Source of the DNA: Candidatus Bathyarchaeota archaeon
Lineage (GTDB): Archaea > Thermoproteota > CALKCG01 > B24
Assembly: GCA_021161255.1 (NCBI GenBank)
Contig: JAGHAZ010000037.1
Coordinates: forward strand, 17,666 to 81,665
Reading direction: 5' to 3'
Length of the DNA: 64,000 nt
Position 1 is the first letter of the stretch. Each line of letters starts with the position of its first letter. Shown here in pieces: positions 1 to 64,000 of the stretch. A model generated the notes under the pieces. It saw nothing but the letters and a program-made list of their open reading frames with translations. It ran no database searches and was not told the origin of the DNA. A program made the translations under genes and the position numbers.

Positions 1-1623
1 TCCGCGTGCTTCGTATTACCGGTTCACGACTCGATAGAGAGCATATTCGAATCTCTGAAAAACACGGCTCTGATCCATAAGAGCGGTGGAGGTACGGGCT
101 TCAACTTCTCGAAGCTCAGGCCTAAAGGCGATGTAGTAAGGTCTACGAGCGGCGTGGCCTCCGGCCCCGTTAGCTTTATGCGCATCTACGACGTAGCTAC
201 CGATGTCATCAAGCAGGGTGGGAAACGTCGAGGCGCTAACATGGGAATCCTCAGGGTCGACCACCCCGATATAATAGACTTCGTCTACGCTAAAAGCGAG
301 GAGGGGGCTCTGAGGAACTTCAACATATCCGTCGCCGTGACCGATGAGTTCATGGAGGCCGTGGAGAAGGGTGCTGAGTTTAAGCTCGTAAACCCGAGAA
401 CCGGTAAACCTGTTCAAGAGGTTAACGCAAGATACCTCTTCGACATGATCGTCTACAACGCGTGGAGGTCGGGAGACCCAGGTATAATATTCCTAGACAC
501 GGTTAACAGGCACAATCCAACCCCCCGCTTAGGAACGATCGAAGCCACCAACCCCTGCGGCGAACAGCCGCTTCTTCCTTACGAGTCATGTAACTTGGGT
601 TCTATAAACCTAGAGCGTATGGTTAAGTTTGAAAGGGGTAGATGGGTTGTCGACTGGAGGAAGCTCAGAGAAGTTGTCAGAGTTGCTACCCACTTCTTGG
701 ACAACGTCATAGACGCTAACCACTTCCCGATACCTGAGATCGAGGAAACAACCCTTAGAACGCGTAAGATAGGGTTAGGGGTCATGGGATGGGCCAACAT
801 GCTCTTCAGACTTGGAATCCCCTACGACTCCGAGGAGGCTATCGAGCTCGCCAGGAGGATTATGGAGTATATCAACTACCATAGCAAGCTCATGTCGGCC
901 GAGCTTGCTGAGGTGAGAGGTAGCTTTCCTGCCTTCAAGGGCTCTATATATGACTCCGAGAATCCCCGTATGCCCTTCGAAGCCGAGGGTGAGGTGAAAC
1001 ATTACACGCTAGACTGGAGTAGGGTGAGGGAAGCCGTTAAGAAGCATGGTATACGGAACGCTACCACGACCACCGTGGCGCCGACCGGAACCATAAGCAT
1101 AATAGCCGGCACCTCGAGCGGTATAGAGCCGGTCTTCGCCCTCGTATACTCTAGGACGGTTCTCGGGGGCGTGAGGTTGTTCGAAGTCAACACGGTTCTC
1201 GAGGAGGTTCTTAAGGAGAGGGGCGTTTACAGCGACGAGGTTATGGCTGAGATATCTAAGACGGGTATGCTGTCCCACATAGAGGGGCTTCCGGAGGATA
1301 TTCGAAGGGTTTTCGTAACGGCTTTGGAGGTAGACGTGGATTGGCATGTTAAGATGCAGACTGCGTTCCAAGAATTCACCGACAACGCCGTATCGAAGAC
1401 GATAAACCTGAGACCCGACGCTTCACCTGAAGACGTTAAGAAGGCGTTCTTATTGGCTTATCGGCTCGGTTGTAAGGGTATAACGGTCTACCGGTATGGT
1501 AGTAAGGGTGAGCAGGTCTTGGAGCTAGGGGTTAAACCCCGTAGAAGAACCACCGAGAGGGTTCTCCCCGTCGGTGTTAAGCCGCCGGAGGGATGTCCGA
1601 GGGAAAGCTGCGGGGTGGAGTAG
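1..1623 (+). CDS. nrdJ: Class II (adenosylcobalamin-dependent) ribonucleotide reductase, C-terminal ~540 aa; 5' end lies outside the window
   Basis: Frame 1 is open from nt 1 (SACFVLPVHDSIESIFESLKNTALIHKSGGGTGFNFSKLRPKGD...) and continues into tracked ORF 154..1623. Active-site stretch 'EATNPCGEQPLLPYESCNLGSINL' and a C-terminal Cys pair 'GCPRESCG' are present. Confidence 0.9.
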   Translation, partial: SACFVLPVHDSIESIFESLKNTALIHKSGGGTGFNFSKLRPKGDVVRSTSGVASGPVSFMRIYDVATDVIKQGGKRRGANMGILRVDHPDIIDFVYAKSEEGALRNFNISVAVTDEFMEAVEKGAEFKLVNPRTGKPVQEVNARYLFDMIVYNAWRSGDPGIIFLDTVNRHNPTPRLGTIEATNPCGEQPLLPYESCNLGSINLERMVKFERGRWVVDWRKLREVVRVATHFLDNVIDANHFPIPEIEETTLRTRKIGLGVMGWANMLFRLGIPYDSEEAIELARRIMEYINYHSKLMSAELAEVRGSFPAFKGSIYDSENPRMPFEAEGEVKHYTLDWSRVREAVKKHGIRNATTTTVAPTGTISIIAGTSSGIEPVFALVYSRTVLGGVRLFEVNTVLEEVLKERGVYSDEVMAEISKTGMLSHIEGLPEDIRRVFVTALEVDVDWHVKMQTAFQEFTDNAVSKTINLRPDASPEDVKKAFLLAYRLGCKGITVYRYGSKGEQVLELGVKPRRRTTERVLPVGVKPPEGCPRESCGVE

Positions 1624-2135
1624 CCTTGGGTAAGATATTCCTATACTACGGAACCGGAGCCGGTAAAACTACGAACGCGCTCGGGTTGGCTTTAAGGTGT
1701 GTAGGCCATGGCTTGAAGGCTGTGATCATCCAGTTCATGAAGGGCCGTAAGGACATAGGGGAGTATAAGGTCATGGAGAAGCTTAAACCGTACTACGAGA
1801 TATACCAGTTCGGTAGGAGGGGGTGGGTGGACCTAAGAAACCCATCCGAGACCGATAAGGCTCTGGCGAAGAAAGGTCTTGAAAAGGCCAGGGAGGTTCT
1901 GAAGAGTAAACCACATCTACTTGTACTGGATGAGATATGCCTAGCCGCGTACATAGGCCTGGTCGATGTTCAAGAGGTCTTAAACCTTCTAGACGAGGTT
2001 CCTGAAGAGACGGATGTCGTGTTGACCGGAAGATACTGTCCACCTGAACTCGTCGATAGGGCTGACGTGGTCAATATGATAGTCGAGGTTAAGGCCCCTA
2101 GGGAGATTTATACGCGTATAGGGATAACCCATTAA
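1593..2135 (+). CDS. cobO: ATP:cob(I)alamin adenosyltransferase (CobA/CobO/BtuR family)
   Basis: P-loop 'YYGTGAGKTTNALGLALRCVGHG', then 'VIIQFMKG' and 'LLVLDEI', as in CobA/BtuR-type corrinoid adenosyltransferases. ATG 1593 overlaps the RNR 3' end by 31 nt. Confidence 0.8.
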   Translation: MSEGKLRGGVALGKIFLYYGTGAGKTTNALGLALRCVGHGLKAVIIQFMKGRKDIGEYKVMEKLKPYYEIYQFGRRGWVDLRNPSETDKALAKKGLEKAREVLKSKPHLLVLDEICLAAYIGLVDVQEVLNLLDEVPEETDVVLTGRYCPPELVDRADVVNMIVEVKAPREIYTRIGITH

Positions 2136-2181
2136 TGCTCCTGCGAAGACCTTGGTGAGGTCTCTACGTCGAACCGATCCT

Positions 2182-3450
2182 TCAGAGGTTAAAGAGCTCG
2201 ACCGCGTTCCATTTTAGTATCTTGGAGGCTATGTCTAACGCTTCGTCAAAGGTTAGATGGTCTTTCTCGACCATATCCTTTAAAACGTCTGATAGGACGG
2301 ATTTGAACATCTTTAAGGCGCCGTAGGTCGCCTCCGCTACCCAGCAATCCCCGCCCCACATGAGTCTTCCAGAAAGCCCCAACTCTATGGCTTCTCTTAA
2401 CATGATCTTGCAGGCCGACGGCGATATTATCGGGAGCCAGCAAAGGTCTAGGTAGACGTTTCTGAAGCTAAGGGCTAAAGCTAGGGTTTCTCTTATCCAC
2501 GGGTATCCTCCGTGGAAGAGTATGAATCTCACGTTCACGTATTTACGGAGGAGGTTCACTAGGTTCATCGGGTTCGACCCCTCTATGAGTGCTAGTCCTG
2601 TGTGAAACTGAACGGGAAAACCCATATCCTCGGCTTTACCGAGGATATAGTGAAGCATAAAGTCCCCGAACGCTCTGACATCCCTAGACGTGACATCTAC
2701 CCCCTTCTTCTCGAACACCCTCCTGGCCTCGTCTTCGTCTACCTCTTCGAAACGTATGGGTCTATCGTACGCCAAAGCCGACTTAAGGGCGACATATCCC
2801 CTTCTCTTAGCCTCCTTCAAGGCCCTATCTACCAGCTCGAGGTAGTCGTCGAAACTATGGACTTCTAGGTTTAACGGTTTTTCGAGTAGGTAGGGTGTAT
2901 TCCCGTTATGATCCCTAGCCTCTCTACTGTAGCCGAAGAGAAACATGTTTATCCTGAAGACGGGTTTGAAAAGGTCGGGGTCGAAGCTTCCTCCCCAGAC
3001 ATCCCAGTATGGGTCGAGGAGAGCCGTGTCGATCAGGCTTTTCTCCTTAAAAACCTCTCTGATCCAACGTGGGTCCCTATACGCCTCACGTATCAGTCTA
3101 GAAGCCTCTTCTAAAGCCTCTACGGTCGGAGGGTCTATGTCGACCCCGTAGAGCTCCTTAACCGCGACGCTACACGCTTTATAGAAGGCGCTTCCTGATA
3201 TCCTCCTAAGACGTTCTACAAGACTCCTGTAGTCGCTTCTATCCTCGGGAGGCTCGGTCACCCAGAAGACGTAGGACCCCTCGAGAATATCTATTATGGA
3301 TAACCCCTTACTTGTTAGAACTTCATAAGGGTAAGTGTGTTCATGCGTATCCACGACATGCATATCTGCGACGCCTTCGAAAAACTTCAAGTCTACAGAT
3401 TCCACATATATGCATCCACGCGTTGAGGATTTAAAGGTTGGTTTCATCAC
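2182..3450 (-). CDS. Metal-dependent amidohydrolase-family (TIM-barrel) hydrolase
   Basis: 'VVDTHEHT' HxH metal motif near the N-terminus, 'FHGGYPW' and 'WGGDC' late motifs; 422 aa. Substrate unknown. Confidence 0.65.
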   Translation of the reverse strand: MMKPTFKSSTRGCIYVESVDLKFFEGVADMHVVDTHEHTYPYEVLTSKGLSIIDILEGSYVFWVTEPPEDRSDYRSLVERLRRISGSAFYKACSVAVKELYGVDIDPPTVEALEEASRLIREAYRDPRWIREVFKEKSLIDTALLDPYWDVWGGSFDPDLFKPVFRINMFLFGYSREARDHNGNTPYLLEKPLNLEVHSFDDYLELVDRALKEAKRRGYVALKSALAYDRPIRFEEVDEDEARRVFEKKGVDVTSRDVRAFGDFMLHYILGKAEDMGFPVQFHTGLALIEGSNPMNLVNLLRKYVNVRFILFHGGYPWIRETLALALSFRNVYLDLCWLPIISPSACKIMLREAIELGLSGRLMWGGDCWVAEATYGALKMFKSVLSDVLKDMVEKDHLTFDEALDIASKILKWNAVELFNL

Positions 3451-4211
3451 TACCTGACGAGACCTGGTTCCGACGAGCGGATCTTATCCTTTATGAGCCT
3501 CCAAATATCTGAAACGGTTTCGAGAATCCAGGTCGCCTCCTCATGTTTTACACCCCGGCTCTTAAACCACAGTAGGCTCAGACACTTCTCTAGAAGACCT
3601 GGTGATATCTCCCTCAGCTCCTTCAGCTGCTCAAACATATGCTTCTCCCCCCTTAAGTATACCCGATTCAACGGAAACAGTATTTTAAGCGTCTCCATAA
3701 CGTACATCTTGCTGAAAACAGATTGAACATCATAGTTCTTCTTAAGATAATGATACCTCACGGCCTCCTCGTACCAGCCCATTCTATGAAAAATCTCTAA
3801 AATATTCATCCTCCTCTTTTCCTCGGGATACACTTTAAACATCCGCTTAATCTTCCTGACGACCCCGTAGGGGTCGTACAAGACGAGAGAATCCACGACG
3901 TTTGATACATCGATTTCCCACATGCTTCCTATACCACGGTATAGCCTCTCCCTCCATAAGCGGAGCGGGGTGTAGACCACCTCCACATCGCAGTCTAACT
4001 CCCGAATACGTTCCCTCTCAGGATGCTCCCCGTACTTAACTAGAACACACAGGTCGACGTCTGAGTTTTCATGTATGTTTCCCCTAGCCACCGAACCGAC
4101 GACCATGATAGCTACGATATCAGACCTGGTTTTTAAGAGACGTCTACAAACCCGTTGACTTGCCTCTCTTAAGGCTTCTAGCCTTTTACTTAATTCATCC
4201 AAACCGGACAC
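3450..4211 (-). CDS. Pol-beta superfamily nucleotidyltransferase with helical C-terminal domain
   Basis: 'VGSVARGNIHENSDVDLCVLV' is the GS...DxD minimal nucleotidyltransferase signature. Its stop overlaps the start of the downstream amidohydrolase by 1 nt. Confidence 0.7.
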   Translation of the reverse strand: MSGLDELSKRLEALREASQRVCRRLLKTRSDIVAIMVVGSVARGNIHENSDVDLCVLVKYGEHPERERIRELDCDVEVVYTPLRLWRERLYRGIGSMWEIDVSNVVDSLVLYDPYGVVRKIKRMFKVYPEEKRRMNILEIFHRMGWYEEAVRYHYLKKNYDVQSVFSKMYVMETLKILFPLNRVYLRGEKHMFEQLKELREISPGLLEKCLSLLWFKSRGVKHEEATWILETVSDIWRLIKDKIRSSEPGLVR

Positions 4212-4245
4212 GTTGTCTCACTTAAACATTTACCTCGTAGGATTA

Positions 4246-5472
4246 CTACGTAAGTTCATTTATGTTATCTTTGATCTTTTCGAAGGCCGCGACTATGTCG
4301 TCCATATCATCCTTAGAGCCTAGCAGGACATACTGCGGTAGCCACACTCCTTCAACGTAGCATGCCCTCTCGGTCACCGGGAGTTTCAGTTTAGAGTAGT
4401 CCACTTTCTTACCATAATACGGGCATGAGAGTGGACACTTAGCGTAGTAGCTCAGGTAAGGTGCTTTGTAGAGGGGCGTCGAGTAGCCTGGACTAAGCGG
4501 TATTCCCTCCGCCCGCACGGCTTCAGCAAGCTTATTCTTCGGCAATCCTCCGAAAGCCTCAGGGTCGTATCTCATTATATACAGGTGATAAGAACACCTC
4601 GTAACCCTCTCGTCCCTCCTCATAGGTCTCAACCCGTCTATCTTGGAGAGTTTTGCGTCTAGATAAGCGGCGTTCTCCATCCTACGTTTAAGATATTCAT
4701 CATATCGAGAAAGCTGAACTAGGAGTATGGCAGCTTGAAACTCGGTCATCCTGAAGTTTCCGCCTGGAAGATAGTGCATATACCATTCACCCTTCAGTTT
4801 GCGTCCGCAATTGTGGAGGCTCCAAGCCTTCTGATAGAGTTCCTCGTCGTTCGTGACTATGATGCCTCCCTCACCGCTCGTTATGTTTTTGCTAGACTGG
4901 AAGCTGAAAGCTCCGAGTGCTCCTATAGCGCCTACCCTCCGACCACGCCACTCGGAACCCCATGCTTGGCAGGCGTCTTCGATTATGCTAAGCCCGTACT
5001 TGTCGGCTATGCGGGTTAGCGCATCCATATCTGCAGGCCTACCGCCTATGTGAACCGGTATGATGGCTTTCGTCTTATCGGTTATAGCCTCTTCAACCTT
5101 CTTAGGGTCTATGTTATACGTGTCAGGCTCTATGTCTACGAAAACTGGTATAGCGTTTACGTCTAACACGGCAGTAGCGGTGGCCATGAACGTATAAGGC
5201 GGTATTATGACCTCATCTCCACACCCTACGCCACACGCCTTAAGAGCGATCATCAAAGCCGCAGTCCCGTTGGTAACGGCAACCCCATATTTAGCATGCT
5301 GGTACTCTGCGAACTTCTTCTCAAACTCGGGCTTCTTAGAGCCTCCGATCCCCCATAATCCGCTGTAGAGAACCTCTTTCAAAGCCTCGAGTTCCCTCTC
5401 GTCGAATACCGGCCACTTCGGATATGGTCGATCTCTGACCGGTTTACCACCTCTGATGGCAAGCTTAGGCAC
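4246..5472 (-). CDS. DegT/DnrJ/EryC1/StrS-family PLP-dependent (sugar) aminotransferase
   Basis: 'SFQSSKNITSGEGGIIVTNDEELY' (PLP-lysine region) and N-terminal 'WPVFDERELEALKEVLYSGLW' are typical of this family; 408 aa. Confidence 0.85.
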   Translation of the reverse strand: MPKLAIRGGKPVRDRPYPKWPVFDERELEALKEVLYSGLWGIGGSKKPEFEKKFAEYQHAKYGVAVTNGTAALMIALKACGVGCGDEVIIPPYTFMATATAVLDVNAIPVFVDIEPDTYNIDPKKVEEAITDKTKAIIPVHIGGRPADMDALTRIADKYGLSIIEDACQAWGSEWRGRRVGAIGALGAFSFQSSKNITSGEGGIIVTNDEELYQKAWSLHNCGRKLKGEWYMHYLPGGNFRMTEFQAAILLVQLSRYDEYLKRRMENAAYLDAKLSKIDGLRPMRRDERVTRCSYHLYIMRYDPEAFGGLPKNKLAEAVRAEGIPLSPGYSTPLYKAPYLSYYAKCPLSCPYYGKKVDYSKLKLPVTERACYVEGVWLPQYVLLGSKDDMDDIVAAFEKIKDNINELT

Positions 5473-5648
5473 TTAAATTCACCTAGAGTTTAAAGTATGT
5501 CGGTTTGATTATTTAACTATCCCTCTGAATAAGGCGTATGTTTTCACCAGCAAAGCTTAAATCCACCTCCAGTACAGTCCTATACTGGAGTTTAGTTGAA
5601 CGATCTGTTTAGCCGGGCTTTAGGCTCGGCTGGGGGGTTCGCTTAAGA

Positions 5649-6245
5649 TTGGGGTATATCTTAGAGAGGGTTAGACAATATATTGAGATTTCCAACGCTC
5701 TTGAGATCGTGAGGAGATACTTCGTGATAAACGCGTTCGATGGAGCGGTGACGATACTCGGAGCTGTCATGGGCGCCTACATAAGCGGGATAAACACTCC
5801 TAAGGCCCTTATAAACATGGGCTTCTCCGTCAGCATAGCCCTTGCAATGTCAGGCTTCACGGGAAGCCTCCTTATGGAGCTGGCTGAGAGGGGCGGTGAG
5901 GTTAAGGACTTGGAGAGGAGGCTCTTCCGTAAACTCGACAACTCGCTGATTACGGAGGCGCATAACTTCGCATCGCTGGTGGCGGCTTTAGTGGATGCAT
6001 TATCTCCGGCTGTCGTGGCTTTAACGGCTACTACCCCGTTTATCCTAGCCTATATGGGTATCATGGTTATGGCCGACGCCTTTAAGGCATCCGTACTGAT
6101 CACCCTTACATTCACAGCTCTACTGGGCTTTTATCTAGGTAGGATCTCGAAGACCAGGGTTTGGCTTTACACGGCGGCTATGGTAGGTGCGGGTCTGTTG
6201 ACAGCCGCCTTAAGCCTCATGCTTGAGGGAGTGTTTCATTCATGA
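5649..6245 (+). CDS. VIT1/CCC1-like (COG1814-type) membrane protein
   Basis: 'YFVINAFDGAVTILGAVMGAYISG' resembles the VIT-family N-terminal motif. Several hydrophobic helices follow. TTG start. Confidence 0.5.
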   Translation: MGYILERVRQYIEISNALEIVRRYFVINAFDGAVTILGAVMGAYISGINTPKALINMGFSVSIALAMSGFTGSLLMELAERGGEVKDLERRLFRKLDNSLITEAHNFASLVAALVDALSPAVVALTATTPFILAYMGIMVMADAFKASVLITLTFTALLGFYLGRISKTRVWLYTAAMVGAGLLTAALSLMLEGVFHS

Positions 6246-6523
6246 CGGAGGAGTATGAAGAGGGTGAAGCGGTAATAACGCGTGTAGTGATAGATGTCAT
6301 GAAGCCTAGGGAGCTTCCTTTGATAGACCTAGCCTCGGCGTTGTGCTTAGTAGATGGGGTCGACGAGGTTCACATAATAGTGAGCGAGGTCGACGTTAAG
6401 ACCGAGACTATGAAGATAACGGTGGCGGGTAACAGTATAGACTGCGACGAGCTGTATAAGACGCTTGAAGACTATGGCTGCGCTCTAAGGAGTACAGACG
6501 AGGTAGTGGCTGTCAGAAAATAA
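6242..6523 (+). CDS. DUF211-family small protein
   Basis: 93 aa. 'VVIDVMKPRELPLIDLASAL...GVDEVHIIVSEVDVKTETMKITVAGNSIDCDELYKTLEDYGCALRSTDEVV' follows the archaeal DUF211 pattern. ATGA overlap with the upstream VIT-like gene. Confidence 0.7.
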   Translation: MTEEYEEGEAVITRVVIDVMKPRELPLIDLASALCLVDGVDEVHIIVSEVDVKTETMKITVAGNSIDCDELYKTLEDYGCALRSTDEVVAVRK

Positions 6524-7803
6524 CCGTCTGGAGGCTTCTCGACCCAGTTGTAGGCCGCGTAAGGTATAGCTAAGACCCTGCCTTTAGTCTCCTCTATAGC
6601 CTCGTCCACGGCCTCTTGAACGTCTCTGAACGGTTTGAAGCCCAGCGTCTCGGCGGTTTTCCAAGATATGTTATCCGAGACTAGGCAGAGTTTCTTCCTA
6701 CCCTCCACGAGGATGTGGTAAAGCCTATAGACGAACCCACCTGCCAGAGCCTCGACCCTGGAGTCGACGACCATCCTGAGGATGTCGGCTCTATCCAGCT
6801 TTTTCACCCTAACGGTTTCCATAAACTCCTCCAGCTCGCTCCACTGGGTTCCCAGAGGACATGCGGCTACGAGAACTATCACCCCACCGTCCTCGCAGAC
6901 ACGGTCGGCCGTGAAGACGGCTTTAAACGCCTGAACGAGGTCCAAATCCTCTGTCCCGCCGGGTGAGACCAAGACAACCTTAGCCTTCTCGGCTATGGAG
7001 GTCTTATACAGCTTCTCACAGAGCTTAACTCCCCTCCTGTGGGTTTCGACCGGTTTTCCTATGAAGACTCCTAGAATCCCGTCGTCGACTCCCATGACGA
7101 AGTCTACCACGGCGTCTAAGCCGGCTATCAAACCCGCTTCGTCTATGTCCATTCTAAGGATGTTTCCCTCGAGTCTTCCGACCCCGACGGATGGCGATAT
7201 GAAAAGCATGTGATTCTTATTTATACTGCTCCAAAATGCTATGCCTGGAAGGGCTATCTTGCATCCTCCGGTGAACCCAGCGACCTCGGATGGAAATATC
7301 GAGCCTATGCCTATCATAGCATCTGCTTCTGCCGCTTCTCGATTTATCCATACGGGCGTTCCATACCTCGTAACGCCTTTGAAGATGTGGTCTTCAAATC
7401 TATAGGCGTCATGCATGATAAGCCGAGTATCGTTTAAAACGTCTCTACCTAGTTTTCTCTCTAAAAGCCATCTAGGAGGGGTGTCGTGAGTCCCCTTCGC
7501 GTACAGAATCCTCACGTCGACTTCGTCACCGGCCATATCTAGAAGAACGGGTAGTATATCTTTGACGGGTGTAGGTCTTGTATGGTCGTCTACGAGTATC
7601 GACAGTCTTCCCCTACGTTTCTTGACCTCTCCTATGAGCCTCCTAAGGTAGGGGTTCTCTCTCACAAGCCTCTTGACGGTCTCAGGGTTCAGAGTCTTGG
7701 CTCTTCCAGGCTTGACCACTCCGGCTATCTTCTCGTCGGGTATCTCGACACAGACCTGACGTCTCGCGAGGTCATAGGGGAGCCTAAGCTCCATAGGAGA
7801 CAC
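6472..7803 (-). CDS. larA: LarA-like (DUF2088) nickel-pincer-dependent racemase/epimerase family protein
   Basis: 'LSILVDDHTRPTPVKDILPVLL' (DxTRPxP motif) and 'YAKGTHD' are typical of the LarA N-terminal domain; 443 aa. Confidence 0.7.
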   Translation of the reverse strand: MSPMELRLPYDLARRQVCVEIPDEKIAGVVKPGRAKTLNPETVKRLVRENPYLRRLIGEVKKRRGRLSILVDDHTRPTPVKDILPVLLDMAGDEVDVRILYAKGTHDTPPRWLLERKLGRDVLNDTRLIMHDAYRFEDHIFKGVTRYGTPVWINREAAEADAMIGIGSIFPSEVAGFTGGCKIALPGIAFWSSINKNHMLFISPSVGVGRLEGNILRMDIDEAGLIAGLDAVVDFVMGVDDGILGVFIGKPVETHRRGVKLCEKLYKTSIAEKAKVVLVSPGGTEDLDLVQAFKAVFTADRVCEDGGVIVLVAACPLGTQWSELEEFMETVRVKKLDRADILRMVVDSRVEALAGGFVYRLYHILVEGRKKLCLVSDNISWKTAETLGFKPFRDVQEAVDEAIEETKGRVLAIPYAAYNWVEKPPDGYFLTATTSSVLLRAQP

Positions 7804-7970
7804 CCCCTTAAACTGAGTAGGCGGATATTCTTGCGAAGGAAGCGTATGGCTATGGTCTGAACAAGCCTTGTAGTAGCAGTCTTAACGATAGGAGGTCTCG
7901 GATATAAATTTTCCATCGATAGACCGTAAGGATTAATAGCCAGCCTCTGCTCCAGAAATCTGAGGAATTC

Positions 7971-8735
7971 ATGATCCTAGAGGTTAGAGACCTACACGTC
8001 GAGGTTTCAGGTAAGAGGGTTCTAAACGGGGTCAGCCTCTCCGTAGGGTATGGGGAGACCATATTTCTACTCGGCCCTAACGGCTCGGGTAAAACCTCCT
8101 TGATCCAGGCGATACTCGGTAACCCCTCTTATAGAATCGTATCCGGCCGGATATTTTTCCGGGGCACCGATATAACGGGTCTTGAACCGGAGGATAGGGT
8201 TAAGCTCGGCATAGCGGCCTCTTTCCAGATGCCTCCTAAGATACGGGGTCTTAAAGCCGGCTATCTCGTAGAGGAGGTGGCGAGTAGGTTCGGGGTTTCC
8301 GACGAATACGTGGAAAAGCTCGTATCGCTTCTTAGGCTGGAGAAATTCATGGATAGAGAGCTCTATGTGGGCTTCAGCGGCGGTGAGGTTAAAAGGTTCG
8401 AGCTTCTCCTAACGCTGTTACAGAATCCTAGACTCGTCTTGTTAGATGAGCCAGACTCGGGGGTGGATGTGGAAAACCTAGCCATAATGGGTGAAGCGTT
8501 AAACCGGTTCTTACAGGGTGATGGGCAGCTTGTGAGCACGAGGAGAGCTGTTTTGATAATCACCCATGTAGGCGCCATAGCTAAGTATCTGAAACCCTCC
8601 AGGGCATACGTCATGATGAACGGTGAGATATTCTGCTATGGAAAAGGTGAGGACGTGGTTAGCCAAATCCTAGAAAGCGGCTTCGAGAAGTGTAAAGCAT
8701 GCTTCGAGAAGGCGAGGAGAAGAGTTTGGTTCTGA
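7971..8735 (+). CDS. sufC: Fe-S cluster assembly ATPase SufC
   Basis: 'LEVRDLHVEVSGKRVLNGVSL', Walker A 'GPNGSGKTS', ABC signature 'FSGGEVKR', Walker B 'LVLLDEPDSGVD'. Confidence 0.9.
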   Translation: MILEVRDLHVEVSGKRVLNGVSLSVGYGETIFLLGPNGSGKTSLIQAILGNPSYRIVSGRIFFRGTDITGLEPEDRVKLGIAASFQMPPKIRGLKAGYLVEEVASRFGVSDEYVEKLVSLLRLEKFMDRELYVGFSGGEVKRFELLLTLLQNPRLVLLDEPDSGVDVENLAIMGEALNRFLQGDGQLVSTRRAVLIITHVGAIAKYLKPSRAYVMMNGEIFCYGKGEDVVSQILESGFEKCKACFEKARRRVWF

Positions 8736-9943
8736 CAGATGAGCTCAAACGTAGGGCTGAGAAAGCCTTAGATAAGCCTCCTAGATACGGGTTAGACCTA
8801 GAGATCTCCAAGTTCACCCCCGACTATACGGGTTTAGAGGCTGAAAGCCTAAGAGACCTCTCTGAACGGCTGATAAATATCGTAAAGTCCATAGGCCTCG
8901 ATACGGGTGAAAAAAGCGTTCTGGGAAGTTATCTGCAGGTCGACCAGAGGGTAGCGTACAGCCGAAGCCATGAGGAGGGTGTGAAGGTTTTAAGCCTCAA
9001 AGAGGCTTTGAAGAGCTTAGACTGGTTAAGGGGTCTCTACTGGAAAGCCGTTCCTGTCGACTTGGACAAGTTCACAGCCGTGGCGGCTCTCTACGAGGAG
9101 GGGGGATACGTCGTAGTGGCTGAGAAAGGCGTGAAAACTGAGATGCCGGTTCAGACTTGTTTGCTTATGAAGAGTCCGCGGAGTCTTCAGACGACCCACA
9201 ACATAGTGGTCGCAGAGGAGGGGTCGACGCTCCACGTTATAACCGGATGCACACAGGCTCCCGAGAGCTTCGGGTTACACACAGGTATCTCTGAGTTCTA
9301 CGTGGGAAAGAACGCCACGGTAACCTTCACGATGATACATAGCTGGAGCCGGGGCTCTCACATAAGACCTAGAACCGGCGTGATCGTCGAAGAGGGAGGG
9401 CGCTTCATAAGCAACTACGTCGTACTCAAACCCGCGAATACGATACAAGCGTATCCAGTCGTAAGGCTCATCGGGAAGGAGTCGAGCGCGCTCACGACGT
9501 CTATACTCCTAGCCTCGGGATCCTCGAAAATGGATATCGGTTCCTGTATACGCTTGGAGGCTCCCCAGACGAGCGGCGAAGCCGTGTCTAAAGTCGTCGG
9601 AGGAGACTCCTCTGAGACCGTGGTTAGGAGTAGAATAGTCGGCTTTATGGACGGCGTCAGGGGGCATACTGAGTGTAACGGCATCCTAGTGTCCGAGAAA
9701 GCCGTAATATCTGCTATACCTGAGCTCGTGGCTAAGGCGAAGGACGTGGAACTCACCCACGAGGCGGCTATAGGACGTATATCCGAGGAAGAGGTCTTCT
9801 ACCTCCAGGCTAGGGGCTTCACGGAAGAGGAGGCCGTATCTATGATAGTCCGAGGATTCCTCGAGTCCGGTATCGTAGGTCTCCCTAAGGCCGTAGAGGA
9901 GTACCTTAAAAAGGCGATAAGGGAGACTATAACGGCTCTCTAG
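8699..9943 (+). CDS. sufB: Fe-S cluster assembly scaffold SufB/SufD family protein
   Basis: Lies directly downstream of sufC. C-terminal '[36 protein letters not shown]' is the conserved SufBD tail. The true start may lie downstream of ATG 8699, which overlaps sufC by 37 nt. Confidence 0.85.
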
Positions 9944-11585
9944 CCCTTTTAGCCATTTGAACCTTCACGTATTTAGCTAGGAATCCCTTAAGCCTCCTCT
10001 CAGGTCTCCTCCACCTAGCCTTTCTATCCTCTAAGACCTCACGGTCAACATTTAGGTTTAGAATCCTCCTTGGGATGTCTATCTCTATCTCATCCCCGTC
10101 TTCGACCAGCGCTATCGGTCCCCCCTCATAGGCCTCAGGAGAGACATGGCCTATACAGGGTCCTCGGGTCGCCCCCGAGAACCTACCGTCTGTAACAAGC
10201 GCTATGTTTTCCGATAAACCCATACCGTATATCAGAGCCGTAGGTATCAGCATCTCCTGCATGCCAGGTCCACCCATAGGCCCCTCATACCTTATAACCA
10301 CGACCTCCCCCTCCTCGATCGCATGTTCCTCTATCGCCTTCAAAGCATCCTCATGGCTATCGAAGACCCTAGCAGGCCCCTTAAACACCTTAACCCTATC
10401 TGAGACCGCAGCCGCCTTGACGACCGCGCCCTCAGGGGCTAATGTACCCTTCAGTATGGCTATACCCCCCTCCTTCCTTAAGGGCTTACTTAGGGGTCTT
10501 ATCACACGCCTATCCAGAACCTGAGCCCCGGCTATGTTCTCTCTCAGGGTCCTACCGGTAACGGTTAACGCGTCTAGGTGTAGTAGCTCTCTAAGCTCGT
10601 TCATCAGGGCGGGGACGCCTCCCGCTCTATGGAAGTCCTCCATGTCCATATCCCCCCCGACACCTATCAGGTTTGCCAGATGCGGAACCTTACGGCTTAT
10701 CTTGTCGAAGAGGTCTAGGGGGATCTCTATGCCAAGCTCCTCCGCTATGGCTGGTAGGTGGAGTATCGTGTTCGTAGAGCCCCCGAGGGCCATGTCCACC
10801 ACGATGGCGTTCTCGAAAGCCTCAGCCGTCAAAATCTTAGAAGGAGTCAACCCCTTCTCGACGAGCCTAACCGCTTGTTCACCGGCTTCCCTAGCCTTAG
10901 AGAGCTTGCTGGAGTAATACGCCGGGATCGTCGCCGTGTAGGGTAGAGACATACCTAACGCCTCTGAGAGGCAGGCCATAGTGTTAGCCGTGAAGAGGCC
11001 GTTACAAGCTCCACAGGTCGGGCATGCTATATCCTCGAGTCTTCTAAGCTCCTCCTCGGTCATCTGGCCGGCCAACACCTTCCCCACGGCCTCCACGACC
11101 GTAAGTATCCCCGTCTTTTCACCCCTCCACCTGCCGGAGCCCATCGGGCCACCGGTTACGACTATACAGGGTATATCGAGCCTAGCAGCGGCCATGAGCA
11201 TCCCAGGTGTTATCTTATCGCAGTTCGTCAGCAGTACTAATCCGTCTAGCCTATGCGCCTCAGCCATGACCTCCACGCTATCGGCTATCAGCTCCCTAGA
11301 GGGTAGGGAGTATTTCATACCTCTATGACCCATCGCTATACCGTCGCATACGGCTACAGTGTTAAACTCGAACGGGACTCCCCCACCCCTCCAGACACCT
11401 TCTTTAACGGCTTCGGCTAAGCGTCTTAGGTGCATGTGTCCGGGGACGATGTCGGTGTAGCTACTGGCCACGCCTATGAACGGCTTGTCTAAGTCCTTCC
11501 TCCCTATGCCTAGGGAGAAGAGTAGCCCCCTATGATGCGCTCTATCTAAACCCATTTTTACTTCTTCACTTCTGAACCCGGTCAA
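9927..11585 (-). CDS. ilvD: Dihydroxy-acid dehydratase
   Basis: 552 aa. '[24 protein letters not shown]', '[16 protein letters not shown]' and '[20 protein letters not shown]' are IlvD/Edd hallmarks. Confidence 0.95.
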
Positions 11586-11727
11586 GGTTAAACACCCTAA
11601 ACGATACGTTGAAAATACTCGAAAATCCTTAGTTAAGTCTTGCTCTGAACTTAGCCTTTCTAAGGTAAAGCTTATATGTGTGTAGCCGGTTTAAAATAGG
11701 CTTGCGCTTTATCTCATCCAGGGGGAT

Positions 11728-13284
11728 GTGAAGTGGGGTGGTATTTTATCATCGGATTGCGAGTTCCCGTCTAGAATACTCGTTCTAGATACCACTTTAA
11801 GAGACGGTGAACAGACGCCTGGAGTATCATTGACACCTGAGAAGAAGCTTAGGATCGCGTTAAAACTCGACGAACTCGGGGTCGACTTCATAGAAGCCGG
11901 TTTCGCAGCCGCGTCTAAGGGAGAGTTTGAGGCCTTAAAGCTCATATCCGAACAGGGGCTTAGAGCCGGCGTCTACAGCTTCAGCAGATGCGTTAAATCC
12001 GACATAGACTCAGCCGCGGACGCCGGAGTAGACGGCGTGGCCCTGACCATACCTACGTCAGACCTACACCTGAAGTATAAGCTTAAGAAGGACAGGGGCT
12101 TCGTCTTGGAGAGGACCGAGGAGTGTGTGGAATATGCGAAGACTAGAGGCTTGACAGTCGAGTTTCTAGCCGAGGACGGAAGCCGGAGCGACCTAGATTT
12201 CCTCGAAAAAGTCTTTAAGAAGGCCGTCGAATGCGGAGCCGATAGGGTCTGTCTATGCGACACGGTGGGTGTCTTAACGGCTGAAAAGACCGCAGAGATG
12301 GTTCGGAGGCTCTCGGATAGCGTAACGGTTCCCCTCGCCGTCCACTGCCACAACGACTTCGGGTTAGCTGTATCGAACTCGATAACCGCTCTTAAGAACG
12401 GTGCACAGGAGGTTCACGTGACCGTTAACGGTCTCGGGGAGAGGGCTGGTAACGCGGCTCTGGAGGAGCTTGTGGTAGCCTTAACCGTGCTATACGGCTG
12501 TAAGCTTAACGTCAAGACTAAGCTTCTCTACGAGACCTCTAGGCTCGTGGCCAGGCTTACGGGGATATTCCTCCCGCCGAATAAGGCCATAGTGGGCGAT
12601 AACGCCTTCACCCATGAGTCGGGTATACATACCCATGGTGTTCTCTCACATCCGGCGACCTATGAGCCTATATCACCCGAGCTTGTAGGAGCGTCTCGGA
12701 GGATAGCTGTAGGTAAACACGCGGGCTCCCATGGCGTGGAGGCAGTCCTCAGAAGTATGGGGCTTGAAGTCAGTAAGGAGCAGCTTACAGAGATCTTAAG
12801 GCGTGTAAAAGCCTTGGGCGACCGCGGTAAGCAGGTCACGGAGGCGGACCTTCAGGCGATAGCCGAAGCCGTTTTAGGGCTTCCAAGGGTTAGACCTATA
12901 ATGCTTGAGGAGCTTACGGTCGTGACGGGCAATAGAGTCACCCCTATGGCCTCTGTAAGGCTTAGCCTAAACGGTAGGTCGATCACGGAGGCTGCTACCG
13001 GGGTCGGACCGGTGGACGCGGCTATAAACGCGATCAGAAAGGCTGTCTCGGCCGTAGAGCCTGTGCAGCTTGAAGAATACCACGTTAAAGCGATCACCGG
13101 TGGGACGGATGCGGTTGTCGAGGTTATGGTTAGGCTCAGGAGAGGAGATAGGGTGGTCACAGCCATGGGTGCTAGGGGGGATATAGTCATGGCGAGCGTC
13201 GAAGCAGTTTTAAGTGGTATGAACGCCTTACTGGTGGATTATGAGAAGCTTATGGAGGGTGGTAGGGTTGAAGATGAGCGGTAG
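11728..13284 (+). CDS. leuA: 2-isopropylmalate synthase / (R)-citramalate synthase (LeuA/CimA family, with C-terminal LeuA-dimer regulatory domain)
   Basis: '[16 protein letters not shown]', '[13 protein letters not shown]', '[11 protein letters not shown]'. LeuA versus CimA cannot be decided from the sequence alone. Confidence 0.9.
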
Positions 13285-14941
13285 TCAGGCTATTGTAGAG
13301 GCTCTGAAAGGGGAAGGTGTTAAAACGATATTCGGAATACCTGGCGGGGCCATAATGCCCGTCTACGACGTCTTATACGACGAGAAGGAGATAAGACATA
13401 TACTTATGCGTCACGAGCAGTGCGCCGCGCATGCGGCCGACGCATACGCCAGGGTTACAGGTGGCCCCGGCGTATGTATGGCTACCTCAGGGCCAGGTGC
13501 TACGAACCTTGTCACGGGTATAGCTACGGCTTACATGGATTCAAGCCCGGTCATCGCTATAACCGGGCAGGTCCCGACGAGTCTGATCGGTAGAGACGCT
13601 TTCCAAGAGACCGACATAATCGGCATAACTACTCCCATAACCAAATACAACTACCAGGTTAGAAGCGTTCGAGATATTCCCAAGATAATCAAAGAGGCCT
13701 TCTATATCGCTACGGCCGGTAGACCTGGACCGGTTTTGATAGACCTACCTAAAGACATGCAGACGGGGGTAGACGACGTAGACTTCGACGTCGACGTCGA
13801 AATAAGGGGGTATAAGCCTAACTTAGACCCTCACCCGCTTCAGGTTAAGAGGGCCGTAGATATACTCGTCGAGGCTGAACGTCCGATAATCTTAGCCGGC
13901 GGAGGGATCCACTGGTCTAACGCCTACGGAGAGCTTCTTAGGTTGGCTGAGCTTCTGATGGCTCCTGTGGTCACTACGTTCATGGGTAAAGGCGTTATAC
14001 CTGAGAACCATCCACTGTGTCTTGGATGCATCGGTATGCACGGTAGGGTCGAGGCTAACAAGTCGATAATGATGGCCGACGTCGTCCTAGCGGTCGGTGT
14101 TAGGTTCTCGGATAGGAGCACGGGTAAAGTAGATGAGTTCTGCACCGAGGCTAAGATAATTCACATCGACATAGACCCGTCTGAGATAAGGAAGAACGTC
14201 GCTGTGCATCTGCCGATAGTCGCGGACGCTAAGAAGGCTTTAAAGGCCATCATAGACGAGCTCACCCGTAGGGGTTTGAAACGGGAGAAGTCTGAGTGGC
14301 TTAAGAGGGTTGAGACGCTTAAGAAAGAGTACGCCGACACTGAACCCGGGGGAGAGCTTACGGGAGCGAACGCCGTTAAGGTTTTGCGTAAGGTTCTTCC
14401 TGAGAACGCTATAGTGGCTACGGAGGTCGGTCAAAACCAGATGTGGGCATCTCTATACTTTAAGGTTCTAAAGCCTAAGACGTTCATATCTTCAGGCGGT
14501 CTGGGAACCATGGGCTTCGGGTTCCCTGCATCTCTAGGCGCTAAAGCCGCTAGACCGGACGTGCCTGTCGTCGATATAGCGGGCGACGGAAGCTTCCTGA
14601 TGACCGAGCAGGACTTAGCTACCAGCGTGACAGAAGACCTTCCGGTCATAGTCATGGTGTTGAACAACTCAAGCCTAGGTATGGTTGCTCAGTGGCAGAG
14701 ACTATTCTTCGGTAGACGGTATTCCCACACGGACCTGAAGGGTATACCAGACTTCGCCAGGCTCGCAGAGGCCTTTGGAGCTAGAGGGGTTAGGGTACAC
14801 TCTTTAAACGAGCTCGAGCAGGTCCTTAAAGAAGCAGTCAAGGCTGATGTGACGGTCGTCATAGACGTCCCGATACCGAGGGAGGAGAACGTCCTACCGT
14901 TCGTACCTCCTGGTAAAAGCTTGAGAGAGATGATAATCTAG
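13274..14941 (+). CDS. ilvB: Acetolactate synthase large subunit (ThDP-dependent)
   Basis: '[32 protein letters not shown]' and ThDP motif 'GDGSFLMTEQDLATS...NNSSLGMV'. Tracked ORF starts at 13241; ATG 13274 fits the family N-terminus and overlaps the leuA stop by 11 nt. Confidence 0.95.
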   Translation: MSGSQAIVEALKGEGVKTIFGIPGGAIMPVYDVLYDEKEIRHILMRHEQCAAHAADAYARVTGGPGVCMATSGPGATNLVTGIATAYMDSSPVIAITGQVPTSLIGRDAFQETDIIGITTPITKYNYQVRSVRDIPKIIKEAFYIATAGRPGPVLIDLPKDMQTGVDDVDFDVDVEIRGYKPNLDPHPLQVKRAVDILVEAERPIILAGGGIHWSNAYGELLRLAELLMAPVVTTFMGKGVIPENHPLCLGCIGMHGRVEANKSIMMADVVLAVGVRFSDRSTGKVDEFCTEAKIIHIDIDPSEIRKNVAVHLPIVADAKKALKAIIDELTRRGLKREKSEWLKRVETLKKEYADTEPGGELTGANAVKVLRKVLPENAIVATEVGQNQMWASLYFKVLKPKTFISSGGLGTMGFGFPASLGAKAARPDVPVVDIAGDGSFLMTEQDLATSVTEDLPVIVMVLNNSSLGMVAQWQRLFFGRRYSHTDLKGIPDFARLAEAFGARGVRVHSLNELEQVLKEAVKADVTVVIDVPIPREENVLPFVPPGKSLREMII

Positions 14942-14944
14942 GAG

Positions 14945-15457
14945 GTGGCTCTTTTGGCAGAGCATATTCTGGCGGCTCTTGTCGAGCATAGGCCTGGGGT
15001 TTTATACAGGGTCTCAAACATGTTCAGGAGGAGGAACTTTAACATAGAGAGCATCACGGTCGGTGTGAGCGAGATCAAGGACTTAGCTAGGATGACTATA
15101 ACGGTTAAGGGGAACGAGCTGACGGTCGAGCAGGTCATAAAGCAGCTTCAGAAGCTCGTGGACGTAATCAAGGTGAGCAGGCTTGACCCGGATAGAAGCG
15201 TCGTCAGGGAGCTGGCGCTGATCAAGGTTCACACTTCCGACTCGAAGGCTAAGGGCGACGTGGTGAACTATGCAAACATATTCAGAGGCAGGATCGTAGA
15301 CGTGTCCAGGGACTCTATGATAGTCGAGATCACAGGCTCGCCTGATAAGATCGATGCATTCGTCGAGCTCATGAGGTCCTACGGTATCAAGGAGCTTGCC
15401 CGGACAGGGGTCGTGGCTATGTCCAGAGGGCTTAAATCGCTTAAGGTCGAAGAGTAG
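14945..15457 (+). CDS. ilvN: Acetolactate synthase small (regulatory, ACT-domain) subunit
   Basis: '[34 protein letters not shown]' is the typical IlvN/IlvH ACT domain. Position between ilvB and ilvC agrees. Confidence 0.9.
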
Positions 15458-15474
15458 TCGGAGGTGCATCCCCG

Positions 15475-16464
15475 TTGGTTAAGGTGTTCTACGATAAAGA
15501 CGTATCCCTCGACCCGTTGAAGGATAGGGTTATCGCCGTCATAGGCTATGGGAACCAGGGTAGAAACCAGGCTTTGAACTTCCGAGACTCCGGGGTGAAG
15601 GTCATCATAGGCGCTAGAGAAGGCGGTAGGTCCTGGAGACTTGCGTCGGAAGAGGGGTTCGAGGTGTATACGATAAGCGAGGCGGCTAAACGCGGCGATA
15701 TAATCCACATACTTATACCGGATCCGGTTCAGCCTGAGGTGTACGCGAAGCACATAGCCGCCCACCTCTCGGAGGGTAAGGCTCTCGGGTTTAGCCACGG
15801 CTTCAACATACACTTCAAGCAGATCGTTCCGCCGTCAGACGTGGACGTGATCATGGTAGCCCCCAAGGGGCCCGGCTTCCTGGTACGTCGTATGTACCTC
15901 GACGGCTTCGGTGTTCCAGCTCTGATAGCGGTTCATCAAGACTACACCGGTAAGGCTAAGGACACGGTCTTAGCTATGGCTAAGGCCTTGGGTTGCACTA
16001 GGGCCGGGGTCATAGAGACGACTTTCAAGGACGAGACGGAGAGCGACCTTATAGGTGAGCAGTGCGTCCTCGTAGGAGGCTTGATCGAGCTTATCAAGAA
16101 GGGGTTCGAGGTGCTTGTCGAGTTGGGTTACCCACCTGAATTAGCCTACTTTGAAGCTTGCAACGAGGCTAAGCTCATAATGGACCTTATATACGAGAGG
16201 GGGTTAACGGGCATGCTCTACGCGGTTTCAGATACGGCTAAACATGGGGGGCTCACTAGAGGCCCCAGGGTGATCGACGACAGGGTTAAGGAGAACATGC
16301 GTAAGGTCGCGGAGGAGGTCAGGAGCGGTAAATACGCTGAGGAGTGGATCAAGGAGGATGCCTCAGGTAGGCCGACCCTTAAGAAGCTCTTAGCCGAGAT
16401 AGAGAAGCATCCGCTCGAGATAGTCGGGAAGAAGATACGTAAAATGGCTGGGATAGAGAAGTAG
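15475..16464 (+). CDS. ilvC: Ketol-acid reductoisomerase
   Basis: '[22 protein letters not shown]', '[10 protein letters not shown]', '[11 protein letters not shown]'. Confidence 0.95.
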
Positions 16465-16533
16465 TTTTCCGGAAATACTTCCCAATTTTCTATCATAACT
16501 TGTTTAAGTCGAGCTTCCTCTAAATATTATGGA

Positions 16534-17589
16534 GTGTTGGAGAAGCCTGCTTTAAAAGTCGAAAAATGTCTCGGAGAAGAAGCTCTCAAAGCAGTTTCTA
16601 AGCTTGGTCTTCTAGATAGGGGTTTCAAGGTTAAACAGCTAGACGGCTATATAGCCATACCTCTCGTCAGAAACCCCACCGAGGAGGAGTTCAACGCCTT
16701 AAGACACTTGAACCCTGTCGTCTACGTGGAGGAGTTCGAGCCTAGGCTTAGGCCGAGGAGCGTAAGAGAGGCTCTAGAGGATATGGTTCCAGAGGATGTT
16801 CTAAGTTCGATACCCGCCTCCCTAGACCTCGTAGGCGACGTAGCCATAATCCAGTATCGCAGGGGGCTCGAGCCGTATCTCAAAGCGGTCGGTGAAGCCG
16901 TTATGAAGGTTTACCCACGGGTTAAGAGTGTTCTAGTCAAGACAAGTCCGATATCAGGAGAGTTCAGGGTCGGAGGTTATATGGTAGTGGCTGGTTCAGG
17001 AGATACCGAGACCGTCCATAAGGAGCATGGCTGCCTCTACGCCGTCGACCCCGTTAAGGTCTACTTCAGCCCCAGGCTCAGCTATGAACGTTTCAGGGTC
17101 GCCTCTATGGTTAAGCCGGGTGAAAGGGTGCTCGATATGTTCACCGGCGTGGGCTGCTATGCCATATTGATCGCTAAGAAGGTGACCGACTGCGTGGTCT
17201 ACGCCGTGGATATCAACCCCGTGGCCGTGAAATACCTCAAGCGTAACATCGCTATGAATAAGGTTCAGGGAAGGGTTATACCGGTTCAAGGCGACGTGGT
17301 GAAGGTGGTGGAGGAAGGGCTTAAAGGAGTTTTCGACAGGGTTATAATGGATAACCCGTCTAAAGCCAAGTTTTTCCTTAAAACAGCCTGCCAGGCCCTG
17401 AAGCCGTCAGGTGGCGTTATCCACTATTATGGGTTCTATCCTGAGCCTAACCCCGAGGACCAAGCTTTGAAGGATTTCCGTCGAGGCGTCTTGAAAGCCG
17501 GTAGACTTGTAGAATCTGCCGAGACCAGAATAGTTAGGGAGGTCTCACCTAGGAGATACCACGTAGCAGTCGACGGTAAAGTATGCTAG
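16534..17589 (+). CDS. trm5: tRNA (guanine37-N1)-methyltransferase Trm5-like (Met-10+ domain, class I SAM MTase)
   Basis: 'SLDLVGDVAIIQ', 'YFSPRLSYER', SAM motif 'VLDMFTGVGCYAILIAKK', 'VYAVDINP', catalytic 'VIMDNPS'. Confidence 0.7.
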   Translation: MLEKPALKVEKCLGEEALKAVSKLGLLDRGFKVKQLDGYIAIPLVRNPTEEEFNALRHLNPVVYVEEFEPRLRPRSVREALEDMVPEDVLSSIPASLDLVGDVAIIQYRRGLEPYLKAVGEAVMKVYPRVKSVLVKTSPISGEFRVGGYMVVAGSGDTETVHKEHGCLYAVDPVKVYFSPRLSYERFRVASMVKPGERVLDMFTGVGCYAILIAKKVTDCVVYAVDINPVAVKYLKRNIAMNKVQGRVIPVQGDVVKVVEEGLKGVFDRVIMDNPSKAKFFLKTACQALKPSGGVIHYYGFYPEPNPEDQALKDFRRGVLKAGRLVESAETRIVREVSPRRYHVAVDGKVC

Positions 17590-17641
17590 AGACAGGTTTT
17601 TAACTGTAGGAATTCGGTACTCTCTAGATGTCGACCAAGGG

Positions 17642-18307
17642 GTGTTAAGGTTGCGGAGAGCTAAAAGTATAATGGTCGCCACGGCCTCCATGTTGGGAGC
17701 GGTCTCCGGTCTACTTTCGCTAATGAAAGTGTCGATACCCTTTCCGATACTACCCTATCTCAAGATAGACTTCGCAGAGATACCTGACTTCCTAGCGCTC
17801 ATGGTTTTAGGGCCGGTCGGAGGGGGGTTAACGGCCACCGTACACTTCGCGGTTATCCTAGCTAGGTCTGGAAACCTCTTCAGCGCCTCTATGAAGTATA
17901 TAGCCGTACTATCGACGATGGTGGGCTTCATAGTCGCTAGGCCGCTCGTCGAAAAAATGAGGTTTAAGGGCAACCCCAAGAACATATTCATAGCTGGCTT
18001 AAGTCTAGCCTCCTTATCTAGGATAGCTGTGATGACGGTCTTAAACCTACTAATGTTCACGATACTCTTTCCAAACTACCTCATATTCGCTAAGAAGACG
18101 CTTGAAGCCTTCGGCCTAGAGATAACGTCAGACCTCGAGGCGCTTTACTACGCTCTAGCCTTCACAGGACTATACAACTTGATAAACACGGTCGTAGCGG
18201 TCGTGCCAGCGCTTCTCATACTAAAGGCGCTGAAAACATTTCTGGAGAAATCCTATAAACAACCGGTGTGGATATATAGCGAACCTAAAAAACAGGGGCG
18301 TTCTTGA
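17642..18307 (+). CDS. Polytopic membrane protein, possibly ECF-transporter S-component-like
   Basis: About 6 hydrophobic helices. 'KIDFAEIPDFLALMVLGPVGG' resembles the S-component motif. Weak assignment. Confidence 0.35.
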   Translation: MLRLRRAKSIMVATASMLGAVSGLLSLMKVSIPFPILPYLKIDFAEIPDFLALMVLGPVGGGLTATVHFAVILARSGNLFSASMKYIAVLSTMVGFIVARPLVEKMRFKGNPKNIFIAGLSLASLSRIAVMTVLNLLMFTILFPNYLIFAKKTLEAFGLEITSDLEALYYALAFTGLYNLINTVVAVVPALLILKALKTFLEKSYKQPVWIYSEPKKQGRS

Positions 18308-18326
18308 ATCGAGCTTCCCGAGAACA

Positions 18327-18731
18327 CTAAGACTGTTTCGCACCGCAGTATGGGCAGTAGAACGCGTCAGACGGTATCTCAGCCCCACAGCTCCTACAGG
18401 TTTTAACCGCTTTATGCGGTAAAAGGGAGATTAACCCACGCTCCTTAAGCCTATTAACGTATTTAATCAGCGCCTGTTCAGCCTCTTCAAGGTTCATACC
18501 CTTAGTAGAAGCCAACATATACGCGACCTCCCTAAGGGTTCGCCTACCGTCTAGAAGCCTCAAAACGTAAGAGCCTATCTCGTCGAAAACATACTTTTTA
18601 GCCCTAGAGCCTAGAAGCCCTCTTCTCCTAACGATCACACTCATTTCTCCGGTAGGCTCATAGCCCCACTCCAATTCAGGGTTTCTAACCGCTACGTAGT
18701 CGAGGACATCCCTGCTCAACAGGTTCACCAA
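18327..18731 (-). CDS. PqqD-family (RRE-like) protein fused to a C-terminal zinc ribbon
   Basis: 'KKYVFDEIGSYVLRLLDGRRTLREVAYMLASTKGMNLEEAEQALIKYVNRLKERGLISLLP' fits the PqqD signature. C-terminus is 'CRSCGAEIPSDAFYCPYCG'. Paralogue of 27274..27735. Confidence 0.65.
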   Translation of the reverse strand: MVNLLSRDVLDYVAVRNPELEWGYEPTGEMSVIVRRRGLLGSRAKKYVFDEIGSYVLRLLDGRRTLREVAYMLASTKGMNLEEAEQALIKYVNRLKERGLISLLPHKAVKTCRSCGAEIPSDAFYCPYCGAKQS

Positions 18732-18892
18732 ATAAATTTTGATAACTTAAATCATAGACTTCGATTTAACAGTTTCGCTTTCGATCCATGTCGTCAAGTC
18801 CATACGCTGCAGGGATTTCAACTTAAACGCTCATTGTTGAAAGAAATCTGTCAAAAATGCCTCAAGATGATTTTTAACAGTATAGCATTTAT

Positions 18893-18910
18893 CTATAAAA
18901 ATTTTTATAG
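18893..18910. promoter_or_regulatory. Perfect 18-nt AT palindrome CTATAAAAATTTTTATAG in a 313-nt AT-rich divergent intergenic region
   Basis: Read directly. Lies between the PqqD-like gene (minus) and the KaiC-like gene (plus). Could act as a bidirectional TATA element or operator. Confidence 0.45.
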
Positions 18911-19044
18911 AGTCTCTTTAAAATATGAGTTCCTCGAGAAAGCTATGTCCCTATTAAAGACCTTTTTATACCAGTTTTTATTACATATCTCGAGAATATT
19001 TTGGTTTAAGATGCGTCGCCTAAACATGTCGGGTTTAGATTTAG

Positions 19045-20499
19045 ATGGTGAAGGAGGTTGTTTTCAAAATGAGGTCTTCAACTGTGAAGGAGTTAGATTA
19101 CATAATGGCTGGCTTCCCTAGAGGCGGTCTCGTAGTAATAGGTGGTCGGCCTGGTTCGGGGAAAACGACGTTTTCAGCTAGGTTCCTTTATCGCGGTGCT
19201 GTGGACTATGGCGAGCCTGGTGTCTACGCCTCGTTTGCGGAGGATAGACAAGGTTTCTACGGGAACATGGCTAGGTTTGGATTCGACTTCGCAGAGCTTG
19301 AGCGGAAGGGTTTGTTCACGTTCTTAGACCTGCTCACGTTTCAGGACGTGGAAGCATCTGAGCTTATCCTAAAGAATATCCTCGAAAGCATAGTCGACGC
19401 CGTGAAGCGGTTGGGAGCGAAGAGACTCGTCTTGGACCCATTTTCCGCTATGGCTCAAACGTTCAGAGATAGCAGGGAGCTAAACGTTTTCATTCAACGT
19501 CTCTTAGCCTTTGCGAGGCAACTCGGATGTACGACTATCCTCGTGGAGGAGACGTCGATAAGTGGAGGTGAGACTGGGGTTGGTATGGAGGAGTATTTAG
19601 CCGATGCTGTGATACTGTTCAGAGATACCCTTTTCGACGGAAGGTTTCTCAGGGACTTGAGGATAGTTAAGATGAGGGGCGTAGATGTTCAAGAGAAGCA
19701 GCTTATCTATACGTTGAAAGGAGGCTTTAGGGTCTTCTCACCGTTTAAACCTTTAAAGATAGGAAGGTGGGAAAACTATAAACCTCCTGAGGACCCTTCA
19801 GAAGATGTCTATTCGACGGGGGTTCCGAGTCTTGACGAGGCTATAGGTGGGTATCCCAGGGGCTCGACCGTGCTCTTAGAGGTCGATTCTAGACTTACAA
19901 ACTACGACTACCAGATAGCTTTACTCATGCCTCTGGGGGCTAGCTTCCTCAGTAAGGGGAGGCCTCTAATGGTGATTCCATCGCTGGGTGTGAACTGGGG
20001 CTCCATTTTAGAGATGACTATAGGGTCCGGTGTCGTAACAGATATCGAGGGTCTTTTAAGAGTATTCGCAACCGAAGCATTGTATGAAAGGAAGAAGCAT
20101 CCTTGTCTCGTTAGGGTGAAGGGAGAGTCCCTAAAGGCCGATTACGGTGTTTTCTGCCGGATCGAGGATGGTCTTACAGAGGTTTCAGGTCATCCCGTGC
20201 TTAGAATTCTCGGAGCCGACAGCCTCGTAGCTCAGTATGGGCTTGAGGAAACGTTCAGAGTCCTCTCTCTGGACGTGGATAGGGTCGCCTCCATGGGGGC
20301 CTTAAGCCTGATAATAACTAAACCGATTTATCCCGAACTTGCTGAGAGAATATCCCCCGTCGCGTCTATACATCTGAGGTTGACGAGAGAGCATGGAGCC
20401 CTCCTATTCTATGCGGTTAAGCCTAGAACCGGTATATACGTAGTCGAGATAGACGTATCCCAGGGATATCCTCAACCGAAACTAACCCCTATAACGTAA
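19045..20499 (+). CDS. KaiC/RecA-like ATPase with degenerate second KaiC-like domain
   Basis: Domain 1: 'GFPRGGLVVIGGRPGSGKTTFSARFLYRG', 'RLVLDPFS', 'IVKMRG'. Domain 2 begins 'GVPSLDEAIGGYPRGSTVLLEVDS' and has no P-loop. GGAGG at 19052-19056 favours ATG 19069 as the real start. Confidence 0.8.
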   Translation: MVKEVVFKMRSSTVKELDYIMAGFPRGGLVVIGGRPGSGKTTFSARFLYRGAVDYGEPGVYASFAEDRQGFYGNMARFGFDFAELERKGLFTFLDLLTFQDVEASELILKNILESIVDAVKRLGAKRLVLDPFSAMAQTFRDSRELNVFIQRLLAFARQLGCTTILVEETSISGGETGVGMEEYLADAVILFRDTLFDGRFLRDLRIVKMRGVDVQEKQLIYTLKGGFRVFSPFKPLKIGRWENYKPPEDPSEDVYSTGVPSLDEAIGGYPRGSTVLLEVDSRLTNYDYQIALLMPLGASFLSKGRPLMVIPSLGVNWGSILEMTIGSGVVTDIEGLLRVFATEALYERKKHPCLVRVKGESLKADYGVFCRIEDGLTEVSGHPVLRILGADSLVAQYGLEETFRVLSLDVDRVASMGALSLIITKPIYPELAERISPVASIHLRLTREHGALLFYAVKPRTGIYVVEIDVSQGYPQPKLTPIT

Positions 20500-20585
20500 A
20501 CCTATTGGAAACGTTAGTGTTACTAGGAGAACATACGCTACTGCTGGCTTATCCGCACACGATTTTTTTCCTTTCCGCTTTCAGG

Positions 20586-21422
20586 CTATTTCTTCAGTGG
20601 CTTCGCCTCGTATTCACAGTACGGGTCTCCCGCAGCTATGCATTTGAGTTCTATACTATTCATTCTAACTCTGTATAGGCTTGTTAAAATGCCGTCTAGC
20701 ATCCCGCGTAGCATGAAACTAGAGGGCTTCCCCCTCGTCTTCATCGCTTCGCATTCAAACCCTCTGTAGACTCTAGCACGAAGATAGGGTGGCTCATCCT
20801 TCATATCAAGAACCTCTATGAGACTGAAGCCTAGAGCTTGAGCAAGCGGCACCGTCACAGTCTCGAAGACCTCTTTAGGCTTGCTGAGACCGAGCATCTC
20901 GGCAAGGTTTCTATGACTTTGCCCATACCCAAGACCTATGTTGAACCCCACATGATAGAGCAAGGCGCTTCCAGCCTCATCGCCTATTCTTCTCCGAATC
21001 TCCTCGAAAAGCGCCTTATAACCGGACTCTCTGAAGATCACAAGCCTCTCCTCGCCTATCGTTATGGGAAAACTAGATAGGTCTACCACGAAGCTGTTCG
21101 ACACAGGCGGAATCACCGTCATCTTTTTAACAAAAGGTAGTCTCCGAAGCCTTTCCAAAAGTTCCTCCGGTCTCGTTTGAGAGTCCGTAAAATCTATGAA
21201 GACTACACCCCTTATAGAGCCGATCTCCCTTGGGGTTGAGTAAGAAATGTAAACGATCATCGTATTAAGCTCCCTAGCTATCGCCGCCATCCTCTCAAGC
21301 ATCCCGGGAGCAGGCGTAGAAACCTCTATAGAAATTCCGTAAATCTTTCTTCTAGGTAGGTGTAGAAACCTCCCGACGTCGAAAGGTTTAAGCCTAGAAA
21401 AAGCCTCGTAGCCCATTACCAA
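20586..21422 (-). CDS. V4R-domain-containing protein
   Basis: C-terminal 'FMLRGMLDGILTSLYRVRMNSIELKCIAAGDPYCEYEAKP' resembles the V4R (4-vinyl reductase) domain Cys pattern. The N-terminal ~150 aa is unassigned. Confidence 0.55.
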   Translation of the reverse strand: MVMGYEAFSRLKPFDVGRFLHLPRRKIYGISIEVSTPAPGMLERMAAIARELNTMIVYISYSTPREIGSIRGVVFIDFTDSQTRPEELLERLRRLPFVKKMTVIPPVSNSFVVDLSSFPITIGEERLVIFRESGYKALFEEIRRRIGDEAGSALLYHVGFNIGLGYGQSHRNLAEMLGLSKPKEVFETVTVPLAQALGFSLIEVLDMKDEPPYLRARVYRGFECEAMKTRGKPSSFMLRGMLDGILTSLYRVRMNSIELKCIAAGDPYCEYEAKPLKK

Positions 21423-21531
21423 TTAAACGACGACCACACTATATAACTGTGATGTCACACCTCTACCCCTTCGATCGGGACACACAAAAATCACCCCCGT
21501 GTAATCCAATCCTACCGACATCGGGAACGTT

Positions 21532-21574
21532 AACGTACAATTTTATTCATCCATTTATAAACAAAAAAATCCCC
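21532..21574. repeat. Copy A of a ~41-43-nt dispersed repeat (partner at 51048..51088)
   Basis: aacgtacaattttattcatccatttataaacaaaaaaatcccc versus aacgtacaattctgttcatccacttataaacaaaaatccct. Same orientation, 3 transitions plus a 2-nt A-run indel. Contains a TATA-like TTTATAAAC. Confidence 0.8.
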
Positions 21575-21839
21575 GGCAGAGAACGATCTCAACAGCCATT
21601 CAGACCATAGAACCAACATAACCTCTGGTTCATCAGTATTCGATGCTCAACGAGTTGAACGACTCTACGTCCAGCTATTAAGTAGCTACCCTTTTCCTTC
21701 CTTAATGAAGTGATAGGCAGCACCGTGTAGACCGAGCGACTCCTCATAGACCTCGACAATGCCTGACCCATACAATTCCATCATCTATGCTTCGGTTCTG
21801 CGAGTCTCTGCAAGTTGGATAAGGATATATGTGCAGTCT

Positions 21840-22217
21840 CTAACTTCGATCCCTTACTTCTCCAGCCTGATCTTCTAAGGCTCTTCTCACAGCCTCTAGG
21901 AAGGCTTCTAGCGAAGGAGTTTCCAGGGGTTCGACTCTTCCACCTACGTGTTTGTGGTGGGGGAAGGTTCGGATGTCTGGATGATGTCGAGCGTTGTTCC
22001 ATCCTTCCGATACCTCTCCCTCCACGATGCGGTAGTAGCTGTAGGCTTCGAGCCTCCCGCGAACCCAGATCTCGCGGATGTAGAGTGTGCTCGCATCCCT
22101 GAGGTTCAGCTTAAGCCTGAGTACGGCGACTCCGGGCCTCTCGACGAGGCTGAACTCCTCGACAGAAGCGATTATATCACTATACCTTTCCAGTAAGCTT
22201 TCTAAGCGTTCTCTCAA
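21840..22217 (-). CDS. DUF6516 / TumE-like family protein (putative toxin component)
   Basis: 'GWNNARHHPDIRTFPHHKHVGGRVEPLETPSLEAFLEAV' matches my recollection of the DUF6516 'DNAPHH...FPHHKH' core. Confidence 0.55.
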   Translation of the reverse strand: MRERLESLLERYSDIIASVEEFSLVERPGVAVLRLKLNLRDASTLYIREIWVRGRLEAYSYYRIVEGEVSEGWNNARHHPDIRTFPHHKHVGGRVEPLETPSLEAFLEAVRRALEDQAGEVRDRS

Positions 22218-22491
22218 GCCCCTTGAGCTCCTCCTCGACAGACTTCCTCACCTCTACCAGCGCCTTCCACTCGAACCATACCTCATGCGCCTCGAAGGAG
22301 TCCCCCATCGTCCGCTCGTACTCCTCGATAGACGCACCATGCTTGGACTCGAACTCCCTTATCCTCTCCTCGATCCTCCTAAGCTCGCCGAGAAGCTGTC
22401 TCCTACGTCTCGCGACGACCTCTAAGGCTACGGCTTTGGCTAGGGCAGGGTTCTCGGACAGGAGCTCCTCTATAGCCTCCATGGGAACCAC
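22180..22491 (-). CDS. Coiled-coil protein, putative partner of the DUF6516-like gene
   Basis: 103 aa, helical and charged (RRRRQLLGELRRIEERIREFESKH...). 38-nt overlap with the downstream DUF6516-like gene. No family recognised. Confidence 0.35.
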   Translation of the reverse strand: MVPMEAIEELLSENPALAKAVALEVVARRRRQLLGELRRIEERIREFESKHGASIEEYERTMGDSFEAHEVWFEWKALVEVRKSVEEELKGLERTLRKLTGKV

Positions 22492-22812
22492 AACGTAAAG
22501 TATTCGACGGGATAGATATAAGCCTAGCCAAGCATTAATCGCCGTTGCAGAGGTTATAGATTCTCTCCGCCACAGGCGGTTGCCGCGTCCTCGGTAGTAA
22601 ATACCACTTTATCCCTTCTTATCCCGCCTTTCTAAGAAACTATTGGACCGGGCGTACGGTAAACTCCGCCTCTACATACTTGGTCTCCTTTGATAGCTCT
22701 AGGTCCATTGTCACCCTAGCTTCCCTCTTCAGATAGTCGTGAACATCCATCCCGCAAGGCTCCCAAGGCTCTAGGCTTTAAGAGAACCACCCAGAAACCT
22801 GTGAGGGTTCGG

Positions 22813-22899
22813 CGCCGGGGGTGGGATTCGAACCCACGAGGGCCCGGAGGGCCCACAGGCTCTCAAGGCCTGCGCGTTTGTCCGCTCCGCAACCCCGGC
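22813..22899 (-). tRNA. tRNA-Ser (anticodon UGA), class II with long variable arm
   Basis: Reverse complement folds as GCCGGGG-TT-GCG(GAGCGGACAAA)CGC-G-CAGGC(CTTGAGA)GCCTG-T-GGGCCC(TCC)GGGCCC-TC-GTGGG(TTCGAAT)CCCAC-CCCCGGC-G. Discriminator G; no encoded CCA. Confidence 0.9.
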
Positions 22900-22930
22900 T
22901 TTGTTAGACGAGTTGATCCATGTTTGCCGT

Positions 22931-23398
22931 TTATTTTAGGGTTTCCTCTAGAAGCTTGGCTATGGTTTTGCAGAACTCCTCGTATTCATCTGTCTGGAAT
23001 ATGTCCTCGGTCGTTATCCTCTCGGCTACCTCCTCCACCCTCTCCTCACCCAGCATGTTCTTAGCCGCCTCTATGTTGCAGCGTTCCAGCAACGTTTGGA
23101 TCCCCCTCTCGCTGAGGGCTCTGACGACGACATCCGCGATCATCTTCTGAATCCTAAGCTCCCTAGAAGCCCCCTCTAATATCGCGCCTATGGCTATATC
23201 GGCTACTAGAGAACCGAAGACGTAGGGAGGTATCTGATCCATAAGCCTTCTGACTTCATCCTTCCCTATGCCTCTCTTCTTCATAAGGCTCCTAAGCTCG
23301 TTCCTAACGTTCTTAAATCCTTCATCATACTCCATGAGCTCCCTAAGCGTCCTCCTCAGCGCGTTTAGAAACACCTTCTCGAAGGCGGAGACCGACAT
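22931..23398 (-). CDS. Hypothetical helical protein (155 aa)
   Basis: Long ORF with host-like codon usage and no competing ORF of equal quality. No motif recognised. Confidence 0.45.
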   Translation of the reverse strand: MSVSAFEKVFLNALRRTLRELMEYDEGFKNVRNELRSLMKKRGIGKDEVRRLMDQIPPYVFGSLVADIAIGAILEGASRELRIQKMIADVVVRALSERGIQTLLERCNIEAAKNMLGEERVEEVAERITTEDIFQTDEYEEFCKTIAKLLEETLK

Positions 23399-23504
23399 GC
23401 TCTCTTTAAGGAGAGAACTTTAAAGTCAATATAAGCCTTCCTAATCTATCTACGAGATCCTGACGTTCAAGAAGACCTCTGTTAAAAAATTTTAGTAATC
23501 ATCG

Positions 23505-23831
23505 CTACCAGAATACGGTCTCGGTCTTTTCCCCTCTCAAGACAGCCTCCGTCTCATCAGGCTCAAGAGTCTTCCTGACGCCTAGTTTGAAGTGCCAGTC
23601 GAAGGCCGCCCATCTAACAAGCTTAACCCGTTTACCCTCAAGCTCCTTAGGTAGCTTCTCTTCAGGGGTTCTTTTAGAAAAACCCACAAGTCTGACCGTG
23701 TATATACACTTCTCCCATTCGATGCCCTTTTCATCAACCATCTTCTCCCCCGTTTTCTCGACCGACTCAACTATGCCTTGAAGCTTTCTAACCTTCGTAA
23801 CCCGCACGTCTAACATCCTCCTCGACATCAA
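23505..23831 (-). CDS. Hypothetical protein (108 aa)
   Basis: Isolated ORF with a charged, beta-rich-looking sequence. No motif recognised. Confidence 0.4.
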   Translation of the reverse strand: MMSRRMLDVRVTKVRKLQGIVESVEKTGEKMVDEKGIEWEKCIYTVRLVGFSKRTPEEKLPKELEGKRVKLVRWAAFDWHFKLGVRKTLEPDETEAVLRGEKTETVFW

Positions 23832-23919
23832 ACTATTATATAGTTATGATAGTTAAAACATTATACGTGCCTTAAAGGGCTTTACTTATTAGCGGTTCAG
23901 ACCATCAGGAGGCGTAAAG

Positions 23920-24837
23920 ATGTTTAAGTTCGACAGAGACCAAGCTATATTCGAGATAGCGGGTGTCAGGGTCGGCGGTCAACCCGGTCAACTACCGCCC
24001 GTTATGATAGGTAGCATATTCTATAAAGGGCATAAGATCGTCCTAGACGAATCCAGAGGGGTTTTCGACAAGGCTAAGGCTGAGAAGCTCCTTAATAAAG
24101 AAGCAGAGGTCTCGGAGGAGACTGGTCTTCCGAGGATAATAGATGTCGTAGGACATACCGCCGAAGCCCTAATGAGGTTCGTAGACTTCGTAGCCGATAA
24201 GACCGACAGCCCCTTTCTGATAGATGGAGTTACTGCAGACGTTAGGATACCCGTCGTCAAGCATATAGCTGAGGTGGGGCTGTCCGACAGGGCCATCTAC
24301 AACTCGATAGACCTAAACTATCGACAAGAGGAGATAGAAGCCATCAAAGACGCCGGTTTGAAAGCCGCGGTTCTCCAGCTTTACAACCCCAGAAACCCGA
24401 CACCTAAAGGACGTTTAAAAGTGCTGACAGAGCTAAACGGTAAACCAGGTCTACTTGAAGCGGCTAAGGATGCCGGAGTCGAGAAGCCTCTAGTAGACGC
24501 GTGTGTCCTAGACATGCCAGACATAGGGTTAGCGTCTCAAACAGTCTATGAGGTCAAGGCTGAGACCGGTCTCCCGGCCGGCTGTGGACCGGCCAACGCT
24601 ATATCTATGTGGAAACGACGTAAAAAGATGGAACCGGGTGTTTTCAGATGCTGCAACTCCGTTTCACAGGCCCTGCCGATAATGATGGGAGCGGACTTCA
24701 TACTGTATGGTCCTATCTCACATGCAAGGTACATATACCCGGCCTGTGCTCTAGCCGCCAGCTATGTGGCATATAATATGCGTTTCAAAGGAATTAAAGT
24801 GGATAGGAGACATCCGTTGTTTAAGATGTTCAGGTGA
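23920..24837 (+). CDS. mtrH: MtrH-family methyltransferase (tetrahydromethanopterin S-methyltransferase subunit H-like / pterin:corrinoid methyltransferase)
   Basis: N-terminus 'MFKFDRDQAIFEIAGVRVGGQPGQLPPVMIGSIFYKGHKIV' closely parallels the canonical MtrH N-terminus. 305 aa fits MtrH size. Confidence 0.8.
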   Translation: MFKFDRDQAIFEIAGVRVGGQPGQLPPVMIGSIFYKGHKIVLDESRGVFDKAKAEKLLNKEAEVSEETGLPRIIDVVGHTAEALMRFVDFVADKTDSPFLIDGVTADVRIPVVKHIAEVGLSDRAIYNSIDLNYRQEEIEAIKDAGLKAAVLQLYNPRNPTPKGRLKVLTELNGKPGLLEAAKDAGVEKPLVDACVLDMPDIGLASQTVYEVKAETGLPAGCGPANAISMWKRRKKMEPGVFRCCNSVSQALPIMMGADFILYGPISHARYIYPACALAASYVAYNMRFKGIKVDRRHPLFKMFR

Positions 24838-25730
24838 CATCCGTGGCTCTACCCAAGTTCAAGTCCCCACCTGAGGCTTATTGCACGTGTCCACCTAAAT
24901 TTAACATCAACCCGTATCTCGGCAGATGCGGACATGGATGCCTATACTGCTACTCGGTTAAATTCCCAGCCTTCAGAGGTGAAGTTAAACCCAGGTTTGA
25001 ACTTTTGGAGAAGCTTAAACGTAGAAAACGTCTGGCTAAGGTTAAACTACCGGTAATGCTCAGCGACTGCACAGACCCGTACCAGCCTATCGAAAGAAAG
25101 ACCTTGATGACTAGAAAGATACTAGAGGTTTTGGTCGACAACGGTTTTCCCATGCTTATAGTATCGAAGTCTGACCTAGTGGTTAGAGACATAGACCTGC
25201 TAACCAAGACGCCTACCGTGGTTACACTTACGGTCACCTCTCTAGACGAGGGGTTCACGTCGCTCATGGAGCCCGCTGCACCCAAACCTTTGAAACGAAT
25301 CGAGGCCTTAAGGAGGCTGTCGAAAGCGGGCATACCGGTCGGAGCTAGAATAGACCCGATAATACCGGGTTTAAACGATGACCCCAGGGAGCTTAAAGAA
25401 CTGATCGAAAATCTGGCGTCTTCAGGCGTCAGACATGTAACCGTCTCGACGCTTAAACCCGTAAGAGGCTTCTTCAAGACACTTAAGAGGCTTGATCTAG
25501 ACCTCTACTATAGGCTTAGAAACGTCTACTCACAGGGAAGGTGGATACACGGATACAAGTATCTCCCAGAAGACTACCGCCATAGGATAGTCAAGATGCT
25601 AAGGTCTATGGTTCTAGAATATGGAATGAGTTTCGCATCATGCAGAGAAAACCTAGCCGGTCTAAACACGGATATATGCGATGGTACAGGTCTTATAAGG
25701 AAAACGCTTTATAGTCGCTCTCTCGTCTAA
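24834..25730 (+). CDS. Radical SAM protein, SplB/COG1533-like (Elp3-type core, no SPASM)
   Basis: 'NPYLGRCGHGCLYCYS' gives the CX3CX2C cluster motif in the context typical of SplB-like radical SAM proteins. GTG start overlaps the mtrH stop by 4 nt. Confidence 0.8.
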   Translation: MTSVALPKFKSPPEAYCTCPPKFNINPYLGRCGHGCLYCYSVKFPAFRGEVKPRFELLEKLKRRKRLAKVKLPVMLSDCTDPYQPIERKTLMTRKILEVLVDNGFPMLIVSKSDLVVRDIDLLTKTPTVVTLTVTSLDEGFTSLMEPAAPKPLKRIEALRRLSKAGIPVGARIDPIIPGLNDDPRELKELIENLASSGVRHVTVSTLKPVRGFFKTLKRLDLDLYYRLRNVYSQGRWIHGYKYLPEDYRHRIVKMLRSMVLEYGMSFASCRENLAGLNTDICDGTGLIRKTLYSRSLV

Positions 25731-25744
25731 TCCTTCGAAACATT

Positions 25745-26485
25745 ATGCGGTCTACTGGTAAAGCCTTAGCTTTGCTTATAATGACGTTGACGTTTCAAAC
25801 GTTTACCCTATCCGCCATCGGAGACGATGTATATAATGGATGGATAAAGAAAGGAGTGTATGCTAAATACGTGGGAAACGTAACTTACGTAACTCAGCAA
25901 GGGGTCTTATCTTCGGAGGGCTACATGAGATGGGAGATAATCCAGATAACGACCGATAACTACGCGATAGTGAACATGACTTTAACGGTTCTCAAAGATG
26001 AAGCTACGTCGTCAACCGTCATTAAAATAGACCTCGAGAGAAACGTGATAGTAGAAGTAGACGGTAGGAGGGTGTTCAACGTCACCAATTATCTATGGAT
26101 AAACTTTAAGCCCTCCATAGGGCAGGTTTACCAGCTGGAGAACTTAACGGCTAGGGTCGTAGACGTCGAGAGACGCAATTTGATGGGGGTCGAAGTAGAA
26201 TGCTATGTTATGAACGTGACGTTCAAAACGGCGAACGTAACGGGCTCCATAAAAAGAGCCTACGATGCAGATACAGGAGTGATGGTCGCCGCAGAATCAT
26301 ATGTTCGATACCTAACCGTGAACGGTGAAGTTGACCATGAGTGTCACGCTAACATAGTTCTTAAAGAGTCGAACATTCCAAGGTTCCAACACAGCGACGG
26401 TCTGCCGGAGAGATTCGCTAAAGCAATAAGCTTACTTACATTACTTATGTTAATGGTCTATATTCTCTCTAGGAGGGTCTTGTAA
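25745..26485 (+). CDS. Secreted, C-terminally membrane-anchored protein, N-glycosylation-sequon rich
   Basis: Signal-like N-terminus 'ALALLIMTLTFQTFTLSAIG' and C-terminal TM 'AISLLTLLMLMVYIL'. Sequons NVT, NMT, NVT, NLT, NVT, NVT. Confidence 0.55.
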   Translation: MRSTGKALALLIMTLTFQTFTLSAIGDDVYNGWIKKGVYAKYVGNVTYVTQQGVLSSEGYMRWEIIQITTDNYAIVNMTLTVLKDEATSSTVIKIDLERNVIVEVDGRRVFNVTNYLWINFKPSIGQVYQLENLTARVVDVERRNLMGVEVECYVMNVTFKTANVTGSIKRAYDADTGVMVAAESYVRYLTVNGEVDHECHANIVLKESNIPRFQHSDGLPERFAKAISLLTLLMLMVYILSRRVL

Positions 26486-27302
26486 AGACTGTCCTTAAAA
26501 ACACGTCTAAAACTAAAGGAAGAATTCCTACTACGACTGCTTTGTCCTTGGGTAGCTCGGTTATATAGTATACTATCAATATTCCGAGCAGATATACCCA
26601 TAGGTCAAATCCATACGCCATGTACGTCATAACCTTCGAGACCGGTAGGTTTTCCCATGTTCTTCTGCTAGCTTCACTGAGGGCTAAAGCAATGTGTTTG
26701 TAATTCTCATTAAGCAGGAGGAGGGTTGCAGAAGAGCTTAATGCGAGAATGTCGTCTCTAACGGTCGTGTATACGTTGACTGGAGGGAGGAAATATAGCG
26801 CGAACACAATCTCCACGGCTTTCCTGAGAATATAAACGCTGAAGGAATATACGGTAGCTATCAGCAGGTTTGTAAAGCTTCTCTCCCCCCTTAAGAGCCA
26901 TGCAGAAAGATAGTAAAGTAATACGCTCTTGAATACCATATAGGCCATATAGATAATAAACGTCATCGCAAGCGTGTATAGAGTATAAACGTTCATCGGA
27001 GGAAGACCTGCTTGAAGCTGATACCACTGTGGATTCTTCACAACATAGAGCTTCGTCTTATAGGTGTAGAGTACATACCTGTTGGTTAAATCGAGAGCCG
27101 TTACGATGGCTAGTACAAGTACAGGACCACCTAAGTCGGGGTTTTCAGCTATCTCACTAAACGCTCGAAAGGGATGCACTATAACTAATCCCATTCTCCT
27201 AGATACTTCTTTAAACCAAAGCACGATCGCCTGAATTATGAAGAAGCTTCTGCCCCTAGACGGCTTCTTACGTCTACGGGGTTTCTTGCTTAACTTCTTC
27301 AC
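26469..27302 (-). CDS. Polytopic membrane protein with highly basic N-terminus (Yip1-domain-like?)
   Basis: 'KKLSKKPRRRKKPSRGR' is followed by at least 5 hydrophobic helices. 'HPFRAFSEIAENPDLGGPVLVLAIV' is reminiscent of the Yip1 domain entry. Last gene of a 3-gene minus-strand operon. Confidence 0.4.
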   Translation of the reverse strand: MKKLSKKPRRRKKPSRGRSFFIIQAIVLWFKEVSRRMGLVIVHPFRAFSEIAENPDLGGPVLVLAIVTALDLTNRYVLYTYKTKLYVVKNPQWYQLQAGLPPMNVYTLYTLAMTFIIYMAYMVFKSVLLYYLSAWLLRGERSFTNLLIATVYSFSVYILRKAVEIVFALYFLPPVNVYTTVRDDILALSSSATLLLLNENYKHIALALSEASRRTWENLPVSKVMTYMAYGFDLWVYLLGILIVYYITELPKDKAVVVGILPLVLDVFLRTVFTRPS

Positions 27303-27735
27303 GCTCCTTGAGCGTCGAAAGCTTTCTAGGGATGAAGCTTATGAGGCCTTTCTTCATCAATGTGTCGAAATAGCTTGCTAGAGAAAGCTCCGCCTCTCTC
27401 CTATGCATTTTATAGGTCTTCACAAGGTCTTTGACTATATCCCCGAACGTATGCTCGCCGTCGCATAGATTCCACACATGAGAACCCATTTTATCGAGTA
27501 TTATCTTCTTCTTTTTCTCACCCTTATCTATACGAGCCATCAAGCCTCTCCGTTTAACGGTCATTATAATAGCCACCTCACCGCTCTTATACCTACGCCA
27601 TTCTATAGCCGGGTTTCTTATGGGAACTAGACCTAGCACCGCGTCTCTATCGATCGACGGGGGAGCCTTAGCCTTCTTTCTACCGAAGATTTTGGATAAC
27701 GCTTCGGGTATTTTCAAACCTAAACCTCCAAGCAA
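27274..27735 (-). CDS. PqqD-family (RRE-like) protein
   Basis: 'KIILDKMGSHVWNLCDGEHTFGDIVKDLVKTYKMHRREAELSLASYFDTLMKKGLISFIP'. N-terminal 'VPIRNPAIEWRRYKSGEVAIIMTVKRRGL' parallels 'VAVRNPELEWGYEPTGEMSVIVRRRGL' of 18327..18731. Confidence 0.6.
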   Translation of the reverse strand: MLGGLGLKIPEALSKIFGRKKAKAPPSIDRDAVLGLVPIRNPAIEWRRYKSGEVAIIMTVKRRGLMARIDKGEKKKKIILDKMGSHVWNLCDGEHTFGDIVKDLVKTYKMHRREAELSLASYFDTLMKKGLISFIPRKLSTLKEREEVKQETP

Positions 27736-27741
27736 TTTATA

Positions 27742-28659
27742 TTATGGGCATATCGAGAATAATAATCTTTCCAACCTACTTCTCATCTTCTCGGCTTCAG
27801 AGCCCTTACGGATGATCATAGTAACCGCGTAGACTTTGTTAGCCACCTTGCAAAGCCAAACTCTGGTTTTAACGAAGAACTCTTTAGGCATAAAAATCCC
27901 TGATTTATAGGATGTAGTCATGATAAAGCCTTCATGACGGTCATCGCCAAATCTTCTAACACGCTTAAATTTGGGTATTTTAAACCTTTTTCGGATATCG
28001 GGTAAATGTTCTTCTTCCAACAATTTTCTGAGGTCGTCGTCATACTTCTCTGGAAGCACTACGTTAGCCATACCTATCCTGTTTATAAAAATAGCCGAAT
28101 CCTTAGATTCGAACAAGAGGGCGATCTTACCCACCTTATAAGTCCTATGTTCAAGTCTGAAGATCTTAGGAAGCTTCAGGGTCAAGTCTAAAGCCGTCCA
28201 CGTATATAGGTTGCTTCCAATATGACATTTAAACGATTTCAAGATCTCTGTGATAACACCCTTAAAACTCCAATATTCATCTTGTTTGAAAAAAATCTGC
28301 AATCTATAAAGTCTTTGACTTTTGTCACAATACCAAATTATCAAGTAGCCCTCATCGCCGTCGATCCTCCAACGGATTCTTCTCGCTGTATGTCCATGAA
28401 TTCTCATAGACCTATCTTTACCTATAAATCGAACGTTTTTATCTTTTTTTCTCAAATACTTCTTTGCATCCTCTACGATATCGTTCAACGGTTTAACCTT
28501 ATCTTCCTTATATCGCTCCCATGAAACCTCTAACCTTGGAAATTTCAAACCATCTAACCTGATGTATCCTTTATCAAAGCTTCCTCTATCTATACTCATA
28601 TCCCAGTCTTCAGGTACCTTAAGCTCGAAGCCGCTCCATCCGAACGTCTTGAAGACCAT
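27742..28659 (-). CDS. Hypothetical protein with two similar ~150-aa halves
   Basis: 305 aa in an AT-rich gene. The halves open with 'GFELKVPEDWDM...' and 'LDLTLKLPKIFRLE...'. No family recognised. Confidence 0.5.
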   Translation of the reverse strand: MVFKTFGWSGFELKVPEDWDMSIDRGSFDKGYIRLDGLKFPRLEVSWERYKEDKVKPLNDIVEDAKKYLRKKDKNVRFIGKDRSMRIHGHTARRIRWRIDGDEGYLIIWYCDKSQRLYRLQIFFKQDEYWSFKGVITEILKSFKCHIGSNLYTWTALDLTLKLPKIFRLEHRTYKVGKIALLFESKDSAIFINRIGMANVVLPEKYDDDLRKLLEEEHLPDIRKRFKIPKFKRVRRFGDDRHEGFIMTTSYKSGIFMPKEFFVKTRVWLCKVANKVYAVTMIIRKGSEAEKMRSRLERLLFSICP

Positions 28660-28702
28660 CCACCTAAAGTTTAATTAACGAAAGTTGAGAATAAGTTTTT
28701 AG

Positions 28703-28951
28703 GTGCAGCTCTTGCCAAGAAGGTCTAGGAAAAAGACACAGGTCGAGCTGAACGTCGCCGATCATAGGCACTGCGAGGTTTGTGGAAAGGTAATCCCCCC
28801 GGGTGAAAAATACTGCTCTCCAAAGTGTGAGGAGAAGGCTGCTAAAGAGAGACAGAGCATGGAGAGGCTTAGGAAGGTATGGATAGCCATGATAATCATA
28901 TTCATAGCGTTGATGATCGTGCCGTATCTATTTCAAATCCTCGGAGGCTAA
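28703..28951 (+). CDS. DUF2116-like zinc-ribbon protein with C-terminal TM helix
   Basis: 'HRHCEVCGKVIPPGEKYCSPKCEEKAAKERQ' followed by 'VWIAMIIIFIALMIVPYLF'. Confidence 0.55.
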   Translation: MQLLPRRSRKKTQVELNVADHRHCEVCGKVIPPGEKYCSPKCEEKAAKERQSMERLRKVWIAMIIIFIALMIVPYLFQILGG

Positions 28952-28963
28952 CCGTAGGGGGGT

Positions 28964-29701
28964 ATGGGTTTGACCCAGACTAAGAAGAGAAAGCGTAGAA
29001 GAAAGAGTACGTTTTCCCTGGGAGACCCCTTCCCGCTTAAGCTGTTTGAGGACTATATGAAGAAGTGGAAGCAATATAGTGGCGGTGTCATAGTTTGTGA
29101 GCCTAAGAAAACTAAGACGAGGTTTGACAGGATAATATTCCAATCTAGGGTCGTGGGTTTCTTCGACAGGGTATGGATTATGACAGCTATTTGGGATTGC
29201 GTAACCCAGGGTGATATGAACGAGTTGTATGCTAAGGTCTATAGAGAACTTAAGCCTATGGAGTGTAGGCTCTACAGTAAAGGAATTATACGTAAAAGGT
29301 TCTACTTCGCTCCGGAACCTACCCTAAGTAAGCTTGAGAAGATAATACCAGGTTTTAAAATATCCGATAGTCTCTCTAAGAAGCTTAACAGGAGTAAGCG
29401 TATAATGGAGCTTGTGAGGTCTGTTAGACCTGGGTCGCTCACCATATCTCTGCTGTCTGTACCTGTCATGTTTCAGCCTTTCGCATCTCAGGAGGCGGCT
29501 TTGCTTAAAGGGATGGCTTCGTTTTACGAGGAGCCTGAGAGCATCACCTGGATGGTGACGCTGAGTAAAATGTTCAACAGATGGATCGGTATAAAGAAGG
29601 AGCGCGACGATATCATGCGGCTTCTGAATAGTATACACACGGTTATAAGGAGGAAGACGATGAAAGTTATCCGGCAGATAGAGCAATTGTCTACTCCTTA
29701 A
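28964..29701 (+). CDS. Hypothetical protein (245 aa), basic N-terminus
   Basis: ORF lies 12 nt downstream of the DUF2116-like gene. 'TKKRKRRRKS' at the N-terminus. No family recognised. Confidence 0.45.
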   Translation: MGLTQTKKRKRRRKSTFSLGDPFPLKLFEDYMKKWKQYSGGVIVCEPKKTKTRFDRIIFQSRVVGFFDRVWIMTAIWDCVTQGDMNELYAKVYRELKPMECRLYSKGIIRKRFYFAPEPTLSKLEKIIPGFKISDSLSKKLNRSKRIMELVRSVRPGSLTISLLSVPVMFQPFASQEAALLKGMASFYEEPESITWMVTLSKMFNRWIGIKKERDDIMRLLNSIHTVIRRKTMKVIRQIEQLSTP

Positions 29702-30170
29702 GCCTCGGCAAAAGGTCGAAGACGAACTTCGCGATATGAAGCTTTGTAAGCTTATATTCTCCACTCTCCCTCACCACTCGTCCATGTTTAACCATGGAGG
29801 CTAAGGTGTTGTATATCGTTTTCAAAGCCTTTCCAGTGGTTCTAGAAAGCTCGGTCGGAGTCATAGATTCCTTCTCTAACTTCCCTATCCTAAATCCTAT
29901 ATAAGCACCCACCAGGCTCAGCGTTATCGCCTCCTCTGCGGTTAAACCTGTTTTCCTAAGTATTATACCCCCTTCTGTTATCGTCAGGAGGTTTGAACAT
30001 TCCCTCATAAGTCTGTCAAGATTGGGCTCATACACTATCTTAGAAATAGCCTCGTAAGCCGGATACACCTTACTAAGCCACTCAAAAACGGCTTCCAAGA
30101 CGTCGTCCAGCGTACCTGTGAACGACGTTTCCATCTCACCTAACCTAACCCTGACCTCTATTTCGCTCAA
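29691..30170 (-). CDS. Paralogue 3 of a small N-domain + winged-helix family
   Basis: TTG start. 'IEVRVRLGEMETSFTGTLDDVLEAVFEWLSKVYP' ... 'ELSRTTGKALKTIYNTLASMVKHGRVVRESGEYKLT'. Same architecture as 30173..30661, 30658..31200 and 31420..31821. Confidence 0.55.
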   Translation of the reverse strand: MSEIEVRVRLGEMETSFTGTLDDVLEAVFEWLSKVYPAYEAISKIVYEPNLDRLMRECSNLLTITEGGIILRKTGLTAEEAITLSLVGAYIGFRIGKLEKESMTPTELSRTTGKALKTIYNTLASMVKHGRVVRESGEYKLTKLHIAKFVFDLLPRLKE

Positions 30171-30172
30171 TA

Positions 30173-30661
30173 CTACCCACCCCTGATCTTCGGAACCACG
30201 TCTGAAATGAAGACATTCAGACCCTTCAAAGTAATCTTATACTCTCCTCTCTCGAGCTTCTCGACCAGCTGTCTGTTCAGAAGCTCGCTTAACCTAGCGC
30301 TAAGCGTTTTCCTAGACTTAGCTAGCTGTTTAGACAGCTCTTCTAGAGATATGGAGGGCTTATCAGATTTCCCAAACATATAGGCCAGGTATCTAGTTGT
30401 CAGCGCTAAGAGACAGCTCTCTGAAACAGTTAAGCCGCCGATGTCAGCTAGTATAACGGGCTCTGGATTTATAGCGATTAAGCCTTTGAGTGCTTCTGAA
30501 ACCTTCTCGAGGTCTAAATTTAAGCTTAGGTTTCTAACGAGCCTAATCTCTGGATATAACTCCATGACGAATTTTAATAACCCCCTCGTAACGTCTTCGA
30601 CGGTTCCCGAGAACTCAGCCGTCCCCTTCTCGAAGAATACCTTAACTCTAAGCTGGCTCAT
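30173..30661 (-). CDS. Paralogue 2 of a small N-domain + winged-helix family
   Basis: 'LRVKVFFEKGTAEFSGTVEDVTRGLLKFVMELYP' ... 'ELSKQLAKSRKTLSARLSELLNRQLVEKLERGEYKIT'. ATGA overlap with the upstream paralogue. Confidence 0.55.
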   Translation of the reverse strand: MSQLRVKVFFEKGTAEFSGTVEDVTRGLLKFVMELYPEIRLVRNLSLNLDLEKVSEALKGLIAINPEPVILADIGGLTVSESCLLALTTRYLAYMFGKSDKPSISLEELSKQLAKSRKTLSARLSELLNRQLVEKLERGEYKITLKGLNVFISDVVPKIRGG

Positions 30662-31200
30662 AAGATGCCCTCCCTGAGCTTGGGAAGTATAGTTTTTTCA
30701 ACCCAAAGCTGACCTTGAGCCGAAAGCTTCCAGAGAGCCTCCTTCGGGTTAGGTTTGAAAACCTTACCGGTCTTAGCCATCTCCTTGAGCCTAGCCGAGG
30801 TGTTTGAGACCTTGATCCCAGAGTTGCGGAGCAGTAAAGTTATCGTCTTAGGATCGGATATCTGCCCCTCGGAAGCATATAACACAAGGCCTATAGCTTC
30901 ATACTGGCTTAGCCTAGCCTTCTCAGGAGCAACTATCACAGGACCGTCGACACTCAGCTCCACGATACCCTCCAGGAGGTTAGGCAAGTCAGAGCTCTTT
31001 TCCGGAATGTATAGAACCCTCGATCTGCGGTCAGCCTCCAGAACCTGTTTGACCCGTAACACGCCTTCGAGACCCATCGCAGAAGCCTCTTCCACGATAG
31101 CTTTGACGAGTCTAAGCTTTCTCTTAAGCTCCTCAGAGTCTGAAAACTCGAACTCTAGTGAACCGAACCACGTCTGAAAAACAGCCCTAACACCGTTCAT
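30658..31200 (-). CDS. Paralogue 1 of a small N-domain + winged-helix family
   Basis: 'VFQTWFGSLEFEFSDSEELKRKLRLVKAIVEEA' ... 'ITLLLRNSGIKVSNTSARLKEMAKTGKVFKPNPKEALWKLS'. First gene of the three-gene operon. Confidence 0.5.
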   Translation of the reverse strand: MNGVRAVFQTWFGSLEFEFSDSEELKRKLRLVKAIVEEASAMGLEGVLRVKQVLEADRRSRVLYIPEKSSDLPNLLEGIVELSVDGPVIVAPEKARLSQYEAIGLVLYASEGQISDPKTITLLLRNSGIKVSNTSARLKEMAKTGKVFKPNPKEALWKLSAQGQLWVEKTILPKLREGIL

Positions 31201-31284
31201 TCTAGTAGAATAAATTAAACTAACTTGTATATAAGCTTATACATATTCCCTCAGTTTCCCAAATATAAAAACTCTTAACCAGGC

Positions 31285-31390
31285 TTTTTTCCATGAAATT
31301 CTATGGAAAAAATCCGTGATATAAATCCGTGGGAATAACAGGGTAAACATGAGCTAGTGAATTCCATGGATTTTTCCATAGAATTTTACA
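31285..31390. promoter_or_regulatory. Nested inverted/direct repeat array (TTCCAT/ATGGAA half-sites) between the 133-aa wHTH gene and the three-paralogue operon
   Basis: TTTTTTCCAT(31285-94)-N8-ATGGAAAAAA(31303-12). GAAATTCTATGGAAAAAATCC (31295-315) pairs with GGATTTTTCCATAGAATTTT (31368-87), with a 1-nt indel. AAATCCGTG occurs twice (31310-18, 31323-31). TCCATGGA palindrome at 31363-70. Confidence 0.6.
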
Positions 31391-31419
31391 GGACTCCCGA
31401 TAAAGGCTCTTTTCCATCT

Positions 31420-31821
31420 TCACATAACGGGAGGGCGTTTCTGGTAATACCTATACTTACCTTTCTTACCATCCCGGTAGAGTATCCCGCTTCTGACGAG
31501 GTCTGCTAGCATGTGAGCCACCGCTGTCCTATCGTAGTGAAATCCACGTTTACTCATCTCCTCATGGGTTTCGGCTAAAGACCTTCCCACGCTAAACCAG
31601 CCCTCCCGCCATAGGCTGAGAATCACTCCTCTGCAGGTAGAAGGTATAGGTTCTCTAGCCTCCTTATCCTCCGGCTTAACAGGCTCACGTTCACTGATAG
31701 GAACGTTTTGGAAGGCTGTGAGAAATTCTTCCACGGCTTTTCTGAGCTGGTCTTCTTTACACTCTATCTCCGCCTCTACTCCACGGTATTTCAACCGTAT
31801 CTTAACCTTCCTATTTTCCAT
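31420..31821 (-). CDS. Paralogue 4 (shortest) of the small N-domain + winged-helix family; likely local regulator
   Basis: 'VKIRLKYRGVEAEIECKEDQLRKAVEEFLTAF' ... 'MSKRGFHYDRTAVAHMLADLVRSGILYRDGKKGKYRYY'. Divergent from the NurA-like gene. Confidence 0.55.
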   Translation of the reverse strand: MENRKVKIRLKYRGVEAEIECKEDQLRKAVEEFLTAFQNVPISEREPVKPEDKEAREPIPSTCRGVILSLWREGWFSVGRSLAETHEEMSKRGFHYDRTAVAHMLADLVRSGILYRDGKKGKYRYYQKRPPVM

Positions 31822-31834
31822 CTATGCTCACTTT

Positions 31835-31852
31835 GTTGATTGAACAATCAAC
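31835..31852. promoter_or_regulatory. 18-nt palindrome GTTGATTG-AA-CAATCAAC in the divergent promoter region (candidate operator)
   Basis: Perfect 8+2+8 inverted repeat, 14 nt upstream of the minus-strand ATG (31821). A TATA-like CTTATAAG (31860-67) and a GGTGAT SD-like element precede the NurA-like ATG at 31900. Confidence 0.55.
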
Positions 31853-31899
31853 AACAACACTTATAAGGTGGTTCCTCCCTAACTAAGGTTGGTGATTGC

Positions 31900-33048
31900 A
31901 TGGATATAAGCGTTTCCCCCTCAACAAGCAATAACCAGGATGGTTTAAAGACGGCTTTATGGCTCAAGGAGATGCCCTACATCAAGCTGTACCAGGAGCT
32001 TATCGATAAAGGAACGGAACTTCTCCTAGACAGGCTGAGGAGGTATAGGAAGGAGATATATAGTCTTATAGATGACCTTAGAGGCAGGGTTAAGGTTTAC
32101 AAAGCCTCGTATGACGAGGATGGACCGGCATCGTCTAGGATAGTGGGTGTAGACGCTGGTAGAAACGGAACAGAGTATAAATTCGCGTATATCCCCCTCT
32201 ATGGCGCGGTAGCTGTTTTGGTTGAAAACTGGAGCATAGTCGAGGAGCCTCTATGCGTAACCGGTCCGCCTGATATATGGACGTCTGAAGTCGACCCTGA
32301 TAAGCGTGAAAGCCTGCTACACATGGCTTTGGAGTACTACGTAGCTTCCAAGGCCGTCGAAAGGTGGAAGCCAGACTACCTACTGCTGGACGGAGGAATA
32401 GTCCTCAACCCGAGGTTATATCCCGGGTTTAAAACCTCACCTCAGTATGAGGGGGACTTCTACTTCACGGTCATAACGGTGCTTGAGCTTCTAGAGAACT
32501 GTAGAAAGTTCAAGGTGCCGGTCTTAGGGTTTGTGAAACGCACGCATATGAGCTTCTATACATCGTATACCAAGAACCCCCAGATAAGAGACTCGATATT
32601 GATGAACTTTATACTCCGAGATGGAGAGTACTCGGAGCCGTTTAGGGTCGAGAACGAGATCACGCAGTCCTACAAAACGGTCGCCGAGGATTTAGGCTAC
32701 AGCTCCACTCTACCGGTGATATACTCCAGCTACGTTAAGACAGGGTCGATGCCGTTTAGGGTCGAAATTCCACTGTTCTGCTTGGATAAGATTGAGGAGC
32801 TGATGTCGATCGTATGGACCATGGCTGGTCTAAACGGCATACCGTATCCTATTCATGAAGCAGATAGGCTTTCGAGGATAACGCGTCCGACGTCTAACGT
32901 ACATTCGCTCGTACTTTATTCTAAAGCCTTAGAGCTCGTCAAAAGAGGGGAGATGGAGCTCAAGGACCTAGACTTGCTTCTCTTAGAGTATGGTGAAAGC
33001 TGGGTTTTGAACAGCAGGCTCGACGGTCTTGAGGGTGAAGGTGTTTGA
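31900..33048 (+). CDS. nurA: NurA-domain 5'-3' nuclease-like protein
   Basis: 'RIVGVDAGRNGTEYKFAYIPLYGAVAV' and 'DYLLLDGGIVLNPR' resemble the NurA catalytic Asp motifs; 382 aa. Stop overlaps (TTGA) the HerA-like start. Confidence 0.65.
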   Translation: MDISVSPSTSNNQDGLKTALWLKEMPYIKLYQELIDKGTELLLDRLRRYRKEIYSLIDDLRGRVKVYKASYDEDGPASSRIVGVDAGRNGTEYKFAYIPLYGAVAVLVENWSIVEEPLCVTGPPDIWTSEVDPDKRESLLHMALEYYVASKAVERWKPDYLLLDGGIVLNPRLYPGFKTSPQYEGDFYFTVITVLELLENCRKFKVPVLGFVKRTHMSFYTSYTKNPQIRDSILMNFILRDGEYSEPFRVENEITQSYKTVAEDLGYSSTLPVIYSSYVKTGSMPFRVEIPLFCLDKIEELMSIVWTMAGLNGIPYPIHEADRLSRITRPTSNVHSLVLYSKALELVKRGEMELKDLDLLLLEYGESWVLNSRLDGLEGEGV

Positions 33049-34601
33049 GGCAGATAGGCTATGTGTTATCTGGCTGCAATCAAAACAGAGTCTCCTTCGT
33101 CATCATGGAGGACGCAGAGGTCTATGTAAACGGCTACTACTTCATCAATCACCCCTTAAGCCCTGTAGGAGAATTCAACCCCGTCCTGCTGAGGGTTCAC
33201 AAGATAACGCCTTATAATCCTGAGATGACTGTGGGAAGCTTCGGACCCATAGCCGGTAAGAAGGGTGAGAAAGCATACTACGGTAAGAAGCTCGAATACC
33301 TGGTGGCCTGGGCGGAGGTCTTAGGCTACATCTCCTGGGATGGGAAATGGAGGAGGCTCGAATGCAGCCCGAACACATGGGACTCGGTATACGAACCGAA
33401 CCAGGAGGAGTTGAAAGGCTTCTTCCTGAAACTCTCAGGTAGACGTTTGATCGATAGAACAGACTTCCCGGTGAAGATAGGACGGCATAGGGGACTAGAC
33501 ATGCCCTTCTACCTAGACCTAAACGCGATAGCAAAGGGACACATGTTCGTCGCAGGAATGACCAGGTCAGGGAAGAGTACTTTTGTGTTGAACCTTATGG
33601 CTAGGTCGTTGGAGCAGGAGCCTAAGCCTAGGTTTATAGTTTTCGATAGGCGGTGTGAGTATAGCTTGTTGACTAAGTATGGTGCGGTTATGCTTCCTTA
33701 TTTCAGGTTTGTGCCTAGGGCGGAGCTTGTGTCTCCTGAGCTTGTCGCTTCTAGGCTGGGTTTAGACCCTCGGAGAAGCGATGGTAGGCTTTTATGCGAG
33801 GCTTTGAACTCCATAAGGGCGGAGGGGCTGGAGCTTACGGTTAAAAACGTCCTTAGGAAATGCGTCGAGATCTCGCCTTATCTTCTCTCTAGGGGGAGGG
33901 ACTCTGTGCTCGCGAAGATCAGGTGGGTTCTCGATAAGCGTGGGAGTCAATTGTTCGGGATAGAGCATAAGCCGTTAAACATAATAGAAACGGTCTACCG
34001 GAATCCTGCGGTTATAGTGGACTTCTCCGTCGACGCGAACATAGAGGATCAGCAGCTGGCGGCTAAGTATATCATAAGGAACGTGATGCACTATGCTGTA
34101 GAGCATAGGAAGGCCGGGGACTTCGCGGTTATATTCGTCATAGAGGAGGCTCAGTATTTCATACCTGAGAGGGGTCTTAAGATAGAGGTCGGAAGCCCGG
34201 AGAAGACGGGTGTGGATAAGCAGATAATAGAGGCCATAAGTCAAGCAGGAGGATACAACGTAGGCTTCATACTGGTTACCCAGAGACCTGCTTATGTCTC
34301 TAAATCCGTGATCTCGCAGTGTAACACGATAGCCGCGTTCAGGCTTATGGCCGGTAACGACCAGGAGGCCATAATAAAATATTCCGAGTACGGTAGCGAG
34401 CGGATGGCCGACTACCTCCCCGGTTTAGCAGACCATGAAGCTTTGATATGGGGTATGGCGTCCCCTGTCCCGTTTCCGGTTACCGTCGAGGTCGACGTGA
34501 AAGATTATCCGGCTAAAACAAGTGTGGTAGCTAAAGTCGCTTGGGAAAGGATGGGGTTAGTAGACCGTTCGACGGAGGATGAGGTCAAAGAGGTAGCGTA
34601 A
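33045..34601 (+). CDS. herA: HerA/FtsK-superfamily (DUF87-type) ATPase with N-terminal HAS-barrel-like domain
   Basis: Walker A 'VAGMTRSGKSTFVLNLM', Walker B 'AVIFVIEEAQYFIPE', 'GFILVTQRPAYVSKSVISQCNT'. N-terminal beta-rich ~100 aa. Confidence 0.8.
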   Translation: MRQIGYVLSGCNQNRVSFVIMEDAEVYVNGYYFINHPLSPVGEFNPVLLRVHKITPYNPEMTVGSFGPIAGKKGEKAYYGKKLEYLVAWAEVLGYISWDGKWRRLECSPNTWDSVYEPNQEELKGFFLKLSGRRLIDRTDFPVKIGRHRGLDMPFYLDLNAIAKGHMFVAGMTRSGKSTFVLNLMARSLEQEPKPRFIVFDRRCEYSLLTKYGAVMLPYFRFVPRAELVSPELVASRLGLDPRRSDGRLLCEALNSIRAEGLELTVKNVLRKCVEISPYLLSRGRDSVLAKIRWVLDKRGSQLFGIEHKPLNIIETVYRNPAVIVDFSVDANIEDQQLAAKYIIRNVMHYAVEHRKAGDFAVIFVIEEAQYFIPERGLKIEVGSPEKTGVDKQIIEAISQAGGYNVGFILVTQRPAYVSKSVISQCNTIAAFRLMAGNDQEAIIKYSEYGSERMADYLPGLADHEALIWGMASPVPFPVTVEVDVKDYPAKTSVVAKVAWERMGLVDRSTEDEVKEVA

Positions 34602-35583
34602 CCGGTTTACCTGTCTCAGCCGATTTTACGGCGGCAAGCGTTAACTCTAGGGTTTTCACCCCTTCAGATATAGGCGTTCTCGTATCTCTATCCTCTAGGA
34701 TCGCGTTCACCAGGTCCAATTCCGCCAGAGCCATAGGTGCTCTTGAAGGCTCCCTATGCTCCTCAATGGTGAATGGTGTTTTACCGCTCCAGTAGATTCT
34801 CAGATGGTTGGGGTCTTCTGACTCCAGCATAGCGTCGCGTCCTATTATGCTCCATCTCAGCCACCAGTATCCCGGAGCGGCTCCTATGGTCGAAGAGACG
34901 ACTCCGATGGCTCCGGATTTAAACCTCATCATCACACTGCTCACGTCTTCTATGGTCATGTCCTTTACATCGGTGTAGAATCGTCTATCCATTTCCGCAT
35001 AGACCCTCTCCACGTCTCCGCATAACCATCTTAAAATGTCGTATAGGTGGGTAGACTGCTCGACTATCTGACCTCCGCTCTTAGACCTGTCGATCCACCA
35101 GTCTCGTCTGATGAACCTACACCAATAGACCCCGTTAACCAACCCTATGGCGCCGGCCTCGCCGGATTCTATGATCCTCTTCGCTCTCTCCACCCCGGCT
35201 GCAAACCTTAGCTGGTAGCCTACTTGGCTTTTAACCCCATACTTCTCGACGGCCCTAGCCATCTCCCTCGCAAGCTCGATGTCTAGGGCTATGGGCTTCT
35301 CGATGTATATGTGTATCCCCTTCTCGGCTGCAACCATCACCTCGTCCCTATGCGCAAACGGGGGTAGGCATATGAAGACTAGGTCGAGCTTAGATTTTTC
35401 AAGCATCTCCCTCCAATCTGCATAGGCCTCTCCACCGTAGGTTGAGGCTAGGGCCTTAGCCCTATCGATGGATATATCGCTGAACGCCTTAAGCTCCACT
35501 CTATTAAGTCTTGCGAGGTTATCGATGTGGGCTCTGGCTATACCTCCGCATCCTATAAACCCGACGGCTAAATGTCTAGACAT
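34585..35583 (-). CDS. Gfo/Idh/MocA-family NAD(P)-dependent oxidoreductase
   Basis: 'LAVGFIGCGGIARAHIDNL' Rossmann N-terminus and 'IYIEKPIA' (EKP motif). Confidence 0.85.
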   Translation of the reverse strand: MSRHLAVGFIGCGGIARAHIDNLARLNRVELKAFSDISIDRAKALASTYGGEAYADWREMLEKSKLDLVFICLPPFAHRDEVMVAAEKGIHIYIEKPIALDIELAREMARAVEKYGVKSQVGYQLRFAAGVERAKRIIESGEAGAIGLVNGVYWCRFIRRDWWIDRSKSGGQIVEQSTHLYDILRWLCGDVERVYAEMDRRFYTDVKDMTIEDVSSVMMRFKSGAIGVVSSTIGAAPGYWWLRWSIIGRDAMLESEDPNHLRIYWSGKTPFTIEEHREPSRAPMALAELDLVNAILEDRDTRTPISEGVKTLELTLAAVKSAETGKPVTLPL

Positions 35584-35691
35584 AGAGACCAGCTAGATAG
35601 CTGAGGTCTCGAAGTTAAAAGGTTAACCCTTGAAGAAGGGAAATCCTTAATAACGAACCGACCCTATCCGGGTCATGGTTGGTGGCGACTT

Positions 35692-36072
35692 TTGAGCGAG
35701 GCTGAAAGACGTAGGAAGGGAGTTTTCCTAGTCTTCTGCATGTTCGTAGGTATGGGTATAGGGTTCATACTCATCGAACAGCTCGGAGGCTTAGGATTTG
35801 TGGCTTCCATGTTCATAGGTATGGGCGTCGGCTTCCTTTTAGATGCACTAATAGTCGTGGAGAAACGCAGAATAGCCGTGAAGATCCCTATCAAGGCCGG
35901 GGGATTGGTATCGATGTTGATCGGAGCCCTATTCATAGCGGGAGGGGGGTTAGCCATAGCGGCACCGGAGTTGCTTAAAAGGTATGCGATCCAGTTCGTA
36001 GGGTTGGGTATGATAGCCGCAGGGGTCTACCTTATGCTCTTTGGATATTCATATGTAAAGGCTAAAACGTGA
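35692..36072 (+). CDS. Small integral membrane protein (126 aa)
   Basis: Four hydrophobic, Gly-rich segments. The antisense ORF 35673..35957 is less gene-like. No family recognised. Confidence 0.4.
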   Translation: MSEAERRRKGVFLVFCMFVGMGIGFILIEQLGGLGFVASMFIGMGVGFLLDALIVVEKRRIAVKIPIKAGGLVSMLIGALFIAGGGLAIAAPELLKRYAIQFVGLGMIAAGVYLMLFGYSYVKAKT

Positions 36073-36078
36073 GAGCCA

Positions 36079-36888
36079 TTATATGAGTCCCTCATAGACC
36101 TCTGGCCTTCTATGTTTAAGCATGGGAAGAGCCTCTCTAACATGGTCGACTCTATCTAAGCTTATCCAGGCCGTTACTAGGCAGGGCTTCTCTAACCCCC
36201 TAGCCACCACTACTCCAAAGGGATCCACTATACAGGTTCCACCCGTGAAGGGCCCTCCTATTTGGCAAGACGCGGCTACGTAGATTCCGTTCTCTAGGGC
36301 TCTAGTCTTCAGGATCGTTTCCAAGTGAGCCTCTTTAAACGGTCCGCTGAACCAGGCCGTGGGCACTAGTAGGAGGTTCATCCCCCTAACCGCTAGAAGC
36401 CTGGCGAGTTCGGGAAACCGTATATCATAGCATATGGACACGGCTATATGCCAACCATTCACTTCCAAAATGGTGGATGGAGAATCACCTGCTTCGAAGA
36501 CTTGAGACTCCTTCACGTTTAAGGCGTCGAATAGATGGATTTTACGGTATTTCAGAACGATCTTCCCCTCGTTATCCAGGATGACCGCGGTATCGTAGAG
36601 TTTCCCATCAGATTCTTCGACCACACCGAAGGCTAGGTAGACCCTATACTTCTTTGCCAGGTTGGACATAGCACCTGTCAAAGGACCTGGGATCGGTTCG
36701 GCTAACCTACGGAGTTCTCCGAGCGACCCGAAGCCTGGGAAGTACTCGGGAAAGCATATGAGTCTGCAACCTCCTGCAGAGGCCTCGGATACGTACTCCT
36801 CAGCTTCTGCGAGTATTTGGTCTTTAGCTTTACCCACGGAATCGAATTGGACGCATGCTATCTTAAACCGTCGACCCAGGAAGACCAT
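36079..36888 (-). CDS. Carbon-nitrogen hydrolase (nitrilase superfamily)
   Basis: 'ICFPEYF' (Glu), 'YRKIHLF' (Lys) and 'VSICYDIRFPE' (Cys) form the E-K-C triad. Confidence 0.85.
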   Translation of the reverse strand: MVFLGRRFKIACVQFDSVGKAKDQILAEAEEYVSEASAGGCRLICFPEYFPGFGSLGELRRLAEPIPGPLTGAMSNLAKKYRVYLAFGVVEESDGKLYDTAVILDNEGKIVLKYRKIHLFDALNVKESQVFEAGDSPSTILEVNGWHIAVSICYDIRFPELARLLAVRGMNLLLVPTAWFSGPFKEAHLETILKTRALENGIYVAASCQIGGPFTGGTCIVDPFGVVVARGLEKPCLVTAWISLDRVDHVREALPMLKHRRPEVYEGLI

Positions 36889-36918
36889 AGGTTTTAACCT
36901 ACCGGGGAAAACACGATA

Positions 36919-38046
36919 CTAGAGTTCTATCTTAACCCTGTATTCCTCGAGCTTCTCCTCTTTAACCTCGACTCCTAAACCCGGCTTGTCTGGAACCTTG
37001 ACTTTAGCTCCTTCGAATTCCAAGCCGTCTACCAAGAGGTCTTCGAGGAACTGTGGACCGTTTATATCTATGGGCGCTACTATCGGTAGTGTCGAGTATA
37101 GATGTAACGACGCCGCGAATCCTACACCGCTTTCTGTCATACCGCTTGCGAAAAGGTCTATCCCCGCAGCCTCGGCCAAAGCCGCTATCTTAAGGTTCCC
37201 GACGATGCCGGATTTAGCTAGTTTAAGCACTACGAGGTCAAGCGCGTCCATAGATAGCAACTTGAATAGGTCGTAGTGGCTGAACACAGACTCGTCGACC
37301 GCTACAGGTATCGGGCTCATCGAAACTATCCGTCTGAGTCCTTCATAATCCCACGTGGGGACCGGCTGCTCGAGACAGATGATACCTCGTATGTCTTTTA
37401 TCAGCTCCAGAAGCCTCCTGACAGAGTAGCTGGTATACGCTTGGTTCGCGTCAGCCCATATATCCGCCCCCGGTACAGCATCGCCGATGGCTTTAAGTCT
37501 CCTAGCATCCTCCTCCGGGTCTCCCATGATCTTAACCTTGAAGCACCTATAGCCCTTTGAAGCCATTTCTCTCGCGTATTCCGCCATGGCCTCAGGCTCT
37601 CCACTCATCATGGCGGAAAGCTCTATGTGGTCGGTGATTCTACCTCCTATAAGCCTATGAAGAGGCTGACCTGTTACCTTACCTATTATATCGTACAAGG
37701 CCGTCTCAACGGCTGATTTTATGAAAGGCTGACCTGAGCTTACGACCGGCGTTAAAACCCTATCTAGCGTCTTCAGTATTTTATTCAAGCTAAACACGTC
37801 CACACCTTTGATGGCCGGAGCGATATACCGTTTCAAAGAGGTGTACGCGGTTTCAAGGGTCTCATACATCCAGGTATGCATAGGTCTGGCTTCGCCCCAT
37901 CCGACGACACCATCGGAGGTCTCTATCCTGACGTATATGTGGTCTCCCGGTACACCAGGCTTCCCCACAAGCCCCCTGGAGAGTACGAAGGGTCTAACAT
38001 AAGGTATCTTGAGGGGTATGGCTTCAACTTCCTTTATAACAGACAT
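36919..38046 (-). CDS. Enolase-superfamily enzyme (mandelate racemase / muconate lactonizing / dipeptide epimerase-like)
   Basis: 'CFKVKIMG' (KxK), 'IWADANQAY', 'CLEQPV', 'PVAVDESV'. Confidence 0.85.
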   Translation of the reverse strand: MSVIKEVEAIPLKIPYVRPFVLSRGLVGKPGVPGDHIYVRIETSDGVVGWGEARPMHTWMYETLETAYTSLKRYIAPAIKGVDVFSLNKILKTLDRVLTPVVSSGQPFIKSAVETALYDIIGKVTGQPLHRLIGGRITDHIELSAMMSGEPEAMAEYAREMASKGYRCFKVKIMGDPEEDARRLKAIGDAVPGADIWADANQAYTSYSVRRLLELIKDIRGIICLEQPVPTWDYEGLRRIVSMSPIPVAVDESVFSHYDLFKLLSMDALDLVVLKLAKSGIVGNLKIAALAEAAGIDLFASGMTESGVGFAASLHLYSTLPIVAPIDINGPQFLEDLLVDGLEFEGAKVKVPDKPGLGVEVKEEKLEEYRVKIEL

Positions 38047-38109
38047 GTCACCACCAAGCGGATACTATTTTAGCCGAGACTGTTTATATTCTTCACCGTT
38101 CAAGCAGCT

Positions 38110-39867
38110 TTAACCGGTGCCTGAGGTTAGTGGTCTAAGCTTACCCTCGTAGATACCCATGGTTTCCGATAAAACTAATCCTTCTAAGTCTCTAACCGGG
38201 TCTTCTACGGGGTACAAAGTTATATACGGGCTTTTCACGAGCATCTTAACCTCATCAGGATATTTCCAGTCTCTTATGTAGAAGACCGTTATCTTATGTC
38301 CTTTACCACCAAGTCTTTCTAGGTCCTTGAGAGCTTGTTTAAAATTCTGCCAACCCCCATCCGTTATGATAACTATGAAGCAGGGCTCTCTAAGCTCTTT
38401 CAGAAGCTCGGTTATCGAATAGGTAGGCATTATCGTAAGCTCCCCGAAACGGTTCGATAGAACGATCTCCTTAAGCTCCTCTTCGGCATCCCAACCGGCT
38501 ACGAGGTGTTTAGTCGAGAAGTTTATGACAGCCGTGTTTCCACCAGCCCATTTAGCACTAAGATATGCTATGAAGGCCGCGGTAGCCGCCTTATCGAAAA
38601 CTCCGGTCATACTATAACTTGAGTCTAAGACCACTAGGACGGAGGGTACGAAACCCGTGTAGACTTCAAGCCCCTTCCCCACAGACCTCATATGCCACTT
38701 AACCGTCGTGACTTCAGGTATCAGCGGCCCCTCATCCAGACTCGCCTCCAGGTCCAACGCCTCTATGTCGTCTTCGACATACCACTCCTCTGGATAACTC
38801 GCTATAGCCCAAGTCGGCTTAACTTCTCCGCGAGAGGCTAAGTAGGCGATTATTATGTTCTCAGCCCTAGACCTATACCATAGCCTTCTCCACAAGATGT
38901 CGTCGCTTTTCAAAGCCGAGCCTTTCAGAAGCTTACTCAACTCGGTGGGTAAGCGAATCCTTCTCAGACCCTTACCGGCCACCGTTTTACCGGGTCTACT
39001 GTCTTCTACGCTAGTCTCCTCGGTAGGCTCTCTAGTCTTACGCTTATCGTCGAGTTTTCTCAAGGCCTTTTTCAAGCGTTTTTCATCCAACCTAGGCTTT
39101 ATCCACATCTCGTAGAAAACCTTAGCCTCCTTACGGTCCTCGATCGTCCCTAAGACCTGACTTATTCTCCTGATGGAATCGGGGTACGCGTCTTCGATCA
39201 GCGGGATGAAGCCGAAGCCTATCGGACTCCTATACGGCTCCTTAAGCAACTTTTTACGTCCCTGCCTCTTAGCTCTTAAAAGTATAGACGCAACGGCTCT
39301 AACCTTGCTCACCCAAGACCTCGGGGGTCTGAAGATCTCGGCTAGAAGCCTCCCAAGTATATCGAGCTCCTCATCGCTCGGCTTATATTGTAGGTCTGGG
39401 AAAAACTCCTTATAGACGGCGTAGATGAGCTTCTCGAAGCCTAGAGGCTCCCGCCTCTTTAAAGCCTCTACAAGGTGGTAAGGGGTTTCGCCGTATCTAT
39501 TCTTCAGATAAATGCAGTCGACCTGTAGGTCTGAGAAGATCGCCACGGCCATGTATGCTAAACGCCTGTCACGGAGAACCCTATACGCGACCCTTTGGAG
39601 GTAATAAGCCGTTTTAGCGTCGTAGGGGCAGTAGTGCATATGACATAGCGTATGACGCATAAGCCATAGAAGAAACCTATACGGGTCTGGGGATTTCTCT
39701 AAAAAATCAGGGTTAACGTAAAGCGTACCCTTCGAGACCTTAACAGGTATCCGTAGCTTATAATCCAGCTCAAACTGAACGGGTGGGAAAAGCATCTCGG
39801 CCTTAGCGTTGGAGAACACCTCCTTTATACGTCCAAGCTCGACCTTACGTTCAGCTTCTACCTCCAC
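38110..39867 (-). CDS. VWA-domain protein with N-terminal degenerate metallopeptidase-like (DUF2201_N-like) region
   Basis: MIDAS 'VLVVLDSSYSMTG' in the C-terminal ~200 aa. N-terminal 'LMRHTLCHMHYCPYD' (HxxxH). Lys/Arg-rich linker. GTG start overlaps the AAA+ gene stop by 10 nt. Confidence 0.7.
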   Translation of the reverse strand: MEVEAERKVELGRIKEVFSNAKAEMLFPPVQFELDYKLRIPVKVSKGTLYVNPDFLEKSPDPYRFLLWLMRHTLCHMHYCPYDAKTAYYLQRVAYRVLRDRRLAYMAVAIFSDLQVDCIYLKNRYGETPYHLVEALKRREPLGFEKLIYAVYKEFFPDLQYKPSDEELDILGRLLAEIFRPPRSWVSKVRAVASILLRAKRQGRKKLLKEPYRSPIGFGFIPLIEDAYPDSIRRISQVLGTIEDRKEAKVFYEMWIKPRLDEKRLKKALRKLDDKRKTREPTEETSVEDSRPGKTVAGKGLRRIRLPTELSKLLKGSALKSDDILWRRLWYRSRAENIIIAYLASRGEVKPTWAIASYPEEWYVEDDIEALDLEASLDEGPLIPEVTTVKWHMRSVGKGLEVYTGFVPSVLVVLDSSYSMTGVFDKAATAAFIAYLSAKWAGGNTAVINFSTKHLVAGWDAEEELKEIVLSNRFGELTIMPTYSITELLKELREPCFIVIITDGGWQNFKQALKDLERLGGKGHKITVFYIRDWKYPDEVKMLVKSPYITLYPVEDPVRDLEGLVLSETMGIYEGKLRPLTSGTG

Positions 39868-41060
39868 TTCATGAACACCCCTAAGGTATCCTCCTCCCTG
39901 AGGACGCCCTTCTTAACCCACTCCCTCTCCAGCTTCATGAGCTCCTCGGCGAAAACCAAGTCCTCCACCGCCACCTCCCTAGCGTAAGTATATAGGCCCT
40001 TATCGAAGCCGTTCATAAGCTTACTCAATATAAGCCACTGCCTCCTAGCGTTTCTCTCCTCCATCTTAACCTTCTCGCGTACGAGTATGTTTCTGAGGTC
40101 GTCTAGAAGGTTTCTAGCCTTAACCAGAGACATCCTATGCGGAAAGACCCAAAGCGCCAGCTTGAAAACGTCGTCCTGCTCAAGCTTCCCCTCAAGCCAT
40201 AGCTTAGCCTTAGCGAGCTGTGTCAACACTATGGTAGCTCTCTCGCTAGGCGGGTCTTTAATGCTACTACATACGTCTTTTAGAAAGTGACATCCTTCAC
40301 AGAGTATCGGAGGCTTTACCTCCGAATGCTCCCTATCTCTTATACAGGCCTGGAAATCCCTCACGAGCATGTTCACCGTGCCCACTATCTCGACGTCCAG
40401 CTCAACCTCCTCGACCTCCCTCCTAGCCTCCTGAAGCTCCTCGAACGTCAGAACCTGAGGCATAGACTCCACAAGCTCCTCTCCATAATTCTCCAGTAGA
40501 GATTGAAGCCTGAACTTATCGCTCAAGGTTAGCGAGCTTAGATATACGCATATATCGAACCTATCGTAGAATGGAGGTGGATGCACGAAGGTTGTGGGGT
40601 CGGCCGGGTTCTCATTAGCCATGAGCACATAGTCTCCGACCTTAATCCGTTGCCCATATGCCCAGACCTCACCGAACTGCATCATATGGTGTATGTTAGC
40701 GGTCGTATATGGGTTGAGCCTATTGACCTCGTCTATACCCTTACCCTTAGCCTTCACGAATGCGGCCCATAGAACCCGTTCGATTCCCTCCTTTTCGAGA
40801 GACGGTATATGAAGCCTACCCACTACTTCGCCCCGTTTGACCTCTGAGGCGCCGGATATGATCACGAAGTCGTCTCCCGTAAGCCCTTTAAGCATCAGAA
40901 GCATGAGCGTGGATTTCCCCACTCCTCTCTGAGCCCTTATAAGCGTAGCACTTCTCCTATGGAGCTGATTTAAGATTATTATGTCTATGACTTCTTCGTT
41001 TCCTACAAACCTAGACTTTATCTCATCTCTAAGCTTACGGATAGAGGACTTAAGGCTCAA
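39858..41060 (-). CDS. MoxR-like AAA+ ATPase
   Basis: 'FVGNEEVIDIIILNQLHRRSATLIRAQRGVGKSTL' (Walker A), 'GIDEVNRLNPYTTANIHHMMQFGEV' (Walker B), 'VLMANENP', 'FYDRFD'. Tracked ORF begins at 41126. TTG 41060 forms a TTGA overlap with the upstream gene stop and gives a family-typical N-terminus. Confidence 0.7.
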   Translation of the reverse strand: MSLKSSIRKLRDEIKSRFVGNEEVIDIIILNQLHRRSATLIRAQRGVGKSTLMLLMLKGLTGDDFVIISGASEVKRGEVVGRLHIPSLEKEGIERVLWAAFVKAKGKGIDEVNRLNPYTTANIHHMMQFGEVWAYGQRIKVGDYVLMANENPADPTTFVHPPPFYDRFDICVYLSSLTLSDKFRLQSLLENYGEELVESMPQVLTFEELQEARREVEEVELDVEIVGTVNMLVRDFQACIRDREHSEVKPPILCEGCHFLKDVCSSIKDPPSERATIVLTQLAKAKLWLEGKLEQDDVFKLALWVFPHRMSLVKARNLLDDLRNILVREKVKMEERNARRQWLILSKLMNGFDKGLYTYAREVAVEDLVFAEELMKLEREWVKKGVLREEDTLGVFMKWR

Positions 41061-41407
41061 AAACCAAAACCTCCCATGTTCGACCCTACTAAAACCGTGA
41101 TCAGGAACAACAAGAGTGCTAGACACAGGATGGTTAACAATTTATTCCTCTTACGAAGCTTTAAAACCTGTATATCTAACTGTTCTATATGCTCCTTAAG
41201 AATGGATAGTTCTCTAGCCGTCAACACGACAGGCTCAGAGATCACCTGCTCGAGAAACGGAGAGTCGAGATACCTGGGGGCTCTCTCCGGATACTCCACT
41301 TCCTCATAATCCCACAGAATCTTAGAGTCTTCAGATTTAACAGGGGTCTTCTTGGAAGCCGTCTCTAGAAAGTCTCTGAAAGAATCTCTAAGTCGTTCTC
41401 TCATCAC
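41057..41407 (-). CDS. Small coiled-coil protein with C-terminal TM anchor
   Basis: 116 aa. 'LKEHIEQLDIQVLKLRKRNK' followed by TM 'LLTILCLALLLFLITVLVG'. First gene of the AAA+/VWA operon. Confidence 0.4.
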   Translation of the reverse strand: MMRERLRDSFRDFLETASKKTPVKSEDSKILWDYEEVEYPERAPRYLDSPFLEQVISEPVVLTARELSILKEHIEQLDIQVLKLRKRNKLLTILCLALLLFLITVLVGSNMGGFGF

Positions 41408-41477
41408 GATCAGGGTATTACCGGCCGCCGACGGTAAAAAACTTTCTGGAATCGGTAAAAATGGGGTTAGAAGAGGT

Positions 41478-42419
41478 TTACACTTTGCTTAAGATGGATT
41501 CCACGGCCTTATAGTATGCGGTTACGAGGACACCTTTAGCGGTATTCACGATTTCGAGGCTCGTCTGCGTAGGCTCAGGCTTAACCTCGAAGCTCACAGC
41601 CCCGGTATACCCTATCTTGTATAGCGTCTCTAAAAGCTCAGCCACTTCGTCGATGCCGTTAACGGCTCCAGGTGTATAGAAACCTGGATGGCTGTCTAAG
41701 AATCCATCATCTATCTTCTTAGCACAGCCGATGTGAATGTGTACCAAGAGGTCGCTAACCTCTTCTAGAACGGACGGTGTCTCGTTAAGCATAGGAGCGT
41801 GGCTTAGGTCCCATAGAAGCCCGATGTTCCCATAGTCGGCTCTCAGGGTTCTTAACGTCTCAACCGCCTCCTTGGTCGGCCCCATCAAAAGTCGTTTGTC
41901 ATAATCTCTGTCGAAGACCTCTAAGACGACCTTTAAACCGAGCTTCGCAGCGGTTCGACATATAGTTCTCAACGAGTCTAGCGTGTTCCTCACGGCTTCA
42001 TCGCGCTTTGCAGGTCCTGGGTCTGGACCGCTACACATTGCGACGGTCTTTAAGCCAAGTTTAGCCGCCTTCTCGATTTCACCGGTTATGTATTTCACGG
42101 CCTTACGCCGCTCAGACCTATCGGTCGAACCTATGTCGAGCTTCTGGCCCAGTATATCGGGTTGCAGACTTCTCACGAGCGTTTTACCTTTAAACATCTC
42201 CTTAGCCTTAGCCCACGTCTCGTCGTCGAGAGGACCGAGCTCGTGAACGCAGAAGAACGGGTCCCCTGCGAGAATCTTTAACGCCTTCTCTTTTTCCTCC
42301 TTGCTACCCGTCGTGAGTTCTGGAAACGCCATGAACCCGACTACACCTATCGGCCAAGGAAACGGTGTGGTGAAAAGTACGTTTTTACGACACGTCGAGA
42401 CTGAAAACATCTTCTCCAA
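41478..42419 (-). CDS. Sugar phosphate isomerase/epimerase (xylose isomerase-like TIM barrel)
   Basis: 'VVLEVFDR', 'GLLWDLSHA' and 'HIHIGCAK' are AP-endonuclease-2/xylose-isomerase-like barrel metal ligands. Confidence 0.7.
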   Translation of the reverse strand: MEKMFSVSTCRKNVLFTTPFPWPIGVVGFMAFPELTTGSKEEKEKALKILAGDPFFCVHELGPLDDETWAKAKEMFKGKTLVRSLQPDILGQKLDIGSTDRSERRKAVKYITGEIEKAAKLGLKTVAMCSGPDPGPAKRDEAVRNTLDSLRTICRTAAKLGLKVVLEVFDRDYDKRLLMGPTKEAVETLRTLRADYGNIGLLWDLSHAPMLNETPSVLEEVSDLLVHIHIGCAKKIDDGFLDSHPGFYTPGAVNGIDEVAELLETLYKIGYTGAVSFEVKPEPTQTSLEIVNTAKGVLVTAYYKAVESILSKV

Positions 42420-42426
42420 CCCCCGG

Positions 42427-43449
42427 CTATATCCTCTTAACCTGGTCGAGAGGCCTTACCTTAAGAACGTCCTTGTTGACAAGGTTCGGAGGCATCTCTC
42501 CCTTCAATACGGCTATGAGGTTTGTGGCAGCCATCTCCGCCATCTTGGAACGAGTCCATATCGTAGCGCTGGCTATGTGAGGAGCTAAAACCACGTTCTT
42601 AAGCTTCAAGATCGGGTGATCCATGTTTATAGGCTCTTTCTCATGTACATCTAAAGCCGCCCCCGCTATCCATCCTTCTTCTAAGGCTTTAGCAAGTGCA
42701 TAAGTATCCACTACCGCCCCCCTCGCAGTGTTTATCAGGTAGGCTGTCTTCTTCATGAGTCTAAGCTCCCTCTCACCTATCAAATGGTAAGTGTTCTTCG
42801 TAAGCGGGACGTGTAGCGACACGAAATCCGACTCCTTCAGAAGCTCATCTAAGGGCCTATACTCGACTCCGAGTTTCTGCTCGACCTCCGCAGGCGGACG
42901 GTAGATGTCATAGTATAGAACCTTCATGTTGAACCCCTTAGCCCTCTCTGCTACGGCTCTACCTATGCGCCCCAAGCCCACTATGCCGAGGGTTTTACCG
43001 TAGACGGCTGCTCCTAGAAAGAGGGTCGGGATCCATCCCACCTTCCACTTACCCTCTCTAACGTATCTATCTGCCTCGACCACTCTTCTGGCTGCGGATA
43101 GTAGAAGCGCCCACGTGAAATCCGCCACGGCGTCGGTTAACACGCCTGGGGTATTGGTTACATATATGCCTCTTCTCGTCGCCTCTTCGATGTCGATATG
43201 GTCGAACCCTACGCTGTAGGTGCTTATCACGACCAAGTCGGGAGCCGCGTCCATGACCTCGGAGTCTATCTTATCCGTAAGCAGGCATAAGAGGGCGTCT
43301 TTATCTCTGACTTTTTCGATGATCTCCTCTTTAGACGGAGGTATCTCTTCGGTGTGAAGTTCGACTTCGCAGTGTTCTTTAAGTATATCCAGCCCCGGAG
43401 GAGGTATCACTCTAGTGACATACACCTTAGGTCTCCCCACGGTATGCAC
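42427..43449 (-). CDS. gyaR: Glyoxylate reductase / D-isomer-specific 2-hydroxyacid dehydrogenase
   Basis: Near-collinear with my recollection of Pyrococcus GyaR: 'GFDHIDIEEATRRGIYVTNTPGVLTDAVADF', 'GKTLGIVGLGRIGRAVAERAKGFNMKVLYYD', 'INTARGAVVDT', 'AALDVHEKEP', 'PHIASAT'. Confidence 0.9.
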   Translation of the reverse strand: MHTVGRPKVYVTRVIPPPGLDILKEHCEVELHTEEIPPSKEEIIEKVRDKDALLCLLTDKIDSEVMDAAPDLVVISTYSVGFDHIDIEEATRRGIYVTNTPGVLTDAVADFTWALLLSAARRVVEADRYVREGKWKVGWIPTLFLGAAVYGKTLGIVGLGRIGRAVAERAKGFNMKVLYYDIYRPPAEVEQKLGVEYRPLDELLKESDFVSLHVPLTKNTYHLIGERELRLMKKTAYLINTARGAVVDTYALAKALEEGWIAGAALDVHEKEPINMDHPILKLKNVVLAPHIASATIWTRSKMAEMAATNLIAVLKGEMPPNLVNKDVLKVRPLDQVKRI

Positions 43450-43484
43450 CCCAAGGGTTAGATATGTCGTTGGAAACTTAAATC

Positions 43485-43829
43485 TTACCCGGTTTTGATC
43501 GAGACCCTACCGCTTTCGACGACTATCGTAACTTCATCACCTATATCCGGCTTAGGCTCGAGCATATCCCACTCCCTACGCGTCAGCCAGAGGGTAAGCC
43601 TAGGGGTTTTAACAAGTCCTCTTCTCGTGAACGGCATGCTCTTTATGACTTGCTGGATTATAGGTGCGACTTCCCTAGCTATCTCAGAGTCTCCACCGCT
43701 GCTGGTGATGATCGGTGGAGGAATCGGTTTATACTCTGCAAAATCCAGTTTAACGCATTCCCCCTCTACAGGGTCTTGGGTTAAAACCTTGCTTGTGAGA
43801 ACGGCTTTAAAAGATACGCTGTACTCCAT
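43485..43829 (-). CDS. Hypothetical protein (114 aa)
   Basis: ORF with host-like composition. The antisense ORF 43495..43833 is Ser/Leu-rich and less plausible. No family recognised. Confidence 0.4.
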   Translation of the reverse strand: MEYSVSFKAVLTSKVLTQDPVEGECVKLDFAEYKPIPPPIITSSGGDSEIAREVAPIIQQVIKSMPFTRRGLVKTPRLTLWLTRREWDMLEPKPDIGDEVTIVVESGRVSIKTG

Positions 43830-43907
43830 CTAAGGCTCCATGTGAATAGACAATATGGTCTGTAATAAGCTTATCCAGATATCGGTCTTGCTTGCTGCGT
43901 CGAATCG

Positions 43908-44609
43908 TTAGAGCACGTGCACTTCCACAGACGGGTCGAAGCCCCTACGTTCGCAGACTTTCAGGAACCTCTCGACATCTTGGTAGGATTTCTCGTATAT
44001 GTGTGCGGAGTTCGAGAAGTCTACGTAAGCCCCTACGTCCACACCCAGCTTCTCGGCTACAAGCTTCTGAAGCTTAGTTAGGGCAAGCATGTTCATATGC
44101 GCAGCCCTGAAGAGGTCTCGGCTTCTCCATTCAGATTGCATGACCAGCTCTCCATCATATACCTTGAACCAGAGCCTCTGAAGACACGGAGGGGAATCGA
44201 TAACCGTGTCTTTCTGAGGTATCCACGTTATAGCCTGAGCCCTACGGGTGTATGGAACCCTCCTAAGCTTCTCGACCACATAGTTGATCTGGTCGAACTT
44301 TAGCTTCCCATAGCTAAAGAGCCTCTCATGATAAGTATACGGGATCTTACCCTCCTCGACGAGTCTATCCCTCGAGCCGTCTAAGACTTCCTCTAGATAC
44401 TCCTTCAAACCGACGGCCGCCAGGACGTCTCCTCTATGGATTCTAGGCTCTTCAAACGGCTTTTCCACGACCATGAGCATGGTCGTCTCCTTAGCTTTTT
44501 CACCGTATTCCGTCTGTACCTCTAAGCCTCGTCTCCAAGCCTCTAAGACGGCTTTCTCCCAGACTCTTGCGATCGTACATCCCCTAACGACTATAACCGG
44601 AGCCCTCAT
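43908..44609 (-). CDS. thyA: Thymidylate synthase (short archaeal ThyA type)
   Basis: 'DSPPCLQRLWFKV' (nucleophile Cys), 'WRSRDLFRAAHMNMLAL', 'FSNSAHIYEKSY'. Confidence 0.8.
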   Translation of the reverse strand: MRAPVIVVRGCTIARVWEKAVLEAWRRGLEVQTEYGEKAKETTMLMVVEKPFEEPRIHRGDVLAAVGLKEYLEEVLDGSRDRLVEEGKIPYTYHERLFSYGKLKFDQINYVVEKLRRVPYTRRAQAITWIPQKDTVIDSPPCLQRLWFKVYDGELVMQSEWRSRDLFRAAHMNMLALTKLQKLVAEKLGVDVGAYVDFSNSAHIYEKSYQDVERFLKVCERRGFDPSVEVHVL

Positions 44610-44748
44610 CTGGGATGAACTAGCGTATTCTAAGTTAAAGAGGTAGATAAGCTCTTACGTTGTCAATATCCATACCGGTTTCCACCTGGGCAGACTCATC
44701 CACGTAAACGAGCTATCGGTTATGTGGTAATCCACGTTTATAAGGGCC

Positions 44749-45444
44749 ATGGGTTTATACTTTGATCGTATCCCCAGGGTTGTCGAGATGGATGTCAGGG
44801 GTAGGGAATGGGGCTCGATGGTTTTAGACGCCCTTAGAAAGCGATTCGGCTCCGTCGAAATAGCCCGGAGAGACCCGTTCGAGACGCTTATAGCGACGAT
44901 TCTTTCACAGCATACTACAGACGCTAAAGCCCATGAGGCGTATAGACGTCTCGCGGGTAGGTTTGGGGTAACGGTCGAGGCTTTAGCCTCAGCTCCCTTG
45001 AGAGATGTAGCCGATGCCATAAGAGTCGCGGGGCTCCAGAATAATAAGGCTAGGGTGATCGTCAAACTGTCTAGGAGACTTCTGGAGGAAAATGAGTTTT
45101 TCGAAGAACTTCGAAGCCTCGAAGTCGAGGAGGCTAGGAGAAGGCTTATGAGCCTTCCAGGCGTAGGAGAGAAAACAGCCGATATAGTGCTTCTTTTCAG
45201 CTACGGTAAGCCTACGTTTCCGATAGACACCCATATATTCAGGGTCTCTAAGAGGCTTGGTCTCAGGCGTAAAGGCGAGGGCTACGAACGGCTTAGGAAA
45301 CGTCTTCAGACAGTTTTTCCCGAGGATAGGTATCTCGAAGCGCATATCTTACTCATAAGGCTAGGTAGAAACGTATGTAGACCTAGACGACCCCGGTGCG
45401 GTGAATGCCCCATAGAGAATCTATGTCCAAAAATGTTGGACTAG
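44749..45444 (+). CDS. nth: Endonuclease III-like HhH-GPD DNA glycosylase with [4Fe-4S] cluster loop
   Basis: 'LIATILSQHTTD', HhH 'LMSLPGVGEKTADIVLLF', catalytic 'PIDTHIFRV', C-terminal Cys cluster 'CRPRRPRCGECPIENLC'. Confidence 0.85.
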   Translation: MGLYFDRIPRVVEMDVRGREWGSMVLDALRKRFGSVEIARRDPFETLIATILSQHTTDAKAHEAYRRLAGRFGVTVEALASAPLRDVADAIRVAGLQNNKARVIVKLSRRLLEENEFFEELRSLEVEEARRRLMSLPGVGEKTADIVLLFSYGKPTFPIDTHIFRVSKRLGLRRKGEGYERLRKRLQTVFPEDRYLEAHILLIRLGRNVCRPRRPRCGECPIENLCPKMLD

Positions 45445-47201
45445 GACCGTGTCTTAAAGAGCTTCAGGGAGTAGCCGCAGTATGGGCAGAATAGGGCGTC
45501 GCTGGGTAGCCTCGAGCCGCAGTTCGGGCAGAACATTATCACCGGTCTAACAGGCTTGGGTTTAAGCCGTTTAGATACAACTTTGAAGGTTAGGACTGTA
45601 AGCGTCCCATAGGTTACTATGCTCAGCAGAAGCGCGTTCTCCGCTATCGTCATGCTACTGCTTGCATAGAGTAGGGCTCTAGAATATTGGCCCATGCGAT
45701 ACGCCTCTAAAGCTATCGAAAGCAGAAGCTCCGAGATGAACTTAAACGGCTGTAAGAGGACGCTCAGTTCCTCGACGACTTTCCTCGCCTTCTCTAAGAT
45801 GACTACGACCTCCTCTATGCTCTTAACCCCTGAGAAACCCCAGCGTCTAAACATATCTAAAACCTCCGACACGTTTCCGGCTGCCATGCCTAAGGCGGTT
45901 ATTATAGACGTATCGTCGTCTTTACACGGCATATCTTTTATCACCTTGAAGAACTTTTTGTAGTATTCTAAGCCTCCATACTTATCGCCTAGGGTTTTGA
46001 ATATCTTGTACGACGCTGCGTAGTATGCTATGATGTTGGAGGGTGTAGAGCCTACGCTCCACGTCTGTACAAAGCCGTATTTCTCACCTATAGAGGAGAG
46101 AACAATCTCTAGGTCTCTTCTATGAGCCTCTGCGGCCTCCTTATAGCCTAGGATTTCCGCTATTTCCAGGCTGAAGTACTCGGCCATGCCTTCGTGAACC
46201 CAGAGCCTACTAGGGCCTATTCCCGCGTACCAGACCATCTGATGGGTGAGCTCATGTAGGGCTATGATCTCTAGAAAACCGCTCATGGTCCTTAGGTAGA
46301 ATATGTTAAGATGTATGTCTCCCGGCTTCTTACCGAGGAATGGGACGTAGCCTCCGAGACCTCCTAGAAGCTCGTCTGGACTTGGGAGAAAGAACGTGAC
46401 GTTTATCGATTCTACATGAACTCCGAATACGTCCTCGTAGATGGGTAGGCTCCTATTGTACAGCTCCAGAAACCTTTCAGCATACTCGGCATATCTGGGA
46501 GCTGTGTGGAACGTGAAGATCCCGAGGGTATAGTTCTCCTCAACCGACAGGGCGTTTTTCAGTATGAACGGGATCATTATGCGGCAGTTCGGCTCGGTGG
46601 AGCATCTCACCATAACGCGCTTCACGGGGAACGGCATTATCGTAAGGTCTGAGGGGCTCTTGACTTCGGAGGCCGTTATGATCTTCACGCTCTTCGACGA
46701 TACTACGGAGTCTTCGGGTAGGAGGACCTCAGCTATACCGTCTAGGTCGCTTTTATACTCTATCTGAGACGAGTAGAAGAGGCCATTAGGCTCGAGTATG
46801 AACGTGTATAAGGGGACTACGTAGCTTATGGTTAGGTTTAAGAACTCAAGCTCCGACGTAAAGGTGAATGTGAAGTTTTTCCAGAAAGGGTCTTCGAAGT
46901 TGTTTCTGATAATCTTCTTAACCTCGACGTAGGAAAGGTTGCCTTCTGATACCTTGTACGTCCAGTTCGTATATGCCGGTACGACGACCCATGACGAGCC
47001 TTGGGTTAGACCGGTGTAGAGTATGGTGATCGTTATAGCCGTATTACCGTCTCGGTCGACGTCGTAGAAGTATATTATATGACCGGCCGGCTTCGGAGAA
47101 GCCGATGCATCGCCTATACAGATTGCAGGCGCTATTAGAAGCGTGAGGATCACGGCGTAAAGCATGGACTTAGCTGTCGGCGTGAACTTCACTTGAACCA
47201 A
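45441..47201 (-). CDS. Membrane-anchored extracellular zinc metalloprotease-like protein (Peptidase_MA-like) with cytoplasmic C-terminal zinc ribbon
   Basis: Signal-like N-terminus. 'ALHELTHQMVW' (HExxH) plus 'HEGMAEYFS' (third ligand Glu). Many N-x-S/T sequons. TM 'LLLSIVTYGTLTVLTFKVV', then 'FCPNCGSRLPSDALFCPYCG'. Confidence 0.6.
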   Translation of the reverse strand: MVQVKFTPTAKSMLYAVILTLLIAPAICIGDASASPKPAGHIIYFYDVDRDGNTAITITILYTGLTQGSSWVVVPAYTNWTYKVSEGNLSYVEVKKIIRNNFEDPFWKNFTFTFTSELEFLNLTISYVVPLYTFILEPNGLFYSSQIEYKSDLDGIAEVLLPEDSVVSSKSVKIITASEVKSPSDLTIMPFPVKRVMVRCSTEPNCRIMIPFILKNALSVEENYTLGIFTFHTAPRYAEYAERFLELYNRSLPIYEDVFGVHVESINVTFFLPSPDELLGGLGGYVPFLGKKPGDIHLNIFYLRTMSGFLEIIALHELTHQMVWYAGIGPSRLWVHEGMAEYFSLEIAEILGYKEAAEAHRRDLEIVLSSIGEKYGFVQTWSVGSTPSNIIAYYAASYKIFKTLGDKYGGLEYYKKFFKVIKDMPCKDDDTSIITALGMAAGNVSEVLDMFRRWGFSGVKSIEEVVVILEKARKVVEELSVLLQPFKFISELLLSIALEAYRMGQYSRALLYASSSMTIAENALLLSIVTYGTLTVLTFKVVSKRLKPKPVRPVIMFCPNCGSRLPSDALFCPYCGYSLKLFKTRS

Positions 47202-47303
47202 CCTTCACCTCTACGTTTAGAATAAGATTAAAATAAACCTATCTTTCTTCTTGGAAGAGACTGGAAATTTTATATCTTTACCGTCTTCTAAAGACTTTAC
47301 GTT

Positions 47304-48278
47304 ATGAGGGTTCTGACGCATGGAGACTGTGACGGTGTGTGCTCAGCGGCCGTGGTTAAGATGGTGTACCCAGACGCTGAGGTGTACTTCACGAACCCGT
47401 CCAGGCTTCTGAGGGACCTAAAGAGGATGGAAACGTCCGACGGTGTTATAGTATGCGACATAGCCTTGAACGAGGGTGAGTGGCCTTTGGTTTTCGAAGA
47501 GATCAAAAGATTATCCTCCGGCTTCGAGGCCCTTTATTTAGACCACCATCCACTTCCTATGGATTTTCCCAAGAAGTTCAAGCTCGGACTTCGATTCTAC
47601 CATAGGGAGGAGGTTTCGGCATCCGAGATCGCCTATACTGTTTTCAAGGAAAGGTTGGACGATTCTAGGAGGGAGTGGGCGGCTATAGTAGCCACCTACG
47701 GGGCGGTATCGGATTACACGGATGATACCCCGCCTGCGTCTGAGGTTCTGAAGATGATCGATAGAAGAGTTCTTTATCTCGAGTCGGGGCTGCTGACCGA
47801 GGCGCTTATATTCAAACGGGATAGTGGTTTCAGGAAAACCGTGGTCGAGAAGCTCGCTGGGGGGGTTAAGCCGAGTCAAATACCTGAGCTTCCTGGCTAC
47901 GCTATGGAGGCTTTGAAGCTCGAATACGAGGTCTACGAGTACGTGAGGCGATACACACGTAGGGTGGGCGATATAGCCGTGGTCACGGGTCTACCTTACA
48001 AGGGTTTCCTAGGTAAGGCGGCCGTTTACTCTGCTCACGTGTCGGACGCTAGGGTCGGCTGTGCGGTAGCTTTGAAGGATAATAGAGCGGATCTGAGCCT
48101 GAGGACTAGGGACCCAAGGATCGACCTTAACAAGGTCGTCAGGAGTTTGGCTAAGGCCTTAGGAGGGAAGGGGGGTGGCCATACTAAGGCATGTGGTGTG
48201 GAGCTTCCCGCTAGTAAGGTCGAGGATTTTCTACATATGCTTAACTCGTCGCTTCCCAGAGCTCCTGAAACCCTCTAA
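47304..48278 (+). CDS. DHH/DHHA1-family phosphoesterase
   Basis: 'THGDCDGVCSAAV' (motif I), 'YLDHHPLP' (DHH), 'GGKGGGHTKACG' (DHHA1 GGGH). Confidence 0.8.
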   Translation: MRVLTHGDCDGVCSAAVVKMVYPDAEVYFTNPSRLLRDLKRMETSDGVIVCDIALNEGEWPLVFEEIKRLSSGFEALYLDHHPLPMDFPKKFKLGLRFYHREEVSASEIAYTVFKERLDDSRREWAAIVATYGAVSDYTDDTPPASEVLKMIDRRVLYLESGLLTEALIFKRDSGFRKTVVEKLAGGVKPSQIPELPGYAMEALKLEYEVYEYVRRYTRRVGDIAVVTGLPYKGFLGKAAVYSAHVSDARVGCAVALKDNRADLSLRTRDPRIDLNKVVRSLAKALGGKGGGHTKACGVELPASKVEDFLHMLNSSLPRAPETL

Positions 48279-50208
48279 CCGCTTTAATAAGCGTCTTCAG
48301 GCTTCGGAAGGTCTTCATCGTCCTACGCCAGTCTTCTGGAAGTTTCTCGGCTATGCGTCCTAGGTATCTGCTGTCCATCAGGATTATCAGGCCTTTGTCT
48401 TCAGGCCTTCTTATCAAGCGCCCCGCTGCTTGGGCTATTGCGTTTATACAGGGGTTTACGTTCGCGTATTCGTAGCCTTTCTCGCCGAACTTCTCCACAA
48501 AATACTTCGTCAGGGCCTCCTGAAGCTCTGTCTTCTTAGGGTAGGGTACCCCTACTATCACGACCGCCGATAGGAGGGAGCCCATCTCGTCTGAAAAGTC
48601 TACGCCCTCACTTACCTTTCCCCTGGCTACGGCTAATACCATAGGGTTTCCGCCGTCCTTAAGGAAGCTGTAGACCTTCTCAAACGACGTATCCTCGTCC
48701 TCGTAGAGGATGGGTGTTTGAACACCCTCCAGATGGCGTTTAACGGCGTTCATAACCTCGTAGGATGGGAAGTAGAGCGCCATGGCTCCTCTCAAGGCGG
48801 TTCTCAAGGCCTTTATATGGTCCGCTATCTTCACCCACTCCTCCTCGGTCCGCTTCGGGTAGCGGGTTGTCACCCTAGCGTCGACGAGTATGGCTCTGTT
48901 CTCTTCCGGGAAGGGATATGAGATTTCAAGTATGCCGACCCGTCTCCTATCTAAGCCTAGGACTTCGATGTAATAGTCCGTGTCCCATAGGGTCCCCGAC
49001 ATGAGCACGGCTGAGTATACCCTGTTCAACACGGATGAGACCGGCGACGGGTCTAGGAGCCTTAACCCGATCCTGTAATGTTTTTCTCCTCTGTATGCGA
49101 ATCCCTCTACGTACTTCACTAGGCTCGGCCCCCTGGCTTCTACGAGGTGTTCGAGAAACAGGCCGACCCTATAGGTGTAGGATATCGGAGGCGACCCTTC
49201 GGCTATTTTCTCAGCCCTTATGGCCTCGCCTTCGTCCTGTAGAGCCTTAGCGAACCTAAGTATTCCTCTGCGGCCTTCGACGTCTAAAGAATCTGAGACC
49301 GTCTCCTCGAGCTGCTCATCCTTTAGTAGCTTAACCACGTCGGGTTCGGCTTCCATAGCCTTTCCCAGCTCCTCGACCGATGAGGCTAAGCGGCTTAGAT
49401 ACTCAGCCATGTCTGAGCCGTAGCGTTCGCATTCTCTCACGGCTCTCCCGAGCGAGATGGTCGAGATGGACTCTGTGGTCAGCTCGGTCAGGTAGCCCGG
49501 TAGCGAATGCGCCTCGTCGACGACGCATACGAGCTCGTCCAGGTGTATCGACGCCTTACCCAGTATGCTATCCCTGACCTTCTCCATGAAAAGGTAGTTG
49601 TAGTTCCCCAGTATAACGTCAGCTCTCCGTAGGAGGAGCTTAGAGACCTCGTATGGGCATAACCCCTCCTTGGAGGATATCTTGAACACCTCGGCCGGGG
49701 TTGAGGCCCCGATCTCCGTCAACACGTTCAGCGTCTTTAGGGCTTCTCTGGAGATTCTTCTACCTGTGTAGGTCGCCTCGTAGAAGGGGCATCTCTCGCC
49801 TGTCGAGCCGGTCCTCAGGGTTCTGCAGTATCTCAGGAAGTCTCTATAAGGTATCTTTCTCAGCTCTCCCGAGGAGGCTAGGGGGCACATGAACTTTCTA
49901 CTCGTTAGGGCGGCGACCGTCAGCCTAGAGGCAGAGACCTCCGCGACCTTCTTAGCCTCCCTGCAGTATATCTCAAGCTGGTTCCTAGTCCTCGTCAAGA
50001 CCATAAGCCTCATACCAGACCCGAGGCTCCTAGCGGCCATGTACGCCGTTAAGACGGATACGCTCTTACCCGTCCCGCATGGGCTTGAGAGCAGCCCGAT
50101 CCTACCGTTCACGAAGGTTTCGAAGAGGAACCTTATCGCCTTTAGCTGCCCCCTCCGGTAGGATGGGTAGGGGAAGAACCTCGCGAAGACCTCCTCGGGA
50201 TGCTCCAC
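48241..50208 (-). CDS. xpd: XPD/Rad3-family 5'-3' DNA helicase with Fe-S domain
   Basis: Walker A 'SPCGTGKSVSVL', 'VVDEAHSLP' (DEAH). Four Cys between them (FMCPL, YCRTL, RCPFYE, LCPYEV). C-terminal 'QAAGRLIRRPEDKG'. Confidence 0.9.
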   Translation of the reverse strand: MEHPEEVFARFFPYPSYRRGQLKAIRFLFETFVNGRIGLLSSPCGTGKSVSVLTAYMAARSLGSGMRLMVLTRTRNQLEIYCREAKKVAEVSASRLTVAALTSRKFMCPLASSGELRKIPYRDFLRYCRTLRTGSTGERCPFYEATYTGRRISREALKTLNVLTEIGASTPAEVFKISSKEGLCPYEVSKLLLRRADVILGNYNYLFMEKVRDSILGKASIHLDELVCVVDEAHSLPGYLTELTTESISTISLGRAVRECERYGSDMAEYLSRLASSVEELGKAMEAEPDVVKLLKDEQLEETVSDSLDVEGRRGILRFAKALQDEGEAIRAEKIAEGSPPISYTYRVGLFLEHLVEARGPSLVKYVEGFAYRGEKHYRIGLRLLDPSPVSSVLNRVYSAVLMSGTLWDTDYYIEVLGLDRRRVGILEISYPFPEENRAILVDARVTTRYPKRTEEEWVKIADHIKALRTALRGAMALYFPSYEVMNAVKRHLEGVQTPILYEDEDTSFEKVYSFLKDGGNPMVLAVARGKVSEGVDFSDEMGSLLSAVVIVGVPYPKKTELQEALTKYFVEKFGEKGYEYANVNPCINAIAQAAGRLIRRPEDKGLIILMDSRYLGRIAEKLPEDWRRTMKTFRSLKTLIKAVRGFQELWEATS

Positions 50209-50222
50209 GTAGTTAACTATAT

Positions 50223-50744
50223 TTGGGCTCTTGGGTTAAAAGGTTGTGGAGGATGGTGGGTTTGAGGATTCTCTGGGCGCCTTGGAGAGCCGGCTACGTC
50301 GAGAGCGCCGGCGGAGGGGGCTGCATATTCTGCGATAAACCCCGGGAGAACAGGGACAGGGAGAACTACATCGTGCTCAGGGGACGCTGGGCCTTCGTCA
50401 TGCTCAACAAGTATCCCTACAACACCGGCCACGTCATGATAGCGCCCTACAGGCATGAGGGCGACATCGGGGGTTTGACGGACGAGGAGGCCGGTGAGGT
50501 CTTCGAGCTTCTTAAGAAGTCCATTAAAGCTTTGAGGAGGGCGTTTAAACCAGACGGTTTCAACGTCGGGCTGAACCTAGGCAGGGTGGCCGGGGCCGGC
50601 GTGGAGGGGCATGTGCACGTCCACGTGGTCCCCAGGTGGCTCGGAGACACAAACTTCATGCCGGTCGTCGCGGATACCAAGGTCATGCCTATGTCCCTCG
50701 AAGACGTCTACGAAAGGCTTAGAAAGGCCCTCGAAGACCTGTAG
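50223..50744 (+). CDS. HIT-family (histidine triad) nucleotide hydrolase/transferase
   Basis: 'GHVHVHVVPR' histidine triad and 'CIFCD' zinc motif. Start may be ATG 50253 rather than TTG 50223. Confidence 0.85.
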   Translation: MGSWVKRLWRMVGLRILWAPWRAGYVESAGGGGCIFCDKPRENRDRENYIVLRGRWAFVMLNKYPYNTGHVMIAPYRHEGDIGGLTDEEAGEVFELLKKSIKALRRAFKPDGFNVGLNLGRVAGAGVEGHVHVHVVPRWLGDTNFMPVVADTKVMPMSLEDVYERLRKALEDL

Positions 50745-51047
50745 ACAGAACATGATATTACCTCAGCTGATACCTCTATGCATATTCAGGAGCCGGTCGG
50801 TCCCTCCTCCCCTCTGGGTTTTTCCATGACAAATTACCCGAGGTAATTTTCGAGGATATCTATATCAGAGGGTATTAGCGGTGGCTGATGGAGTTGGATT
50901 TTAAAGAACAAGCTGATACACTTTTATGTCTGGTCTCCGCATCTCCCCACTACTTGTCGTTGTACATCATCGTGTATCCTAGACCGGCTAGCTCGTTTTT
51001 GAAGGAAGTTTCCTTAACCAGTCACCCTCAACGCTGTATGAGATTCA

Positions 51048-51088
51048 AACGTACAATTCTGTTCATCCACTTATAAACAAAAATCCCT
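51048..51088. repeat. Copy B of the ~41-43-nt dispersed repeat (partner at 21532..21574)
   Basis: See copy A. Lies in a 518-nt AT-rich gene-free stretch, about 65 nt upstream of ATG 51154. Confidence 0.8.
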
Positions 51089-51262
51089 ACCTTTCTTTCT
51101 ATAAGTTTCTCACAGGTTAGCTATATAATTCACTTATGACAAACTTACATTAGATGAAAATACCGCAGAAAGGTAGAAGGACATTTGCAGTCGACATTAT
51201 AGTTCTTATCTTTATTATTCTGGTTTTTTTACTATCATGCAAGATATCAAGTACCGGATAAC

Positions 51263-51985
51263 GTGTCCAGATTTATTTCTAAGCTTGCCTCTACGGCAAG
51301 AACCTATCTACATAAAATTCGAACTTTTTCGCTCTACATTTTCGATAAGGGTAAGTTAACGACGTTCACAGTTGAGATCGAAATTAATCATCCGGGTAGA
51401 ACGGTCAGAAACTACTATGGAACGGAAACGATTCATGAAATAGTCGACGATGCGACTAAGACAGAGACTATACAGTATATAGCTGGGGTGCTTAAAGACC
51501 TCTCTCATGGAGACGATGAATTCTACGCAAACTATGTAATTCAGATAACTAAGCAATTGAAGTACTCGAGTAGCCAGATGAATAGAACATACGTACAACA
51601 TCCCCTTTACACACTATGTACTGGTAGTGGTGTTTGTATAGACCATGTGTTGCTATGTGCATCCATACTTAAAGCAGGAGGACTACGCGTAGCTATTATA
51701 CTTGCAGAGGTTAAGACGGTTGGGACAACTGGTAATCATGCCATGATAGCTATATGGTTACCGCATCGGCCTAGGCTACCGGCTCAGTACCATTACTGGG
51801 CTAGAGTACAGTATGGGCTACCACTTTCGGCAAATATAACTATAGAGGGTGAAACTTGGTATCTAGCCGATCCCACACCTTCAGATAAACCTCTAAACCT
51901 TTTGCAATTCAAAAACATATACCCAACCTTAGTAGGCGAACATACTTGGGATCGTCTAGAGATAAAAGAAATCATAATTCTATAG
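51263..51985 (+). CDS. Transglutaminase-like cysteine-protease-fold protein (possibly frameshifted, see findings)
   Basis: 'GSGVCIDHVLLCASILKAGGLRVAII' (Cys), 'GNHAMIAIWL' (His) and 'WYLADPT' (Asp) form the transglutaminase-core C/H/D triad in canonical order. AT-rich gene. Confidence 0.5.
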   Translation: MSRFISKLASTARTYLHKIRTFSLYIFDKGKLTTFTVEIEINHPGRTVRNYYGTETIHEIVDDATKTETIQYIAGVLKDLSHGDDEFYANYVIQITKQLKYSSSQMNRTYVQHPLYTLCTGSGVCIDHVLLCASILKAGGLRVAIILAEVKTVGTTGNHAMIAIWLPHRPRLPAQYHYWARVQYGLPLSANITIEGETWYLADPTPSDKPLNLLQFKNIYPTLVGEHTWDRLEIKEIIIL

Positions 51986-52081
51986 ATTAGCCACATATGG
52001 CTTGTGATTACAGGAATCAAGATTTAATTCCTTCTATGAGATTTTGTGCCGCTTACGAAGCGTTTTCGTCGCTCACCTTGT

Positions 52082-52576
52082 TTATACCTGAAGGGGTGAG
52101 AATACTAGGGCGGCTATGACTGAGCCGTAGTAGCCTTTTGGAACTTTTAGGCTTTCGACCCTGTATTTGATGTCCACCAGCTCGACTCCCCTGGTCTCAG
52201 CCATCTCCATAAGCCTATCGTTGAGTATCCTCTTCAGCTTCCCGGAGTCCATGTTATCGTGCGCCTCGACCACCAATCCGAAGCGTCTATCTTTTTCCCA
52301 AGCCCACGCTATACCTGCGCCCAGCTCCTCCCCGTCGGATCCCTCCATCCTAGCGATCACAACGAACACTATCGACCCGGCAGGTATCTCATGTATCTCG
52401 CACTCCTCAGCCCCCGCGGGTATTATCGAGCTTACGGGAACCAGGTTGCAGTTCCCTATCCCCGCCTCTAGAAGAGCACGGTCGAAGGCGTTAAGCTTAG
52501 AGACCCTACTCAGCGCCTTACCGCTCGTCACGAAGAACCTCCTAGGCTTCAAGGCCACAAAACCGAAACCATTCAT
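52082..52576 (-). CDS. pdaD: Pyruvoyl-dependent arginine decarboxylase
   Basis: 'FFVTSGKALSRVSKLNAFDRALLEAGIGNCNLVPVSSIIPAG' includes the self-processing SS site. 164 aa fits PdaD size. Confidence 0.85.
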   Translation of the reverse strand: MNGFGFVALKPRRFFVTSGKALSRVSKLNAFDRALLEAGIGNCNLVPVSSIIPAGAEECEIHEIPAGSIVFVVIARMEGSDGEELGAGIAWAWEKDRRFGLVVEAHDNMDSGKLKRILNDRLMEMAETRGVELVDIKYRVESLKVPKGYYGSVIAALVFSPLQV

Positions 52577-52677
52577 CTACACCAGCAGTAATATAAAGTT
52601 ACCTCTCAACCATATCTGACTCATCTATCGAGAGTGATCGTAAATACCATGCACACAGACTATGAGTTAACCCTCGA

Positions 52678-52887
52678 TCAGAGGTTCAACGTCTCCAGTA
52701 GTTGAATCCTTCGCCTCAGTTTTCCACCCAGTTTCTCGACAAGTCTCCTATCGCTCGTTATGAGTTTGCCGTCGAAGGACGATGCCATACCTATGTATAC
52801 AGCATCGTAGACGTCTATCTCTTCTGAAAGGGAGAGTCTGAAGGCGTTAAGCCAGGTTTCAGCCGTCGGCTCTACCGTTATCTGCAT
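52678..52887 (-). pseudogene. PIN-domain (VapC-like) remnant, C-terminal half only
   Basis: 'EIDVYDAVYIGMASSFDGKLITSDRRLVEKL' is the C-terminal PIN acidic-residue region. The N-terminal ~60 aa with the first catalytic Asp is absent. The frame is closed by TGA at 52948-50. Confidence 0.5.
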
Positions 52888-52980
52888 GTCTTTTAACGTT
52901 TTAACGACGCGAAGCAGTTGCGTCTCCGTCAGCCTGAATCTCCATCCTCAGCTTATCCATCTCCCCGGCGGCTTTCTCCA

Positions 52981-53127
52981 CTAGACTCCAATCTCCCCCC
53001 TAAGCCTCTCCTCGACCATAACCCTCTCCAATATCGCTTTTCTGACAACCTCGCTCCAGTTAACCCCCTTTATCCTCCTCATTCTCTTCTTAAGGTCCTC
53101 GGGAATCCTAACGGTTATGGTGGGCAT
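52981..53127 (-). CDS. Ribbon-helix-helix (CopG/VapB-like) antitoxin, apparently truncated by a frameshift
   Basis: My translation is MPTITVRIPEDLKKRMRRIKGVNWSEVVRKAILERVMVEERLRGEIGV*. The 'NWSE' RHH pattern is typical of archaeal VapB. Below the track length cut-off. Confidence 0.55.
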   Translation of the reverse strand: MPTITVRIPEDLKKRMRRIKGVNWSEVVRKAILERVMVEERLRGEIGV

Positions 53128-53245
53128 CTAAATCCTGTACATACATCGTATTTACATGGTTTAAGCGTTTCCAGGCTTCCATCGTTTAAACATCTTCTGA
53201 ATCGCTAAGGTTTAAAATGCTTGGCCTCGGTTTATTGGCTGAGGT

Positions 53246-53905
53246 ATGGTCTTTAGGCTTGCGGTCTTCGACTTAGATGGGACTTTGACGGATGTGGATA
53301 GCATATGGGGTTTCCTACACCGTAGGTTGGGTACGTGGGATAGGGCTAGGGTTCACGCCGAGATGTTCTACAGGGGCGAGATCGACTACGCGGAGTGGGC
53401 CCGCCTAGATACGGCGCTTTGGAAAGGGATTTCGTTCAGCCGTATAGAGGGGCTTGTGTCCGAGGTAGGCTACGTCGACGGCGCGTATGAAGTGGTAGAG
53501 AGGCTTAAAGGGATGGGTTTAAAAGTCGGCGTGATAAGCGCCGGTTTGAAAGTCGTAGCCAAGAAGGCTATGAGGGACCTGGGCTTAGACTTCGCCGAGG
53601 CGAACGAACTCATCGTCAGAGACGGGCTCTTAACGGGGGAAATAGCCATAAAGGTCTCTCACGGGGAGAAGCATATGGTCCTAGACAAGATAAGGCGGAG
53701 GTTCTCCGTCGAGATGAGCGAGTGCGTAGCCGTGGGAGACGACATAACCAACATATCGCTGTTCAAGGCTGTGGGGCTGAGCATAGCCTTCAACCCCACC
53801 TGCCGGGAGGTCGCTGAAAACGCGGACTACGTGGTCTCGGATCTAAGGGAGGTGGTCTCCATAGTCGAAAAGGTCATGGCTAGACGTCGTAGGAAACCCC
53901 TTTAA
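53246..53905 (+). CDS. HAD-superfamily hydrolase, phosphoserine-phosphatase-like (subfamily IB)
   Basis: Motif I 'AVFDLDGTLT', motif II 'VISAG', motif III 'K...AVGDDITNISL'. Confidence 0.8.
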   Translation: MVFRLAVFDLDGTLTDVDSIWGFLHRRLGTWDRARVHAEMFYRGEIDYAEWARLDTALWKGISFSRIEGLVSEVGYVDGAYEVVERLKGMGLKVGVISAGLKVVAKKAMRDLGLDFAEANELIVRDGLLTGEIAIKVSHGEKHMVLDKIRRRFSVEMSECVAVGDDITNISLFKAVGLSIAFNPTCREVAENADYVVSDLREVVSIVEKVMARRRRKPL

Positions 53906-55130
53906 CCGGTATGACCACGTCGAAGAACCTAGCGAATATCTTCTTAAACGTCTCCGGGTGCTCCGTGTGGACGGGTAGAACTTTCAACCCATCCAAGCCT
54001 CTAAGCCTCGATAGGCACTTCCTAAGCTCCCATGGATACGCATGCCCGGAGGAATGTATGTGATACGCCTCCGCCCCAAGGAGGTTAAGCCAGTTCTGAA
54101 GCCTCCTGAAGGCTATGAAGGTCTCCTCCTCGAACGGCTCTGAGGAGCTTAAGACATAGACGCTACCGGGCGGAGGAGTGAGGGCTTTAACCTCCCTGAG
54201 GTTGTAGAACGAGGTGCAGAGTATATACTCCGAAGGATTCCTACGAAGCTCCTCCTCGACGTCTTCGTACTTTAAAACATCCTTACCCAAGCTTGGGGTG
54301 GCTAATCCCTCGACCCCTTCAAGCGCCTCCAGAACGGTCACGTGACGTTTAGTAACGGCGACCGCCCGTCCTAGATTCGAAGCTACACGGTACACAGTCC
54401 TGAGTCTATCCACGTCTCCAGGAGACATGTCGACTATGGCTAAACCCCTACACTCAGATAGGATCCTCGTCATCGCGTCCTCGACGTTCTTCTCAGACAA
54501 TGGCGAACACAGCTGACCTATGTTTGTGCCCTCGCATATGACGGTCTTAACATCCCTATCCAAAGCCAACTCGAATACATCAGTTCTAGGCTTGAAAACC
54601 CCGTGAGTTCTGAAATCCCCGAGATACAGCAGGTTGCCCGAGGAGGTCTCGACTATGAGGGCGTAGGACCCGGGGATACTATGGTCCACGGCTTGAAACT
54701 CGACGGTTACCGAGCCTACATGTATCCTACGGCCTGAATGCACGGGTTTAAACGTTAGATGGTCAAGTCTCTCGAACCGGCGTTTACGCCTAGCCTTAAG
54801 CCTAGCGTCGATTATACGGTGCGACGCCTCACCCATGTAGACGGGAACACCCTCCTCAGGCAGGACGGTTATCATACCGTAGTGGTCGCCATGCGGGTGG
54901 GTTATGAAGCACGCATCTAACCCCTTCAACACCTCTGGCTCAGGTATGAGACCGACCATGACGAGCTCCTCTACGCTCCTAGGCTCGGCGAATATATACT
55001 CGAAGTAGCTTCTCCAAAGCGAGTAGTTCAACCCATAGTCCAGAAGAACCTTCGTCGACCCGTCCTCGAGGAGGATCTGGTTCCCGCCTATGACCCCGCC
55101 GACGCCGCCGTAGAACGTGAGCCTAGCCAA
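53880..55130 (-). CDS. MBL-fold metallo-hydrolase (beta-CASP/RNase J-like size and layout)
   Basis: 'FITHPHGDHYG' (HxHxDH), 'AVDHSIPGS' and a late 'HSSGHA'. Assignment to a specific RNase is not supported. Confidence 0.75.
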   Translation of the reverse strand: MARLTFYGGVGGVIGGNQILLEDGSTKVLLDYGLNYSLWRSYFEYIFAEPRSVEELVMVGLIPEPEVLKGLDACFITHPHGDHYGMITVLPEEGVPVYMGEASHRIIDARLKARRKRRFERLDHLTFKPVHSGRRIHVGSVTVEFQAVDHSIPGSYALIVETSSGNLLYLGDFRTHGVFKPRTDVFELALDRDVKTVICEGTNIGQLCSPLSEKNVEDAMTRILSECRGLAIVDMSPGDVDRLRTVYRVASNLGRAVAVTKRHVTVLEALEGVEGLATPSLGKDVLKYEDVEEELRRNPSEYILCTSFYNLREVKALTPPPGSVYVLSSSEPFEEETFIAFRRLQNWLNLLGAEAYHIHSSGHAYPWELRKCLSRLRGLDGLKVLPVHTEHPETFKKIFARFFDVVIPVKGVSYDV

Positions 55131-55211
55131 TCCGTTTAAACCCCTTACCGGTTCGAGGACTTAAGGTTTAGGGTAAAAATGGGAAGATGTTTAAACGGGT
55201 TTCTCCGTTCT

Positions 55212-56420
55212 CTACCTTCCTAGCTTACCGTACAGCTGGTAGATGAGCGAGGCTATCTTCACGGCTCCGGAGGCATCTCTCTGGTCGAACCCTCTCCTCT
55301 TGAGGCTACGCAACTCAGGTACGAAGAGCGACGAAGGCGACTCACGCTTGACTATGTCGACGTTACCCTTGTAAAGCCTAACCCAGAGGGTTCCGTTGAC
55401 GTGTTTCTGGGTCGAGTCTATGAACGCGTCTAGGTCCCTCCTCAACGGATGGTACCACATCGCATGGTACACCATATCCGCCCAGAGCCTATCGACCTCG
55501 CGTTTAAGCCTGAGCTGCTCCTTGGTCAGCGTCAGATGCTCCAAGTCTGCATGTGTCTTAAGCAGTATCGTAGCCGCAGGCGCCTCGTAGAGCTCCCTAG
55601 ACTTCAAACCTATCATACCGTCCTCGAGTATGTCTATCCGCCCCACGGCGTTCTCGCCACCCACCCGGTTGAGGTATAGGATCATCTCCACCGGATCCTC
55701 GACGTCGTCGACCCTCACGGGAACACCCTGTTTATACTCTATGACCACTTCTCTAGGCTTGTCAGGGGCCTTCTCAGGCGGGACGACCCATATATAGTCC
55801 CGCGGATACTGAGACTCCAAGTCCTCGACCTGGCCGCTCCCTATCGAGTGGCTCCAGAGGTTTATATCTCCCCCGAGCTCCCCCCTCTTAGGCTTCGGAA
55901 CGATCCCATACTTCTCCCTGAGATATTTCTCCTCCACAGTCCTCACGAGGTTTAGCTCCCTTATCGGAGCGACCACCGTGATCTCCGGGTTTAGATACTT
56001 AGCCGTTATCTCCATCCTGAACTGGTCGTTCCCCTTACCCGTACAGCCGTGCGCGAAGTATTTGATACCCCGCTTGTTCGCTATCTCAACGCACTTCGAC
56101 GCGATGAGAACCCTGGTCATAGACGTCCCGATCGGATACCCCTCGTAGCTCCCGTTGGCCTTGATGCACTTAAACACGTAGTTTTCGACAAACTCCTTCT
56201 TAGCGTCTATGAAGATCGGCTTCAGCCCAAGCTTCTCAGCCCTCTCGTAGGCCGTCTGGATCTCCTCCTCTCCTTGGCCGACGTCCACGAGAACAGGTAT
56301 AACCTCTTTAAACCCGTAGACGTCCTTCAAAGCGACGATGACGAAGGTGGAGTCGAGACCGCCGCTGAACGCCGACACCGCGGTTTCTCCGTCATACCTT
56401 CTAGGAGGCTTAAACTCCAA
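55212..56420 (-). CDS. argG: Argininosuccinate synthase
   Basis: 'VSAFSGGLDST' PP-loop, 'AHGCTGKGNDQFR', 'DINLWSHS'. Confidence 0.95.
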   Translation of the reverse strand: MEFKPPRRYDGETAVSAFSGGLDSTFVIVALKDVYGFKEVIPVLVDVGQGEEEIQTAYERAEKLGLKPIFIDAKKEFVENYVFKCIKANGSYEGYPIGTSMTRVLIASKCVEIANKRGIKYFAHGCTGKGNDQFRMEITAKYLNPEITVVAPIRELNLVRTVEEKYLREKYGIVPKPKRGELGGDINLWSHSIGSGQVEDLESQYPRDYIWVVPPEKAPDKPREVVIEYKQGVPVRVDDVEDPVEMILYLNRVGGENAVGRIDILEDGMIGLKSRELYEAPAATILLKTHADLEHLTLTKEQLRLKREVDRLWADMVYHAMWYHPLRRDLDAFIDSTQKHVNGTLWVRLYKGNVDIVKRESPSSLFVPELRSLKRRGFDQRDASGAVKIASLIYQLYGKLGR

Positions 56421-56573
56421 AAGAAACCCTCAACACCCTGAGTAAAAGCTAGATATAAAGTTTTCCCCCTTAAGGTGGACGAACAGTATACGCTTATCTC
56501 AGAAGCTATTTCAACGTTCAAGCTTAACGTCGAGGCGGCTACCTTTATATAAACAACGAACCGATCAGGGGGG

Positions 56574-58079
56574 TTGATGGAAGGCGACATATTAAGGAGG
56601 GGTAGGATCCGGGGCGTTAAACCCCCCGAGGTCGACCGGTACACTTCGTCGATCGAAGCCGACAAGTGGATATTCGAGGCCGACCTGATGGTGGACAAGG
56701 CCCACGTAGTCATGCTCGTTGAGCAGGGGATCATACCCCTGGAAGACGGACTGGCGATAATCGAAAAGCTCGACGAGATAGGACGTATGGGGTACGAGGA
56801 GGTAACTAGGGGCTCTTTCGAGGACATACACGTAGCCATAGAGACGAGGCTTATAGAGGCTTTGGGCGAAGACGTCGGGGGGAGGATGCACACCGCGAGG
56901 TCTAGGAACGACGAGGTCGCCACGTGCATAAGGTTCGCCCTCAGGAGGCAACTAATCGGACTACTGGGTGAGCTTTTAGAGCTGATGAAGGTTCTACACT
57001 CCCGTAGCCTAGAGCATCTGGACGCCATAATGCCCGGCTATACGCATACCCAGCACGCGCAGCCGGTGACCCTAGCCCACCATCTAAACGCCCACCTCGA
57101 CTCGTTCGAGAGAGACTTCGAGAGGATTCTAGACGCCTACAGGAGGGTTAACCTATCCCCACTAGGAGCCGGAGCCCTAGCTACTACAGGGTTCCCGATA
57201 AACCGGTTTAGGACGGCTGAGCTCCTCGGGTTCGACGGTCTCGTCGAAAACTCTATGGACGCCGTCTCGGCCAGAGACTTCATACTCGAAACCCTATCCT
57301 GCCTAGCCATACTGGCCACCCACCTAAGCCGGATAGCCGAGGAGCTGGTCTTATGGAGTAGCCTAGAGTTCGGGTACGCCGAGCTTCCAGACGAATACTC
57401 GTCTACCAGCAGTATAATGCCTCAGAAGAAGAACCCAGACACGATGGAGCTGACGAGGGCTAAGGCGTGCAGGGTCTACGGAAACCTCGCGGCAGCCCTA
57501 TCGATGCTTAAGGCCCTACCGCTGACCTACAACAGAGACCTTCAGGAGGTTACGCCGAGGCTTTGGGACTCCGTCGAGACGGTTAGGTCGATGCTCAGAA
57601 TAGTATCAGGGGCCTTAAAGAACGTCGAGTTCAAAACCGAAGCCATGAGGATTAGAGTGTCCGAGGGGTTCTCGACTGCCACAGAGCTCGCCGACCTCCT
57701 CGTTAGAAGAAGGGGCCTAGCCTTCAGGACGGCCCACATGATAGTCGGAGCCCTCGTCTCCGAGGCCCTATCCAGAGGGTTAAAGCCCGAGCAGGTTGAT
57801 GGAAAGCTCCTAGACGAGGTTTCGGTTAGGGTCTATGGGAAACCCATGAACCTGGCGGACGAAGAGGTTAGGGAAGCCCTAACGCCGTCTAAGTGCGTCG
57901 AGGTCAGGAAGGTGGTCGGAGGGCCGAGCCCAGAGACTGTCCGAGAAGCCCTAGAACATAGACGCAAACTCATCGAAAGGCTCGAAAAGAAGCTCAAAAA
58001 CCTAGAGGAGAAGGAACACGCCGTCGAGAGAAGACTAGCCGAAGCTGTCGAGAAGCTGAGAAAGCAGCTCAGAGCATAA
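56574..58079 (+). CDS. argH: Argininosuccinate lyase (with ~40-aa coiled-coil C-terminal extension)
   Basis: 'TARSRNDEV', 'MPGYTHTQHAQP', 'GSSIMPQKKNPD'-like 'TSSIMPQKKNPDTMEL'. TATA-like TTTATATAAA at 56544-53. Likely start is ATG 56577. Confidence 0.95.
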   Translation: MMEGDILRRGRIRGVKPPEVDRYTSSIEADKWIFEADLMVDKAHVVMLVEQGIIPLEDGLAIIEKLDEIGRMGYEEVTRGSFEDIHVAIETRLIEALGEDVGGRMHTARSRNDEVATCIRFALRRQLIGLLGELLELMKVLHSRSLEHLDAIMPGYTHTQHAQPVTLAHHLNAHLDSFERDFERILDAYRRVNLSPLGAGALATTGFPINRFRTAELLGFDGLVENSMDAVSARDFILETLSCLAILATHLSRIAEELVLWSSLEFGYAELPDEYSSTSSIMPQKKNPDTMELTRAKACRVYGNLAAALSMLKALPLTYNRDLQEVTPRLWDSVETVRSMLRIVSGALKNVEFKTEAMRIRVSEGFSTATELADLLVRRRGLAFRTAHMIVGALVSEALSRGLKPEQVDGKLLDEVSVRVYGKPMNLADEEVREALTPSKCVEVRKVVGGPSPETVREALEHRRKLIERLEKKLKNLEEKEHAVERRLAEAVEKLRKQLRA

Positions 58080-58119
58080 AAAATTATAAACCCCCAGATA
58101 ATCTAACCTGATCCTGAGG

Positions 58120-58194
58120 GCGGCTGTGGTCTAGTCTGGTTAGGATGGGGGCCCTCCAAGCCCCCGATCGCGGGTTCAAATCCCGCCAGCCGCA
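58120..58194 (+). tRNA. tRNA-Gly (anticodon UCC), with an apparent C at position 33
   Basis: GCGGCTG-TG-GTCT(AGTCTGGTTA)GGAT-G-GGGGC(CCTCCAA)GCCCC-CGATC-GCGGG(TTCAAAT)CCCGC-CAGCCGC-A; no encoded CCA. Confidence 0.85.
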
Positions 58195-58226
58195 TCACCT
58201 TATTCGTTGAGCTTCTCAGCCTATCG

Positions 58227-59576
58227 CTAGTAATACGCGGGGAGTTTCCGCTGGTGCAAGGCGTTACGAAGGATCGTGCTCTTCCGTAGCCAGGCTTCCA
58301 TGGGCAAGGCGAGCTTCGAGAACATATGCCTAAGCGCGTCTTCGAGCCTGTCGAACTTCAACGGCGGTTTCCTGAGGGCGTTCCTGACGTTTTCCCTAAC
58401 CTGCCAGACCCCGACGGGCATTATATAGCCTGGATGGGCCTCCCGTAGTATCAGGACGGACGCCTGCCTCCCCTCTGCCACGAGCTTCTCCGCCACCGCA
58501 AGCCTGGCGGCGTAGTAGCATCCACCCATGTCTGCGTACGTGGTTCTACCGTAGTAGCCCTCGTAGTCTCCGTACATCGCCACGTCCTCCCCCCTCGGAT
58601 TCCACACGGTCCCTGGGTACCAGGCCTCTATGCTTTCGTAGCTCCAGCTCTCAGGGAGCATGAGTATCTCGAACCTGTTGTCTAGGTAGTTAGACTCGTA
58701 AACTCTATACTCGTTTATGACGGGGTTGTCTTTAACCCTCTCTATAAGCGCCTTGGAGACTATGCTGTCGACGGCTGTTATGCTCCACCTCGTAGGCACG
58801 AGTCTTCGACGCTTAAGCTCTCCGAAAGCCCCGACGCTGAAGGCTCTCTGAATCTTAGAAACAGGGACGCCGCTTTTATAGAGGTCTAGGACGGCCTCCG
58901 AAGCCTTCAGGTCGTAGTCGCTGTAGGCCTTCTCGAGCCTATAGTCGAGCTTCAAAGTCCCTATCCTGAGCGACCTCACAGGTGCTGAGGCTCCGAAGGG
59001 CTGAACCTCGTCGTCTAGTATGAAAACCCTCCTAGGCCTCCGCCTGAACGTCATCTCCACGTCTACAGATAAGCTCGATAGGGCAAGGTCTCTGACCTCG
59101 TCTAAAAGCCTGTTCGACCCCATCGGCTGGTCGACCCTAGTCCTGAACCTACCCCTAACCAGGCTGAACCGGTATTCCACGATCTCGTCTAACGGCTTGC
59201 CGAACCATAGCTCGGGCATATCCATTATCGAGGTGTCTCCGTGAACCGGAGGCGTCAGAGGCCCGACGTATACGTGTGGGTATCCTATCCTACCTACGAA
59301 CACGCTCGGAGGGCTAGACCCGTCTAGGCTAAGCCCCCTCACCCGGGATAGGCTTCGGATGTAGTATGTGAGCCTCACCACGATCGGGCATCTAGCCTTA
59401 CCGCATAGCATCCTAGCGCCTTTACAGAGGACGCATAAACTGCCTCTGGGAACCCTATATGATACGTCGACGTTACTGGGGCTGAGCTCCTTGGCTAGCA
59501 TAGGGTCGTCTATGAGGCGCGCTAGGTCTAGACCCAGCTTAGACCTCGAAAACACTGTGATCTTATCCTTCCGCAA
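58227..59576 (-). CDS. nreA: Archaeal Nre-family DNA repair protein
   Basis: N-terminal zinc-finger-like 'SLCVLCKGARMLCGKARCPIV' and overall ~450-aa size match the NreA family. Confidence 0.7.
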   Translation of the reverse strand: MRKDKITVFSRSKLGLDLARLIDDPMLAKELSPSNVDVSYRVPRGSLCVLCKGARMLCGKARCPIVVRLTYYIRSLSRVRGLSLDGSSPPSVFVGRIGYPHVYVGPLTPPVHGDTSIMDMPELWFGKPLDEIVEYRFSLVRGRFRTRVDQPMGSNRLLDEVRDLALSSLSVDVEMTFRRRPRRVFILDDEVQPFGASAPVRSLRIGTLKLDYRLEKAYSDYDLKASEAVLDLYKSGVPVSKIQRAFSVGAFGELKRRRLVPTRWSITAVDSIVSKALIERVKDNPVINEYRVYESNYLDNRFEILMLPESWSYESIEAWYPGTVWNPRGEDVAMYGDYEGYYGRTTYADMGGCYYAARLAVAEKLVAEGRQASVLILREAHPGYIMPVGVWQVRENVRNALRKPPLKFDRLEDALRHMFSKLALPMEAWLRKSTILRNALHQRKLPAYY

Positions 59577-59623
59577 CCCTACTATCGCTGATTTAGACGA
59601 CGGTCTTTCATAAACCTTTCATA

Positions 59624-60748
59624 CTAGCTTGAGGATACCTCGTCGAAGCTCATTATCCTGAGCCCTCTAGGCTTCTTCGCTATGTCGGAGATCCTACACC
59701 CGACGAGCAGGGTTATACCCTTCTCAGACGCTATGTCGACGATCCGCTGGGTGACTATACCGTCGAAGACCACAGCCTTCACACCGTCCATGTTTTTAAG
59801 CTTGTTCGCAAGCTCGCTCACAGGTATCTTAGCTATAGGCTTCATCTCCTCGTCGAAGACCACGGCTTCTAGGCTGTTCCTAAGCTCCTCGATCACAGCC
59901 TTCACAGGCTCCATAGAGACCTCGACAGCCTTACCCGGGATCTTCTCGGCCTTCTCAAGAAGCTCCAAGACTTCTTTAGGAGTTAGGTCCTCGACTTCGA
60001 CGCCCTGCGGAGCCCTGACGACGTGGGTTATCGGAACCGTCTGCATAAGCTCTTTGAGTATAAGGTCTCCACCCCTGTCGCCGTCCAAGAACGCTATGAC
60101 CTTCTTCTTAGACTTCGCAAGCTTGATCACGCTCTCAGGAACCTTGACGCCTTCAAGGGCTATGACGTTTTTGATACCGGCTTTGAGGAGAGTTATCACG
60201 TCGGCCCTACCCTCGACCAGTATCAACGTGTCGGAGGTCCCCGCCTCAGGACCCGCGGGAAGCCCCTCCGGGCCGTATTTAACGACCTCATAGCCCCTAG
60301 CCTCCTCCAGAAGCTTCCTAAGCAGCCTATCGGTGTCTGATGAAACCTCCATCTCCCACTTCCTCAGGATTTCACGGGCACGTTCGATTATCTGCTTCTT
60401 CTTAACCTCCCGGAGGTCCTCGATCTTCTCGAGCGTAACCTTAGCGCTGCATGGGCCGATCCGGTCTATGCTCTCGAGCGAGGCCGCTATTATGGCGACC
60501 GAAACCCTGTCGAGGCTCGTCGGGATCACGATCTTACCGTATGTCCTATCCCGTCTACTCGTTATCTTTATCTCTATCCTACCTATCCTCCCGGTCTTCT
60601 GAAGCTCCCTAAGGTCTAGCTCAGGACCGAAAAGCCCCTCGGTCTGGCCGAATATGGCTCCTATGACGTCAGGTCTCTCGACGACGCCGTCGACCTCAAA
60701 CCTAGCATATATAGCGTACTTAGCAGTTCCGGGTTGAGTTTGAACCAT
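59624..60748 (-). CDS. dnaG: Archaeal DnaG (TOPRIM primase-like, exosome-associated)
   Basis: 'AKYAIYARFEVDGVVERPDVIGAIFGQTEGLFGPELDLRELQKTGRIGRIEI' is the archaeal DnaG N-terminus. TOPRIM 'LILVEGRADV' and 'FLDGDRGGDLI'. Confidence 0.9.
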   Translation of the reverse strand: MVQTQPGTAKYAIYARFEVDGVVERPDVIGAIFGQTEGLFGPELDLRELQKTGRIGRIEIKITSRRDRTYGKIVIPTSLDRVSVAIIAASLESIDRIGPCSAKVTLEKIEDLREVKKKQIIERAREILRKWEMEVSSDTDRLLRKLLEEARGYEVVKYGPEGLPAGPEAGTSDTLILVEGRADVITLLKAGIKNVIALEGVKVPESVIKLAKSKKKVIAFLDGDRGGDLILKELMQTVPITHVVRAPQGVEVEDLTPKEVLELLEKAEKIPGKAVEVSMEPVKAVIEELRNSLEAVVFDEEMKPIAKIPVSELANKLKNMDGVKAVVFDGIVTQRIVDIASEKGITLLVGCRISDIAKKPRGLRIMSFDEVSSS

Positions 60749-60833
60749 AATCTGATATACACCTCGATATCTTAATATCGATAGTGCTCCCTCGATATTA
60801 AGGTTTCATAAAAAGGTTTAGTGAAAGACGGGT

Positions 60834-61880
60834 CTATGGGATCTCCCGGATAGGTAGCGTTATGAAGAGACCTATCAGAAACCCGGCTACCACATCTGAA
60901 AACCAGTGGTTTCCAAGTATCAGAATCTCGACTACGGTCGCTATGGATAACGCATACGCCAGAGCCGATAGGTATCTAGCCTTACGGTAGTAGCCTACAG
61001 AAACCCCGGCTAAAGCCGCGTGGTTGCTCGGGAAGCTGTAACCCGTCTTAACAGAGACCGGGGGCCTAGGCTTTCTGAAGAAAACCTTAGCCCACTGGGC
61101 TAGAACCGTCGAAGCGGCTAAAAGCCCCACCGCTTTTAACGAATCCCTCCATCTACCCTCCCTTAAACCGGAGAAGGCTAAGGTCAGGTAGAGCACCGGA
61201 AGCACAGCGTCTAGGGTGGTTAAGAAGCCCGTTAACCCTGTTAACGGAACCTGTTTAAAGAACGTGTACACCGTTGCATCCATCGTCTCGACGGCTTCCC
61301 GCAGGGTCTTGTTAAACCCCGTCGAGGTCGACAGGTGAATGAGTAGCCCCGACATAACCGGTACGGATATGTTATCGTCTAAACGCATAAGCGACATCTC
61401 CATTAACGCGGCTACTAGGCATGCGACAGGTAGGCAATAAGGGTCGACGTAGAGACTGGCCGCCAATGCCGCTAACGTAAACCCGGCTAAGGCTGTTTTA
61501 AGTCTCCAAGACGGTTTTTCACGCTCTCCCTTGACGGTTCTTAGGAGGCCTGCGAATCCGTCGCCTAAACCGGCTACCACGACGGCCGCTGAGGCTTCAC
61601 CTATGGGTAACAGGTTCATCAAAGCTAACGTCGCCGCGCCGAGGTAGATGGGCGACAGGGCTAGTTGCTTAACTTCTTCCCCGACGAGCAAGCGGTTATA
61701 AAGCCTTGTAAGAGGGGTTCTAAGACCTTTAATCCTAGCATATTCGTTTAAAAGATAGGCGGTTATGATGGAGACCGTTAAAACCGATGTGACCGTCAGG
61801 CCTAGTTGATTGTATAAGGTCACGGCGGTGAAGCATAGGGCTATGTGGATAGACTCCCTCGCGAGCTCCCAGTTACGCAT
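60834..61880 (-). CDS. Fusion membrane protein: N-terminal polyprenol/dolichol-kinase-like (CTP-dependent, cytidylyltransferase-family) domain + C-terminal PAP2 phosphatase
   Basis: N-terminal half: 'GLGDGFAGLLRTVKG', 'KTALAGF', 'RLDDNISVPV'. C-terminal half: PAP2 motifs 'KVFFRKPRP', 'SFPSNHAA', 'GNHWFSDVVAG'. Confidence 0.65.
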   Translation of the reverse strand: MRNWELARESIHIALCFTAVTLYNQLGLTVTSVLTVSIITAYLLNEYARIKGLRTPLTRLYNRLLVGEEVKQLALSPIYLGAATLALMNLLPIGEASAAVVVAGLGDGFAGLLRTVKGEREKPSWRLKTALAGFTLAALAASLYVDPYCLPVACLVAALMEMSLMRLDDNISVPVMSGLLIHLSTSTGFNKTLREAVETMDATVYTFFKQVPLTGLTGFLTTLDAVLPVLYLTLAFSGLREGRWRDSLKAVGLLAASTVLAQWAKVFFRKPRPPVSVKTGYSFPSNHAALAGVSVGYYRKARYLSALAYALSIATVVEILILGNHWFSDVVAGFLIGLFITLPIREIP

Positions 61881-61882
61881 AT

Positions 61883-62302
61883 CTATTCTCCGACTACCTG
61901 GACTATGACTGTTCGGCTTCTCGGATGTGTATCGACGTCGACGAATATTATCGACTGCCAGGTTCCCAGGACAAGCCTCCCGTCTACGACCGGTATCGTC
62001 TTAGACGGGTTCATGAGCATAGACCTGAGATGCGAATGCGCGTTTACCGGATGCTCATATGAGCCTCTCCTAGGGGCTAGACGTTCGAGCATGTCTTCGA
62101 GGTCTCTGAGCAGGTCAGGCGTATACTCGTTTAGCGTTATGATGGCCGTCGCGTGGGGTGCGAATACGTGGGCTAAGCCGTTCCGGATACCCGACTTCCT
62201 CACGGCCTCCGCGACCCTACCTGTGAGGTCTACGAAATCCACCTCTCCACGAGTGTTGAACCTTATGGTCTCCGTATAGACTTTAAACCCTCCACCGGTC
62301 AT
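61883..62302 (-). CDS. yjbQ: YjbQ/UPF0047-family protein (secondary thiamine-phosphate synthase-like)
   Basis: 'HATAIITLNEYTPDLLRDLEDML', 'NAHSHLRSML', 'GRLVLGTWQSIIFVDVD'. Confidence 0.85.
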   Translation of the reverse strand: MTGGGFKVYTETIRFNTRGEVDFVDLTGRVAEAVRKSGIRNGLAHVFAPHATAIITLNEYTPDLLRDLEDMLERLAPRRGSYEHPVNAHSHLRSMLMNPSKTIPVVDGRLVLGTWQSIIFVDVDTHPRSRTVIVQVVGE

Positions 62303-62409
62303 GGTGCCACCTCCTAATAGGGATTAGCCGCCCCTCTAATATGTGTATCCCAGCCTGATGGAAAGGCTTAAACATAGAACCCCCTCTAAGATTTCCACGG
62401 TGTTTCGAG

Positions 62410-63192
62410 ATGCCCTTGAAGTTTGGAGCGGTCCTAGATAGAAGAAGTATCACGAAGGAGAACCTTGAGAAGCTTAAAAGCCTCGGGTTCGACGGTGTGG
62501 AGCTTTTCATCGGAGAGCCGTCTGAGCAGAACGTGAAGCCGATAGCTGAAACGGTTAAGCCCCTTCTCGATGCGGGGTTTCAGGTCTCAGATATATTCGC
62601 GTCGGGGGTGGACTTGGTCAGGGTTGCTTTAGACGAACTCGAGAGCGTATACGCCCGGTGTCGGCAGGCTTTCAAAGCGGCTAGACTCCTCGAAACATCT
62701 ATAGTATTGCTACCTGTGTTCAGAACACCACCCGGCGTGGATAGGGCTACCGTTCTAGCCAAGGCTTCTGCGGCGTTGAAAAGGCTCGACGGGTTGGCTT
62801 CGGAGTACGGTGTCAGACTCGCCTTAGAGCCGCTGAACAGGTATGAAACCAATATTCTCAAGACGATGTCTGAGACTCTGAGATTCCTAGAGAACCTGGG
62901 TTGCGAGAATGTTAAAACGATGGCCGACCTATATCACATGAGCATCGAGGAGGCTTGGATACCCGACGCTCTGAGGCTCATAAGCGGCTACCTAGTCCAT
63001 ATACACGTGTCAGAGAACCACGGCGGGATCCCAGGCACGGGAACGCTACCCTATCCGCAGGTCATGAGAACCCTCAAAGAGGTCGGCTACGACGGGTTCA
63101 TGTCGATCGAGTTCCATAAAGGATACCCCGACGTTATGGAGGCGTACGGCAGATCCCTAAAATACCTCAAGGCCTTAGCCGACGTAGTCTGA
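62410..63192 (+). CDS. Sugar phosphate isomerase/epimerase (xylose isomerase-like TIM barrel)
   Basis: 'LALEPLNRYET', 'MADLYHMSIEE', 'HIHVSENHG', 'SIEF'. Confidence 0.75.
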   Translation: MPLKFGAVLDRRSITKENLEKLKSLGFDGVELFIGEPSEQNVKPIAETVKPLLDAGFQVSDIFASGVDLVRVALDELESVYARCRQAFKAARLLETSIVLLPVFRTPPGVDRATVLAKASAALKRLDGLASEYGVRLALEPLNRYETNILKTMSETLRFLENLGCENVKTMADLYHMSIEEAWIPDALRLISGYLVHIHVSENHGGIPGTGTLPYPQVMRTLKEVGYDGFMSIEFHKGYPDVMEAYGRSLKYLKALADVV

Positions 63193-63290
63193 AACCCGAT
63201 GATAGCTCGGCCGAGTTAAGGCTTCTTCGACTCTAATTTTTCAAAAACAATATTAGACAGGGGTTTAAATAGGGTCTAATTAGGGTTGGC

Positions 63291-63680
63291 TTGAAGCTTC
63301 CTACCGAGTGGGTCGATAAGGCTGAGTTTTTGCTAAGAGATGCTGAGGCTCATATATCTGATGGTGTTTACTGGATGTCCTGCTTCGAGGCTCAGCAGGC
63401 CGCTGAATTGTATTTGAAAGCCCTAAACCTGGCTCTGACGGGCCTTCATCCATACACACATGACTTAGTCGAGCTACTGGAATCGCTTAGAGAACTCGGG
63501 TTGAATCCTCCGGAAAGCCTGTACGTTTACGCCGACGCCTTAACTCCACACTACACGATGTCAAGATACCCGGGTAGGAAGCCTTTAACCTACGATAGGG
63601 GCTTAGCCGAGAGGTGTGTGAAGTATGCCAAGAGGATCATCGAGTGGGTTAAGGCGGAGGCTTCTAAGGTCGAGGGCTAG
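63291..63680 (+). CDS. HEPN-domain protein
   Basis: 129 aa, helical. 'AQQAAELYLKAL' and 'YTMSRYPG' (R-x4-6-Y/H HEPN region). Immediately followed by an MNT gene. Confidence 0.8.
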   Translation: MKLPTEWVDKAEFLLRDAEAHISDGVYWMSCFEAQQAAELYLKALNLALTGLHPYTHDLVELLESLRELGLNPPESLYVYADALTPHYTMSRYPGRKPLTYDRGLAERCVKYAKRIIEWVKAEASKVEG

Positions 63681-64000
63681 AAAGCTTAGGGATGAACGCA
63701 AGGTTCTGCACAAGTACATCGAGGTATTATCTAAGAATTATCCCAGGTCGACGGTCGTGCTGTTCGGCTCGAGGGCGAGGGGGGACGAGCTCCCCTACAG
63801 CGACTACGACCTAGCGGTGATCCTCGACAAGGTCGGCGATAGGATATCGCTCGTAGAGACACTCAGGAGGCTGAAGCCGAGAGGACTACCGCTAGACCTC
63901 ATAGTGATTCAGGTAGATGAGCTGTCAGACCCGTTGACATCGACGATGTTGAGCGGGTGTACGGTTCTCTATGATGGACTCAAGATAAAGAATCGGTTAT
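63625..64000 (+). CDS. Minimal nucleotidyltransferase (MNT), 3' end outside the window
   Basis: My translation from ATG 63625 is MPRGSSSGLRRRLLRSRARKLRDERKVLHKYIEVLSKNYPRSTVVLFGSRARGDELPYSDYDLAVILD..., with the GSxxRGD...DxD signature. The frame stays open to nt 64000. Overlaps the HEPN gene by 56 nt. Confidence 0.8.
   Translation, partial: MPRGSSSGLRRRLLRSRARKLRDERKVLHKYIEVLSKNYPRSTVVLFGSRARGDELPYSDYDLAVILDKVGDRISLVETLRRLKPRGLPLDLIVIQVDELSDPLTSTMLSGCTVLYDGLKIKNRL

Follow-up and report, generated by a model that had tools for sequence, protein, structure and literature searches.

A conserved winged-helix gene set adjoining a non-canonical NurA–HerA pair: a candidate self-regulated DNA-processing module in Bathyarchaeia and Nitrososphaeria

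Gene organization and the NurA–HerA pair

The locus described here comprises six open reading frames within a 64-kb stretch of a Candidatus Bathyarchaeota genome (the window, meaning the whole stretch analysed). Three tandem genes occupy the minus strand: p180 (30658-31200), p162 (30173-30661), and p159 (29691-30170). A spacer (31201-31419), which includes the presumed promoter of this trio and the 3′ end of p133, separates them from p133 (31420-31821, minus strand). A divergent promoter/operator region of 78 bp (31822-31899) follows, and on its other side the plus strand carries nurA (31900-33048; 382 aa) and herA (33045-34601; 518 aa, TTG start). The stop of p180 and the start of p162 overlap by 4 nt, as do the nurA stop and the herA start, and p159 lies 2 nt downstream of p162. 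We deduced these overlaps (given as ATGA and TTGA in the original prediction) and the gap from the ORF coordinates, and all six frames, junctions, and motifs were found where the original prediction had placed them. The base composition of the genes is unremarkable (GC 0.46-0.51, against a window mean of 0.50).

Both enzymes were recognized at the family level, in agreement with the identities and motifs first assigned to them. NurA matched the Pfam NurA family (2e-18, 67 bits) but reached just 17.6 bits with the NCBIfam model NurA_Sulf, whose cutoff is 400; it carries the motifs VGVDAGRNG and YLLLDGGIV, and its acidic residues D85, E137, and D164 were invariant among 24 homologues. HerA matched Pfam DUF87/HerA (8e-13), FtsK_SpoIIIE, and the PADLOC HerA model (1e-31), and has Walker A (GMTRSGKST, aa 171-179) and Walker B (VIFVIEEAQYF, aa 362-372) motifs. 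Its scores with the NCBIfam HerA equivalogs (43-74 bits) were far below the cutoffs of 800-970, with HerA_antiphage (74 bits) ranking above the repair models (43-49 bits), and HerA proteins from the PDB matched only its C-terminal half (37-52 bits). Orthologous HerAs, among which inteins are present, align from residue 1, and no specific HAS-barrel match was obtained for the N-terminus. Weak matches to CedD, VirB4, and TraD were also detected.

Canonical HerA–NurA (herA-mre11-rad50-nurA; Sulfolobus 4D2I, Pyrococcus NurA) likewise combines a NurA nuclease with a HerA/FtsK ATPase, encoded by overlapping, presumably co-translated genes, and conserves the Walker A/B motifs and the NurA acidic residues. 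In contrast to that system, the window pair falls far below the equivalog cutoffs, has four dedicated winged-helix partner genes and its own predicted operator, and lacks a mre11 or rad50 partner: as had been claimed, nothing significant was found in the 64 kb by tblastn with Mre11 and Rad50 from a relative. Five genomes from the lineage of the window, relatives with ~80% HerA identity, were shown to carry a separate nurA-herA-mre11-rad50 operon elsewhere. HerA from this operon scored 231 bits with the repair model, where the window HerA reached 49. The canonical HerA and NurA of a close relative were ~29% and 25% identical to those of the window over partial lengths (103 aa for NurA). The presence of the classic operon in these five genomes indicates that the window pair is a second, non-canonical system, distinct from the canonical one as originally proposed.

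The four small winged-helix proteins

By direct sequence comparison, p159, p162, and p180 are paralogues, since p159 matched both p162 (BLASTP E=2e-21) and p180 (E=7e-4). No pairwise BLASTP match linked p133 to any of the three; nevertheless, its family profile aligned with the profile of the family in hhalign (probability 96.2%, E=2.2e-9) over 123 columns that take in the N-terminal hairpin-helix and the winged helix. On this alignment and the matching AlphaFold architecture, p133 is a remote, shortened paralogue. The AF2 models of p162 (pLDDT 80) and p133 (pLDDT 77) have a common layout of beta-hairpin plus helix, disordered linker, and winged helix, and p162 has a further helix/hairpin as well as a helix at its C-terminus. 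In p159, we distinguished the N-terminal beta-hairpin and helix, a middle element, the winged helix, and a C-terminal helix. The paralogy of the four genes and their beta-beta-alpha plus winged-helix composition, both anticipated from the sequence, were thus upheld.

Family members sort into four distinct orthologous groups whose position along the loci is conserved: alpha (p180), beta (p162 as first copy and p159 as second), gamma (absent here), and delta (p133). The p180 protein (family HMM E=3e-23) has its orthologues at the first position in type A and L012 loci and, as a gene of ~157 aa, at the second position in clade II loci (77-90 bits), while p159 (family HMM E=2e-53; weak TrmB/HVO_A0261_N winged-helix matches) is closest to the ~170-aa third-position gene of clade II loci. 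For p133 we collected 94 homologues, with ~48-50% identity in Nitrososphaerales; 26 columns were invariant in 45 sequences, including an H-Y-D-R-T-A-V-x-H helix. Of all components of the module, p133 is the best conserved.

A profile built from p162 retrieved 553 representative clusters. Foldseek returned for p162 only generic MarR/PadR/AspA winged helices, among them AspA, the centromere-binding protein of pNOB8 (TMt 0.76), and the winged-helix folds of the small proteins gave MarR, Fur, and BlaI-like matches. None of these sequence or fold matches to known winged-helix families was significant (best Foldseek E 2.6e-3 and 2.6e-2), and a weak Penicillinase_R match appeared in 6 of 45 p133 homologues. 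All four C-terminal domains share the winged helix with the BlaI/MecI (Penicillinase_R), MarR, Fur, and PadR/AspA repressors, and p133, like local repressors of this kind, is transcribed away from the genes that it probably controls, with palindromic repeats in the spacer between them. In contrast, those families have no counterpart of the N-terminal beta-hairpin-helix and disordered linker, and the window proteins form a set of three to four paralogues. Literature and family-database searches yielded no describing paper or curated family. The family, which had not been recognized in the original prediction either, is previously undescribed. Some members lie beside an XPB-type helicase, and others are fused to kinase, DUF488, or nuclease-like domains, indicating that the family is not exclusive to HerA–NurA. 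Many unknown small genes surround the XPB-linked variant.

Distribution and the predicted operator

Among Bathyarchaeia and Nitrososphaeria, at least 356 species-level genomes contain the module. Using p133 as anchor in the 70 GTDB loci with enough flanking sequence, we observed that a divergent NurA–HerA pair adjoins it in 69. Between one and four further family genes accompany p133 in 44 of these loci, and the other 26 contain p133 and NurA–HerA with no trio within 2.5 kb. Type A loci, to which the present locus belongs, all carry 2-3 family genes plus p133. Nitrososphaerales share the layout, as do further metagenome contigs of archaeal origin, with the genes arranged divergently in some cases and co-directionally in others. 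This survey revealed the winged-helix paralogues as conserved partners across two archaeal classes. Two HerA–NurA clades, only ~21% identical in HerA, are attached to the module (the window pair is of clade I), whereas p133 remains ~48% identical; the association of the same small proteins with such divergent enzymes argues that p133, at least, would act through DNA, at an operator, and not through a fixed protein interface.

These data also bear on whether the pair could be an ordinary end-resection HerA–NurA that has diverged, with the winged-helix genes as lineage-specific neighbours of no significance. Intact, translationally coupled enzymes in a syntenic chromosomal context would suit such a reading, as would the 41 loci retrieved with a clade I NurA alignment, each from a different genome. 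However, it is already contradicted by the separate operon in the relatives and by the retention of the winged-helix neighbours through two classes and two enzyme clades, and we regard it as very improbable.

In the p133/nurA spacer, we identified a perfect palindrome, TTGTTGATTG-AA-CAATCAACAA (31833-31854), a palindromic TATA-like element, CTTATAAG (31861-31868), and a third copy of the motif on the minus strand, CAATCACCAA (31889-31898), which abuts the nurA ATG. The resulting operator-like motif, CAATCAMCAA/TGCACAA around a bidirectional TATA, is conserved in orthologous loci; its exact form occurs three times in this spacer and nowhere else in the 64 kb, so that no wider regulon is visible there. 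The motif is common to the window and to clade II loci, which have two CAATCA[A/C]CAA-type repeats and an inverted TGCACAA repeat. CAACA/TGTTG is enriched ~20-fold, and of 49 clade II loci, 36-40 have related motifs where ~0.5 would be expected. These enrichment figures overstate independence, because the motif was first spotted by eye and tested afterwards and because the loci of clade II share phylogenetic descent. The motif cluster was detected in 59 of 80 p133 loci, in none of 80 canonical loci, and in none of 17 type B upstream regions; on these sequence counts, it marks p133-linked promoters only. The CAACA motif is absent from the L058 lineage, and co-directional operons have different, TTACGTAA-like upstream motifs. 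The predicted operator lends credence to the self-regulation proposed at the outset. The spacer at 31201-31419 contains a conserved TATA-like block, GTATATAA, as the presumed trio promoter, a perfect 16-nt inverted repeat (31296-31311/31371-31386), and repeated TTTTCCAT motifs; its conservation in orthologous loci is patchy, and it gave no Rfam match.

Possible roles of the module

The original prediction considered the module either defensive or derived from a mobile element, and the genomic context did not support this. Type A and type B loci share flanking synteny with housekeeping genes, no CRISPR array was found near the module, no viral or defence-island signal was detected at it, and neither IMG/VR nor PHROGs yielded relatives of p133. 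A defence system in which the HerA motor and NurA effector destroy viral or plasmid DNA while the paralogues sense or regulate is, in our view, quite unlikely. It would be in line with the preference of the window HerA for the PADLOC and anti-phage models, with weak mad1, mad8, Csa3, and AbiEi winged-helix matches (PADLOC), with the DUF488 and nuclease-like fusions, and with the small genes around the XPB-linked variant. Nevertheless, each anti-phage score is about ten times lower than its curated cutoff, the distribution over two classes looks vertical, and the p133 identity between classes, together with a conserved operator, would be unusual among fast-evolving defence genes. Bacterial SIR2-HerA and DUF4297-HerA, the best-scoring models for the window HerA, are likewise encoded by small operons in which a hexameric HerA-family ATPase accompanies an effector enzyme; here, in contrast, the effector is NurA, no SIR2, DUF4297, or Csm6 partner is present, and the accessories are winged-helix proteins. 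There is precedent in the Thermoproteales, which have multiple vertically inherited nurA-herA paralogue pairs, including CRISPR-linked nurA-csm6-herA, with such extra pairs in Pyrobaculum (Bernick et al. 2012, PMC3396285). These resemble the window module in having an extra NurA–HerA beside the recombination pair and a small accessory gene in the cluster; however, their accessory is Csm6 and CRISPR arrays are adjacent, whereas the module described here has four winged-helix paralogues and no CRISPR array or cas gene nearby.

We also considered a mobile-element remnant or component, or machinery for DNA transfer or segregation (by Ced-like import, conjugation, or partition) in which winged-helix proteins direct a HerA/FtsK pump. 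Membership of HerA in this superfamily, the CedD, VirB4, and TraD matches, and the structural similarity to AspA would be compatible with it. A conceptual precedent is FtsK gamma, a winged helix fused to the motor that reads the KOPS chromosomal polarity motifs and loads and orients FtsK. The likeness, DNA readers coupled to a motor of the same superfamily, is an analogy only: the window readers are separate proteins, and the sole motif found lies in their own promoter. Furthermore, the module has no integrase, relaxase, pilus, membrane, or ParA genes, the partner is always a NurA nuclease, and neither its base composition nor the viral databases point to a mobile origin, which makes this explanation highly doubtful.

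On balance, we lean towards a chromosomally inherited, locally self-regulated DNA-processing module composed of a second, non-canonical NurA–HerA and a dedicated winged-helix set. The p133 protein would bind, in a sequence-specific manner, the CAATCAMCAA/TGCACAA repeats flanking the shared palindromic TATA box, autoregulating its own gene and gating nurA-herA transcription. Since these repeats overlap or adjoin the predicted start sites, repression would be the simplest mode, with a logic like that of local repressors of the BlaI/MecI or LexA type. More tentatively, the trio proteins would be accessory factors that bind DNA and function together; they could be produced in fixed proportion by translational coupling and assemble through the N-terminal beta-hairpin-helix domains into a hetero-oligomer bearing several winged helices; this complex may bind DNA, where it could share in control of the promoter or else target and gate HerA–NurA on particular DNA substrates. 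From the conserved catalytic motifs and the established HerA–NurA biochemistry, the pair is expected to translocate and degrade DNA. It would act beside, not instead of, the classic NurA-HerA-Mre11-Rad50 operon encoded elsewhere in relatives, and the module therefore most likely has a specialised, tightly controlled DNA-processing role. Its wide recurrence points to an unstudied DNA-processing pathway.

Alternatively, the four small proteins may be transcription factors only, which regulate nurA-herA in layers, and possibly further genes, but take no part in the enzyme's action by contact or by substrate targeting; we consider this unlikely. The winged-helix folds, a conserved predicted operator with several half-sites (the clade II repeats and the three window copies), the retention of the small proteins while the enzyme clade is swapped, and the dispensable or distant trio in 26 of 70 loci are all consistent with it. 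However, three to four dedicated, coupled paralogous regulators would be unusual for a two-gene operon, the operator motif has no further copies in the window, and distinct orthologous groups have been kept over long evolutionary times. In addition, the recruitment of the family to other helicase-nuclease contexts and its fusion to enzymatic domains suggest a targeting module.

Gene content of the module and a family of small winged-helix proteins

The window comes from a member of Bathyarchaeia close to the metagenome-assembled genome B24, whose HerA is 99% identical to that of the window. The six open reading frames of the module were all found where the original prediction had placed them. 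Three small genes lie in tandem on the minus strand, p159 (29691-30170), p162 (30173-30661) and p180 (30658-31200), and a fourth, p133 (31420-31821), is on the same strand. Divergently from p133, the plus strand encodes a 382-aa NurA (31900-33048) and a 518-aa HerA (33045-34601). From these coordinates, p180 and p162, as well as nurA and herA, overlap by 4 nt, and p162 and p159 are separated by 2 nt.

The window NurA matched the Pfam NurA family with 67 bits (cutoff 21, 2e-18), and its residues D85, E137 and D164 were invariant in 24 homologues; the NurA profile had no sequence match in the PDB. The window HerA matched DUF87, the HerA central domain of Pfam, with 49 bits (cutoff 23, 8e-13), and the Walker A (aa 171-179) and Walker B (aa 362-372) motifs attributed to it are present and conserved. 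Both proteins fell below the NCBIfam equivalog cutoffs, HerA with 49 of 970 bits (helicase_HerA) and 43 of 800 bits (HerA_Thermprot), and NurA with 17.6 of 400 bits (NurA_Sulf). Canonical-like HerA proteins of relatives were also below the cutoff, with scores (202 bits, and 231 bits to helicase_HerA for that of locus L075) about 5-fold above the 49 bits of the window HerA. In other Bathyarchaeia, HerA orthologues carry one or two inteins, giving proteins of 1051 aa (L007 and L016), 1318 aa (L009), 1399 aa (L024), 864 aa (L025) and 836 aa (L026); the window copy is intein-free. The inteins sit at positions equivalent to residues ~165-173 of the window HerA, at the Walker A motif or P-loop (window ~33540-33560), and to residues ~415-422, and the L009 protein shows two Pfam Intein_splicing matches and one to LAGLIDADG_3. 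Inteins are typical of conserved, important enzymes.

The four small proteins had been described as paralogues with a small N-terminal domain and a winged helix-turn-helix (wHTH), and this description is correct on the basis of pairwise comparisons, hhalign and AlphaFold models, with p133 as a shortened and divergent member. In pairwise comparison, paralogy was clear between p159 and p162 (E = 2e-21), p180 matched p159 marginally (7e-4), and p133 showed no pairwise match to the other three; however, the profile of p133 orthologues aligned with the family profile over 123 columns spanning the N-terminal and C-terminal domains (hhalign probability 96%, E = 2e-9). The models of p162 (pLDDT 80) and p133 (pLDDT 77) were alike: in both, a beta-hairpin plus helix is joined by a disordered linker to a winged helix made of three helices. 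p162 has, in addition, a small helix/hairpin and a helix at the C-terminus. The top Foldseek matches were all wHTH regulators (MarR, PadR, AspA, Fur, BlaI; probability ~1.0, E of at least 2.6e-3), with nothing at E ≤ 1e-3 and no counterpart for the N-terminal domain or the overall architecture.

An exhaustive profile search recovered 553 representative clusters of this family (50% identity, E ≤ 1e-3), mostly of ~165 aa; a word-index search with p162 undercounted it, finding only 7 proteins. The window members were all sub-threshold against Pfam, only a few distant members passed the HTH_24 or MarR thresholds, and no Pfam or NCBIfam family covers the alignments of the p133 set or of the set containing the trio (p159, p162 and p180). 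All database members that carry a name are annotated as "hypothetical protein" and come from metagenome-assembled genomes (MAGs), and no description of a wHTH and HerA-NurA cluster was found in the literature and curated family libraries searched. Within that scope, this accessory and regulatory family is novel and belongs to an otherwise known type of module, the HerA-NurA helicase-nuclease.

Linkage to NurA-HerA and a second system

Homologous loci in other archaeal genomes were scanned using NurA and p133 as anchors. The NurA alignment retrieved 41 loci from GTDB genomes, in 41 different genomes of Bathyarchaeia. We designated as type A those with a NurA at least 50% identical to that of the window, together with one divergent lineage (L048), and as type B those with about 40% identity. 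Every type A locus with enough flanking sequence has two or three family genes and a p133 gene, in a divergent arrangement, as in the window, or a co-directional one. Type B loci have no family genes within 6 kb, and in 16 of 21 the herA gene is followed by one encoding a ~225-aa calcineurin-like metallophosphoesterase (Metallophos_3, 1e-17), a protein far shorter than Mre11 (for example, L011, 10785-11483). Both types are flanked by a GFO/IDH/MocA oxidoreductase gene (window 34585-35583) and a 269-aa ORF (36079-36888), provisionally assigned as a nitrilase-type hydrolase, and therefore occupy the same chromosomal neighborhood.

With p133 as anchor, homologues were detected in at least 356 species genomes, including Nitrososphaerales, Nitrosopumilales and other Nitrososphaeria MAGs. 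Among the best 80 loci, 70 have at least 1.5 kb upstream; NurA divergently adjoins p133 in 69 of these, and in the remaining one the pair is 2.6 kb away. Between one and four further family genes lie just downstream of p133 in 44 of the 70. The linkage of p133 to NurA-HerA is thus near-absolute, and the neighborhood survey called for by the original prediction identified the small genes as conserved neighbors of NurA-HerA pairs in Bathyarchaeia and Nitrososphaeria.

The p133-linked enzymes form two clades: clade I, that of the window, with a HerA of ~510-530 aa, and clade II, with a HerA of ~480-510 aa, present in most Bathyarchaeia and in Nitrososphaeria. Comparison across loci defined four positionally conserved orthologous groups of small proteins. 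Group alpha comprises p180 and a ~157-aa gene of the clade II loci; group beta, p162 and p159, which arose by a lineage-specific duplication, and a ~170-aa gene; group gamma, a ~165-aa p133-like gene of clade II that is absent from the window; and group delta, p133 and the divergent anchor gene of clade II. Between the clades, HerA is ~21% identical (30-45 bits) and NurA is not detected by BLAST, whereas p133 remains ~48% identical, and 26 alignment columns are invariant among 45 of its sequences. The stable element is therefore the set of small proteins. Since it persists through a swap of the enzyme clade, action through DNA is favored over a fixed protein interface. In the window's lineage the small proteins accompany a clade I pair, although they are missing from the type B relatives of that pair, and we infer a relocation or displacement in this lineage. 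That the same small proteins are retained while enzymes only ~21% identical are exchanged suggests that, in helicase-nuclease systems of this kind, the core that stays stable in evolution can be the accessory and regulatory modules.

This distribution bears on the proposal that the module is a defense system or derives from a mobile element. Its flanks are syntenic housekeeping genes, the 41 clade I loci are all in different genomes, the p133 homologues are spread broadly in a vertical-looking manner, and p133 and its candidate operator are highly conserved. Scans of IMG/VR viral contigs gave no relatives of p133 or of the nuclease-fused family member, PHROGs gave none beyond generic HerA and wHTH matches, the GC content of the module is unremarkable, and the 64 kb contain no tandem or CRISPR-like repeats. 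The case in favor is limited to a conflict-system flavor of some family fusions and to a generic similarity of the window HerA to anti-phage models (PADLOC HerA models, 1e-31), far below the cutoffs (74 and 56 bits against 800 and 850 for the HerA_antiphage equivalogs). Anti-phage HerA systems are patchy, mobile or located in defense islands, whereas the window module is syntenic and does not follow that pattern; SIR2-HerA and DUF4297-HerA carry the SIR2 or DUF4297 effector, whereas the partner here is NurA and the neighbors have no such domains. In Pyrobaculum, multiple vertically inherited nurA-herA pairs have been described, one of them CRISPR-linked through csm6 (PMC3396285). Such nurA-csm6-herA loci have csm6 and an array nearby; in contrast, nurA and herA overlap directly in the window, which has no array. 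The syntenic flanks, the finding of every clade I locus in a different genome and the negative viral and CRISPR searches argue against a defensive or mobile-element origin, which we consider improbable. The observation in the original prediction was confirmed, and its interpretation held in part, without this reading.

As had been noted, the 64 kb contain no mre11 or rad50, according to tblastn with the proteins of a close relative. A scan with the L075 HerA found canonical-like HerA in many archaeal lineages, including five genomes of the window's lineage, so the window pair as the sole HerA-NurA of that lineage was rejected. The search for a second, complete operon, proposed earlier, succeeded in relatives: in DRTY-6_201901_bins_74, one scaffold holds both the p133-linked pair and, ~63 kb away, a nurA-herA-mre11-rad50 operon (427, 530, 384 and 874 aa; Mre11_Sulfo 283 bits, Rad50_Sulf 342 bits). 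Many clade II genomes also have both systems. Like the canonical double-strand break repair pair, which acts in 5'-3' resection as a complex of a HerA hexamer and a NurA dimer, the window pair has a NurA domain with conserved acidic residues and a HerA ATPase domain with Walker A/B motifs, but it lacks the linkage to mre11-rad50. The NurA-HerA module of the window is a second system, and in two archaeal classes a second HerA-NurA pathway coexists with the one linked to Mre11-Rad50.

Some loci bring several pairs together. In MAG B24_G1, a canonical-like pair of NurA (484 aa) and HerA (543 aa) (L075, 204-3273) and a clade II module with p133 are ~1 kb apart, separated by two small ORFs, so that a single locus accommodates two HerA-NurA systems. 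In L011, the type B pair is directly preceded by an additional pair (4686-7347), in which a HerA-like gene (DUF87, 495 aa) comes before a NurA-like one (390 aa; motifs AVDSSRS and LFLDGSFY, without a Pfam match). A similar extra pair is present in L034, L042 and L053, so the number of HerA-nuclease pairs may reach three or four in some Bathyarchaeia.

A candidate operator between p133 and nurA

The 78-bp spacer between p133 and nurA contains the perfectly palindromic TTGTTGATTG-AA-CAATCAACAA (31833-31854), a TATA-like element that is also a palindrome, CTTATAAG (31861-31868), and a third copy of CAATCACCAA (31889-31898) that abuts the nurA ATG. Three exact matches to CAATCAMCAA lie in this spacer, and the rest of the 64 kb has none. 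In orthologous loci, either the element itself or variant inverted repeats ending in CAACAACAYTTATAWA are present, and CAACA/TGTTG is ~20-fold enriched across lineages (61 observed versus 2.9 expected). When 49 clade II loci were scanned for k-mers in an unbiased way, the scan returned TTCACCAA in 40, ATGCACAA in 36 and GCACAACA in 35, with ~0.5 loci expected for each, in the arrangement ...TTGTTCAATCAMCAAGATTCACCAA...TATATAAATGTTGTGCATGAACAAGATGCACAA... Clusters of these motifs were present in 59 of 80 p133 loci, in 0 of 80 canonical-operon loci and in 0 of 17 type B upstream regions. The motif had first been noticed by eye, the loci compared are related to one another, and L058 lacks it. Control of the canonical or type B operons by p133 was considered and rejected because the motif is in neither.

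The co-directional modules do not have the CAATCAMCAA-type motif of the divergent spacer; they have repeats of TTACGTAA or TACGT upstream of the first small gene (L008, ~6380-6480; L012, ~5900-6030; L022; L048). The p180-p133 spacer of the window (31282-31417) contains a perfect 16-nt inverted repeat (31296-31311 and 31371-31386, 59 nt apart), a 13-nt hairpin (31282-31294 and 31303-31315) and four copies of TTTTCCAT. These elements are patchily conserved in relatives, and an Rfam scan of 28.5-35 kb gave no match; the spacer could be an operator of the trio, a p133 terminator or a small RNA.

Possible roles and accompanying genes

HerA-NurA is the archaeal end-resection machine, and its regulation and targeting are poorly understood. 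What the loci present is a conserved module of intact genes, with an architecture common to the family and a locus-specific cluster of conserved motifs. We infer that p133 binds the CAATCAMCAA-type cluster, by which it would autoregulate and gate nurA-herA. More tentatively, the translationally coupled trio might form a hetero-oligomer through the common N-terminal domain and either act as a co-regulator or help the motor-nuclease by targeting it to DNA or gating it. Rare family members are fused to a Ser/Thr kinase, to DUF488 or to a ~200-aa N-terminal domain without a Pfam match, in which a PD-(D/E)xK-like motif was recognized by eye. For the kinase and DUF488 fusions, the flanking sequence is too short to be informative. 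The fusion with the ~200-aa domain and further family members share an operon with an XPB/Rad25-type helicase (ResIII and ERCC3_RAD25_C; L055, 1082-5592, and L056), encircled by many small genes without a family match. Recruitment of the family to this helicase, together with the enzymatic fusions, points to a targeting-module role.

The biological role may be specialized repair, a damage response or surveillance. A speculative version, which we regard as rather unlikely, is that the alpha-delta family constitutes the core of a new DNA-surveillance system, in which a multi-winged-helix complex assembled through the N-terminal domains would shut its own promoter and, upon a signal of damage or foreign DNA, load or direct the attached enzyme, be it a clade I or II HerA-NurA or an XPB-type helicase. 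If true, this would represent an SOS-like, LexA-independent damage-response switch and a motor-targeting adaptor in Bathyarchaeia and Nitrososphaeria, environmentally abundant archaeal classes, the second of which includes ammonia oxidizers. We know of no LexA-type damage-response repressor in archaea. Direct handles for experiments are now offered by a protein family that is dedicated to the module and had not been annotated before, and by a specific candidate operator.

Two other genes accompany the small ones. In eight type A loci (L009, L020, L021, L024-L027 and L050), an extra ~232-aa gene (cluster c11) that is not in the window lies between the trio and p133; its product has a possible N-terminal wHTH, and it was rejected as a further family member (hhalign probability 41%). 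On the plus strand of the window, a gene for a 245-aa protein without a family match (p245, cluster c16; 28964-29701) overlaps p159 by 11 nt at its 3′ end; it was likewise rejected as a wHTH family member (hhalign probability 8%). Its homologues adjoin the trio on the opposite strand in the type A loci L001, L020, L021 and L027, and a short ORF encoding a zinc ribbon lies ahead of it in the window (82 aa, 28703-28951, plus strand) and in L020, L021 and L027. The 245-aa protein is a possible additional accessory of the module.
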